Assembly (NCBI GenBank): GCA_045837725.1
Contig: JBEWZL010000044.1
Coordinates: forward strand, 1 to 64,000
Reading direction: 5' to 3'
DNA length: 64,000 nucleotides
Source: Vermamoeba vermiformis
Taxonomy: Eukaryota
Positions 1 through 64,000 of the stretch are shown piece by piece; within the stretch, counting starts at the first letter, position 1, and the number at the start of each line of letters is the position of its first letter. Both the position numbers and the translations under genes were made by a program. The notes under the pieces were generated by a model, which was not told where the DNA came from, did no database searches, and worked only from the letters and a program-made list of their open reading frames with translations.

Positions 1-615
1 GCTGGTGGTCGAAGCATTTCCTTGCATTCTAACGAACATCATGGATGTGGTGTTGAACATCCACAACTCGCCTCCATAATCGTAACTAGTGACCCACATA
101 TTATCATTCTTATCAACAGTGATGCTACCATAGTTGATTCCACCAGGGTGGTTCGTTTCAGCAGGTACTCGAAGGTCGCCAGGGTTGCGTGGATCTGTTC
201 TGGCAGTTTCGTTGCTTCCCCAAACATAACGATACTGATCTGTTTTAGGATTGTAGTTCCATACGTTGAATAAATCATTATCTCCATCGCGAAGCGAAGC
301 TCCAGACATTATCCAAAGAATGCCTTTCGAATCCATTGCTGTTAACGGGTTTGCTCCACGAGAACCAGCGCCAATGTCGATAGTGGCCCAAACGCCTTTC
401 TCGGCAGAGTAGCTCTCGTTTCGAAACAAACGCCGCTATAAAACTGTATTGGCGGGTATAATATTTTTGGCCAATTGTTTGTAAATTTACTCACCAATAC
501 CGGTTTCATTAACCGTGGTTGGAGAAATCCAGATGGGTTCAAACGAGGCAGCCGTAGCGGTTCTGTAAAGTCCGCTCACAAACAAGCAAAGAGCGACTGT
601 AAGGTAGAGTCGCAT
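1..615 (-). CDS. Secreted beta-propeller (kelch/galactose-oxidase-like) repeat protein, 3'-partial
   Basis: ATG at 615 starts a signal peptide (MRLYLTVALCLFVSGLYRTATAA). After an intron an open frame runs off the window edge: ...AMDSKGILWIMSG...VWNYNPKTDQYRYVWGS...PAETNHPGGINYGSITVDKNDNMWV..ELWMFNTTS, which resembles propeller blades. Confidence 0.55.
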
Positions 616-1319
616 GGTGTTGTCTTGAAGTTGAAATAAATAATCGCCAACAAAGGCCGTTGCACGTTTTAAACGGTAAAATACTATTTTTGGCGAATTT
701 AACCAAACGGTCTTGAATCTCACCCGAGATTGTTTGCAGTTAACGTTTTAATATTGCTTGCTCGCAGTAACACTTCTATTTCCTCTTTGAGTTAGCAAAC
801 CGTTGTTAGCGAAGCTTGGATGAGATCAGTACTTTCCTTTTTGAATCTATTCTTGGCTATCAAAAATGAGCATGTCGTTTCTACGAATGAAAAATTAGAT
901 CTGTGGTTTTGGCAGGCGACAGATCTGTTTGATCGGATCCCGAATCCAATCGGGTGCGACGCTGTCTTTTAATCTCTACTCTCAGACGAGTAATGATGGA
1001 TTTAGGAATCTCATAATAATTTAAGAATTATGATGATGACATTAAATAGGGCAAAGTGAAACAAATGACCAACTTTTTTAGTTCGCCTGACCAAAATGAT
1101 TCACAAACAACAGATCAACCAACCGGTGCATACTATTAATGTTAATGACCCTACTGAGGGATTCATTGATATAGTTAAATTCGCTTTAGGTCATTTAGGA
1201 ATTTGTGCGGGTGATTTTGCGAGAATTGTGACGCTGTCAAAATTTCAACCAACCATGCGAACATTCAAAAATCAAAAAGAATAATATTAATATACATACA
1301 CCAGCAGTCATTAAATAAC

Positions 1320-3373
1320 ATGGGCAACGATAAGTCACGACGCTCCTCAGGGAGTCATATCCCAGCTTCATTGAAGGTGGTAGTTGTAGGAGACCACATG
1401 AACCGCTTGAAGACACGCTGGCTTATTGCTTGCACTACTGGTAGCTTCCCAGGCGAATACATTCCAACGGTACTAAATCCCGATCTCAATTCTTTTTTTT
1501 TCTTATTTCGTTTTATTGAGTAGGTCTTTGATAATTATAGTGCAAATATTCTATACAAAGGAAATCCAGTGAATATCGGCCTGTGGGATACAAGTAAACA
1601 AAATCATAATTAAATTTTAAATATTTGTTATTGACATTCTTTTCAAGCTGGCCAAGAAGATTTCGACAGATTAAGACCGTTATCTTATCCTCAAACTGGT
1701 TAGTAATGTCGAATGCGTTCACTAGTCAAGAAAATGGTTGTAAATCTTTCCAATTTCAGACGTAGTTCTATTATTGTACAACAAGCTTGATTCAGCGTCG
1801 GTGGACAGCATCAAAAATAAGGTAAGCAATACGATAACACGAGATCGCATCGCTAATCGATGAATCGCAGTGGATCCAAGAGCTATTTCATTATCTGCCG
1901 TACGTACCAATCGTTATTGTTGAATGCGAAGGCGATGACAATGGTCGACATGTATCAAAACAGCAGGTAGGTCTTGATCGCTTTATATTTCGGTGCGGAT
2001 CTAATTCTAAATCCGTAACAATAGTTCGAAGAACTTAAAAAAGTAGTTGTGCCTTATTCAGCCGATATCACTAGCTTTTCACACAATAAGACCTTCGCTA
2101 AAGTGCTTGACACCGCGATTGAAGCTGTTATCTTTTCAGCCTCGCTGGATCTATCTAAAGAATTGGCGCGGATCTCTGCGGCAGTCAATGACAAGATCGG
2201 CCAGCGTGCCGTCAAGATTATTGTCGTAGGAGATAATATGGACGGCTTAAAAACTCGTTGGTTAATGACATACACGAATAATGGCAAAGAAATCGACTAT
2301 CTACCTGCGGTATGCGATCTGATCTAGCTGAAATCTGAAAATTAATTGATTTATTAATATTTCAAAATAATAGAAGAGTTTAATAAATATTATCTCCCAC
2401 AGGCGTTTGATAATTACAACGCGAATATTCAGTACAAGGGTATTGGAGTGACTATTGACCTTTGGGATACCAGTAAGTTAATTCTTTACGTTATTATACG
2501 TATTTAAATACTAAAATTGTATTTATATACCTGGACAAGAAGAATATGACCGTTTACGACCTTTAACATACCCGCAGACCGGTAAGCAATCAAATAGTTT
2601 ATCGATCTACCAGTAAGTTTTAACTTTTTCAATTAGACGTGGTCATTATGCTGTATAATCAACTAGACAAGAAATCATTGACAAACTTGAAGGATATAGT
2701 AAGTTTTTAACGCTACAAACGATTCAGAGTCGAATTTTAAGCGGATGCCGATCTGATACTCGTTTCTATTCTGTACTGGTCTATCGCACCCTTATTATAA
2801 TTTCTTAATATTTAAATCAGTGGCTTCCTGAATTGTTCCGTTTTATCCCAACAGTTCCGATTATCCTCGTAGAAACCGAGTATCCATTAGAACAACCTGG
2901 CACGCCCGTGTCAAATGAGGACGTAAGTTGTAATATGAAATTTGGAATGTTTGATAGACGGAGAATAAGATATGATTTCCTTTTATGTTAATAACCGCGC
3001 TTGGTAAAAATAGGCTGAGTTAATGAGAACGGATCGCGTTATTGTTCCTTTTAGCTTAGAAAAAACGAGTTTTTCAGATTGGACGACCGTTAAGAAAGTC
3101 ATTGAAGAGAAAGCACTCGAAGCCGTTGAATTTTCACTCAATTTACCGGATCTGTCCTTCGGAACATTTTCCAAAGAAGTTAAAGCCAAGTACAAAGTAG
3201 AATTGAAGCGATTAAAATCTGAAGCACACATTGCTGAAAGAGACAATGACGAGAGTTCAGCGAGTGCGAAAGAAAAGCTTGACGAGCTGCGCACCAAGAT
3301 CGATCGCGAAATTCTCGAGCGCAGCATGTCGAGCAAGTTTGATTTATATGCTGAGCAACTAGGTTGGAAATAA
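1320..3373 (+). CDS. Protein with two tandem Rho/Rac-like GTPase domains with altered P-loops and a C-terminal coiled coil (multi-exon)
   Basis: Domain 1: LKVVVVGDHMNRLKT..FPGEYIPT|VFDNYSA..GLWDT|TGQEDFDRLRPLSYPQT|DV. Domain 2: VKIIVVGDNMDGLKT..YLPA|AFDNYNA..DLWDT|..EYDRLRPLTYPQT|DV. Intron positions match between the two domains. Confidence 0.85.
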
Positions 3374-3587
3374 AACTCAATGTATTATATGGCTCCAAAA
3401 AAAGAAATTACGTTTACTGTCTTCAATGGATAGTACTTTGATGGCAACGCTATGGCGCAAATTCGGCGGAACATTAATGGTGGTCATAATGGCCGCAAAC
3501 AAAATGGCGCATCCAGTCTCTCTGCAAGACGAGATAAATACCTGCTATCAACAAATGTATAGTTAATGTGTTATGTGCTGTCTCGGC

Positions 3588-4490
3588 TTAACGAAGGCAC
3601 ATATCCTCGTCATTTCCGCACCATCGCTTGAAGATATCTTTTTGAAGCAATACGCTTGCCGTAGGACGCACTACATATCTAGTTATAAAGCAATAGCGAA
3701 TAAGAGCAAACAAACGACGTACACTTTCGTGGACCGAACCAGCCGTCAGTGAGGTCTGGTTTGAGACCAGAGATTTTTCTTCGCGCGTTAGATGAGAATT
3801 TGCGCCGGTTCAAAATATTCGCGCGTATTTGTAGGGCTGTCGGGCTAGACAAATTGTTGAGTCAATGGCTGTTACGGATGCGACTAAAACCTACGCTCCT
3901 ATGTCTGAATGCAAGCCAGAGAGCGACAATAAAGCCCTATATATTGAGTTATGCCAATGGCTTCGCGTGGATCTGTTTGATATCGCAATCTTGGCAAATT
4001 TTCGCGTAATTTTCGTAAAGAGGTATTTCTGCGGAAGAATTAATATATTAATGCTTCATTAACAACAAATAAAAAGATATGTCTTGCCTTGCAGAAGGAC
4101 TGCGGTAAGTAATACAGATTGTGGCTGATCGCGGTCAAAATGCCTTCGTCTTTCAAATCGCCTTCGACAAATTTTACTCCTTCTTCGTTAATTTCATCTT
4201 CTGTGATATAATTAGGGCCAGGCTTTTCGTCATTTTGGTCAAGCTGTGGCAGACTTCAACATCCGCTCTTTCCGCCAAATCTGGTTTGATTTGCAAAGTA
4301 TTAGCAGATAAAATTAGGTATTACCTACCTAATGTCTGCAAGGCGATACTTGTTGTTCGGTTGCTTGGGAATAGCTATTTGTTTTAAATAATCGCCTGGT
4401 AGAATAGCATTCACGTATATACTGCCTTGAAATATATCCTATCGATATATAATAATATTTTCTATAATTACCTCTTACGTACTGTTCCAT
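3588..4490 (-). pseudogene. Internally deleted, frameshifted paralog of the Crinkler-like REase-kinase gene at 33757-36764
   Basis: Hand translation gives ILPGDYLKQIAIPKQPNNKY, EINEEGVKFVEGDLKDEGILTAISHNLYYLPQ, WHNSIYRALLSLSGLHSDIG, ALQIRANILNRRKFSS..GLKPDLTDGW and then RPTASVLLQKDIFK..*. These match the other gene's exons in the same order, with frameshifts near 4245 and 4005. Confidence 0.8.
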
Positions 4491-4574
4491 TGTTGCATTT
4501 TGAAAAATAAAAAGCGCGCAATTACAAATTTTGTTCAAAATTGTTTACATAATTGACGATTGACAACAAAGAAT

Positions 4575-7103
4575 ATGCTTCCTCTTAATAAAAGGCTTGG
4601 TATTCTTGGTGGTGGTCAATTAGGCCGCATGATGAGTGTGGCTGCGCACAGATTGGGTCTCAAAGTATTCGTTTTGGATCCCACGCCTGATTGCCCGTGC
4701 CATGGCTGCGTAGATGAACACATAGTTGGTGACTTCAAGAATGCCCAAGATATTATCAAATTTTGCGATCATGTTAAGTAAGTCCGGATCTGATCCAATT
4801 TTAAAAAATTACAACTAAATTGTAATGATTAACAATGCATTAAATATCGTATAATTATGAATGCATATCACAATTATACTATTAATAAAATTAAACTATA
4901 AGTTATTGAAAGTTTCAGAACTGAAAAACTTTTTGATTCACAGATGCGACGTGCTTACTGCTGAAATTGAGCACATTAATGTAGAAGCATTAGAGACTGT
5001 ACTTAAAGAACGACCTAACATTATTATCGAACCACATCCGTCGACTTTTGCTACGATCCAAAACAAATATCGCCAAAAGCTTCATTTAGACAAGCACAAC
5101 ATTAAACTCGGACCTTTTATGGATATTGATACGACTACTAAAGAAACAACCATTCAATCTATTCATGGTAAGCAGATCCGCATCCGGTAAACCTGATCCG
5201 AATCTCGATCCGCTTTTCAACCAGTTTCTAACCTTATTTCAACTTACGCTATTATATTATAGATGCTGCAAAGGAGTTTGGCTATCCTTTAGTATTAAAA
5301 GCAAAGGCTCTGGCGTACGACGGGCGAGGCAATTACACACTCGAATCTGCAGCTGACATTGAAGAGGCTTTGAGCAAGATTGGCGCTAAGAATTTGTATG
5401 TCGAAAAGTGGGTACGTATTAAGAAAGACTATTTTAGATTCGAAAGTGAGATCTCTATGTACGAATCCGGATGCAAACACATCGAAAAATTTGAGGAAAA
5501 TATTATCGTGAACGCATTAAATGGGCTTAAAAGTTATTCTTCTTATTTTCTTATAATGCAATCTGTAAGTAACAATCTTTTTCATGTCCTAGGTACCATT
5601 CGTACAAGAACTCGCCGTGATGGTCGCCAAGAGCACGAGCGGTGAAATTTCATCGTATCCAGTGGTCAGTACGGTACACAAGGAGCATATTTTAGCGAGC
5701 TTGATTGCACCTGCGGACAATGTACCGACGAAGACTTTGAAAGAAGCAAAAGCACTCGCTGAACGAGCTGTTGCTACCTTTGAAGGTACTAATAATATAG
5801 TTAAGTTACATCGATTTATATTAATATTGTTTTATTAGGTGGCAGTATTTTTGGCGTTGAAATGTTTTATTGCGCGGATGGATCTCTTTTCATAAACGAA
5901 ATTGCGCCAAGACCTCATAACTCAGGTATGGCCCTTATTAATATTAATATCATATTGGTGTATTTATAATGTTATTAGGTCACTACACTATTGAGGCATG
6001 CAATACTAGCCAATTCGAACAGCATGTACGCGCTGTTTTTGGAATGCCGTTGGGAGATCCGAACATGATCGTGAACGCATCAATTATGCTCAATGTACTA
6101 GGCACTGATAATCGTAAGCACTGAAATAATTGCACTTCGGCGACGAAAATACTAATTTGACTACTTTTTTTTCAGCTTCGGATGTAACTTCATGGTTAAA
6201 CAAATCACTCGGAATTAAAGGTGCATCAATCCACTGGTATGCGCTATATTATTCTATATTATATACAACGATATTGATGTTCTTCAAGGTACGGCAAGGC
6301 TGAGCTGAAACCAAAACGAAAATTAGGACACATTACCTTAGTTGGAGAGTCAGTGGCCGTGTTAAAATCACGTGCTGATGCTATTATGGGAGCTCTAGAT
6401 AATACTAATAGCCATAATGTGCAAGAAAAGAATCCGCTCGTCGGAATAATTATGGGATCAGATTCGGATCTGCCAAAGATGAAAGCTGCTGCTGAAATTC
6501 TCGAAGAATTTGGTGTACCTTTTGAAGTTACTATTGTTAGTGCCCATAGGTACGGATTATAGTTTAGTTCGGTTCCGTGTAGCTTGTTGTAACGGCTGAA
6601 ATTTCAGAACGCCGGATCGCATGTTCAAGTACGCTAAAGAAGCTCACCAACGTGGATTGAAGGTCATTATCGCAGGTGCCGGTGGTGCTGCACATCTTCC
6701 TGGCATGGTCGCTTCTCTTACTGCTCTGCCGGTCATAGGTACAAATTCGCTTTCAACTTCTTCGAAACTTTTCGCTTAGTGAGAATGAAATCCATTCTTA
6801 TGGCTTGATTTGATAATGATAAGGATTATTTACGTTTGTTTTGTAGGTGTTCCGGTCCGGATCGAGCCGTTAGATGGTTCAGACTCGTTGCTTTCAATCG
6901 TTCAAATGCCTAAAGGCATTCCAGTAGCAACAGTCGCGATCAACAATAGCACGAATGCAGGTCTATTGGCCGCGAGAATTGTTGGTACATTTGATCGCGC
7001 GGTGTTTGAAAAAATGCAGCAGTATCAACAAGGATTGAACGACATGGTCGAACAGAAGGTTGAAAAGTTAGAAAAAGTTGGCTGGAAGACTTATACACCG
7101 TAG
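4575..7103 (+). CDS. ADE2: Phosphoribosylaminoimidazole carboxylase, PurK-PurE fusion (fungal/plant ADE2 type), multi-exon
   Basis: PurK ATP-grasp motifs [18 protein letters not shown] and [14 protein letters not shown]. PurE motifs [33 protein letters not shown] and [26 protein letters not shown]. Confidence 0.97.
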
Positions 7104-7228
7104 TGAAGTTCAGCTTGTCGCGATTTTAAATTTAATAAAATTTTGAGAAGCGGATGCAACAAACCGACAAAGATTTTGTCCCAGACTAACGGGTCTATTT
7201 ACATGAAAATACAACAAAATTAATTACT

Positions 7229-9913
7229 TTACAATGCAATCGCCCAATTCTTTTTCAAAGGCTCTATTTGATCTTTGAGCATATCTGTTTCCTGCAAACG
7301 ATGTAATCAGATCTCAGGTCTTTTGAAAGAATTCTTTATTGATCCTGCTTACCTTAATGAAAAACAATTGAATTTGTTTACTGAATTTTGCATGTGGCCT
7401 GCCTTGATGCTCTCGATAGAACTGTAATGCAGCATTCGAATCGTAAAAGTTGATCCTGCATCCGCACCAAGTAAGTCTCGCTTCAATAACCAATTATACT
7501 ACAACTTCATATACTTACTCAAAGCTAGTCTCGCCTATCTTTTCGCATTCTTTGATTGAGCCTCGTATCGCGTCATTGATGTACGCAGTAATTTCACTAA
7601 CTGAGCCAGTCACGTTGCGCATGGCGAGTTTAGGGCTCGATAAATCATATGGGCTCTCACATACCCTATCATATTTATCAATATCGAGACTTGGATATTG
7701 TTGTCGGAGCCTAGCTAAGGTCCTAGACGCAAAAAGTACAGTATCAGTACTATTACTAAGGCAGATCTAGTGTCGTGAAAGACGTACCTCTCCATCATTG
7801 TGTGCGAATTAAACGCGACAACGCAGCACGAGTAATTCTTTTCCAAGAATATTCCTTTGATCTCCGATAAATCTCGTTCAAGTGCGCTGTACAGATCGAA
7901 CAAACTGATCACGCGTTCGATGCCACCAATAATCAAATTGTTCGTGAGTTTAACGACCGCACTCGGCGTGGCGACTGTTTGCATTGACGTTCTGATCGAT
8001 GGTGGTGTTTGTGCTAAATTTAGCTGTCGTGGCCTGTCATCTTCATCGCGGCTGTCAAGCGAGAATTCATCGTGTCGTTGTGGTGAAAAAGAATTCAAGC
8101 CGTTGGTCTCGAGTTTGACACCCGGTTCTTGATCAGGCGTGGCTACTACCAAATGAGGATATGAGCGGCGAAGGTATCGTTGTGCTCGTTGAAGTTCTGC
8201 GGGAAATTTAAACGTCACGTAGGCATTCTCTATAATTTCCAAATTAGGATTAGTATTTGAAATTTCTTATATTGTCATAATACTTACGTTCATCGACGAA
8301 GAAACTTTTCAAATCAAACGGCGCTAAAATGGCGCGAATCAATGGACCGTCGAAATTTCCTTGAATGCGCAAGTCATCTGAAAAAAGAGTGCCATATTAA
8401 TATAACGCAATGTATATAATTATAAAACTACAATTCCATAGTGCCGCGAATAAGACGTTTCTTCAATTTGTGAAAATTTGTTTTCAGCGTGGCAGAATTT
8501 AGCTATCATTTACTAAATATGGTAATTTGTGGCCAAAGATGAAGTTAATAATAAGTATTATTCATAGTATTAACTTACAAGGTCCAGCAGTAGTCAATGC
8601 AGCAGGTATTCTAGTCTTAGCTGCAAACTGCACGATATCTTTGATTTTCTTGCTCTGGCCCTCAAAAAAGTCGTGCAACAAATTCATTAAAATCAACTGA
8701 TGGCGCACTGCCAGGGCCTCAGTGGCACTCGAAGACCGCGTTGAATCACGTGCTGCAAATAAATTGAGGTGCACTGTCGTGAAATGATTTTCAAACTTGA
8801 CGATGAATGACTTCAAGGTTGATATTTGCAGTTCTTTTTCTGCAAGTATTTTGCTCAATTCTGTTTCGCGCATTTGCAGCTTTTTTTGTTCTTCTTGCAC
8901 CATGCCTTCTTTAATACGAAGTTGACGGGTCAGATCTTCTTTCTCGCGGATCTGATGCTCCAATGATTTCTGCAAATACAATACATAAATATACACGTTT
9001 ACATATTAATAAATGCATTATTTGCAAATTTAAATTAAGGTAGATCTAACAACTGCAGATCCATTTTCGAAGATCGGATCAAAAAGTCAGTCTAATGGTG
9101 CTAATGGTATTTAAGTACCTGAGTATTCGTCAACCGCGAGTTTAATAAGTTAATTTCGGCTTGCATGCTCTGTTTGACTTGTTTCAAAGTTTCTTCGTGA
9201 TTTTTATCCTTGCGCATTAACTCGGCTAATTTGCCCATTAATTCATCGTTTTCTTTTTCTAAGTTATCGACTTGAATAGCTTTGTTTTGAAGCTCTTTTT
9301 GCATTGCCGTGTACCGATCATCGCGTTCCTATTAAGTAAATTTTTAAGTAAAAAAAGATCGGGATTTCTGTCACTTTTTGCTGGAGACCAAAAATAGCAG
9401 CTCGATGAAAGGGAGTTAATCCTTACCTTATTTTGTTTTTTTAGTTGCTCTAGCTTGTTCGTAGATTCTAATTGCGCTTCCTGAAACGAGAACGATTAAA
9501 TAATTAATTTGTAAAAATCAGAAAAAATAATTCTGTCGCTTATTTACAGTCCATAAGCTTCATTTAATCAAGATAAAATATAATTAACGTACCTCTATTT
9601 TTTTCTGGCTCTCTGAAGTGATTCTCAAATTTTCCTGTTGCAGATCCGCTAATTGCTTTTTCAGTTCTGTAATTTCCTTGTCTTTTCCTTGTAACCGACC
9701 CTTCCATATGCTTTCATCGATAGTATTTACAACCGGTGCAGGCTTAGGTACATTAACAATCGGTTTTGGTTGCGCAGGAACGACGGGCTGCTGAGGCGGC
9801 TCATCAGATCGAGCTTTCTTTTTAGCCGGCTGAATCTCTTCTAGCGAAGAATCTTCCTCTTCCTCGACTTTGCGTTTTACAGTCGCAACCTTGCGCCCAA
9901 ATAAATTGATCAT
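7229..9913 (-). CDS. Coiled-coil protein with an N-terminal NLS-like motif and C-terminal RRM-like segments (multi-exon)
   Basis: Collinear minus-strand exons with GT-AG boundaries: KRK..PAKKKAR, long E/K/Q/L heptads, then RNP-like segments (LIIGGI...CCVVAFNS, AYVTFKF). The fold assignment is tentative. Confidence 0.55.
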
Positions 9914-10414
9914 CGCTCGTGTCGTTCAGATGGCGCCAAAAAATATAAATGCAACTTCAGTTCTGTCAAATTAATTTTAACGCGAACAAGCAACTTGCAT
10001 TTTTATCCTCAATTTCACTAACAACAATTAGCGAAAATAGCAATGCCCTCGATAGGCAAGCCATTCCAAACGAGATGCGATTGCAATTGTGTCTAGCAAC
10101 GATGGTACGGCTCCTGAATTTTAAAATTAATAATAAATAATTACCAAAACAAAATTAAATTATTTATGTTACGGTCATTATATTGCGAGGCTCTTGAAGT
10201 ATCACAATGTTTTTGGATTGAGCTTTTGTTGGAATCCTATTTCTATTACTTAAGACTCAAAATCAATTATTAATAATAATGTAGCTATTTTTTCACGCTA
10301 TAATTAATTTAACGCCAGGTGGACGACGGAGCGGAGCGCGGGATCCAAATTAAGCGAAAGAACCTTTTTCTCCAACATTTACTTTTCAGCAACTAGAGGT
10401 GCACAACAATATAT

Positions 10415-11796
10415 ATGAGTGAATTAAAGTCACGTAAAAGGCAATATGAAGTCTGGCCCTCGAACAACAAGTTCTTTTGTAGCGGTCGTTTAATTTCTGG
10501 ACCAGATTTCAAAACCTCGATTGGAACTGCGGCCTCTTTAATAGTGCCTAAACCCTTTATACTCGCTTTTATGTAAGTACACTATGACGACGCAGATTTC
10601 CAATTTTTAGACTTAATTTTCAATTTTGAATCTGACAACAAAAATTGTAACAGCATCCCGAGTCTTATGGAACAATTGTCTTATGGCTGGGTATTATTTA
10701 TATTCGACCCATTGATATGGATTCACGCTGTCGTCCTATTATTCTTGGTCGGGTTCTCTGATCCTGGAATAATCCCTCGCCAACCCGATCCTGCCACGAA
10801 CGGTACGTTGTAAGCCCTTCTAGCACCTTTCGATCATATATAATACCTTCCTACTTGATTTATACACAAACTTTTCGTCACTCTTCGTTCGACCTTAACA
10901 TTATTCTGTCAACAGCGGATCCGTTTGCGTACGAAGAAAATAAGCCACTGCCGTTCAAAACAGTGACTATAAACACCGTTAAAGTACAGCTCAAGTATTG
11001 TGGTAAGTCTTCGCGATCATGAAGCCTAGAACATCGTCTCCTTTTTTGGAAATCTTCGGTTGCGCCAATAACACCATAATAATCTTATATCTTTATATTA
11101 CTTATTATAACAACCATGTTAAATGTTATTGTTATTAATAGAAACATGTCACTTGTACCGTCCACCACGTGCCGTACATTGTGGCGTGTGCGACAATTGC
11201 GTGGAAAAATTCGATCATCATTGCCCGTGGCTCGGTAACTGCATCGGCAAGCGCAATTATAGGCACTATTTGTGGCTATTAACGAGTATTATGGTCAATT
11301 TGTTGTGGACTATTGGACTTGCTGCCACGGATCTAGCCTTACGTGTTTTAAATAGTCAACAGAGCGGTCTGGATGCGTTCGTCAATATCGTCTTATCGAA
11401 CCCTGCTGACGTCATATTAATACTCTATTGTCTCGTCACTGTTGGTCTCGTATCGCCACTATTCATCTTTCATATTAGACTCGTCTCTAATAATCTGACT
11501 ACGAATGAGAAGGTAAGGCTAAAATACGAACAGCACTTTCTTTCGTTACAAAATTTTATCAATTTTATTTTTGCTGTTCACTGAAATTCAATGTTGTTGC
11601 TCTTTTTAGCTGTACTTATGACGATTTCCTCGTTTAGTTGAAGAAAGTTTATCGAGGGAAACCAAATCCATTCGATAAAGGTTCTTGTCGTAATTGGAAC
11701 GAAGTCTATTGTGCTCCTACCTTCCCCAGTTCTATTGCGCCTCGCGAGTTTACTGCAGATCCACAAAGTGCTACACCAAATGATGAGAATGTGTAA
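10415..11796 (+). CDS. DHHC palmitoyltransferase (ZDHHC9/14/18, Erf2-like)
   Basis: [75 protein letters not shown] and NPFDKG motifs. Confidence 0.95.
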
Positions 11797-12134
11797 TAAT
11801 AGCCTATTAAGAATCTTGTACTATATATGATGTATTTTCCTACAAGAATGAATTTCTGATCAATTATGGACTGTCCAGCAAACCTGCACGAATCTCTTCT
11901 CTGCATTTATTTTTGTTCTTCTTTGTGCTTATCAATGGCGTGCTGCTTGTGTGTTACAGTGATAGAGAAGAGTAACTAGTGTTTATTGCCACATAGGAAA
12001 TAAATCATGTGACTCAGTGCAATTCCAATTCAGAATGTTACAAAAATTGTAAGATTTATTTGCCAAACTTTTTCACAATTCTTTTTGTTTTTCAAGTGAT
12101 GCACAAGACTTTGTCCAATCTCTTAATGACCGAT

Positions 12135-14993
12135 CTAATCCCTTTTAGGCAATACTAACTGTGCAAGTAGAGCAACAGATTGACCAAAGTATTGAACTAA
12201 GTTTTCAGCACACACTACAGCCAATCCAAGCTCAATTGTTTTCGGCATGTTTGTAATTCTTCTATTTGTAATGAATACGTAGACGATATTGTAGTGATCG
12301 TTGTAGCGTAGTTGAGTCATTTTCTTCTGTGTAGCCTTGAACCATTGAGAAATCTCAACCCATGGAACAGTCTCTTCACTACCTTTTTGTGAATGCTTCA
12401 TTTGCTTAACAATCATGATTGGCTTGCCCCTGTGAAACAAATTGAGTAAGTATTTTCCATCAATTTTAAAATCAGAATTATTGTACCCAGGGCTACTATA
12501 AACTGAGCGAATGTCAACAAGAGGATTGTTTGTTTTGCACTTCAAAATGCTTCCCATTAATGGAATGGTGATCTCACTGCATTCAGTGTGTGTCTAACAA
12601 AAACGCCTTAGTAATTATACTTTGTCATTGCTCTTAGCACCAATCACTTACAAAGTTGACCTCTGATGGTTTAACCAAAATAAATTGAGAGTCTTCTTCA
12701 TTAATATACTGATCAGGTGGCAGGTGCATTTCTTGGGTAAACACTCCAATGTTCTCAAACTTGGCACCACGGAGAAATTCTGCCACTTTAATCTTGTTAT
12801 GTTTGAGAATTTGCCACGATCGGACACGAACTCGCTAACCCAATCAGTTAATTAGGTGATTGCAAAAACACATTGGAAATTAAATCAAACTTACTTCTAA
12901 CTCCTGTTCAAGCATTTCAAAGTGCTGCCAAAAAAATGGCTGATTAGGAGGTGGCAGTAAGGACAATCTAATCAATGAAGTTGCTTTGACTAGTTCTTGT
13001 AACTGCCAAGGACTGAGTGTAAGTTCTTCTCCATTGTAGTATGCTAGTCCTGCTTGCTCAGCCTTTCGAACAAGTCCCTGAAGTTTGTCATTGGTTATCC
13101 CTCGCTCACCATGACCGGACAAAATTAATGACAAAAATTCCTTTGCGTGGCTTGAGGTTAGTGCATCATTAAATGACTTTGCCTGCATGCAATTGACAAT
13201 TAGCCATTATATACAGTTTGTATATAGTGTTTGTACATACTTGAATCCATAAATTCAGTGCAGCATCAATTTGATTTGCAGTTTCTTTAATCGCATCACT
13301 AATACTACTGTGATTTTGTTTGCTGACTACCTTTAAAAAGTACTCCAAACTTCGTGGAAGGGTGCCATAATAGAATAACAGTCGCCGGAAAGTTTCATAT
13401 TTAAGATACGTGAGCTGTGATTGACCACTAAAATACTTGTTGTAGATAAACTCTATTGATTCTTTTGACAGGTACTGGAGTGATGGTTCTATTCGTCCAA
13501 ATCCACTGACCTTGACTGCATCCAATATGCCAGTGGTGATGGTTCCGCAAATCACTGGTAGAATAATTTGGTTAAGTTGTGCGGCAGATGGTGTGTCTAA
13601 TGTAGTAGCTTTGTAGCTGGTGCAAATGAATGATGCTAGTGAGCCAAGTGCATCTTTGACTTTGTTTTGACCAAGTGTCAGCATCAACTGGTTGATTTCA
13701 TCCATCACAATCAGCACCATGCATTGATTGTCATGAAAATGAATTTTAACCAAATTCATCACGACATCAACTGTAAAGAATTCCAATAATGAACTAACCC
13801 ACTCTGTATCACATAGCTTTTCCATCTTTAAATAAAATCGTTCAGTTGGCATTCCTTGTAGAAGCAGTGTGCATAATAAGCGAATTCCAAGAATGGCCGA
13901 AGGTGATTTGATTTGACTATCAAGTGAGCAGAGGGTTTGTCCATTCATGAAATCAATCCAAGCTGTTCGGAATTTGCACTAAAGGAAAGTGTTATCCACA
14001 CAAACTCCTGTTAGACTAGTTACCTGGTCCGGAAGGTGAGTTTTGGCTAGTCCTTGTAACTCGCGTGCCATTCTAGTCTTACCAATTCCACTGCCGCCCA
14101 AAAGCATGAAGAACTGGTGCTTGACTTTGTCACTCTCCTTAAAATTTGTCTTTCGGGCCTCCAAGAATGTTTCAATTAGAGACAGCACTTCATCACGTTG
14201 TCTCAACGGCAGTTCATTTTGCACATTTGCAGCTCCCTCATGCACAAGAGGTTGACCTTGTGTATTCAGTGAATCATCTGTAAATAAGGCATGCGCAGTG
14301 TTGCCAATGAAGTATTTTTGCAGCCACTGATAAACTTTCTGGCACAAATCACTATGGCTGTTTGTTGATAGCCAGTCTTCGTGCAACAGATTTTGTGTTC
14401 GTTTTTTGACAGAGCTGGCCATAATTTCCTCGTAGGACATTTTTTCTATGCAGACAGTGAGTCGAAATATTTTCTTCTGGAAACATTACCTTTCTTCAGA
14501 GAAGTAGACATTTGGCTAAACGTGCTAGTGACATCTGATCATAGTTAGGAGAGTGTTGAATTCGTAATATACGTCACTTACCTGGTTCCGCGAGAGAATT
14601 CTTCATCTCAGCCCACAACTCGCGAAGCACTGGTCTTGGAATAGCTTTATCAAATTCTGAAAGCAAGTAATCTTCGCCTTTTGATACATAAACTAGAAGG
14701 AGTTCCCCGTTCACTTCAGCCGTAATTAATGCTGCTGCATCCTCGTCGTCAAACCTCAAGAGTTTTCGCGCCCACGCAGCTACCTGCATTCTAGGCCAGT
14801 CAGGCGTTGGAAGAGTATCTTGATTGATATTGTCGCGTGCCCAATCGTCCAGGGATTTCCAGAAATTCGTCCATTCTGGCGCGTCTTCAGAGGATTTTTG
14901 CAGACCTTTCCAGATACGCTCCAAGGAGTCCCAATCCGTCTCCTTAGTTGTCTCTGTAGTTACCAATGCCGGTATTGCGGAATAGTCCGTCAT
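12135..14993 (-). CDS. Crinkler-like effector: SAM-like header + P-loop NTPase + C-terminal PD-(D/E)xK (REase)-like domain
   Basis: Header DWPRMQVAAWARK..LITAEVNGELLL, Walker A GGSGIGKT, Walker B LIVMDE, GTLPRSLE, and C-terminal NNPLVD...IVKQMKHS...VYVFITNR. Exons are joined by GT-AG introns. Confidence 0.7.
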
Positions 14994-15780
14994 GTGGCTG
15001 TAGCAAGAAAGACGTTAATTACACTGAAGGTTCGGATTAATAATTATCGTTCAGCCATTGATTATATTTACAAATTAAAGCTAGTATTTTTTCAAGTATA
15101 GATAGAAAAATATTCGAATTCAAATTTTTGATCTCGATCAAATTTTACGGAAAAGCCGTATCTGATTCCTTACTATTTCGAAACATAATTACTTATTTGC
15201 GGCAAGATGGGATTTAATTTAGACAAAGAGAGTCGGATTCAATTTAGCCTAACTTGGGCTATTCGCCATTTGATCAAGTAGTTACCTTGGTTATTTTTCT
15301 CCATTAATTGCGCTCAAGTTCGTCTTGTAAATGAATAATTCACGTTATTGATTTGTCCCGTCACGAAGAACAAACTACCCGTTTGCAAACAATAGCGATA
15401 CGCTTATGATTATTATTTTAAATAGCAACTACGGTGAGACTCAACGATCTGTTTAAAATTCATATGGCCGTTTTTTTGGGCCATATTATTATCTACTATA
15501 GTTATCGCGCGTTACATGACTTAAATAATAACAATTATATTGAATTTTTGGTCCTGTTTGAAACGCTACTTCACCGAACTTCTTCGAAATAATAGTCAAA
15601 TCTGCTTTCTGTGTACCGTTTCATCGTTTTGCTCGCTGTACGATTAATTTTACTATTTTCCACTATTTTTTATAATATTCTTCTTTGAATACACGCGCTC
15701 AAAAAAACATTTAAATACGCACTGCATCCAACTCTTTCCATTCATCAACAACACAACCAATCAACCAACACAAAACAACA

Positions 15781-16379
15781 ATGGTAAATTAAATATTTAT
15801 TATTGCTTATCTGTAGTAGTTACTAACTTGGTAAACAGAGCAACCTTTCTGGAGCTAAAATGCATCCGCGAGTTTGAAGAGTTTAAACTTCGAGGCAAAT
15901 ATGGTTACATTATGTACAAGCTCGATATGACCACCATGAACATTACCATCGACAAGACTGGTGTCCCTGGTACTTCCTACGAACAAGTAAATACCCTCTG
16001 GATTCGCTGGTTTCGTGCGGTTGTCTAACCAAGCCTTTGTTTAGTTTTTGGCTGATTTGCCTCAAGATGAAGCCAGATACGCAGTTAAGCATATTGGATA
16101 CACTACTGAAGACGGAGGTCAACGCACCAAGCTCGTTTTTGTGACCTGGATCCCGCGTGACTCCTCGGTCAAAACGAAGATGTTGCACGCTTCCAGCCTT
16201 GCGCCATTGAAACAAGCATTGAACGGCATTGCTATCACGTTGCAGGGCCACACTCTTGCTGATCTTCAGCTCGACGACGTAAGTACTTGGATCTCCTGCT
16301 CGTTTTGTAACACTCAAACTCGATCTGACCATTCATTCTTTTACAGTTGGTTCTTAGATGCCGCGAGAAGTTCCGTTAA
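15781..16379 (+). CDS. ADF/cofilin (actophorin-like), with an apparent frameshift near the N-terminus
   Basis: ATG is followed immediately by an intron, as is typical of cofilins. Motifs: CIREFEEFKLRGKYGYIMYKL, LPQDEARYAV, KLVFVTWIPRDSSVKTKMLHASS, LKQALNGI. Confidence 0.88.
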
Positions 16380-16569
16380 TAACATCAACATTAAGACTAC
16401 CATATAGTTGTAAATAGCTAGTCATATTCAATTTCTATTCTATAATGCAAATACCTTAATAAATCGAAACTTCATTTCAAAACGATCGTCTGGATCTAAA
16501 TTTTGTTTTATTATTATAACAGTAAATACAAAGTTAGGAGGTAATTATATACGCACCCGAAATATTATT

Positions 16570-19500
16570 CTAGTGTTCTTCAAGGGAGGCTTCGTCCTCA
16601 TTAGTCTCCTCTCTCGTTCGTGGCTCATCGAGTACAGGCTCTTCAATGCCATAACAGTCTTTGACGAACGTTGTGTACCACTTGGGAGGTGTCACGTGTG
16701 CGTCAATGACTCTCGGGAAAAAGAATTGCTTGGCTTTGAAGTGCGAGATCCGGTCATGAAGTTCAATATTGTCGTGCGATGAGAAGGCGTAGTAACATAT
16801 CATTAAGAATATGTACGTATCTTCCAACGGCCAGCCAAGCTGTTCCAATAAATTATCGAGAATTCCGAGATTTGTTTCTCTTTTTTTCGGCTTTGTTTGT
16901 TTCATCTCCGAGCTGTTCTTATGCACGTAAATCTCGTAATGAAGCTGCGGTGGAGTTTCAGTTAATTTTCCGGGCCAGATAAGCAATCCAGCATTCTTCT
17001 TAATACGGTTCATAAATCCGTCGTCGCCCCAAGTACTTTGGACTGCAAATTCAACGTCGCCAACGACAATTTGCATCGATTTGTTACCATTCATTCGTTG
17101 TGCTCTATTTATTGCACCATAAAGCTGCAAAAATCGACTACGTCTGGTTTCATCTTGCAAAAATAGCGTCCATCGCCATAAATCTTTGTCAGGGAACAAT
17201 ACTCGAACCTCTTCAGGCAATATCGCTAATTTTTTCGCCAACTCTTCGTTTTTCAACGAGCTGTCGATGGTATCAACACATGCGTACTTTAACGGTAAGA
17301 CTGTCGGGAAATTCATTTGCGCGATAGCATTGGCCATGGTAATCGTTGTTTCCTCTGTATTATTCCACTCCAACGGAAATTTCCCTCCTATCGTAAAAAA
17401 AGATACGCTTCAATAAACGATAGCCAAAATAAGTTTGGAATAAAAAGTACCTCTTTTGGCCAACAAATGAACCACATCCGTCCACCCAGCAAGCACAACG
17501 GTGTGACACAATGTATTCACGTGGTGTACAGTTGCCAAGTTAAAGTCAAACTTTTTCAACACAACGTCAACGATTGGACGGCAGCGAGTCATGACCGCAA
17601 TAGCGACATGTTCAAACGAAATTTTCACACCTGAACGTCAACATAGTTAGGCACCTAGTTGATATTATAAACATAATTAAGTCGTACCGAGATCCAGTAA
17701 GTGCAGTGCCACTTCAACCCAACAATGCTTCAAAGCTGCCTCGAACATTACGTCTTTATTACCGGCTCCTAAAAAAAATATTCAGCCATTATAATAATTG
17801 CGTTGCTAATGTTTATTCGGAGTAAGTACGTACCTTTGTCAACAAAGTATTGCACCACTTTGACCGCATCCGCTTCATTGTGATCTTCTTCGCCAGCCTG
17901 ATTCGATAAGTACCCAACTACAGCTGCTGACAATAACTTGGAAATTTCGTGGCACTTAGTGACTTCATTCCACGCCTTAGTGTTGGCAATTAAGGCTTTA
18001 AATGCCGCGACTAATTCTTTCGCTGGGAGTTGACACAATTTTTCAACGCCAGTCTGATCTTTCTTGTTTTTGACGGAATAATTCCACGGCAATTCCCAGA
18101 ATAATTTCCAATCAAAATATTTGGCATCTTTTTGACGCAAATGTAACAGCGCTATGTTATGCAAGGGAGTGTTGCCGAAGATATTTTGTACATTTAGAAG
18201 CTTTGGATGGGCTTTCGCAATGGCCACAAATACGTCTAAGAATTGATTAAAGACGGATAAATGCGCCACAGTGTTGCCGAGCGGATCTAACGTTTGAATT
18301 GGATCGACTTTGCTGTGGGACTGAAACCTCTTTAGACTTCCCCAACGTGCATCAGCGAAATATTTATGCTTTTCTTTAAGAGCCTTAATTTCACTAGAAT
18401 TAAACGCATTAATATCAAAATGATGCGCCTCAACGAATCTGATCGACTTACGGATTCGAAAATTCTTTCGTAATGGCACTAGCGAGCTGAGAAATCGCAT
18501 TGAATTTTGCATTATTTGTGTTATCGCTCGGAATAATAGCAGTAGCCCTATTATTATAATTAATACTAACGGACAGAATTTTTGAGTACGTTACACTGAT
18601 CCGATCCATTTGCCAACAGTATTCATAATATCGTCGGGAATTTGTGCAGCATTTTCTTTTTCATATCGAAGGATCATATATCGCTCCGAACTATCGACTT
18701 TAACGGAGTACAAAAAGTTCTAAAGTAATTTGTTAGATGCGAGAGCAATTTTTAAATTAAATTTAAGGTCTAAAATTAAACTTTATTACTTACGGTGTCA
18801 AATACGCCTCCAAATTCATTTTCGTCGAAAGAAGCTACCTGCAGCACTTCACCTAGGTTATGACCAACTTCTGGCTTAAAGATCCACGCATCCTCGTGCT
18901 TTTGCAAGAACGATTGTTCAACGGCCAGGCATATGCTTTCGGATCTAACATTAAGTTGAACCTCTAAATAAAGACTGTTAAATTTAAAGTTCAAATCCAA
19001 AAAAAATTAAAATTACCGTACAATGGGGGTTAACTTCCGCCAAAAATTATTAGAGTTATTCCCAAAAACTTGCTGAATCATTTAGTGCCTACGGCGTAGT
19101 CACTCAACATTTTCATTCACTCTTTATTATATCATAGCTAAACACACTCTGGAGGTTACGTTAGTAGCCTCTCTTTAAAATTTGTTGACCGAGAGAAGTC
19201 AATATTTTGCTCGAGATCTACCCTTCGATCTCGGTACTGGCGATCACAGAGGTTGCAACTTATGGAGATGCCATTGCCATATATGTATGAAGCACTGTGT
19301 CTTTGATATATTCATATATGTATAGTAATTGGTTGTAGCAGTCTCAGCCACAATTCCAGGTTGAGATCGGACAAATCCGCACAACATTTTTGTTCGTTAT
19401 CACATTTAAATTGGTAGAAATAATGTATAATTTAATGCTTATGACCAAAAAGATATATAGTGTCATATGTAATAGTCATTTGCTCCTTGATATGCAGATC

Positions 19501-20048
19501 AAGTCCGATCAGAAGGACATCCCCGATCTATGTTGGACTCGCAATTTGATCGGATAATTGACAGTAAAATATGGGCACCCTATTTTGTAATAACCATTCA
19601 AGATAATATCTTGTGTAAAGTCCTCATTGTAGTAACAATATTCGATAATTCAAGTCAATTACTGCACCTGTTACAAACTAAAATATCACAATTGTAAGCA
19701 TATAAAATTAATTAATGACTACTCTATACCCCTCTGTATTAATACAAATGGAATTAGAGTAGTCCCTTCGCCGTACTAAGTAAATTAAAAAAATTCGTGG
19801 GAATAACGCTAACAAAATTTGGTGGGAGTTAACCCCCATTAATAATAAAAATCGGGATTCTAGAATTAATTATTACCTTTGTCTCTATAACGAGTGGTTA
19901 ATACATTTCTGGCGTTAGTCTCCGTCAACAAGCTATCCACGTAGATGCCGCTAAAGCAGATCGAATTGCCTTTGGGTGCATTAATTTCCTTCGCTTGAAA
20001 ACCGTATGGATTTTCTTCTACTTTACAAGTAGACTCGCGTTGACCCAT
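16570..20048 (-). CDS. Ankyrin-repeat protein with an N-terminal myristoylation-like motif (multi-exon)
   Basis: In-phase splicing joins MGQRES..RDK|EVQLNV..FDT|NFLYS..WIGSV|ATAIIP..FSNP|EIKALK. Ankyrin motifs DPLGNTVAHL and NIFGNTPLHNIA. Intron 1 contains the MITE. Confidence 0.7.
19022..19840. mobile_element. Non-autonomous DNA transposon (MITE-like, about 820 bp) with about 45-bp imperfect TIRs
   Basis: The left end AATGGGGGTTAACTTCCGCCAAAAATTATTAGAGTTATTCCCA nearly matches the reverse complement of the right end TGGGAATAACGCTAACAAAATTTGGTGGGAGTTAACCCCCATT. The interior has no ORF. The TSD is not resolved. Confidence 0.8.
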
Positions 20049-20708
20049 CGCGTTCTTGTTGTGTGGTCAACTGAAAGCTATTTTGGGAGTTAAATAAAAT
20101 TTGCGCAGTTTCAGATAAATTCCTTTCAAACTAAAGGATATCTATTATATGCAAGTGGTTAGTATATTTGTAGGAGTTAAAAACCTTATTGGTCTTTTTT
20201 ATGGCCTTCGGTCGATAATAAACCTAAAACTTCAAGGATAATTATCAGGAAGAATAAAATCAAAGCTTATTAATAAACGTTGGTAATATAGTAGGTAATA
20301 TTATAATATGCAGGCGGAACCAAAGTAGTATTGACTAGAATTGAAAAAAGATCTGACATCCGCCCAGATGAACGCAAAAAATAATTTAACACGAGTAATA
20401 TAAGTGATAATAATTATGCAGAATTATGGGTATTAATAAATCGAAACTTAACTGATTCAGCAACATACGGACGACGAATAGATTAGCTCAACTGAGTAGC
20501 ATGCTCTCAGCAGCCACTCGACAAGCGAATTGTATAAATCTCCTATTATAACTCTCCGAGAGTTATAATGTTGTGTTCCGTGGTCAGCGGGTTAGAATAA
20601 AAAAAAAGAGATTTTTTTGGATCTTATTTTAACGTTACGAAAAAGCGTGCGAACAGAAAACTGTTAGTGCGATATAATTATTATTGTATATTATTATAGT
20701 GTATAAAT

Positions 20709-23319
20709 ATGTTGAAGTTATTTGCCTGGGGAAAATCAACAGATGGGCAAACTGGCCTCGATAAAACAGGAGTACGTTGGGATTAAATTTCGTCAATTTA
20801 ATATTAGTAATTAAATATACCCATATTAGTGCTTATTGCAGCATTTATTTGCTTTATCAAATACGAGATTTTTAAATTGAATCCGTTGCACCAAAATTTA
20901 AAATATCTTGTTGGCCAATTTAACAGCAAATATCGTGCCAAAATAATCTAAAATTAAATATTAGGACCATCAATGGCCAAAAACAGTTGAAGTTACAGGA
21001 GATGTGACTTTTCGAATGATCTCTGCTGGAGCCCATCACAGTTTAGGAGTTACAAGTACGTACGAACATATTAATTTATAATAATACTTAATAATCCTTT
21101 TTGCAGCTCACGGCGAGATCTACAGCTGGGGCAGCGGTCCAACGGTAAATTTTATACCTAACAATTAAAAATCGATTATGACAGCTAATTAACGTTATTT
21201 TAAATAGGGCGAGTTAGGTCATGGCTATAAATTAACACAAGAAACTCCTACAAAAATTACAAAATTGCCAGAGCCGAAATTATACTTCAAATCCGTCGCA
21301 GCAGGCCATAGGCATTCCTTAGCTCTTACAGGTATGAAAATAGTATACAATAAGCTATTTGATGGTATTGGAGCTAAAGATATATCTCTATCGTATTCTA
21401 TAAATGAGTTTTCGTCGATCCGGATCGTGCTAGATGAGCTAAGTGGCCATATGAATTTATGATTAGTATTAACTCGGCCGCGGAGATATGTTAGTACGTA
21501 TTATCTAACGGGACCTTGCAGACGATGGTCAGCTTTACGCGTGGGGCAACAATCAGTTTGGCCAATTGGGCCTCGGTCACATGAAGCCTGTGGATAGACC
21601 AGAAAAAATCAACATTGAATACAAAGGCATTCTCAAGTTCATCGACATTGCTGCTGGTGCTGATCACTCATTAGCTCTTAGTGGTACGTCTCATTATCCT
21701 TATTCAAAGCTGCAGTATTGACTCTAAGGCCGGTTTTGACTCGTGCCACATCCATAGCGACTAAGAGGAGTACAGTCTCACTAATAGTATAATATTATAG
21801 ATAAAGGAGAGATATGGAGTTGGGGTGCTAATTCATCTGGTCAATTAGGTCATGGCGATAATGTAAGTTCACATCTGATCCCACGTACCTCGTGGGATCC
21901 CCGGAAGACGAAACAAATGAGACTGATCGAGTCCCTTTCCTATTACAGAAAAATTTGCTCGTTCCCAAAGTGATTGATATGGGCAACACTGATGGACCCA
22001 ACGATGTTTATTTTAACAAAATTTCCGCTGGCGAATATGTTTCTGGAGCGTTATCCAGTAAGTCCCTTATTAAGCAATTTTTATTTTAATGTTAAATTAT
22101 TTAATCCACGTGCTGATTCGCGTTACAGGCAAGGGAAAAGTGTTCACGTGGGGTTCGGGAAGTCATGGCAGATTAGGTCATGGAGATCGCGCGAATCAAT
22201 TGAAACCAAAACTCGTCGAGTTCTTCGAGGCTGAAAATATGTCTATGCAATCTATTTCTGTTGCTTACAACCACTCAGCCGCCTTAAATGGTAATTCAAG
22301 CGGAATTCTTGCAACGATAGAAAACTTTTTTAATATCATCCACGGAGTTGCAAAACCAGCGAAACCAATGATTATATATTAACCTCTTTCTTAAATGTAG
22401 CCTCTGGTTTGCTATACATGTGGGGAGCAGCTCTGCACGGAGAACTCGCTGGTAATGACCCGATCCATCGATATCGATCATTGAAGCCTACGTTGGTCAA
22501 TACACCCGGCGCAGTTACTTTTAAGACCGTTCAAGTTGGTTTCGAGTTCGCTGTTGCTACTACTTGTAAGATTTGTTTAGTTATCTATTGTCGGCCTCAA
22601 ATCCGAATCTGACATATTGCTATAATTAGACGACGGTCAGTTATATACCTGGGGCGACTGTGGCCATGGTCGTCTCGGAAACAACTACAACGAGGGCTTT
22701 GTCATCACTCCTACTCGCTTGGACACGCGCATTAATGTCAAGTATGAAAAATATTACTATTTTTAGAACTTTACCTTAAATGCAACACAGCAATTATTAT
22801 TATGGTTATTCCAATTGAAATTTATGTCTTTTATTAGCTATGGGTAATTTCCGAGATATAGCACCTGATTGTTTATTTTTTCCAAATAGGGAGATTTCTG
22901 TTGGCCGCGATCATGTGATTGTTTTGGCAACTGGATCTGAAGTGCCCATATTCAATGCTCCAGCACCATTGATCGTGTCACGTAAGCGAGACAAGGCTAT
23001 TATTGCCGAAACACCTCGCGCTGCAGCGGAAAACTCTCCTCGACAATCTCCTGTCTCCGAGATAACGAATCACGTGACCAATGAAGCTGAAAGTGACAAC
23101 AACGGTGCCGCCTCGCATCAAGAAATCGAATCAAGTCATGCCGCAGCTGAGCACGTCGATGTAAGTAACTTTTTATTAGTGGATTGCTTCTTGGGTGTGG
23201 ATTCGGTTATTACTTAATTTCGATCGAAATGCTCATGGATACTATTTTAGGCATCTGAAACATCTGAACGCGATGAAGCTACTGCAGTGCCCGCTGAAGA
23301 CGAAACCGTTGCCGAGTAA
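20709..23319 (+). CDS. RCC1-repeat (BLIP-II-like beta-propeller) protein with an acidic low-complexity tail
   Basis: Repeated RCC1 blades: [76 protein letters not shown]. Confidence 0.92.
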
Positions 23320-23956
23320 TGAGCGCGTCGATCCGGAACACGAATGGCCACGTAGCGTTATATCGCATAATGTATTAATATGAAGCAGTAAATCAATTTT
23401 AGGTACGTCCATTTATGTTTGTGTTCCATGCACAATTAATTGACCAGTATTTGCTGTGTTTTGGAACGGTTTTAAAAATCCAGTCACAATTTACTAAAAG
23501 CATTGCATCATGAATATTTATCTAATTAACAATAATCGTACGTTCGCGACATTAAATTGACGCCGTAAATGACGTCATTAGTAAATTTACCTTCGCAATA
23601 TCTCCGCCCGTTCTGTAAATAGTGTCGCGCTTTCCTTGGATTTCATCTATCAAATTTCCTTCTTTGAAGCGTTAGAATACAGTCGTTAGGCGAAACAAAT
23701 TAATTTTCTATCGAATAGCAGCACAGATAAATAACTTTTGGCTCGTGGATTGCAATTTCAGTCGTTGGATAATAAATTTTGGAAACCGCGTGGACTACTA
23801 AACGCTGTAAGTACAATGTCAATCAAATTGATGTATCTGTGGTGTATAGCGTCACGTCGGTATCTTAAATACGAATTTATCTGAATGCAATACACAACAA
23901 GAAATGCCAACTTCTAAATATGGAAAAAGTTGAGTTTATGAACACAGAATCTCCAA

Positions 23957-24873
23957 TTAATCGGCGAGTTGCTGCTGTGTTGTAAGCGAACGTCCGCGAT
24001 CTCTGTCGATCATTCGCATCTCTTTAATATGATTCCTTTGGTCGGATCTTCCGTCTCGTGTTGGTATGTTCACGAAGCACAAGGTAAATGCCAATTTTAG
24101 GTAATCGAACGAAATAGGTTGTTGCGATATCTAATATTTACATTTACTTACAATTTTGGAGGTGCGTAATAAGCAGATCCAGTTATTTTTTCGATTGCCT
24201 TACGTTAAAAATTTCATTGAGACTGAAACTGCTCCAATGATCCGGCGCATCATCATCTGAAGGTTCGCTAGACTCTATGCTTGATTCTTCCTCTTTGTCA
24301 TCGCTAATCGGAGGCTCGGAGCGTGAATTAAATTCTTCTTCGTCCTCACTTGAAGTTGAAGGCGCTTCAAAGTCGTCAAAATTGTTTACAACTTCCTTGA
24401 TTTTCTCTTCTAATTTGAGCCACCCACGTATTTTTTTTCTACCATTTAAATAGTGGCTAAGCTTGGTTTGACTGAAATGTAAAACTTGTCAATCCAATTA
24501 TCCCGCGTAAAATCGAATACACGCAGTGTTAGGGAACAATTAATATTACCTTATGCACAGAATTCTTGCTGCTTCGCGTTGATTTAGTTCATTGTCACCC
24601 ATCCATCCTTTCACCTTCGAAAGAGTCTTCGGATTCGGAGTCAGTCGTTTACTAGCGAACAAATTCATGTAGGCGTCATCCTTAGAAGAATTTTTGACTC
24701 TCTGTTTTGCTTTTATCGCTAATCTGAGTCTATCTACACTGTTTGACGATTCTATGCTACTAATAAATCAACATTAAAATTTTGTGCGTGGAGTGAGGCC
24801 CACGAAGATACAATCGACCTCGCAAATCATACCTTGTTGAATTAGGCTCTATATTAAAGGGCCCTGTGCTCAT
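23957..24873 (-). CDS. Small helix-turn-helix (Cro/C1-XRE-like) protein with an acidic tail; absent from the ORF track
   Basis: Spliced in phase: MSTGPF..ST|SSIESS..KVKGWMGDNELNQREAARILCI|SQTKLSHYLNGRKKIRGWLKLEEKIKE..SSEDEEE. The last exon and stop are uncertain. Confidence 0.65.
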
Positions 24874-25807
24874 TAGAAGCATCCAAACGTACGTTGAGAG
24901 ACGCGATCTACTTGGTGGCCCAACGTGCACGAAGACGTTGGGAGTGTGAAGTCTTTAAACTAGGGATAAGTGTTTTACTGCGCGTCCTTCACGAACAAAA
25001 TAAAATAAATTGACAAAATAAGAAACGTGCAGCGAGACGGAGATCCAGAGCGAATCACACTATTAGCAAAAAATAGCCGAGACACGTGACAATTTCCCTG
25101 GTGAAAGCGAAACGAGCAAATTGTGCAACGTAATCGGGGGCACTTTTCGGCTGGCACAATAGTATTTCGGAGGAACGGCAGCAAAATGGCCAAAAATAGA
25201 AAGGATCCGTATTGCGCATTCTGGATCTTTAATTGTAAACTTACCACAGCCAAAAGCTCGCTTTACGAATAATTCTAGAGAATTGCCTCGGTCGTGCTAC
25301 CTTCTTGAATTGAATTACAGCGACTACGTCGTGGTCGAGACTGCTGGAAGGGAGTCAAAGCTCGGATTGAACAATTGAATGTTAATCGCTGCGAGTTGCA
25401 TGTTTATCAAGTAATTCATACTATGTCCTAAAAAGGTAATGCTGTTACTGCGGATCAGTAGTTCCCGCGAAGATTTCGCGCGTCAAGAACGTTCGTCTGG
25501 GCGTCAAAGGACGTTGTGGAGCCGGCAATGTCTTCCCTTGCAAACGCGTTGCTATCAGCGAGATTTTGTTCGATTCTAACAAAAGAAACTCGATCAGATC
25601 TAAATCCTCTCAATGAGGATTATTATTGTTCCGATACCGTCAAAAAAGACAACTTTTTAAGTATATCGGGCTTGTCTTTCGATCGAAGCAAATTGGATCT
25701 GGACGAGGTCTGAAAATACCTAAAAACAGTCAAAATTGTAAATTTATTTGACACGCTGACCGCAATTAAACTTATAAATAAATAAATATACGTTAGATGG
25801 TGGCAAT

Positions 25808-28762
25808 TTATTCGCTCTCTGAAGAAGAAGAGTCACTGGCAGGCAGATTCAATCTGATCGACTTGCGTTTGTTGCCAGATCCTCCTGATTTAGGTTGAGC
25901 AGCGAACCATTTCTTAGTCTCGTTAATGGCTCTAATCCAAACCTGCAATATAACGCAATAAGTATTGGAATATCGAGAAACGCAGCAGGATAGGATTTCG
26001 CAAAGTTTGAAAAGTAAAATTAAATTTGTACACTACAAATGTAAGCTTTGCAAACAATTTCTTTTGTTAAATTACTAAATGCTAAGGGAAACGATTTAAA
26101 CACAAATTGATTCGATTTTGCGATAATTTCGATTTTAAAACTTACATCACGCTCTTCTTCGCTCTTGGCGCACAAAATGTACTTTCTGTTCGAATATTCC
26201 GTTTCAATTTCAAACGCCGCTTTCAACTTTTTGTTGCCAGTAGCCTTTTGCGATTCTTCTTCGTCCAATTCATTGACGCTTGATTCGCTCAAGTAGATCG
26301 CACCGTTGGTTTTAACTTGGTTCTGTTCCCGTAATATTATTAACTGAGATCGTATTATAAGTTGACACTTACCGATGGGTTCTCACTACGGTAGAACAGC
26401 AAGTACTCGCCTCTGCAAAGATAATGAATTAGAAAATATTCCATATTAGGCAATTTTAAATCATTACCGCAAAATGCAATAGCGCTTAACCATGCGGTTC
26501 TTGCTAGTCTTTCGGAATAAGAAACCGTTGATTTCATCAGGGACATTCATTAAGGACTTCAATTCCCGTTCTGATGCTTTGGATAATTCAAGCAGGTGCT
26601 CCAACTCCTGAATGCGGTCGCGCAATCTTTTAATGTCATCTGCATGGGCCTATTTAAGGTAAGTCTATTATTCATATTGGATCGCGATTACATACTTGTT
26701 TCTCATCGGAGAGTTGCTCCTCTTTGTCGCGAATCTGCTTGGCCATTTCTTCTTGGCGCTCTTCCCATTCCTTCTCATCTGATTCAATTTATTAACATAT
26801 TGCTATCAAACGTATTTTCGCTACTTACTTAGCTCGACAGTCTCTCTGTGCTTTCTTCTCGCTGCATCTCGTTTTTCGATCTCATCTCGAGTTTGTTGCT
26901 CGCGCTCATCGAACTCCTTGCGCAGTTCTTCCTCTTTCTCCTTAAGCTTCTCTGTAATGCGGTGTTCTTCGCGCAACAAGATTTCCTAAAATAAATTTCC
27001 GTTACGTAAGTCTCTGATCGGAATCCGAAAAAAAAGCTAATTATACGTCACCGGACTACGAATATCGATCCTAACCGATCTTTACCTTAATTTCTTCTTC
27101 TTTCTCGTGCAGTTGCTTGGTCAGCTTAACTTCGCGTGCTTTGTATTCAGCAACGATTTCACCGCCTTGCGCATCCAATTGTTCGCTCAAGTAGTTCGTC
27201 TTCAGATGCAACTCTTGAATCTCTTCTTTGAGATCCTTATTCTCTTTTCTGAGCTTGCCCACTTCGTCGGTAAGATCGTCTTCGATGTGTTTCAGTTCCA
27301 CGACTTCCTCGCTCAGCTCCACGATCTTCTTTTTCAAGTGCGAGACGTCTTCACCGGCCTTAGGTGCCTCGTCGACTAGGCCCATGTCAGGGTACTTCGA
27401 GAATAGAGTCGCAATAAACGCGAGATTCAAACGACCGTTGCCCTAATGTCAAGATCTCGTTAGCTCAGATTCACTAACGAGGTAAACAATTATAATATTG
27501 CTGATTCGTATAAGTACCTTAACAATATCGTTAGGAGAGACGAATTTTCTGCAGCCAAGCTGATCTGCGTACTTCAAGATCTGTTCGGCTCTTGAAAAGT
27601 TATCAGGAGCTTGTAAAGGAGTCAAAGGACAGGTCGATGCGTCCAATGAGTGCAAAAGGTATGTCAAAGCAACACCATCCTATAGAAACGGTGGTAAGTC
27701 AAACTGAAACGAACATGCGAAGTGGATTTGTACGTGCTTGAAGATCAGCGCTGAAATTGCTGACTTTTTTGTTGGCGCCACTCTTTGTCAGGTGGTAATT
27801 AAACCATTTAAGCAAAATTTCTTCGGCAGGCAATTCGGTATTAGCGAGTTCTGCGACTCTCTTCAGCAAACCAACCTGTTGGATTCAGATTCTTAGTTCC
27901 AATTCCGCAACGTGTCACAAAATCAAATTTTTAATATTAATAAAAGATCTTGTCAAAAAATAAGTAAATTTTAGCTTGAAGCAATAGCAAAATCTCTTCG
28001 TCGAAATCAAGCTCAGATCCAAAAGATTTTACGCAGTACTTACTCTCACGATTTGCCACAAAACACCCATAATAAGATGCGACTATAGGATATACAACCA
28101 TTAATATTACACTGATTTTTCCGTAATAAATTCGCTTACGGTGCCGGCTAAAAAGTCATTCGGACCAACATTAATGACTTGGCATTTTAACTCTCTTGCT
28201 GCATCTAAAACGGCCTATACGATATAGATAGTATTAATACGATATTGGGCTTTATAAATCAAGTAATATTAAAGTCATAGATACCTTGAGATTCTCTATC
28301 TTTTGAAATTTCTCTTGACCGGATCTAAATTTTGTGATAGGAGGTCGTTTAATAATGCCAGGCTCAATAGCATTGATCAAGTGGCTATGATTATATTAGA
28401 AAACAAAATTATATCGAAATATGTAGTCTCCTTACGTAAGCAAAACTCCATCCTCCACTTTGTGTGCGATCTCGTCACTTTCTGGGTCAATGTTGGCATC
28501 CTTAATCACGGAATTGATAAAATCAATAACACCTATACAATAATAACGCTTAATCTCTGCTTAAAGTCACAAACAAGAGGTTCGAAATTGCGGATCTGGA
28601 AAAATAAAATCTTTGGAGAATCTCTAAATTGCGTAATATTATTATATGACATGTCTTACCTCGAGTCTCTTCTTCATTTTCATAGTGCTTGACTGTAGTT
28701 TGACGGTCAAGTCCTGACTTTCTTCGGGAGTGCGTAGCAGCTGCTGCAGTGGATGTAGCCAT
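25808..28762 (-). CDS. Fimbrin/plastin-type tandem CH actin-binding domain + coiled coil + C-terminal PH domain
   Basis: CH motifs [69 protein letters not shown] motifs [20 protein letters not shown] and [18 protein letters not shown]. Confidence 0.88.
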
Positions 28763-29201
28763 CTGATCTGACACTTAGACTGAGTAGAATAAGACGTGTG
28801 GGTGTTAATACAAATAAATAAGTATAAATGAAAAGATGTGCGCAAAGTCGGACCGGAAGAATCTTCGTTGTGAAAGCGAAAAGATTTTTTTGTCTCCTTC
28901 TTGCGAAGTGGATCTAGATCTCGGATTATCACGTGTACTTTTCGAATAATTCGGGGTACTGTGTGTCCGTAAAACTAAAGTACAACTCGCAAAGCTAAAA
29001 AGTGGAACTTGAACACGATTTCAAACTCCGTGAATTTGTGCAATGTTTCAAATCTGCTGCAACGAAAGATTCTGGCTCAGTATTTGCGAAAATAATAGTC
29101 ACAATAGACCCTCCTTATTATTAATGTGCAACTTAGGTTTCAAATTAAGCTCAAAAGATTTTTGTGGATCAAATCCCGATCATTATTTGTCAGATCGCAA
29201 A

Positions 29202-30683
29202 ATGAAGCCAACAGTGCAACACATTGAAAATTGCCAGCTTCAAGCGTGGTATCCCACGTTTAAAAATGTAACTTTTAGTACTATCAGCTTACCTCTACCT
29301 GAGGAATTCGTAAAATTCTTGGGCGAGGACGGTATCTACTTTTCTGAAGGAGATCAGATCTATCCTGACTTTAAAAAAGAAGACGATGAGACAGAAGAAG
29401 ATAAAAATCAATGGGATACACAGGAGGCTGATAGCGTAAGCCAAAAAATTAAATTAAATAATTACGAATTATTTGCTAATTAGTAGGACGCTTAATATTT
29501 CCATCTTAGCTTACCTTAATTTAAGTACTTAATTTTCGTAATTATTAGGACCACGAAGAACAAGTAATTGTCAAAAAGTTTCCAGAACTCGAAAATCAGA
29601 TCAATGCTGCCATTGAGAAGCTCGGCGGTAAAGTGTTTCCGAAGCTTAATTGGAGCTCTCCAAAGGTAAGCAATAATATAGTGTTAGCAATATTAAGGAG
29701 CTTCATTGTTCTCGTTTCTGAATCTAGTTTGAAAATGCGCCAACTTTTTTTGCTCGTGTACTAAGCCGTTCTTAATTTAGGATGCTATATGGATGAGTTC
29801 TAATGGTTCCCTAGAGTGCAATAATGCCAATCAAGTCATTCTACTCTTGAAGAGTTCAGATCTTATTTTCTACGATGTCGATCACGCGTAAGATCTTTCC
29901 TTCATTCTTTAATTCTGGCATTATATCTAACAATATATTATTAGCTTTGCTCAATGTGATGATTCTAGCACCAAACCACCGACAAAATACTATTTGAACT
30001 TGCGAAAATGGCAAAACTTAACGCCTTCATCAGAATTTCGCTGCTTCGTCAAAAATAATTTATTAATAGGTACAATCATTATAAAGGATATCCTTTGTTT
30101 ATATACTCATATTTATATCTCTGTAGGAATATCACAACGAGAGTGCTCGACGTTTTATCCGCATTTGTTGGATGCCAAAAACAGCATTAAAGAAGCAATC
30201 GTTCAATTTTTCATGAACAACATTCAGAACAAATTTGCAGATCCAAACTGTATCCTAAAATACTATTATAATAGTATACGCTATACAATTTGTACTAACA
30301 AAAAGTTCCAGATCCAGATCCGATTTAGGATGTTATTTGCAAAATTTATTTCCTTAACTAATGTTATTTGCATAGTCGTTTGCGATGTCTATGTGACTAA
30401 AGAATATGACGTATGGCTAGTCGATATTAATCCGTTCATCGAAGATACCGAGTCACTGTTATTTTCATGGGACGAATTACTTGAAACAAATACTGATACA
30501 GCCGCCGCACAAGTTGTGGATTTTAGAATAATAGATGCTAATAATGTTATGCAGCCTAACATGAATTTAACGTCGCGTGTACCGTTTGATATGGTCGGAC
30601 TTTCACTCGAAGAATTTTCGAGCCAGTTAAGTGAACTCGAAGCGAAAATGAAACAAGCCGATGTAAATAGTGATACAGAATAA
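29202..30683 (+). CDS. CDC123: Cell division cycle protein 123 (D123 family, eIF2 assembly factor)
   Basis: CQLQAWYPTF, LGGKVFPKLNWSSPKDA, LLLKSSD, LRKW..EFRCFV, GISQR and LVDINPF..LLFSWDEL. Confidence 0.95.
30250..30375 (+). other. U12-type (minor spliceosome) GT-AG intron in CDC123
   Basis: Donor GTATCCT at 30250, branch site TTCCTTAAC at 30350-30358, acceptor TAG at 30375. Splicing gives KFADPN-F-VCDVYV. Confidence 0.85.
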
Positions 30684-30811
30684 ATACGGTTTTAGACATC
30701 ACGTGGCTCCTTCCATATTAGGAAATGCTTTTTTGGACCAAAAATTGAAACCCTTAGTATTTTATTTTTTGAATAACACGCAACACGCGTTTAATTATAT
30801 TAATATGCTCA

Positions 30812-33725
30812 ATGAAAGGTCGGGATAAGGCTAAGCCTATAACAAACGGGCCTGTATTCTTGCAGCCAATCGTTGCGGTATCAAAAAAGCAAGATGTGCT
30901 AGCAATCTTGTTAATTATCGCAGTCAATGTTGCTGTGTATTATAATTCATTATATGGAGATTTTTGCTTCGATGACCACTTGGCAATAGCAAATAATGGA
31001 GATAGCAATGGAGGTAATGACGTCATAGATTTTTACCTAATTTTAATTTTTATTGAAAAATCCCTCTCCAGCTCTTAACACGTACAAAATTAATTAATAA
31101 TACATATGATGTTATAAAATAGTTTTTACAAATTTTCTAAGCTGTTATTGTCGAGATCCGGGTTTTCATACTTTAATGACAGATCACCCATTCTTTGACA
31201 TGTGGAAGAATGACTTTTGGGGCCAAGATATTACAAAAGAAGATTCGCATAAGAGCTATCGACCTCTTACAGTCTTGACATTTAGACTCAATTACATGAT
31301 CCATCGTTGGTTGGGACTCGAAGAGAAAACAGGCGACAAAGGTACCATTAATAATAATAATGCATTAAAATAAGTAACTATTAATGTACTCATTTTTAGC
31401 GAGCCCATCCCTGTTAGCGTCGTTTCATCTCGTAAATAATTTTCTTCATACATCCGTTTCTTGCGCGGTGTACTTCTTAGCGAAGAAAGTGCTCGGGCAA
31501 ACTGTTGTATTTCGATATGAAGCCTCTGTTATCGCTGCATTATTATTTTCTGCTCATACAGTCCATACAGAAGCAATTACAGGTACGATAACGCATTTTT
31601 AAATTAATACCGCATCCGTTCTGAATTATTGGAAGACATTTTTATAATAAATAATATTATAGTTATAATATCTTCCTTTTAATTATGAATACTAATGGTG
31701 TTATTAATAGGTCTAGTTGGTCGAGCAGAGCCGCTCAGTCTGCTGTTCTGTTTGCTCGCGTTCTTTTCATTCGACAAAGCAGTCAAATTGCACACGACAA
31801 ACGACGCAACGTGGACACGATATTTTGGACTAGCAATGATTTGTTACATTATTGCAACGTTGTGCAAGGAGACGGGGTACACCATCCTTGCGATACTCAT
31901 TGCATGGGACGCGTTGATTTCAATGGACGTTCGCAAACGAAATTTTATCACTGATTTGCTCACTAATGCTGGTACGTAGAAAAAAAAATTCCGAGAAAAA
32001 ATTTAACACGTGTCTGACTCATACTTTGTGCTTAGGTTTCATTAAGAGAACGGTTCTGAATATATTCTTTGCATCACTGTATCTCATAGCCCGACGCCTT
32101 ATCACCGTACATTTCATCGTGCTCAATTACCGTCGCTTAGAAAATCCGATTGCGTTCATCGAAGACCACGTGTCGCGTTGGTTATCAAACGCGTGGTTAC
32201 ATTGCAATTATGCATGGAAAATGATTGCACCAATTCACCTCGCAGCTGATTGGTCATATAACTGCATCAAGCTCGTCGACTCAATTGCAGATCCGCGAAA
32301 CTTTTTCTCACTAGTCTTGTATGGAATGCTCGCATACGCCATCGTCTATGCCTTGAAGAATTTGCCCTTAAAAGGCAAGTCAATGGTCATTTCCGTTGTT
32401 TGGCTCATTGTGCCGTTCATTCCGGCCTCAAACATGTTCTTTTACGTTGGTAAGTGGCACGTGTCTTATTTGACACTTTGACACTTTGACACGTACTTAA
32501 CACGAGCTCCCTTCAGGCACGATGTTAGCTGAACGTATCTTGTACATGCCTTCAGTCGGATACTGCCTTCTATTGGCATTATTATACAACTACTTGCTCA
32601 CAAAGCTGCCAAAATTACGTCCAATTGTGCGCATTGCGTTCATTGCACTGATCATTTGGTACGGCTACTTGACAATTGAACGAAACAAAGATTGGGAGAA
32701 CGAAGAGTCGTTGTTCAAAAGGTACGTCATTCTGATGCATCAATGTTGACACGTGTCAATTGCTTCGAAAGTCTGACACGTGTCATATAGCAAACTTATG
32801 ATGATATTTTATGCTTGATAGTTCATTTCAGTTGTTAATAGTTTGATTTAGTGCCATGACGGTGTGTCCTGACAGTGCCAAAGTCCATTTCAACACTGGT
32901 ATTATGTGCCGCAGATACAAAGAGTGGAACGTAAGTGACCAATTAACACTTATTACAAGCCTCTAATTGAATACTATAGCAATCGATCTATCATTTCAAA
33001 CGTGCCAAAGAGATTGAGCCGCGTTACTGCGATGTCGATTATGAAATGGGCGTGTCATATTGGAGCGATGGAAAATCGAATGAAGGCATCGACTTGATGA
33101 AAAAAGGCCTTGACTGCAAATATACCGCTGTACGCGCCGTTCAATCTTTGCACACGATTTACAGCGAGTTGTTCAAGTTGTACCCGAACAACTTCCACTA
33201 TCAGACCCAATGGGCTGATATTTTATGCCGAATCAATCGTACTCATGAAGCTGCTGGTAAGTCCAAGTCCAATATTCTTCTACGAATTAGCAAAAATGAC
33301 ACTTTTGACGCTTTGATACTTTTTCTGCCTGTCATAATGCTACCCTTATTGAAAAAACATCATTTACTAACAGCATTATGTTTGTTAATATAGAGGCATA
33401 TACATCGAGTGGAGCAGGATTCAAAGACATGGGTGATTTAGATACGGCTCTGACTGTGTTTTTAACCGGGCTGAAATGCGAACCAAAACACGATTTGTTG
33501 AATTATTGGGCTGGTTATTGTTACCAAAGAAAAGGTCAAATTGACAAAGCATTAGAGCATTATTGGCGAGCTGCAACGAACACTAATCGAATTGAAGTCC
33601 AATCGCTTGAAGGCATGGCAACTATTTTGCAAGATCCGAAGTTGAGTGACACCAAGACCAATGTCAAGCATCAAAATTACTTGCGCAAGGTCACTGAACG
33701 CGTTAAAAATCTTAACCTCAAATAA
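30812..33725 (+). CDS. TMTC: TMTC-family protein O-mannosyltransferase (DUF1736 + TPR)
   Basis: [86 protein letters not shown], then TPR-like helices. Confidence 0.93.
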
Positions 33726-33756
33726 AGAATGTCATTGCTGTATCTCTGCTTTTGAT

Positions 33757-36700
33757 TTAATCCAAGTTCATTTCTTCGTCACCGCCCAAAGGAGATTGCT
33801 TGAAAATGTCTTTTTGAAGTAATTCCATTGCTGTAGGGCAAGGTAAAGCCTTGTTAGTGAGGAACTTTTTACTGCACTATACGCATACCTTCATGTGGTC
33901 CTGTCATCTCGCGCAGAAGATCTCTAAGCTGCTCAGTCAAGAGTGGTGCTTGATTTGTTTTGATGTCATTCCACACGTCATCAAATGTGTAGTTGTCTCC
34001 TTTTAAATGTGATTGACACGCCTAGAAAAGGTAATTGTCATTAATTTAGTTACTGTTTGGCGTACATGCCATTGATGCAAGTATTGCTCCTGCACCATAA
34101 ATGTCATCGGCAAAAGTAATTTTTCGACTTTTGATGGCCTCAGGTGATGCATAACCAGGTGTAAAGCCAAGTAAAGGTGCAGACCTGAAAAAGAACACTG
34201 GTTAAGAGATGTATATTGTATATTTTTGACCTACGTTTCTTGGGCATTTAAGATGTGTGAAAATGCAAAATCGATGAATTTGATGGACATGGTTCCATTT
34301 GTTCTGCAGACCAGGATATTGTTTGGAGTGATGTCACCATGTATCACCCTGAAAGAATGCAATTGTGCAATTGCCTTAATCAAGGATTAGCTAATTTGGC
34401 CCGTGACAGATGAATATCTTTTTACCTTGATAAGATGGTAAGTGTACTCAACTAGTTCGTTAACTGTGTCGACGCCGAATAGTTGATCGTCGTTCAAAAA
34501 TGACATCAAAATTGCACCACGGTTGGCCGTCATTTTTTGGTTCAATAATATTGGTGCCGATTCAAATCCGCTCTCTATGCGAAATAGTTAAAATAAGTGT
34601 TTAAAAATCTAATATATCTAAACGTACGTCTGAAATATTCGTAAATTTTCATCTCGTTTCGGATGCTCTCAACTCTTCTATCGATTTTTAACACGGCGAG
34701 CTGGCCGTGTACGGTACCCTTCATTATTGTGCATTCGTCGCTCTGTGTGACAATTTCTGTGTTAGCTTTGTTTAAATTGAACAAAAAATGGCACTTACAT
34801 AATCAAGCAGTTCAATTCGTTCAAACTTCCATTCCTTCACTAACGATGATTCAGAAATCTCAGCAACACAAACACTGAGATTCTGAACATTGAAATTCTG
34901 TGCGCCGCTCTCGTTTCGTGCATTGTTGTTATTATTCCGTGCATTAGTATCGCGGCGTTCTTTGACAGGAGAACTGGGTAGCGTCGTCTCCTCCTCCTTG
35001 GCGCGCTTCGTGGACGCTCGGATTGTAGCGACAATTTCGGAGAAAACGGCAATCTTTTCACCGAACCATTTCTTGAAATTTCGAGCTCTACAAACAAACG
35101 AACCTGTAAGACCTCATTGTCATCGACCCTTTCGTATCATACCTGCACACTTTCATGCGCCACAAAATGGCAGCGAGCTGTAAAAAGGCATCGAAGCTCA
35201 CGATTTGATCGGAAAATACTTCTCTGATGACTGTGTGCACTGCGAAGTTCTCTTGAGATACGCTCGTAGATTTGGACCTTGATTTCGTCAGGGGCTTCCC
35301 GGCAATCTCTCCCATCTCTCGCGCCAAAGACTTTGACCGCGGACGAATGAACGTCTCTTTTCTTTCCTCTTCGTTTGCGTTTCGCGCAAAATAAAGTCTG
35401 AGATGAGTGCAATTGCCGGTACCAAGAAAAACGACGGGAGTGTCAATGAGGTTTTGGAAACAAGCCAAGCAACCTGCAGCCTCTAACATGACTTTGAACC
35501 TTATTGACGTTAGCTAAAGTGACTCGTTATGACACTCACTTGTCGACGTCCGATTCGTCCTCCTTTTTGAGCTCCATCAGCAGATCTACGAGCAAAAACA
35601 AGTCATCTCCCATCTCGAACTCGTTAAGTTGGGCCTGACCGAACAAGTTGCCGTTGAACACTTGCCCTTCAGGTGTCAACAGAAAGTGCGCGTCATCTTT
35701 GTCTTCGTAACGCAACAGCCAGCCATCGGTGATAACAGGCTTAAGTCCAGCAATAAACTTGGCACGTGATTTCGACGAAAGCATTCGTTGGTTCAAAATA
35801 TTTTCGTGTATTTGTAGGGCTTCGAGGCTATTGTAAAACATTAAGTTTGGTTTCCCGAGAGACAGACAAACTTACCCTCCGACATCCGAATGAAGCCCAC
35901 AGAGTGCTAACAATGGACGATATAACGAGTTTTGCCAATAACTTTCATTTCGCTTGGCGTGGAAGAGCTTTGCAACCTTGGCAGTGTTAGTAAATCTAGA
36001 GCTGGAAAGGATCGTCCTACCTTGTTGTATAGTTTTACGACCTCTTTCATGTAATCCAAATATTCTTTATCGAAATAATCGATGAAGTAGTCTTTGTTGT
36101 TCACTGTTAACAATGGAGCAGAGGATTTGATCCGCAAACGAGGCAAGCTTTCGCGAGAAACGCTGGGGAAGATATGTTTCTGAAATACGTGTAAGTCATG
36201 CGTTATAGTCCAATTATTGATTTACATTACAGAAATACTGGGGTAGGTAGTAGAAGTTATGGCCGATAGCGCTGAGTATTCCTTCGTTTGTGGTAGCACC
36301 ACTAACAAATTTAATGCCTTCTTCGTTAATTTCTCTCTCCGTTATATTATTAGGACCGAGATTTTCATTATTTTGGTCGAGCTGCAGGCACATCTCAACA
36401 TTCGCTTTTTCTAAACCTAAAATTTGAAATTAATTTTAAGCCATAATAGATGAAAATAATTAATACATTTGTTGGCATCGAGGTAAACCGTATCTTGATC
36501 GAACAAGATTATTTCAGGATTGTTAGCGTTAGATGTCTCTTCTGCCCCTCTCACTACCGCTGTTGTCACTACATTTGAAAACTGCACGTCGTTAATCAAA
36601 GCACTGATTATTGTTTTTTGATATCGGTTGTTTTGTCGCTTCGGAATGGCAAGTTGCTTTTTGTAATCTCCGGGAAGTATGACCGTGACGATTATTTTGT

Positions 36701-36764
36701 CTATTATATAGTATAAATAATAATATTTCTAGTCGTCTCACTTACCTATTGTGTTTGACTCCAT
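33757..36764 (-). CDS. Crinkler-like REase-like domain + protein kinase fusion (multi-exon)
   Basis: Kinase motifs AVLK, NEMKIY, IHGDITPNNILV, FIDF, GFTPGYASPE and DIYGAG. The upstream ITDGW...VDLLMELK is PD-(D/E)xK-like. Introns keep the frame, including one GC donor. Confidence 0.7.
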
Positions 36765-37359
36765 GTTGCAATAATTTGAAATAGCAAAAAATGGCGCCAT
36801 TTTTTCAGTCCGATAAGTACTTGTGATACAACAAGAGTCATATATTTATACGTATAAATACGATTTGTCAATAATCAAAGGCCGAGGAAGAAATGTCGTT
36901 GGAAATTGTTTTGGAGAGAGCTGATCGGATTTACAAGCCTGGGTAAAGATTATAATAATAGTCATATTCATTCGCATCATAAGATTGTTGGCAACAATTG
37001 TCTTTAATTCAAATATAATTTTTCGATTTTCAAATATCGTCATGGAAATTGTTCATATAAAAAATTAAGCATAAATATGAATTAAATTATTATATAGGAA
37101 ATGGTCTCTGGACACGTCGTCGTTACTACACCCGGTGGCTGAGACAACGTCTCTTTAAAGTAAAGAATTATCAATAACTACGGGACGAGATTGGACCAGA
37201 TTGGCCGAGAATGGACGAGAATTTGGTCGGAAAGTTTCCGCTTTATTACACACAATCGTCTGTCCGAAAAACCGCTTTCGCGCGGATTTATTATACAAAT
37301 TAAAATTATTTTCTAATAGTTGGTCGGGCTGTCAGCCCCCAACTATCTATCTCTATTAG

Positions 37360-37455
37360 GGCTACTGCTATAATACCAAACAGTAATGTCAACGCACCAA
37401 AGCATAACGCGATAGCGCAGTTAGCTCAGATCATTACAAAAGAATTTTCGAATCC
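37360..37455 (+). pseudogene. Orphan 96-nt exon paralogous to exon 18452-18547 of the ankyrin gene
   Basis: ATAIIPNSNVNAPKHNAIAQLAQIITKEFSNP versus ATAIIPSDNTNNAKFNAISQLASAITKEFSNP, with the same length, phase and AG/GTAAGT flanks. Confidence 0.8.
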
Positions 37456-37716
37456 GTAAGTCAAAGATCAACCAACCATTGAGAAGCCATTACGCTGCTT
37501 TCAACGAAAGAACCATTAATAATAATCTATTTTTGGTATCATAGCCAGTAAATATCGAAAGTTCGAAAGCCGGATCACCACCAATTTGCCCGAAACCTCC
37601 AACAAAGAAAAATCAGAAAAACGAAAAACAGCAACACAATAATTAGAAACGCATAAATAGGAATGACGAACATTTGACAAAAACATTCCGTTAAATCGAC
37701 TCACAAGTAGAACACA

Positions 37717-39804
37717 ATGAAACAAAAACTAAACTCGATCCTGCTGATCGCTTTGCTAGGCCTTGTTCTGTGCGGCTCCTTCGTGACCTCTTCGATATGG
37801 TCTATGGAAAAATGCACTGGTCGCCTACAAGTACTAGTACCTGAGATAGTAAGTCGTTTTTCTTTCATCCCGAAGTTTTTGTACTGATCGAGATCCGATC
37901 TTCAGGACTTACAGTGCGCGGAGCTTGAGGTACCTAAGAGTCTGCAAACCGAAAACTACGGCAACACTACTGTATTTGCATATCGAGTGCTTTCTAGAGA
38001 TCAGCCAAAGGCCCAGTTGTGGATAGTCAGCGGTGAACCAAATCTGGTACGTTAAAAATTTTCCTTCATTTATTATTAAGAATTGAGATATTAGTTATTG
38101 CAGTAAATCATTTACGTTAAAAACGTTAGAAATTTTTGGATCTGATCGGGATTGTGGTCTAATTTTAATTTATTCAGGCCACGGATGTCGTCGAAACTTT
38201 TTCCGCAATAAGCATGGAGTTTGATATGTACGTCGTCCATACTATTGGTACTGGGCTATCCTCTCCTGTATATTGTCCCAACACTTTCAACAACATGAAT
38301 ACTCAGATCTACGAAGATTGGGCCACTTGTTTTCAAGAAGTGATGCAATATCAACAAGACGCTAATGTCGATTTAACGCAGCTAGGCGCCCGTCATATGG
38401 CTAACACGTTGAAGCTCTTCATCGAAAACTCGAAAGAAAGATCCGATCGTGTCTTCATGATGGGTCTCTCACGTCTGGGCACCTACATTACCAACACTTA
38501 CATGACCTATTATGCCGATACTCTTAAGGGCGTCATCCTCGACGGAACTGTTGCTGGCGGCTTCTCAAATTACCTTTCTTCATTTGATTTGGAGCGTGAA
38601 AGAGTCATCTTGGACTACGTTGCCGGATGTGCTCAAGATTCGTTTTGCCTTGGTTATCTTGGCACAGACCCCGTCAAGTTCACTCGTGATCTGTTCGATT
38701 CATTATATTCGGGCCATTGCCAAGAAGTTGTTCAAACTTTTGGAACGTTGGAAGATCTGTCACGTGTCATGTCGTACGTGCTCTTCCCGTACCCCGAGAC
38801 CCGCGCTGTCGTCACTGCAATGATCCATCGTCTCAACCGTTGTGATGAAGGCGACGTTACCGTTCTTAAAGCAATTGCACATATGACTTTGCTGAAATTA
38901 CCAACAATCACGAAGATGAACTTGACGGCTACTTTAACCGATTCAAACCCGTTCATTCGACAACACATGGAACTCTCTGAAATGGCTCGTACTACCATGA
39001 AACCTGAAGAAATGAAGGCCAAGATCTCTCAATCAGTATTCAGAGTTTATAGTCACGATATGATGGTCTCACGATTGATCAACGAATTGCCATGGATGTT
39101 GGCCACTCCGGGTACGTGTCATGAAATATTCCGATCGATTGATACTAATTATTATATTATAGATCCCTTCTGGGGCGAAGTACCAGCGGCAGATAACCTC
39201 CCTGTGTTGATGGTCTCGGGCAAATATGACGCCGAAACACCTGTCTACATCGCTAATGATGTCGCAAACAGATTGAAAAATGTGAAGCATATTGTTGTTC
39301 CAAGTAAGTATAGCGCATTTTGTAATATTGTTAGTGATATTTATTAACGTTATCATAGACGGTGGTCATTTGAATATTCCTCGCGACCCAACGTGTGGTG
39401 GATCTTTGGTTCGCAAGTTCATCGAATATGGCTCATTTGTCGGCACTGAAAGCTCTGAACAATGTTATAACGAATACTATAAACCTATTTATAAGGCACC
39501 CAACTTTGAAAGTAAGTCAATCAACGAACGCAAAATTGCGGATCAGATCTGACAAAAATTCGTTTTAGGTGATCTGAGAGCGCATTTGGTCAATATGTTG
39601 CACATATCAGGCAATGATCCCTCATTGGCCAATTTTTCGCTCTATGGTGAAATCCCGTCTTCTACTGTCGGTCTTATCGTTGGTCTCATCGTTCTCGGTA
39701 TTGTTGTCATTGGAGGTGCCGTGACATTGATCGTCTTAATTAAGAAAAAGGTCATTACTTTCAAGCGACCTTTTAAGAAGATGGAAGATGAAATGAGCGC
39801 TTAA
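37717..39804 (+). CDS. Alpha/beta hydrolase (TAP-like/peptidase S33-related) with signal peptide and C-terminal TM anchor
   Basis: Signal peptide, LQCAELEVP, GLSRLGT nucleophile-like elbow, VILDG, VLMVSGKYDAETP (Asp) and GGH (His), followed by a C-terminal hydrophobic helix and KKK. Confidence 0.8.
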
Positions 39805-40034
39805 ATGATAACCAACTCCCGTGTGAATACTTTGTAGATAAAAACTTTTTTATCAATCGTTACTGATACTAAGTCTTATAGTCGTATATTGTGATGCCTT
39901 GGTTAAATATGCCTGAATTGAAATGAACTTCTTTTTTTGCTTCTCTAGAACTGACGTTCACAACAATTATTAAATCAACAACAAAATCTTGTCGATGTAA
40001 ACATAAGCAAGCCACGCAACGATACAACTACACT

Positions 40035-41239
40035 ATGGAGCGTCGAAGGCCAAAGCGACCGTTGAATTGGAGCACGTACAACCTCAAAGTGCTAAAACAG
40101 GTAATTAAAATAAATAGGAAATTCTTTAAAATCTTGTAATCGTAATATCATAATATTAACTGTATTCGATTGATTATTTTGGACTAAAATATTAATTAAT
40201 TAAATTTAATTTTTGAAACAAAGGTGCACGGAGCTAATAACCTTGGTTTATCGACGAAAGCGATGACAGTGGTCAATGATATGCTATGGGATTTATATCA
40301 TCGAATTATGAAGGAATCAGAAAACCTTATGGTGCTCTCGAAGAAATCCACTATCACGGTTCTCAGCATCCAGACAGCAGTACGATTAATTATGCCTGGA
40401 GAGCTTGCTAAACATGCCGTAAGTGAAGGTGAGCGTTATATATTAAATCCCTCGACACTTTTGAATTTAGAACTTCACATCCGATTCGTTGTTCGTGAAA
40501 CTGATTTCTATTTTTAGGCGCAAAATCCGTAGCCAAATGCGGATGCGCCTGTGTTGCTGTTTACGATGGTCATAACCATCATGCAGCTCCTGCGACCAAG
40601 CCGACTAAACCTAAAAGAAGGGAACCTCGCGGCAATAAAAGCTCTCGCGTTGGATTAGCTTTTCCGGTCGGAAGAGTACAAAGAAAAATGCGCAATGATA
40701 CTAAGTACCGTGTGAATGATAAAGGTAAATAATATGACCACATATGAAGGAACGAACTGGGTCACTAAAAGAAGCTATTTTTAGCCGGAATTTATCTCAC
40801 TGCGGTCATCGAGTACATCTCCGCGGAGATTTTGGAGTTGGCTGGGAATGCAGCACGTGATAACGGGTAAACTTTACTCTTAGACAACAAATTAACTCGG
40901 ATGACACGTGTCACTATTCCACTACGATCAAAATGTTGCCGTATTTTGATTTTCGTATTTTATTGCCCTAATAGTTAATATTTTACTTTTAGCAAAAAAC
41001 GAATCATTCCGAGGCATGTAATGTTGGCCATTAGAAATGACGAAGAATTGAACAAATTATTTCGCGATTCTATCATCGCATTTGGTGGCGTAAGTAAAAA
41101 CAACGGCTTAGTACTCGTTTATTTTTATTAACTCTGAATTTAAAAGGTTATGCCGGTCATTACGGTTACCATCATGCGTCCGAAAGTTACAATAGCTCAT
41201 AATAACAATAATAATAACAACGAACAAACTCCTGCATGA
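40035..41239 (+). CDS. Histone H2B-H2A doublet (fusion) protein, 6 exons, 249 aa
   Basis: Exons 40035-40100, 40224-40428, 40518-40724, 40785-40866, 40993-41089 and 41147-41239 total 750 nt with no internal stop. H2B fold: [44 protein letters not shown]2A fold: [70 protein letters not shown]. Confidence 0.92.
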
Positions 41240-41322
41240 AAACTGTTGTAAAGTCGACATATATTTTTAAGCCTATAATAGTGTAATCCATTTGTATTGA
41301 AGTAACGTTATCACACGTGATT

Positions 41323-43345
41323 TTATTTGTCTTTTTTCTCCTTAGCAATCAATTCTTTCGAAATAGTGTGCACTGCTTCAACGTAGGCACCGATCTGCTC
41401 GGGTTTGTGTTCAGGCATGCAACCGTGACCCAAATTAGCTATCAATGACTTGGTGCCGAATCCTTCTAACATCTCACGCGTTAATTTAAACACTGTTTCT
41501 TTGTCAGCAAACAAAGCGGTCGGATCCATGTTGCCTTGAAGACACTTATTAGGACCAACTACTGTGCGTGATTCATGAGGATCCATAGTCCAATCCAAAC
41601 CTAAGTGCCACCGTTAATACTTTTATACGATAATTGATGTGAAATGAGAATAAGAAATAGTTTGACACGTGTCAACATGTCACGACACGCACCACTTTTC
41701 ATCAATAATTTAAATCAGTGTTATTAATTAATAACGGCATCGTTATCAAATTATTACTATAGGTCCCTAAGGATAGCTATAAATAATAATTGAACAATTG
41801 TCGAGTCGATGCACGAGTGTGTAACGTCATTAAAAAGTACTACTTTGACACGCAACTTTTCACAAACATCGCTGTATTATGGACTTACCAATAACGTCAA
41901 ATACTCCCGCTGCCTTCAAATCTTCTAACGCGTAATGAGCGCCCTTAGGGAAGACAATGATTGGTGTGTCAGGGTGTCGCTGTTTAATCGTGCGAGCGAT
42001 TTGTGTAATGTATCTATAAAGGAAGTGATTAGTATGCTACTATTGCACTATACAACTAATCGAGTTAATAGGCATATTATAAAAACTCTTCTATTCTTAT
42101 TTTGCTTGGCATAAAAAAATTGGCGGTATTAGTTGTAAAAATTCATTTAATCCTTCTAACCGCATAAAATCGCCTCCTTATATTAACGTAATTACGCGTA
42201 TTAATTTTGATAGTCATAATTATGCCAAAAAAAATTTTGAAAGGCAAAGTAAAGTAAGTACTTACGGCAACGAAAATTCTTTAAATTGTTTCGGACCCAA
42301 TTCACCAGCCCACGAATCGAAAATTTGAACAGCTTGAGCACCAGCTTCGATTTGAGCGCACAAATATTCTTCGATGACTTTCGAGAGCGAGGCCATTAAG
42401 TCGTGCGATTGTTTGTTGTGGCACCACAGCCAACTCTTCGCCTTTGAGAATGTCTTGCTGCCTTTGCCTTCGACCATATAAGCCATCAATGTCCATGGGG
42501 CACCGGAGAAGCCTTGTATAATATGTTAGTATCATATAGTCCTCTTAAATATTCCAGCTAATTGTTTGCACACGTGACAAACTTGACTGGATCCGCGAAT
42601 TGAATTTTTGACAAAATCAATCAGATTTTTGTATTATCTACTGAATACGGTGAATATTTGTATATTATTAATGATTTTAACAGATTACTGTAATATTATT
42701 TTTCTGATTAGAATTGGTTGGTTTGGGATGAGTTACCGATCAAAGGCACGCGTCCGTTCAATTTGTGTCTAGTTAACGTGATCGCTTGCATTACGTATCC
42801 TAATTTGTCCTTAACATCGACTTTATGATCGAGTCTATATTCAATAAAATCCGTCAGTAATCATGAAAAGCGGATCCAAAAAACAATTATTCCGGATGCC
42901 TAACAGATTTTTGTAGAATATTTCGTGCGTTAATTATTATGATATTTTAGGATAATTATCGGAGTATTAGTAATGCAAATAAATGCCAAATAATGTACCT
43001 GGAATAAATTTCCTCCGGACTTTTCAATGGATTTGGGAATACAGGGCCTTCACCAGCACGCATATCTACTTCTAAGCCCATAGCTTGAGGCACCACTAAA
43101 ATATCGCTGAAAATGATTGCAGCATCCAACGGGAATCGATCAATGGGTTGGATGGTAATTTCGCAGGCTAATTCGGGCGTGCGGCATACAGTAAAGAAGT
43201 CGTGCTTAGCTCTGACTTCTCTAAATTCAGGCAAGTAGCGACCAGCTTGTCGCATCAGCCAAACTGGAACGTGATCGACATCTTCGCCCTTGATCGCGCG
43301 AAGGAATGTGTCGTTCTTGAGCTCAGGAAAGTTAGTGGCCTCCAT
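41323..43345 (-). CDS. hemE: Uroporphyrinogen decarboxylase
   Basis: [55 protein letters not shown] and IANLGHG. Confidence 0.97.
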
Positions 43346-44089
43346 TATAGTTATTATGACAATAAGAACAGTATTTTTTTTGTTCGGACTTTTTCCAAGC
43401 GAAGTCACGCGCCCATAATCTTTGCCTCTCCCATCCGACATAAAAGGAAAAAACGAGCTCGATCGCGCCTTTACCGCCCCTATCGGTGGAGTATATCACT
43501 CTTAATGATGTTACGACAGAGAGTGCGATGTGCTGACACCAATAACTAAACGAGTACACAGCGTCCTGGGCAACTGGGATGCACCTCGGATTTTTTGGAC
43601 GACCGGCAACCTCTTTGTTGACCGGTCTCCTCTCAATAATTAAAGAAATGAATTAAGAGTTGGGATTTTGGTTTGGGATCAGGTGGATTTGGGTGCCATA
43701 GTCAATTTTACTTTCAATTTAGCTTAATTATTCCTTCTGAACGTTTGATAAATGTAATTTCCATTGTAAAAATCATAAATAATTCTTACCCATCCGATGA
43801 AATGCGATTCTTGTGCGTTGGAACATCAATTTTACGCCGAACGAACGGAGGCGCGGAATGGATTCCGGATGGACCTCACGGAGCTGCACTTTCAAAGCGG
43901 TATATGCACGTAACGCTTAGATTAGATATTTATAGTTGACAAGTTTGACGGGGTGCGTCTATCGCGATGAGCAGTCTCCCAAATCAATCGTCACGTGCCT
44001 CGTCCAAGTCAACAGACAGTTTTTTCGTTTTTTAAAAATCAATTCTAACTCCGTAGTAACAACACACGTTGGTCATTTATTATATAACA
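43346..44089. promoter_or_regulatory. Probable bidirectional promoter region between divergent hemE and ALAS
   Basis: About 745 bp separate the two divergent ATGs (43345 and 44090). The function is inferred from gene geometry only. Confidence 0.5.
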
Positions 44090-46600
44090 ATGGCCTTCAA
44101 CGTTGCTGCCTTTTTGGCAAAATGCCCGTTCTCCAAGAAGATGCCATCTCACATCACTCCGTTGTTGAGCGTGATGGCCTCATCTTGCCCTGTCGTTGGT
44201 GCTAAAGAAAAGAGTGGCAATGCAATCACCGCATCTGATTTGGCTACTTTCCATTCTTCATGCCCCTTTGCTGGCGTGTTGAAGCGAAACTATACATCTG
44301 CTCCTGCGCGCGATGAGCATCAAGATCAGCGCCACCACGACCACCCTCGATCATTTCCTATGCAGCACCATGGCGAGCACCATCAAAAACACCGTAATAT
44401 GGTAGAAAGTAGGTGTTTTAAACATTCCCAATGAATTTACTACCTCGATCCCAAGTGAAATTAGTGACTTTTATTTCAAATTTGCCGGACAAAAAAGATT
44501 GATATTACATGACACAATAATATAATAATTATTTGGCATTTTCTCGGGGTAAACTCCGAGCACTCGTAACAGTATCGCGAGATGTAGCCCAGTTGTGTAA
44601 CGATAGAAAATTAACCTTGATATTTATTCTAATATCCTGATAATATTTGCTAATATTGTTTTCTATTCAGGCGCTGCTAAGCATGTTTCTGACCCCAAAT
44701 CCAAAATGACCAACTACAATAAATTTTTTGCTGATAGCTTGGATCAGCTGAAGAAAGAGGGACGATACCGTGAATTTAAGACGATGAGTCGCAAGTAAGT
44801 GATAATCATTGCATAGAAACCCCTTCTAGAACCTTGTCGTTGAAGGTTACTAGCGGATTTATAACGAATTTTACGTTCATGAAACAGTTTGATGAAATAA
44901 CCGTACTTAATCTCATTTACCAACAGGTGCGGACGTTTCCCCTACGCAGACCACTCAGACTTGAATGGTAAGTTCACCAAGAAGATTTTTTCGCAATTAC
45001 TTTTCTTCCGTGATCCGGTAAAGCGGCGCCGGAATGAAATTACGAAAGTGAACACTATCTAACTGTGTCTATCAATCTATTAGGCGAGCAAATCACTGTA
45101 TGGTGCAGCAATGATTATCTCGGTATGGGACAAAATCCCGTAGTTCTCAAAGCAGTCCACCAAGCGATCGACGAAGCAGGTGCTGGATCTGGTGGCACGA
45201 GAAACATCTCAGGCACGAACAAGTAAGTAATAGTGCGATATTCATTTGCAATATAGCTTTATAATAATTACGCTGATCTTGGCAAATCTTTATTGAATTT
45301 TGAATTTACTGTGTAAAGCAACCACTACGCAGAGACAAGATTGAAATTCTAAAAAATTGAAGAAAATTAACGAATAGCAATGAAAGCGAATATCTAAGGC
45401 AATCATATCAATATCATGCCTAACGAAGCGATTGTGCTTACGTGACATGAAGATCTAATCGACGAATTAATTTAGGTACCACGTACGCTTGGAGAATGAA
45501 CTTTCAGACCTGCACCACAAAGAAGGCGCGCTCTTATTCGCCAACTGCTATTCAGCTAATGTTTCGACTATCACTACTCTCGTCAAGCTCATTCCTGGCT
45601 TGACGATCTTCTCGGATGCGAAAAACCATGCAAGCTTGATTGAAGGTATTCGCAATAGCAAGGCTCCTAAATTCGTGTTCAAGCACAACAGCGTCGAACA
45701 TTTGGAAGAATTGTTGAAGACTGTTGACATTAAGACCCCGAAGCTGATCATCTTTGAATCCGTGTACTCGATGGACGGCACTATTGCTCCTATTGAAGAA
45801 ATTGCTGACTTGGCTGACAAGTACAATGCTATGACTTTTATTGATGAAGTCCACGCTGTTGGCATGTATGGTCCTCGTGGCGCTGGTGTTGCTGAACGTG
45901 ATGGCCAGATGCACCGTATGGACATTATCTCTGGAACTCTTGCTAAGGCTTTTGGAGTCTATGGTGGTTATATTGCTGCTAATGCCATGATCACCGATGC
46001 GATCAGATCGCACAGCTCTGGTTTCATTTTCACCTCGAGCTTGCCCCCATCCGTGACTGCTGGTGCTGCTGCTAGCGTCAACTACCTTAAGACTCACAGT
46101 GCTGAGCGTGAGGCCCAACAAGCTAATGCTAAGTAAGTTATTTGAACGATCATAATATGCTAAATAAGATTTAAATTGTTTCGGTTTCACGCGGATCTGC
46201 AGTTGCTAACGGTCACTTTTTTAGGCGCTTGAAGGTCTTGTTGAAGGAGGCTGGTATTCCATTCATTGATGCCCCGAGCCACATAGTCCCTGTGATGGTC
46301 GGCAATGCTGTCACTTGCAAGAAGATGAGCGACCGTTTGCTCCAAAAGCACAAGATCTACGTCCAACCGATCAACTACCCAACTGTTCCTGTGGGTACTG
46401 AACGATTCCGCTTGACTCCTGGTCCTTTGCACACTGAAGCCATGATGAAGAGCTTGATCAATGCCTTGTTGGACGTCTACCAAGAGTTCAACGTTCCTTT
46501 GGTCAAATCCGCTCCGATCTCGCCTGTGCACGAGCAGATCGTGGTCAATGTCGTTCACACTGCTGCTCAAAAGCAAGTGCCTGTCGAGACTGTGGCCTAA
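44090..46600 (+). CDS. hemA: 5-aminolevulinate synthase, mitochondrial (Shemin pathway)
   Basis: N-terminal CP heme-regulatory motifs (KCPF, SCPV, SCPF), [51 protein letters not shown] lysine in SGTLAKAFG, and [18 protein letters not shown]. Confidence 0.97.
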
Positions 46601-46882
46601 ATATTCATTTGCTATTCACTTTCAGCATCGTTCGAGTGCTTCTTTGTGTTCGAGCTCATCCAGTGCTTGAATTACATCCAGCTCTGAATAAATTTATTGT
46701 CTCCTTACTCTCTGGACCAAGTTAATTGAGGTGCCTCCCACGCATACGGAAGTGTTGGAACCTGAGCGGGTTCGGCAGAATCCATAAAAATTGAAAAGTT
46801 TCTTTTTTAAAACCAAGATGATACAAACTGAATGACCACAGTTTCAACAACAAACAGTTATTAAAGTTATATTCTGGAGCCC

Positions 46883-47700
46883 ATGAGAATATCGAGTAAG
46901 CCTAAGATAACCATGACATCCGTTTATTTTTTTGTTTGCAGATTATTTGAAAAATGTCTTAAGCACTGGAGAGGGAAGCGGTAAGGTTTTCAGCCTGAAA
47001 TATGTCGATTACAATTTTAAATCAATTTTACTACAGATTTTTCAATTTTAGTCCTGGACGAGGAAGGAAACAAGATCGAGAAGAAAGTCCACAAACTTGT
47101 GATACGACAATGCCCTTATTTTGCCGCGGTTAGTATAAACGGTCTATTTAAAAGGTTTTATTATCAATTTTTCAGATGCTCGATCTTCGAGGCAAAGAGG
47201 CGAAGGATGGAAGCGTTACTATTGACAATATTACAAGCAACACCTTCGACTTTGTATTGCGATATTTATACGCGGATGAATTAGCAGACATGACTATGGA
47301 GCAAGCAATTTCAGTTGCTTTGGCCGCTGACTACCTGCAACTTGAGGACTTGAAAACCGTCTCTCTTAAGAGCTGGAAAGACTCATTTGCCAAGATAGAA
47401 GGAGGAGGCGGCGTTATTGCAGCATTACGGGCCTTAATAACGTCGCCATTACATATCAAGCCTGATGAGAACTGGCGCAAAGTAGTGGAGTAAGTTTAGT
47501 CTTGCGATTTTGTTGGACCGACATAATGACTTACAATGAATGTTAAGGAAATTGGTTGTTACAATATATCGTAACAACAATAATTTAATGGAAGAGGAAA
47601 GCTCGTTTATTCAATTTTTCGTCCAGATGTTTGGCAAGTCACATCCGTACCTTGCTGCTCATACTTTGGCCGAATGGGCGACGGCAACTGGCATTGAATT
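46883..47700 (+). pseudogene. BTB/POZ protein copy A, 3'-truncated
   Basis: NYLKNVLSTGEGSDF..KKVHKLVIRQCPYFAA|MLDL..FDFVLRYLYAD..AADYLQL. Homology to copy B stops after HPYLAAHTLAEWA. Confidence 0.7.
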
Positions 47701-47788
47701 AATCACAGTTCTTTTAATTGAAAACGTACTGACGTCAGCTTTCAAGATGCTCGATCTGAAAGGAGTGGAATCCAAAGAAGGCAGTGTA

Positions 47789-50125
47789 GGGTCCGTTACG
47801 ATTTAGGAAAATTTTAGGAGTCGGAATGGAAATCATCTCCTACAATTTGTCTTCCGAATATGTCACGAAACTAATTTTGGTCAATTTTCTTAATCGTTTC
47901 TATTTATTTATAAAATCATAATTATCTAATCAAGCCATGGTTGTTCTCGAGCGTCAATTATTCGGTTGAGATGGTACGCCTTGTCTTGTTCATAGTTGTC
48001 ATCACTATAAGCTTTGAAACTAACGTTCGGAACGAGCCACCCAATTAATGAGAGCTTTCGAACTCGACCTGGCGTTGAGCCTGTTGAGTATTTGACCCAC
48101 ACTGTTGTTGATGTTGAGTTTGGCTTTAATGCTTCACTTATAACTGCCCAAAACTTTGGCTTCTCTGAACGCGTTGCTATCTCTCGATTGTGAGAGCTAA
48201 CTTTACAATAGCTCGCTGATTCAATGCAACAATACTTGCAATATTTCAGTGTACAACTTGCATTGAGGTTGCGCTTCTTGCACTTCAAACAAAGATTCAC
48301 GTTGCCGTTGTTTGTTTCGATTTCAACTACTTCTACATTTCGGTTGTGGCTTAATGCTGTCGTGTTGTCAATTGTAACTGACTGTAAGGTTCTATTCGTT
48401 GTATTGACTTCTTTCAATCTCTGCTCTAATAGCATGGGCACAGACACAATATTGAAATAGTATCGCCATTCACGATGTAGAAAATCAGCAACAACATCCA
48501 AGTCTTGTTGTGGTTTGTATAATGCACTCTTTAAGGCATTGTGCCATGCTTCAAGCAGCTGATTGCCAGAGGGTGCATTCCTTCGACTATGAAGGGCCCA
48601 TGTAGTCGTTTGATGCACCTCAGTCCACTCTCTTCTGAAGTAAGCAGCGTAGTCAGGCATTGTCTGAAGCCACTGAGACTGATACCGCTGCAATTGTGTG
48701 TCAAAGGATGTCTTGTCAGGCAACACCAGCAGTTGATGGAGCTGTTCTACAACAGTGTCGATCGATGGGCAATGGTGTTGACTTAACCAGCGGCGATTTG
48801 CTTGAAGGAAGTGAAATGAATCCCCAAGCACTGATGCAGTCTCGCTGAAGTTCTCTCGGCAGGCGTTCTGCAAGGCCAGCTCATAGTCAGTCACAATGTA
48901 AACAGGCTTCCATTGTCGCCCAGTAGCTTCGTTCATGTGCTTGAAGAAGAATGAATAAGACTCCGTGCTTGCCTGGTTGGTGATGTAGAATGCAACTGGT
49001 ACACCAATGCCATGGTGGTTGATCATGAGCGTAACCAAGGTCATGTCAACACCATTGACTTGCACGACCTTGTGTGTGCCATCGATGAACACTACTCTGC
49101 CTTCGTTGATAAGATATTTGAGGCCATCGTTATCACAAAGAATGATGCCGTAGAAGGGAGCGTACTGAACAATGACACGAAGGAATTGAGTGCCAAGCTC
49201 TCCGTGTAGCAGAACAACATTTGCAGCAGCTTCAGATGAGATGTAATGAGAGTGTTGGAGGCAGTATTTCATTTGCCGTATTGCCCCTTTGGTTGCAATT
49301 GTCCGCGATGACTGATCCGATCCGCTCTCAGCAACTAGCTTTCGATGGACTTGTGAAGGCTTTGCACCATGAGTTAGCATCGTTTTAATCAAGTGGGCCT
49401 TCTCGGGCAACAATTTGGGCGTTGATAATGGCAGGTGATTGTGCGATCCACCATAAAACTCTCGCTTATGTGAGGCTGTGGGGACTGTTAGTTCAATGAC
49501 TTTCATGCGTGCAGGACATCCTGACCTATTATTTCCACAGCGATAATATTGAGTAATCTCGGCATTACGTTGGTGCCTGCCATCTTTTTGCCAAGGCCAA
49601 TCCGTAAAATTTTCTAAAGTCGCTAAAAAAATGCAACAATCAGTTAATTATTTACAAAATTATTATTCCTATTATTTGGCTACGATCCTAGGAATTATTG
49701 AGTCGTTGCCAATGAATTTTAATTACTGATCAAAACAAAATTACGAAAATATTATTAAAAATTGTCGAACTTACTCTCAATTGATACAATAATGCCCTAT
49801 TGGTCCGTTTTTTCTTGTAGGCTGTCTGTGTCGGGGTTGATCTCGGCCAAAGAAGGACTAGGAAAGGATTGGTCGATCTGCATCTCGATGGCTTCGTCAA
49901 AATTATTGTTTAAGCCTTGAGTCAAGTTATCTAAATATTGCTTTGTGTTGTTCATTGTTTGAAATGAAAAATAATGCCTTGCCAACGACAAACGGATTTT
50001 ATGATTTCGAATCATTTTAACTCCGAATTTAAATATCTGAAAACCAATTTAAATCCTAACGAAAAACAGTTCGGAATTCCTACTCCTATTCCTATTTCCG
50101 ACTTTTCCGAGATCGTAACGAACCC
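47789..50125 (-). mobile_element. Mutator-like (MULE) DNA transposon, 2337 bp, with an 8-bp TSD GCAGTGTA
   Basis: TSD at 47781-47788 and 50126-50133. Imperfect TIRs: GGGTCCGTTACGATTTAGGAAAA and reverse complement GGGTTCGTTACGATCTCGGAAAA. Removing the element restores the BTB reading frame. Confidence 0.93.
47926..49955 (-). CDS. MULE transposase (WRKY/FLYWCH-like Zn finger, DDE core, Cys-rich finger, WYL-like C-terminus) with an in-frame TAG in predicted exon 1
   Basis: YYRC..GCPARM..HNH, FIDGTH, IVTDYE, DSFH and LEAWHNALK. Exon 1 (ATG 49955) splices in phase but has a TAG at 49797-49799. Confidence 0.88.
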
Positions 50126-51389
50126 GCAGTGTAGTTCTCGACAACATGACTGTAGATACTTTAGATCGTGTATTGACCTATTTGTACACCGAAGAGTTGC
50201 CAGAGATGACGATGGACCAAATTCTTAAGTATTACATCCGCCGCCGATTACCTGCAAGTTGCTCCGTTGAAAGTAGCAGCTGTTAGCAGGTGGAAGGAAT
50301 TGCTTCTTGACTTAGAAGATGCAGATAAGATCATGGAAGCATTCCGAGCATTTGTAACTTCGCCAACGGTGCATGTAAAGCCGGATGCGAGTTGGCGGCG
50401 AGTTATGCAGTAAGCGACAAGAGATCTGGCATTAGAGAATTAACGTTAGTGTAGGTCAATTATAGCTATAATTCATTATTCAGATACCAAGTTTCATATC
50501 ACATCCGATTTCAAATGCCCGACCTTTAACATTGCTGCCGAATCTGGTCTGTTCGTAGAATTTCTTATCGAATATTTTGGCCTATCACATCCGTACCTTT
50601 CCGCTCGCCTGTTGGAAAATTGGGTGCTTGGTTACGAATCAACGAAGGAGCAGGAGATAGAAGAGAGAAAAAAGATTGCTGCGGAGTTGATCGAGAAGGT
50701 GGATTTGCTTGCGCTGCGGATGCGAACTCTAGCAAGCTTGTCTGTCAGCAATGTGTTTCCGCCTGAATACATGCTTAAGAAATTGCAAGAAAGAGCTAGA
50801 AGGGCCGACGAACCAGTGAGTGGTAAGGTCACGTACGAGCTCACGTTCAAATCCGATCAGATCGTCGAACTCGAATATGAAACTGGATTGATGTAAGGCC
50901 CTTTGTTCTTTCCATAATAGAACGAATATTAATATTATTATAGTTTGCTCTGGTTCAAAGCGTTCAAATTGGAAAAGATGCTGTCTAGAGCTGACAAGCG
51001 CGCAGCCACAGAAATATTCGAATTTTTGTCTTTGCCGAGCGGCGATACAAATGTTAACATAAAACTTCGCGATGGAACTTGGACCGACTGGCCATCAGAC
51101 ACTTGGATTGGTACTACAGAAATGGATTTACTGAGCTTCAGATTGAGAAACGACACAATGCGTATGACGATTATCCAGAAACCCGAGCCACCAGCAACTG
51201 AAGACCGACAAAATACAAGTTCGAACATTAATGGAAAATTTACATACTCTTACCAATTTGAATGATAATACGATGTATCAATTTTTTCGAAAGAACATAT
51301 TTGTGACGAACAGAGCTCCCACGTAATTGTATGGGAGGTGTCAGTGCTTTAATTAATTATATAAATGGATTTTATTGCGCCAGTTGAAT

Positions 51390-52667
51390 ATGAACTTGCC
51401 TGGTAAGCGTGGTCTTTTATGAAAGATCGGATCCGTTTCGCTAATTTCGACCGTAGAATATTTGAAAAATGCGCTAGAGAGTGGAGAAGGAAGCGGTAAG
51501 TGTTACAATATATTTGAGGGCCTCCAGCGAATTAAAATAATTTTTCTATTGAATGTAGACTTTACGATTTTTGGTTTTGACGACAACGGCAACAAGATCG
51601 AAAAGAAGGTTCATAAATTCATCATTAGAAGATGTCCGTATTTTTCAGCGGTAAGTGCAATTATTTCAAGCGAACTCTTGCTCAAACTTTTTAGATGCTG
51701 GATCTGAACTGCAAAGAAACCAATGATTCGTGCGTTACTATTGAAGATATCTCGGCAAATACATTAGATATTGCGTTGAAATATTTATATACAGAGGCTC
51801 TCCCTGAGATAACGATAAATCAAGCGATCAGCGTTGCATCTGCTGCTGATTATCTTCAGCTTGCTAAATTGAAAGAGGCTGCCCTTGAACGATGGAAAGA
51901 ACTATTTAATAATACAGAAAATCACGAACAGATGATGGAGGCTTTTGATGCATTGGTGGAATCGTCGTTACGAATAACACTTGATGAAAGTTGGCGAAAT
52001 ACTATGGAGTAAGTATGAACGTCAACTTACACCAAATAATATTTCTATATGACTTGATCAACGATACTTAATTAGCATCATGATAGGAATGTGTTAGCGT
52101 TAATGATATGCGAAGTATTATTACCCTTACAAAGAAGAAAGTGTTTCCACCAGACTACATGCTCAAAGTGTTGCAGAAACGGGCAGAAAGGCCGGATGAA
52201 AGCGCCGATGGTGAAGTCACGTACAACCTCTCGTTTAAAACAAATCGCATAGTAGAGCTCGAACATGACGGTCGTTTTATGTAAGTACTCCATAATGGCT
52301 AGTAGTAGGCATTTTGTAATTAATTTTTTTTAGGCTATTTTGGTGGAAGGTGTTCTCGGGTCCAAAAGTAGTGCGCAGACCAAAGCAGCTCCAGAAAGGT
52401 ACAACGGGTGTACTAATGGTAGTGTGGGAAATCTTAGTTCACCCTATCAACGCGAATTCAAATGTACAAATCTGGGGGAAAGGGGAATACTCCAAAGGGC
52501 AATTAAATGCATCGCGTGAGTATGTCCAGAAGGATGGAATCCATGCTTTTTTTGCTGAAGCGATGACGCGGGTAATATTATCGAATGCTTCCAACGATGA
52601 AAACAAACAAAAAAGTCAACAAAAAGTCAGTTACACGATAGATTTTGATACCAATAATAAACAATGA
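51390..52667 (+). pseudogene. BTB/POZ protein copy C, internally deleted relative to copy B
   Basis: EYLKNALESGEGSDF..KKVHKFIIRRCPYFSA|MLDL..LKYLYTEALP..AADYLQL. The exon near 52077 lacks the segment present in B and hits a TAG before VFPPDYMLK. Confidence 0.65.
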
Positions 52668-53385
52668 GATTCTGCTGTTACACGAAACACGAACCATAGA
52701 AACGTTTGAAATAAATCTTCGGATCAGGCACGACGGTAAAATTAAACCTTAGGTTGAGGTTCCATCTAAACCCATTTAGTTGAACGGATCTGCAGTATTC
52801 ATCCTTATCCACAATACTATCGAGTGCTTTGATGCATAAGCTTTGAAGTTCTTGCGTTGCAACTCTTTAAGCTTCGCTGATCTGATGATAATAAATGCCT
52901 TCGCCCTTTATCGTCCATATTATGTCAATCATCTTCGATAATGATTTGATCGAAATCGGGTCTGTGAGCGTGATTGCATCTGGTTAATCCGCTTCGTTTC
53001 GATAAATTGTTGTTGTATACGTTGTTCAACGTGTGATTGCCTGGTATTAATTTTGATCGAAATATTCTTCTTGTTCGTCAGGACTGTCTTCGTGTTCTTT
53101 ACTTGTAGGATCGAGATCTTGAAGTTCCGAATTCAATAAAATGAACAGATGATCCCAAAACCATTAAATTAAGCCTGATTTAACGTAAATAAAATTAAAT
53201 ATTATTACGTCAATACTTTGAAAGTAAATAATGGCCGTTGCTACACCCAGATCCGCATTTAAATTGCAATATTTTATGCACCTCGCCAATTGACGCGTGG
53301 GGTATGGTTTGCTCTAAGAAAATACGTTTTTGTCCTCGTGCTGCATTGCTCGTATCAACAATAACTGTTGAACAATTTTTTATTA

Positions 53386-53898
53386 TTAAAATGAAGCGGA
53401 TGCAGTGACCTCGTAACCCCGAGAGTTTCTGTTGTAAACGCCGATGTACAAGGGTCCAACCTTTAGTGGCACTGTACTGGTTCCAACAATCGAGAACGTT
53501 GTATTATAACCCAAGGCCCAAGAAAAGTTGTTGAAATCCGGTTGAGCAACTAACTGAGATGCCCACGCTTCAACTGAACCAGGTGTGAACGGATCGACTT
53601 TCAGTGTTATTGTAGATTTAGGATCGTTGACGTAAAAATAATAGTTATCGTATCCGTTGTAGGAAAAAACGTATGGGCTTTGGGAAATGTAAGGCAGTGT
53701 GTTCGCGAGTCCTACGGGTTGTTGCGCGAAGTCTCCATAATGACAATGACCGGTGAAAGGGCTCGGGGGCGTCGAGCAACTTGTACCGCAGAAAGCGCAT
53801 CCTTTAATAATGCAGTTTTTTTGGTCTTGTCGCCAGACTTCGCAGGGTTGTGCTACCACAACGGATATTATAGCTGCTAAAATGAGGTATTGTTGCAT
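53386..53898 (-). CDS. Small secreted Cys-rich protein (PSI-like N-terminus + beta-sandwich), intronless
   Basis: Signal peptide MQQYLILAAIISVVVA, then C..C....GCAFCGTSC and NYYFYV..ITLKV..GPLYIGVY. Confidence 0.7.
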   Translation of the reverse strand: MQQYLILAAIISVVVAQPCEVWRQDQKNCIIKGCAFCGTSCSTPPSPFTGHCHYGDFAQQPVGLANTLPYISQSPYVFSYNGYDNYYFYVNDPKSTITLKVDPFTPGSVEAWASQLVAQPDFNNFSWALGYNTTFSIVGTSTVPLKVGPLYIGVYNRNSRGYEVTASASF

Positions 53899-54684
53899 GT
53901 TTGTAAGTGGTGTACTGCAATAGAAGGACAACTGGCGAATAAATGCTGGCAATCTAGAACTTTCGTAACGAACTTTCGGTACAATTCTCTGAATTCTAAA
54001 AATAGACTTCCAGACTAGAAGCTTCTGGTCTTCTTCTTTACAACAAAGTTTTTTTCAGTGCTTATGCTACTTTTTGTTCGGTTCAGCTTGTGGACGATTC
54101 GGATCTGATCGGTCAAAAAAGCATTGCACACCGTGACATTCGTACACTGCCTGGAACGAGACATCAGCGTCTAAGAGTCAATTTTTTTTACTATGGATAT
54201 AAGGCGGTGCCTTGTAGGCGATGTAATATTTGAAAATAGTTACAAATATTACATAATATTTGTAATCCACAGGTAATTACAAGATCCTGGGTGTTCGTGA
54301 GCGTCGAAAAATGTTCTAGTTTTACGACATATTGCTTTTGACTCGCAAAAAAATTACTTACGTCTTACATTTCAACAATTCAGAAGTTATTGTATTGCAA
54401 CTCGCTAGATCTGCTCCGCTGTTAAGTAACCTCTCGAATGCGGAGTCTCGATCTGTTCCATTTTTTTTGGTCTTGACAAATTGTGATACTACGTAACGAG
54501 GCATTATGTCATAATGCAATTATAGCTGTCGCTTAGCGTGTCAAGTGGCGTGTCAAATCGTTGATTGACTGCACTCGCCCTGGTTGATTCCGCTTTAATG
54601 AAAAGCGATTTTCTTTCTTGTGGTTATTTCAAACATCCAAATCTTCTCTTAGCACCACAGAAGGCCCTCATCAACTTTACGACA

Positions 54685-55534
54685 ATGAAGTACGCCGTTT
54701 TGTCCGCTCTCGTTCTCCTCACCATCTTGTCCCTCGCATCTGCTCAACGCTTGACCCACAACGAAGCTCTTGCCCGCATTCGTGCTGCTGGTATGTATTA
54801 ATTAATAGTAATATTTCGGATATTTTTGGGGCCGTTAGAAAACCATCAAATAATTATTATTTTTTTGGATTGACCTGTCACCGAAATTGAAGTCTTGACT
54901 GATTGGCCCCTATTAACTTTTCCTGCTTAGGCATTGGCATCTCCTCTAGTGGTGGCTGCAGCGACCGTAACAACCGTCGTTGCACTTCTTTGGATACCAT
55001 CCGTGTCCAAACCATCAATGGTGTTATCACTCTCCGCAACGGATCAGGTTGCCCTATTACCGTTACTGGTGGTACTGAGGTAAGAGCAATATTTAATACA
55101 CTTACTACCGTATTAATGGTTCACCAAATGTTCCCTGAGAACCACATACTGCGCGGATGTCAAATTCGTCCACATTTTACGCATTTAATCTCTTATTTAC
55201 GCCTAAAATTCCTTTAACTATCGTGCATATCATACTAGTATGCTGGTTCATGCAATGACCCTTTAAATTGCTTAGTCGTTTTTTGCGATCGAATCCAAAA
55301 ACTTAAACATTTCAACTAACGTTCTAATTATCCTAGACCGGTCACGCTGGCGGCCCCAACTCTCACTGGAACGGCTACAAGGTCGATATTGCCTTGAACT
55401 CTTGCATTGACGGTTACATTACCCGCAACTTCGCCTACATCGGTCGCCGATCCGACGGTGCTGCCCAATACAGATCCGCTGCTGGCAACATCTACGCCCG
55501 TGAAGGCAACCACTGGGATATTACTTACTTCTAA
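54685..55534 (+). CDS. Small secreted Zn-peptidase-like protein (M15/Hedgehog-N-like fold), 3 exons
   Basis: Spliced protein: MKYAVLSALVLLTILSLASA QRLTHNEALARIRAA|GIGISSSGGCSDRNNRRCTSL..SGCPITVTGGTE|TGHAGGPNSHWNGYKVDI..YAREGNHWDITYF*. SH-x6-D and a distal H match the Zn-ligand spacing. Confidence 0.75.
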
Positions 55535-55769
55535 ATAGTACGTTGATTTAGAACGACAAAATTCCGTTTTTTTGAACGCGAAAACTCGATCTCGTTTTTT
55601 TTTCGTTCAAAAGTTTTGTGTGACATTAGTATTAATAAAAATAGTCCTTTAGACCATGCCTATTAATACATATTACTACGGTCGTTAATTTTGCTGTCCT
55701 AAATTGACAGGTGTCATACTTTTTTTTACTTGTCCATTCCAATTTTCTTAACTTAACTTATTTGCAGTT

Positions 55770-57625
55770 TTACTTTTTTTGTTTCTTTCTTAATGGCTCG
55801 TCAACACTATCATCATCATTCTGGTTTTGTTTCTGCTGCTTTGCAGGCCCTGGACTTGCTGGAATTTTGACACAGTGCATAAAGAAAACTGCTGGGTCGT
55901 TCAGGTTGTTGTACCAATCACTTTTATGGCCCATCTGATAAAGAATTCTTATTACACTTGTAACCAGTTGATGCTTACATACCATGAGGAAATGATAACA
56001 TGATGTGTGAGTCTGAAAACACTTGATAATGTTAAAGGCCATATTTCTTGAATGAACACTGTCAGTAGTTGACTCTGTGAAAGCCTATCATGGGATTAGA
56101 AAGTGAGGATATTGAGTGGCACTTTACCTGGCAATCATAAATGTTTACTAGAGTCACTTTTGTGCCTATTTGAGGCACCACAATGTTGTCTGAAAGTGGT
56201 TTGAAGGCAATTCTATCTGCAATCGATGTGAACAGATTGAACATTGCTGTTACAATGTGTGCACTCTGTTTGAAGTGGTTTGTTTCAAGCAGAGCCTTCA
56301 CACTTGTTTGCTGAGTCTTGAAGAGTGTGCCATCAAGCCACACAAATGGTGTGAGATTAGCTATTGCTTCATAGATGATGCTAGCACAAATGAAGTCTGG
56401 ATCCTTCTCATTTTTCCATTTTTTTGCTGATGTTGTAATAATTCTCTGTTGTGAAAGGGTCTGATGAAGCATTGCCAAAAACATCAGTCGTGCTTCAGTT
56501 TCTTCAATGTTGATAATTTTACGTGTGATTTGAAAAGATTTGTAGAGTAAAACTCGTATTGGTTCGTCACTGTCAAGCAGTGCCTTGAAGTTAAACTTGG
56601 GATTGGGCAAAATAGTGGGTAAATCATAAAGAAATGAATTAATGATGTCAGAATTGCAGAAAACTCTGATTGCCCAGTCCACCACCAAGCTAGTCTTGGC
56701 ATCACCAGCACCAGTAAAAGCAACTGTATGCCAAGGTTTTGAGGTCTGAGGATTGTCATTTGTACCATAGTTAGAGTAGCAGTAATTGAGAAGGTCAAAG
56801 ATAGCCTTGTTACGGTTGTTGAAAGGAGGTTCATTAATATCCTTCCAGGAATGGACATCAATGCTGACAACAGGGACTTTGTATTCAATTCCAAGCTCAG
56901 GCACTTTGATCGAGGGTCTCGCCAGTGCATTTTGTGTTGCACTTTGGATCTGCTTCAGTTCATCCAAAGTTGCAAATTGAATGAATTGCAGTACTTCTTG
57001 CATTCTCACCACTGGCTCTAAAGGTGTGTTGGTTAGTTATGCTAAGTTGTTACAGTTGAGGTACGAACCAGAGTTGGCTTTTTTAAGGTTCTCCAGGGCA
57101 GCCTTTAGCTTCAGAGCTGTACCAAGAGAGATTTCAAAACACACTACCAAATCACTAATACTGTTCATATGCAATAAGTTTTGTCCTACGAACATGGATC
57201 CTGAGTCGTTGAGCTTTTTTGCTTCTTCTGCTGTTACGTAGGGCTTGGCCCATTCTAAAGTCTCAGCACTTGTCCATTCAGATGGAGTTTTATATGCCCA
57301 AGAATTGGAGCCTAGATGGAGGATAATTAATATCGAAAAATTGCGCCGGATCAACTAATTTGCAGGTCACGTAAACTCTTCAGTTCAAACGAACAAAAAT
57401 GGATTTGTTGAGCTACACACGTATACACTGCACTGCATTGATATTCAAAAAGTAACAAACAATCTAAGAAAAAACGAAATACGAATGTTGCTTTTGGTTA
57501 AAAAATCGGTGCAGCTTTAAATTATCGAAGTTACCTCCGAAAATAGAAAGAATCTCGACGATGTTTATGAGAGCAAGCAGAAATATTTGCAATTTACCTT
57601 CAGCGGCGGTCTTATTGTTTTGCAT
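55770..57625 (-). pseudogene. Crinkler-like gene with a SAM header and degenerate NTPase, apparently decayed
   Basis: MQNNKTAAE|GSNSWAYKTPSEWTSAETLEW..FVGQNLL..ISLGTALKL (SAM-like), then PFNNR and a degenerate Walker A AFTGAGDAKT. The frame breaks near 56050. Confidence 0.55.
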
Positions 57626-58178
57626 CTTTCGTGATCTCTAGATGGGCAGTCCGAACTCGATGTCTATTCGTTAGCCTATAATATTTAATATTATTTTTGA
57701 TCAAGTACTCGTGTTAATCAGTGATTGTATTCGAGTGCGTTGTTGTTGTTCGATCTAGATCGTCTCGAAAAAAACTAGTAAAAGTTTCCGTACATCAATT
57801 TGCAGACTTCTCCTTTGAATCATTTTTGAAATTTTCAAGGACGTTTTACCGACGCAAGTCAAATTTAAAAGAGACTCGCAATGTGATCACATTCTGACAT
57901 TTTAATGCGCCGAAAGACTACCGACTGGTAATACATCTCTATCATTTTTTTCTAACGGAGGCTATCGTTACGTATTAATGAGGCCATTAATTTTTGCTGT
58001 CCTGAGCAAAAAGCCAAAAAAGTGTCACAATTTTGACAGGGCACGTGTCAGGGATCAAGATTCTTTCAGTTGTTTATCAGAGTCTAATACGAGCACCACA
58101 AACATAGTGGTCATTTATCGATATCTCTTGTTATTTATTTCGAAAGAGATTCGCTGAGCAGATCTGTCGTTATTTTGA

Positions 58179-61100
58179 ATGGCGGCCGCTCAAAAAGAGA
58201 ACTTTGAATTCAATGTTTGGGGCCGCACAGTGGCTGTAACTGCAGCATGGGGTATGTATATATATACGAAAGCATTATTATGCAATTTTGAGGCTTTGAG
58301 ACTCGTAACCGAATTTATTAATAAACATACGACGTGCGGATTTGGTCCAAAGTGAATTAATTTCATATACTGCTTAAATTCGATAATTTATACGTTTAAT
58401 AAGACTAAAATTTATAATATGTTTAATAATTGACAGTCCTAAAACTGGACCGTACTTAGGGGACCGCAGAATTCCAAGTGTATTTTGCTAATGACCAAAA
58501 AATAGATTGTATTTTTGTTAAAGAAGTCATTTTTTATGCAACTATAATCATATTTATAACAGACTTTTAATTAATTTGTTGCTACTTAATTTGAAGCGGA
58601 TGGGATCTGAAGTACACAACTAAGCTTGACTTACACGTGATTTCTTAGCATTTGCTGCTGCTGGCGTGCCATTGTTCTTCTACAGAGAATTTCCAGCATG
58701 GCAGCTCATTCCTTATTGCTGGTAAGTAAAAATAAGAATCATCGTGCACGTACCTACATCCGTTGCTTTGTATTAATTTTCTCGTCTTTAGGGGCATGGC
58801 CATATTATTAGGAATATTATTTTATCCATTTGAGAGTTTAGCGCCACGAGGAGGCTATTTTGCGCCAGTAAGAATATTTTGGGTCAACGGCATCTTCCTC
58901 TTGGGCGCATCCGTCTTTCCTTTCTTCCAAGTAAGTCTTACTAGGATAATAATAACAATATATTAAATTTTCAATTGTGGTTATCACTCGGAGCATTAAA
59001 ATCGTTTGTAATTTTTCGGCGCGGAACTATTTAGTCGTTAGACACAGATCAACATGATACAGAATAAAATTGATTAATATTTAATTATGCTTAGGTGCCT
59101 ACAATATTTGTGGGCATGGTTGTTGCCTTCGCAGGCATTTTGTACATAATTGCCGCTGCACGAGGAGAAAAAGTTATCGTGCCTCCTGCTGCACGTAAGT
59201 ACCACTAAAAATATTATTATCTTATTATTATAATATTTTCCACGAACGTATTTACAAAAGCCAGTCATTTCAATAAGAAATATTTCCGATCGAATTAACG
59301 CAATCAGATCGAACGCATTTTGTGTTTAAAAATTAATATAATATGCTCACATTGTAATTAAAGGTGGTCCTCCACCCGCTGCCCCTCGAAAACCAAAAGA
59401 TACTCGACCAGTCAGCGAGCGTCTGAACGCATATTTGATCAACGAGGGTATCGCTGTAAGTACTCGTAATATTATAATAATATAATATATTATAATAGGT
59501 CTCGTCTATAGTGTACTAATATAATTATTATACGTATAGCTATTAGTAGTCATATTATTTATGATTGCGAATGGAGCTGTGTTCACCGAACGATTTTTAT
59601 GTAAGTTTTAATACTAGCGAGTTATTATGATATGAAGTATAATACTAACGATACACTATTATTAGATTATTTGCGAGTTCGTCAAGATTTCTTTCCTATT
59701 TTGGGCTACGGTCTCACGATTGCACGAGCATGTGGTGCAGGTTTGAAGTTGACTGGCAGCGTCATTTTAATCACAATGTGCAGAAACTTTTTATCAAGGT
59801 ACTACCCATGACCTATAATTATACTACGAAATATTAGCGATGTGTGTAGCTTACTGATGATTTTTCAGGGTGCGCGAGACCTTCGTTGGCACGTACTTGC
59901 CCGTGCTAGACAAACACATTGAATGGCACAAAGCTATTGCCTGGATGATTGCTATCTATGCTACTGCTCACACGTAAGTAACTTATATCAAAATTCACTA
60001 TAGTTTCGGCGACTAAATGTTTCACGTGCAAAGTATGGCCCACGCTGTCAACTTCCAAAACTTGTCATTACTCGATTTGGAAACGCTCAGGGCAGTCAAA
60101 GTTGCCACGCCGGACATGACTGAGCGACCGACGCTTGTGCGGTTGTGGTGGGGAACTATTCCCGGCTTCACTGGCCACGTGGTCTTGGCGTGCATGGTGT
60201 TGATGTACAGCACGGCCGTGAGTTCAGTGCGCAGACACAAGAAGATGTTCGAGCTGTTCTGGTTCTCGCATCACTTGTTCATTGTGTTTTTCGTGGCGTT
60301 GTGCATTCACGGTACGTGCCTCACTTCGACATTATGACACTTTGACACTTTTAACGCCACACGTGTCACGACATGTTCTTCATTATCTAGCCGCCAGGCA
60401 CTACTTACTAATATATTTTGTAATGTTTAGGAGCGCAAGGAGTCCTCGAACCTGCCAACTTCTGGATGTGGTGGGCAGGTCCTGGTTTGTTGTACTTGAT
60501 GGAACGTGCCACGCGAGGTGTGCGCAAGAATCAAGACACGATCATTCTGCAAGCTATTGCGCACAAGTCTCAGGTCTTGGAACTGCGCATGAGAAAAGCC
60601 AATTTGCAATGGCGCGTAAGTACCACAAAAATACATTACCAAATAAGGAAATTCATGAAGATATTAGACTTGTTTAATCCTTAAGTGCTCTATATAATAT
60701 TGTTTCTACTAGCCCGGGCAATACGTTTTCTTGAACTGCCCGTATATTGCCAGCAACGAGTGGCATCCCTTCACCATTTCATCGAGTCCTGACGAGAACT
60801 TTTTGAGCGTTCACATCAAGGTACGTACGCGGATATTTGAACTAATCTAACGTTCATGAACGAGCAATTCAGTGAACGGGAAATTTTTGCAAACTTTTTT
60901 CGGTGTCGAAAGTTCGGACTGTGAGGCAATATTTAATGATGTACTAATAAGGAAATGTTATATCTTGCAGCGTGCCGGAGATTGGACAGGAGCGTTGCAC
61001 GACTTGATCAATCCTGAAAAGAAAATGGACGGCTCAGTTGTGCGTGAAAATCTTGTGCTTGATCCTTCTGGCAAACCAATCATTTCTATTGACGGTCCGT

Positions 61101-62565
61101 TTGGAGCTGCTTCTGAAGGTAATTTATTCTTTGAATCAAAATAACAGATCCAGCGATAATACATCATTCTCAAAATTTCCATCGAACATCGAACATCGTA
61201 CAAAAGCAAATTTATTTCTTATGAATATTCGGAGAATTTTATTGCTTTAACTTGATAAAATTATCTAAGGATGGTATTGGATTAAATTTATTGGCCAATT
61301 TTAACCTGATTTGGAGCTTAATTAATTCTTTGGGAGATAATTTCAATGATGCTTATTTTGGCGTATACTAACGGTCCTTATATTCCATTATTACTATAGA
61401 TGTGTTCAAATTCGAAAATGTCGTATTATCGGCTGCGGGCATTGGCATTACACCAATGGCCTCAATTTTGAAGTCAATTCGGTACCAGATCCAAAATCAC
61501 CCTGAATCGTGTCCTATAAAACAGGTATGACACTTACCATGCGAGTTCGCGTTTGACACTTTTTTTGACACTTTGACACTTCAGGTCAATTTTTATTGGA
61601 GCAACCAAGACGTTGAGAGTTTCGAATGGATTTTACATTTATTGGCTGGTACGTTACCGATATTTCCAAATAAGGAAATTACAGGCAATAACCTGCTTTA
61701 GAATTGGAAGAAACTTGTCCGTTTTTGACGAGTCAACTTTTCGTGACAAGAATGGCGGGAGATGAAGCTGAGATTATCAGGTACGACGCGAACGAGCATT
61801 TTATCAAGTTTATTTCGGTTCATGAACCCTTAAAGCAAAAATTCTGTGATTCTGACCGGCAACAACGGATGCCAAAAATTTTGGCAATGATACTGTGTAC
61901 TAAGGCCCACGAATCTTAACGGGTCAATTTCATGAAATATTTATTTACTAACCCTATTTTAAATTAGAAATATTATATACGCTGATACTGAAGGCGTGGA
62001 TGCGTTCTTGGGATTGAAGCGAACTAGGTTGAATAGAAACAGACCAAATTTCGATAAAATCTTCAAAGAATCAGCTGAGAACGAGTTCAAAGATCAAGGT
62101 AAGATACAATAATATCTTTAATTAAGACAGAAAATCTGGCAAATTTCTTTTGCGGATGCGATCCGTTTATGACTTACATCATAAGCTGTCCTTTATGCGT
62201 AATACATGCCTTATGCGAAATTGCTATCAAATATGATATAAATATCTATATTTTAAAGATAAATTGTGACACAGTAAATCTCCAAACTTGATTTGGTCAA
62301 TTTGGGCGTGGGCGATTGAATCAAGCGTTTTTTTCGGTTCGACAGCTCAACAATAACATGATTATAACATGATATAAGAATATATTAATTTACCGGCTCA
62401 GTGACCATTTTCTGGTTTGATTTTTCGATTTCTAACGGATTTGTTTTTGTAGAGGTTGGAGTTTTCTTTTGTGGAGCTCCTGCGGTAGCTAACGACATAT
62501 ACAAGGCCTGCATTAAACATTCTAAGAAAAAAACGAAGTTTATCTTCCACAAAGAAAACTTTTAA
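58179..62565 (+). CDS. NADPH oxidase (NOX2/NoxA-type) with an N-terminally fused p22phox-like domain
   Basis: NOX motifs: INEG, MCRNFLS, heme His pairs WHKAIAWMIAIYATAH and FSHHLF..CIHG, PGQY..EWHPFTISS, GDWT, DGPFG, GIGITP, VFFCG and HKENF*. Upstream in-frame exons encode EFNVWG..LFYP..GILYIIAAARGE plus a Pro-rich segment. Confidence 0.93.
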
Positions 62566-63104
62566 ACGCCAACTCCGCGATCGCAACGAAAATATGAAAC
62601 GAATACGAAATTTTAGCGTTTGCGAAGCGGATACGTGGAGTACGTTTGTTGTGCGACTTGTTTTGTAATAAATAGGCTATTTTACTTGACACTAGGGGAA
62701 TAAACTTTGGATGCCCACTTCGAACGGATTTCAAAATTTTCAGCAAAAAGGTGGAATTTAAGGTTAAACGTATAATAACGTATTATTATATTATCTGAGT
62801 ACGAGGTACTGCCAATCTTTGTTTCTCGTTCTTCATGAATGCGTTTAATGAAAAAGCGGAATTTAGCGCAACGCGAGAAACTCTACAAGTAAAACAAAAT
62901 TGCTTGCATAAGGCTTTATAACGAATCAATGAACGTTTCGCAACGAATGCTCCTGATTTTCCCTAAAAAGGAAATAATGTCCGCTCGATCTGGTGCACAT
63001 TACTTAACATCACAAAATTGTTTTGTTTTTAGGCTTTCTGCACGTCATTTTCACAAATTCAGAAGAGGAGTAAAACACAGATAATAGTTCATATAGTTCT
63101 GTGG

Positions 63105-64000
63105 ATGAGCCTTAGAGAAATGTCCCTCGACATCTTGCATTATTTACTGCGGTTTCTAAATCCGCGAGATCTGTGCAAGATAAATCAATGCTCGCATCTG
63201 TGGAGAAATCTAACGGATCAGGAAGTCATATGGAAGTCTCTTACTATTGATAGATGGGAAATACAATTGAAGCAAGATCCGACTGAAATGGAAATTAAAT
63301 TAAAACGCGAGCAACAGGATGCAGATCAATCCAATATTAAAATATGGAAGAATTTATACAAGAGCAAATACCTACAATACAAAAAATACGAAAAGCTGCT
63401 AGATCAAGTCAGTGCGAATTTATTCGAGCGGATTAGGACCTCGTATTCAGTAGAGATGGGCGAATACATATGGGAAAAATTAGACACTGTTAATAGCATA
63501 AGGTAATTTATGTTTAGACTTATTTAGAAGAGACTTCTTCAGTGAAAGCAGGATCCGCTTAAATTTAGCGGATTCGGAGATTTCTATATACTACACAAGT
63601 TTTAAACAATATTAAATCATAATAACGAATCACGTAAATTGCAAAAAAGCATGCGCTAGCGCATTTTTGTGGTTGACGGAAGCACGATCTTGATTACAAT
63701 TAGCTTTAAATGATTATAAACACAGTTTTAGTATTATAAGCACGCTAAACTTATATATACATGTATTCTTTTGCTCATATTTTTCGTTTAGATCCAAGCC
63801 GATTCACAATGGTTCGAATCAACAATCTGCAGACATGAAAGCCGATCCAAGCCCCGTAGAGATCTGGAAAGGCGTGCCTGCAAATGAATATTTTGCGCGT
63901 CAAACGTATACTCATTCTACGGTCTATTTAACCAAGATGCTTTTTGGTGTCCCGTATGCAGATGTGATCAAAATAATCGAACAAGTCGAAGAAAGACATC
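63105..64000 (+). CDS. F-box protein, 3'-partial
   Basis: LREMSLDILHYLLRFLNPRDLCKINQCSHLWRNLTDQEVIWK..WKNLY. A further exon starts near 63792 and runs off the window. Confidence 0.85.

Follow-up and report, generated by a model that had tools for sequence, protein, structure and literature searches.

The window, by which we mean the whole 64,000-nt stretch of DNA analysed here, carries a histone gene at positions 40035-41239 of its forward (+) strand in which H2B and H2A are fused. This is a genuine fused H2B-H2A gene of a cellular genome and not two genes merged by annotation: the joint between the histones cannot be an annotation error, because it lies within a single exon, is present in spliced RNA and is kept in a second organism. 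The gene is best read as encoding a real, transcribed and spliced single-chain histone, probably a minor, replication-independent H2B-H2A variant, with entry into nucleosomes suggested by its conserved residues.

The H2B-H2A joint lies inside one exon

The gene model comprises six exons and five introns, all on the + strand, and its coding sequence of 750 nt specifies 249 amino acids followed by TGA. GT..AG borders were found for all five introns. Exon 1 (40035-40100), which is defined by its frame and GT donor, contains the ATG, a short basic N-end of 12 residues and the start of H2B helix 1. It is separated by intron 1 (40101-40223; 123 nt, phase 0) from exon 2 (40224-40428), which encodes the H2B histone fold from helices 1-3 to the start of the C-helix and matches Pfam family PF00125 (window 40224-40427, E 2e-06). 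Intron 2 (40429-40517; 89 nt, phase 1) precedes exon 3 (40518-40724). Here, a single frame runs from the end of the H2B C-helix through a linker of 38 residues (40538-40651, residues 98-135) into the H2A start with its N-helix and helix 1, so that the joint indeed falls within one exon as proposed in the first-pass annotation. That annotation had also claimed that neither a stop nor a Met precedes the H2A start. This holds as well, as the stop-to-stop frame 40505-40732 encloses exon 3, and the first Met of the exon comes only after the H2A N-helix. The H2A half continues after intron 3 (40725-40784; 60 nt, phase 1) with exon 4 (40785-40866), which encodes the H2A helix 2 block, and, after intron 4 (40867-40992; 126 nt, phase 2), with exon 5 (40993-41089), which encodes loop 2, helix 3 and the C-helix (the RIIPRH...RNDEELNKL block). 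Following intron 5 (41090-41146; 57 nt, phase 0), exon 6 (41147-41239) supplies a divergent H2A docking/C-terminal segment, a run of seven consecutive Asn close to the C-end (41201-41221), which corresponds to the poly-Asn tail described earlier, and the TGA at 41237-41239.

The fused gene is transcribed and spliced

In public runs from close relatives, spliced contigs lack each of the five predicted introns and span the junctions between exons 2 and 3 and between exons 3 and 4. Contigs of run X1 are 95-99% like the window, show joints at each of the five introns and leave intron sequence uncovered; the RNA nature of this run is inferred from these spliced contigs (its record type reads 'RNA?'), and run X10 is RNA-Seq on record. 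One X1 contig covers 39985-40098 and resumes at 40222, giving the exon 1/2 joint (40098>40222, skipping 123 nt, cut +2). The joint at intron 2 (40426>40516, cut +2) had a depth of 7.09, and further X1 joints were seen at intron 3 (40721>40783), intron 4 (40865>40992, skipping 126 nt, cut +1) and intron 5 (41089>41147). X1 contigs also cover exon 4, exon 5 (40992-41089) and exon 6, extending to 41269. In X10, a contig starts within the linker at 40574, crosses the exon 3/4 joint, with the first 16 letters of exon 4 following 40724, and ends at 40866. The X1 joints at five introns together with this linker-to-exon 4 contig bear out the earlier statement that the fusion is not a gene-model artefact. 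Codon differences from the window amounted to seven synonymous and nine non-synonymous changes in X1 and to two and zero in X10.

An alternative GT donor at 40419-40420 (+), 10 nt 5' of the main donor, is also used. The corresponding X1 joint (40418>40518, skipping 99 nt, GT..AG) had a depth of 3.1, and one X1 contig links the end of exon 2 to 40518-40672 through this donor (40418|40419). Its use shifts the frame, and translation predicts a 91-aa H2B-only product that ends after four extra residues. A second X1 contig showed no alignment across linker positions 40566-40627. Depth in X1, which is a poor measure, was ~5-10 on the histone gene versus 39-72 on the adjacent UROD exon. From the raw-read RNA runs X13 and X15, which share one species label, four reads and one read, respectively, were placed at 90-95% likeness and none across joints, which is not evidence of silence.

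An ortholog in another eukaryote has the same build

The survey for orthologs called for in the first-pass annotation recovered one family member, P0001, a 251-aa 'complete' ORF from a Trinity transcript of another eukaryote in EukProt and the only match among 13 candidates. It shares the H2B-linker-H2A build, and a full-length alignment puts its identity to the window protein at 70% (179 of 255 columns). PF00125 matches P0001 in two histone stretches (E 2.6e-18), the second of which spans residues 128-205. Identity between the two proteins is 79% in the H2B fold (78 of 99 columns), 78% in the H2A fold and 40% in the linker (16 of 40 columns). Searches of IMG/VR and JGI metagenome contigs with P0001 yielded no further family member, nor was there one among the nine contigs that a degenerate DNA motif covering the H2A start picked out. 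Among prokaryote genome contigs searched with alignment A3, the 72 loci obtained were canonical histone genes on contaminant contigs and the intronless doublets L042 and L096.

The family is small: when 1.84 billion representatives are clustered at 50% identity, it accounts for a single cluster. This, together with the unproductive splice form, is what might be expected of a decaying or accidental fusion without a function of its own. We regard such an origin as highly improbable, because two organisms keep an intact frame at 70% identity, the folds are conserved twice as well as the linker, and spliced transcripts occur in at least two runs, which come from separate studies.

Both tails are altered and the linker is rich in Cys and His

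The H2B N-tail had been described as nearly absent. In line with this, only 12 residues with a single Lys precede the first H2B helix in the P0001 model and in the window frame, compared with up to ~60 in other aligned doublets, and the window protein lacks a long Lys-rich H2B N-terminal tail. Its H2B half is 45-54% identical to canonical-like H2B halves (10 of 10 compared). The H2A half reaches 53-65% with canonical-like halves and 46-58% with the 120 H2A singlets listed. Median identities to canonical-like halves are 49% for the H2B half and 60% for the H2A half. Against the doublet consensus, the H2A N-helix motif, helix 2 block and DEEL block are all present. Moreover, the window protein agrees with a 13-row doublet alignment made without it at all 23 invariant columns and at 25 of the 27 near-invariant ones. 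Every acidic residue of the doublet-consensus blocks, including DEEL, is kept in the window protein, in agreement with the claim that the acidic-patch residues are conserved; we take these residues to form the acidic patch. P0001 has lost two acidic residues that the window protein retains.

The stretch from the N-helix motif to H2A helix 2 (helix 1/loop 1) is 18 residues long in the window protein. This length occurs in 28 of 83 doublets versus 1 of 116 H2A singlets, 109 of which have the standard 19 residues. P0001 also has 18 residues when counted by eye, although the pattern search missed it.

The linker is Cys/His-rich, as noted earlier: the only three Cys that the protein has lie, together with three His, within residues 98-112 (C98, C100, C102, H109, H111 and H112; 40538-40582, +; pair alignment with P0001, n = 2), and a basic, H2A-N-tail-like stretch follows. 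In total the linker holds three Cys, three His, four Lys and four Arg and includes a basic KPKRRE stretch. The pattern C100-x-C102-x6-H109-x-H111 is kept in both the window protein and P0001 and is absent from every other doublet aligned. This CxC-x6-HxH pattern, which lies where the P0001 model is of low confidence, may form a putative metal-binding surface, for instance a zinc site of the CCHH type.

A linker of this kind could also be a cleavage site. If it were cut, for example at KPKRRE, separate H2B-like and H2A-like histones would be freed, and the fusion would serve only for co-expression. The linker is the least conserved part of the protein, is predicted to be flexible (pLDDT 53-65 in P0001) and contains a basic run, all of which would suit a cut precursor. 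However, the two orthologs have linker Cys and His positions in common, a conservation for which a mere spacer would have no need, and viral histone repeats lack consistent predicted cleavage sites, according to the available text of Irwin and Richards (PMC11222145). A cut precursor is therefore improbable.

The two halves are predicted to pack as an intramolecular histone pair

The AlphaFold2 model of P0001 (pLDDT 85.4, pTM 0.79) contains every H2B and H2A helix, and the halves pack against each other as an intramolecular H2A-H2B-like pair. The structure prediction suggested in the first-pass annotation, carried out for the P0001 chain alone, thus gave a packing like that of the H2A-H2B dimer. 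In a phmmer search of the PDB, a single alignment covered P0001 residues 9-226 and matched them to a 'Histone H2B,Histone H2A' chain of engineered origin (E 6.4e-46). Likewise, Foldseek matched the model to engineered single-chain H2B-H2A chimeras at target TM 0.90-0.97 and 42-46% identity. These chimeras (PDB 6w4l, 7dlx, 4m6b, 2jss) have the same fold order, are the best matches in both sequence and structure, and show that an H2B C-end tied to an H2A N-end makes a working, chaperone-bound dimer. As engineered chains of that order crystallise with chaperones and nucleosome factors, the H2B-then-H2A order suits the fold. In contrast to the chimeras, man-made constructs that derive from canonical or H2A.Z histones and have either a short linker or none, the window protein combines a 38-residue linker bearing the conserved CxC...HxH pattern with a shortened H2B N-tail and an H2A C-end that diverges.

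Intramolecular pseudodimers with an H2B-like followed by an H2A-like fold are also found in the Sos histone domain, ABTB2 and SPT3. The Sos structure 1q9c superposes at target TM 0.82 but is only 20% identical. As described in the available text of PMC13088155, these folds belong to signalling or transcription proteins, as domains that lack histone sequence motifs, whereas the window protein retains such motifs.

The Sos domain and further double histone folds act off nucleosomes (PMC13088155, available text), which raises the question of whether the single chain might stay off DNA as a soluble stand-in for H2A-H2B and engage chaperones, acidic-patch readers, viral proteins or metal ions as a decoy, buffer or sensor. 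In solved structures, free single-chain H2B-H2A is bound by BKRF4, NAP1, Chz1, Anp32e, YL1 and Sad1, judged by their titles, and viral proteins are among these partners. The docking/C-terminal segment is divergent: the Pfam H2A C-terminus family PF16211 had no match in P0001, the sequence scanned, at E up to 0.01, whereas seven of eight longer doublets with a histone match have it. Low RNA depth and the confinement of Cys/His to the linker would also be compatible with a soluble mimic. Nonetheless, the invariant doublet columns that face DNA and partners are kept without exception (23 of 23), the basic stretches before both folds are retained and the H2A C-terminal GGV.P.I pattern is still there. 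We consider a purely soluble role unlikely.

The gene lies among housekeeping genes

The gene upstream stops 230 nt short of the ATG, and a convergent UROD frame ends 83 nt past the stop. Neighbouring genes include UROD and ALAS, identified by PDB matches, and DHHC, D123 and MULE, identified by Pfam. The nearest PDB enzymes are human for UROD and from Rhodobacter and human for ALAS; the ALAS exon yielded no usable taxon in the ESM Atlas. GC content is 38% in the gene and 39% in the window. Ten window ORFs were scanned and showed no viral hallmark; a Pfam family was found in four of the ten, none of them viral. A small viral insertion in other parts of the window could have escaped a scan of this size. 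That the window itself belongs to a viral genome (giant virus or mirusvirus) is rejected on account of the housekeeping neighbours.

The 64-kb window holds no other histone gene, and no H4-H3 doublet partner lies nearby. No tRNA and no Rfam family was found in the window, and the latter implies that there is no histone 3' stem-loop. With five introns, no 3' stem-loop and no histone cluster, the gene differs from replication-dependent histone genes. The introns, the lack of a histone 3' stem-loop and the modest RNA depth relative to the neighbour together argue for a minor, replication-independent variant.

Relation to viral and unnamed doublets

Doublets of Marseilleviridae and other Nucleocytoviricota, such as that of Melbournevirus (PDB 7n8n chain B), are likewise single polypeptides with H2B followed by H2A, a short linker and reduced tails, and the Melbournevirus doublet superposes with the P0001 model at target TM 0.83. 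Viral doublets form nucleosome-like particles (PMC8357426 and PMC12297534, in the text available from each). However, they are uninterrupted ORFs in viral genomes, whereas the window gene has five spliceosomal introns and housekeeping neighbours, and the Cys/His linker is missing from those aligned. With the H2B/H2A fusion of Marseillevirus P0001 shares 24% identity, with the doublet of Melbournevirus 26%, and with ten named viral doublets 17-30%. Unnamed doublets of unannotated source also occur in public genome and metagenome protein sets (P0011, P0017, P0020, P0021, P0022, P0038 and others). These have the same order, 37-46% identity, the 18-residue stretch ahead of H2A helix 2 and its (S/T)Kx(R/K)(V/I) look. 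Many of them, though, carry full H2B tails, FG repeats, a ubiquitin domain or H2A.Z-like C-ends, and none has the Cys/His linker.

Such similarities leave a viral source as a possible but doubtful origin, in which a fused, eukaryote-like H2B-H2A gene was acquired from a giant virus or mirusvirus and domesticated, its introns having either come in afterwards or been passed on by an intron-rich nuclear virus. Mirusviruses are intron-rich and count histones among their core functions, according to the available text of PMC12768974. The H2B-then-H2A order is found in 123 of the 150 best matches, and doublets occur on virus-like contigs at 32 IMG/VR loci, with L001 beside a ubiquitin-H4 fusion and L042 in a dense intronless ORF array. 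Across both halves, identity of the window protein to the doublet on L001 is 40%, and to the one on L042 it is 44%. In addition, the nearest ESM-Atlas clusters are doublet-sized and by record mostly Nucleocytoviricota. On the other hand, the separate halves are nearer to canonical-like sequences (49% and 60% identical) than to IMG/VR ones (34% and 44%), the named viral doublets are distant, the ORFs scanned lack viral hallmarks and the composition is host-like.

Separate phylogenies of each half, as proposed in the first-pass annotation, placed both among the unnamed doublets. For H2A, this was seen in a 23-row set (SH-aLRT 95) that included no H2A.Z or variant singlets, and for H2B in trees with SH-aLRT values of 93 and 80 from which named H2B singlets were left out. 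The tree references as a whole contained no named H2B singlets, no H2A.Z/H2A.X singlets and no host canonical H2A/H2B. These placements, like the 18-residue stretch, would fit a viral acquisition. However, the grouping with the unnamed doublets dissolves in the careful concatenated tree, where nine of ten IMG/VR doublets and P0271 form a starred set (SH-aLRT 98) that excludes the window protein. The unnamed doublets themselves are of unannotated source, and P0020 and P0037 have no close IMG/VR relative; the IMG/VR search with P0001 gave none either. AU tests rejected neither a forced clade with IMG/VR doublets (p-AU 0.443, at a cost of 4.4 log-likelihood units) nor one with canonical-like pairs (p-AU 0.283). 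Over the quick single-half trees, the careful concatenated tree and both AU tests, the window protein is an unplaced long branch. Compared with an unrelated intron-bearing H2A gene on L039, which has three introns, positions were 1 to ~7 codons off and none was shared.

For the viral link drawn in the first-pass annotation, the evidence points both ways: the 18-residue stretch common with doublets and the p-AU of 0.44 speak for it, whereas the low identity to named viral doublets, the five introns, the housekeeping neighbours and the window-typical composition speak against it. Both halves are of crown-eukaryote type. For the fusion, we lean slightly towards a cellular origin rather than one acquired or inherited from an older H2B-H2A doublet line. 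More tentatively, the gene might be a living cellular member of an old, eukaryote-like H2B-H2A doublet line that also circulates in large DNA viruses, and would then be either a virus-borne doublet taken into host chromatin or a cellular relative of the stock on which viruses drew.

Discussion

As a minor variant that enters nucleosomes, the protein, in which the 38-residue linker ties a nearly tailless H2B fold to an H2A fold, would offer a pre-paired H2A-H2B unit. The tether would make the divergent halves pair solely with each other at 1:1. With the H2B tail missing and the H2A tail replaced, the usual modification sites would be gone, and the linker, lying on the particle face, would provide added surface that is possibly metal-binding.

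Fused core histones had been thought a speciality of giant viruses, and the window gene sits among ordinary cellular genes. In the available text of Talbert et al. 2022 (PMC9145170), no eukaryotic histone fusion is confirmed, and the animal fused cases checked there were traced to mis-annotated splicing between adjacent genes. Irwin and Richards 2024 (PMC11222145) state, in the text available, that fused core histones are not observed in eukaryotes, and their 'evolutionary ratchet' argument rests on this absence. The double-histone-fold class named HSIH ('High sequence identity with histones'; Miyake et al. 2026), drawn from protein databases of animals, likewise consists of predicted cellular, single-domain proteins in which an H2A-like fold follows an H2B-like one (PMC13088155, PMC13520046, available text). 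They are described in PMC13088155 as at least 60% identical to nucleosomal histones and as present in Chordata, Arthropoda, Nematoda and Mollusca. Against this threshold, as given in the review, the window halves stand at a median of 60% (H2A) and 49% (H2B). Unlike the HSIH proteins and animal mis-annotations as described in these sources, the window joint lies inside a single exon and is present in RNA. The idea of a fused Dictyostelium histone variant was dropped, as the passages of the literature consulted mention no fusion. The window gene is a counter-example to the absence published in the available text of these papers, while the supplementary architecture lists of PMC9145170, PMC11222145 and the Grau-Bove preprint could include cellular doublets.

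If the gene does represent a living cellular doublet line, this would contradict a ratchet that, prior to the last eukaryotic common ancestor, had locked eukaryotic histones as separate proteins. As a natural system, the gene lends itself to asking whether a tethered H2B-H2A works in cellular chromatin, what follows from the loss of both tails, and whether genes have flowed, in either direction, between viral doublets and cellular histones. The conserved Cys/His linker adds a further feature that is directly testable.

A single exon joins H2B and H2A in a transcribed gene

Reading of positions 39500-41800 and a frame listing, followed by scripted joining of candidate exons, gave one consistent plus-strand model of the doublet gene, with six exons (40035-40100, 40224-40428, 40518-40724, 40785-40866, 40993-41089 and 41147-41239) and five GT..AG introns of 123, 89, 60, 126 and 57 nt. 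Its coding frame of 750 nt specifies 249 aa and a TGA stop. Residues 1-97 make up the H2B fold, residues 98-135 the linker and residues 136-226 the H2A fold, after which comes a divergent tail. As the first-pass annotation had claimed, exon 3 (40518-40724) carries, in a single frame, the last part of the H2B C-helix, the entire linker and the beginning of H2A, without a stop and without a Met ahead of the H2A N-helix. Because the joint sits inside one exon, it does not depend on splice prediction. The other described features were likewise recovered: the H2B N-tail is nearly absent (just 12 residues precede the first helix), the linker is Cys/His-rich, with all three Cys of the protein within residues 98-102 and three His within 109-112, and the poly-Asn tail contains seven Asn. 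The Pfam core-histone family was matched in exon 2; exon 3 by itself is too short for Pfam and gave weak PDB matches to H2A N-ends (E about 0.005).

When exon 3 was searched against 5.8 billion protein clusters, one protein emerged from 13 candidates, P0001, a 251-aa 'complete' ORF of a Trinity transcript in EukProt, in which the Pfam core-histone family is matched twice. In an end-to-end alignment, P0001 and the spliced window protein are identical in 179 of 255 columns (70%) and share the order of H2B, linker and H2A. At the exon junctions, their lengths differ only between exons 1 and 2, by two extra residues.

Public sequencing runs were compared over 39400-41700. Part of this stretch is contained in 12 of the 15 listed runs, none of which has half of its words and one of which is RNA on record; four runs were aligned. 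Contigs of run X1 are 95-99% like the window and leave the introns uncovered, with joints that are base-exact at introns 1, 2, 4 and 5 and within one base at intron 3. The RNA status of X1 is a tool's guess, and we treated the run as RNA because its contigs are spliced. X10 is RNA-Seq on record; one of its contigs begins at 40574 in the linker, covers the rest of exon 3 and continues directly into exon 4. Two raw-read RNA runs, X13 and X15, have almost no reads on any gene of the stretch and are uninformative for the histone gene. The claim that the fusion is not a gene-model artefact thus stands on three independent lines, namely the joint inside one exon, the ortholog P0001 and the spliced contigs. 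The fused H2B-H2A gene is real, and the observation is confirmed beyond chance.

The X1 contigs also showed variation. A second GT donor at 40418-40420 (+) precedes the main donor of exon 2 by 10 nt and is used in one contig, where the end of exon 2 is followed directly by 40518-40672 (joint depth 3.1 vs 7.09 for the main joint). This donor shifts the frame, and the predicted product is an H2B-only protein of 91 aa that ends four residues into exon 3. In the linker, one contig (depth 7.09) fits both flanks of 40566-40627 (+) and not across, with a skip of 62 nt that has non-intron ends. Since 62 is not divisible by three, a plain deletion here would break the frame; the linker of the X1 relative probably differs from that of the window over this interval. 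On 39985-41269, the contigs fall into two grades of likeness, one near 99% (1 difference in 155 nt) and the other near 95% (9 in 188 nt), an indication that the sample contained two related genotypes, gene copies or organisms.

The doublet is conserved and predicted to fold as a histone pair

Identity between the window protein and P0001 is 79% and 78% in the two folds, 40% in the linker and 56% in the tail. X1 differs from the window by 7 synonymous and 9 non-synonymous codons, mainly in H2B loop 2 and the tail, and X10 by 2 synonymous codons and nothing else. In a 13-row doublet alignment built without the window protein, that protein keeps all 23 invariant columns and 25 of the 27 near-invariant ones. 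The gene encodes one transcribed, conserved chain with two histone folds; a functionless accidental fusion is unlikely, since conservation speaks against it.

AlphaFold2 modelling of P0001 from a 25-row alignment (pLDDT 85.4, pTM 0.79) placed every helix of both folds and predicts that the folds pack against each other like an H2A-H2B pair; the linker was modelled with low confidence (pLDDT 53-65). The best structural matches of the model are engineered single-chain H2B-H2A chimeras (target TM 0.90-0.97, 42-46% identity), as are the best PDB sequence matches (E down to 6.4e-46, in one stretch over residues 9-226). In such engineered chains, the H2B C-end tied to the H2A N-end still gives a dimer that is bound by chaperones and other factors. 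The natural chain could act as a soluble H2A-H2B mimic instead of a nucleosome part, which we consider improbable, and we give still less credence to a precursor that is cleaved in the linker. It is more likely a nucleosome component, in which case the chain would enter the particle as a pre-paired unit that could not mix with canonical partners, would be without the modification sites usual in the N-tails of H2B and H2A and would display its linker on the particle face. The linker pattern C100-x-C102-x6-H109-x-H111, conserved in a comparison of two sequences only, suggests possible metal binding or redox chemistry, a lead rather than a finding.

The gene has the profile of a replication-independent variant

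The histone 3' stem-loop is absent, as the 64-kb window is without any Rfam match. No further histone gene lies within the 64-kb window, where the doublet gene stands alone, with introns. X1 contig depth, a poor measure, is roughly seven to ten times lower on the histone gene than on the adjoining UROD exon. Together, the introns, the solitary position, the lack of a 3' stem-loop and the low X1 depth match the profile of a replication-independent variant rather than that of a bulk histone.

The histone gene has cellular neighbours. A gene for a membrane protein ends 230 nt upstream, the gene for uroporphyrinogen decarboxylase (UROD; 41323-43495 (-), PDB match) converges 83 nt downstream, and DHHC and D123 genes lie farther away. 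GC content is 38% in the histone gene vs 39% in the window. UROD and 5-aminolevulinate synthase (ALAS; 45471-46600 (+), PDB match), both of haem synthesis, are no more than about 5 kb apart, right beside the histone gene. A MULE transposase domain (Pfam E 1.8e-11) occurs in a 573-aa frame without interruptions (47926-49647 (-)), possibly an intact DNA transposon.

Other doublets and the origin of the fusion

With P0001 as query, a full HMMER scan over 1.84 billion representatives yielded 10,048 matches at E up to 0.001. The score drops from 552 bits for the self-match to 199 bits for the next best, so the P0001 family is a single cluster at 50% identity. A word-based search for proteins of near length returned P0001 and two unnamed 215-aa doublets (38%), nothing else. 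The best 150 of the 10,048 matches include 123 H2B-H2A proteins, 9 in reverse order, 12 H2A-H2A and 3 H2B-H2B; public data thus contain many fused H2B-H2A proteins, nearly always in that order. One further match, P0101 (2839 aa), had 14 matching stretches, but its only Pfam matches are CXCXC repeats and a phage clamp-binding repeat, and a phmmer comparison with the two halves of the window protein detected no histone fold in it; low complexity probably explains this false match.

Several unnamed H2B-H2A doublets carry extras (P0017, P0018, P0020, P0022, P0024, P0034, P0037, P0040, P0041, P0056 and P0059). These include an N-terminal ubiquitin domain in P0037 (Pfam E 1.8e-19), FG-type repeats before or after the folds in some, H2A.Z-like C-ends in P0040, P0056 and P0059, and, in some, a C-terminus of an acidic residue followed by Phe or Tyr. 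The C-ends of several resemble the H2A.X motif. Some doublets clearly lie on virus-like DNA, and 32 loci were found in IMG/VR; P0020 and P0037 had no close relative there. On an IMG/VR giant-virus MAG contig (L001), a ubiquitin fused to an H4-like histone (3-545 (-)) and a doublet (571-1287 (+)) are divergently transcribed, and the doublet is 54-65% identical to many unnamed ones. A 35.8-kb contig filed under a Proteobacteria MAG (L042) encodes a 274-aa intronless doublet with a full Lys-rich H2B tail (3929-4753 (+)) in a dense intronless array of long ORFs, a helicase-like one included; the contig probably comes from a large virus and was misbinned.

Identity of the window protein reaches 40% with the L001 doublet and 44% with that of L042. 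P0001 shares 17-30% identity with ten named giant-virus doublets (Marseillevirus fusion, 24%) and 26% with the solved Melbournevirus doublet. Median identities of the H2B and H2A halves of the window protein are 49% and 60% to canonical-like halves, 47% and 52.5% to unnamed eukaryote-like doublets, and 34% and 44% to IMG/VR sequences. Among 120 listed singlets (46-58% identity), which spread alike over fungi, animals, plants and stramenopiles, none is a close relative of the H2A half.

Separate phylogenies of each half, proposed as a check by the first-pass annotation, were run, as were concatenated trees, against weak references, which were without named H2B singlets and without H2A.Z or H2A.X singlets, though some unnamed doublets have H2A.Z-like C-ends. 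In quick trees of the single halves, the window protein and P0001 fall among unnamed doublets, within a 23-row doublet set for H2A (SH-aLRT 95) and a 5-row set for H2B (SH-aLRT 93) inside a 33-row set (80). In a concatenated quick tree (66 rows, 211 columns), 9 of 10 IMG/VR doublets and the protein P0271 form a starred set that excludes the pair. In a careful concatenated tree, the pair is an unplaced long branch; constraining it to group with the IMG/VR set lowers the log-likelihood by 4.4 units (p-AU 0.443) and with the canonical-like set by 19.5 (p-AU 0.283), and neither constraint is rejected.

The loop between the H2A N-helix and helix 2 is a contact between the two H2A copies in the nucleosome. 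We measured the stretch from the N-helix motif to helix 2 by a pattern match that caught 116 of the 120 singlets and 83 doublets. It spans 19 residues in 109 of the 116 singlets and 18 in only 1; among the 83 H2B-H2A doublets, 28 have 18 residues and 12 have 20. Loop length varies mainly in fused forms. The window protein has 18 residues with a similar (S/T)Kx(R/K)(V/I) look, and P0001, missed by the pattern, has 18 by eye. As a discrete character, the 18-residue stretch suggests either relatedness to some of the doublets or convergence after the chains were tied. The gene may have a viral link; its introns do not settle the origin, because mirusviruses, nuclear viruses with histones as a core function, are intron-rich too (PMC12768974).

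A cellular histone doublet

Talbert et al. 2022 (PMC9145170) and Irwin and Richards 2024 (PMC11222145) state that core-histone fusions lack confirmation or observation in eukaryotes; the former traced the animal cases that they checked to splicing mis-annotation of adjacent genes, and the latter base an 'evolutionary ratchet' argument on the absence. In the literature searched, we found no natural cellular histone fusion, and supplementary lists outside that search may hold cases. The accessible text of Erives 2017 contains no cellular fusion, and that of the Grau-Bove preprint mentions doublets in viruses only. Sections 7 and 12 of a 2026 review (PMC13088155) cite Miyake et al. 2026 for database-derived animal H2B-like/H2A-like double folds with 60% or more identity to histones; the follow-up searched mentions neither introns nor protists. 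Doublet histones have so far been known from viruses and from the bench, and here one is found in a cellular gene. It is a checkable counter-example to the stated rule on eukaryotic histone fusions.
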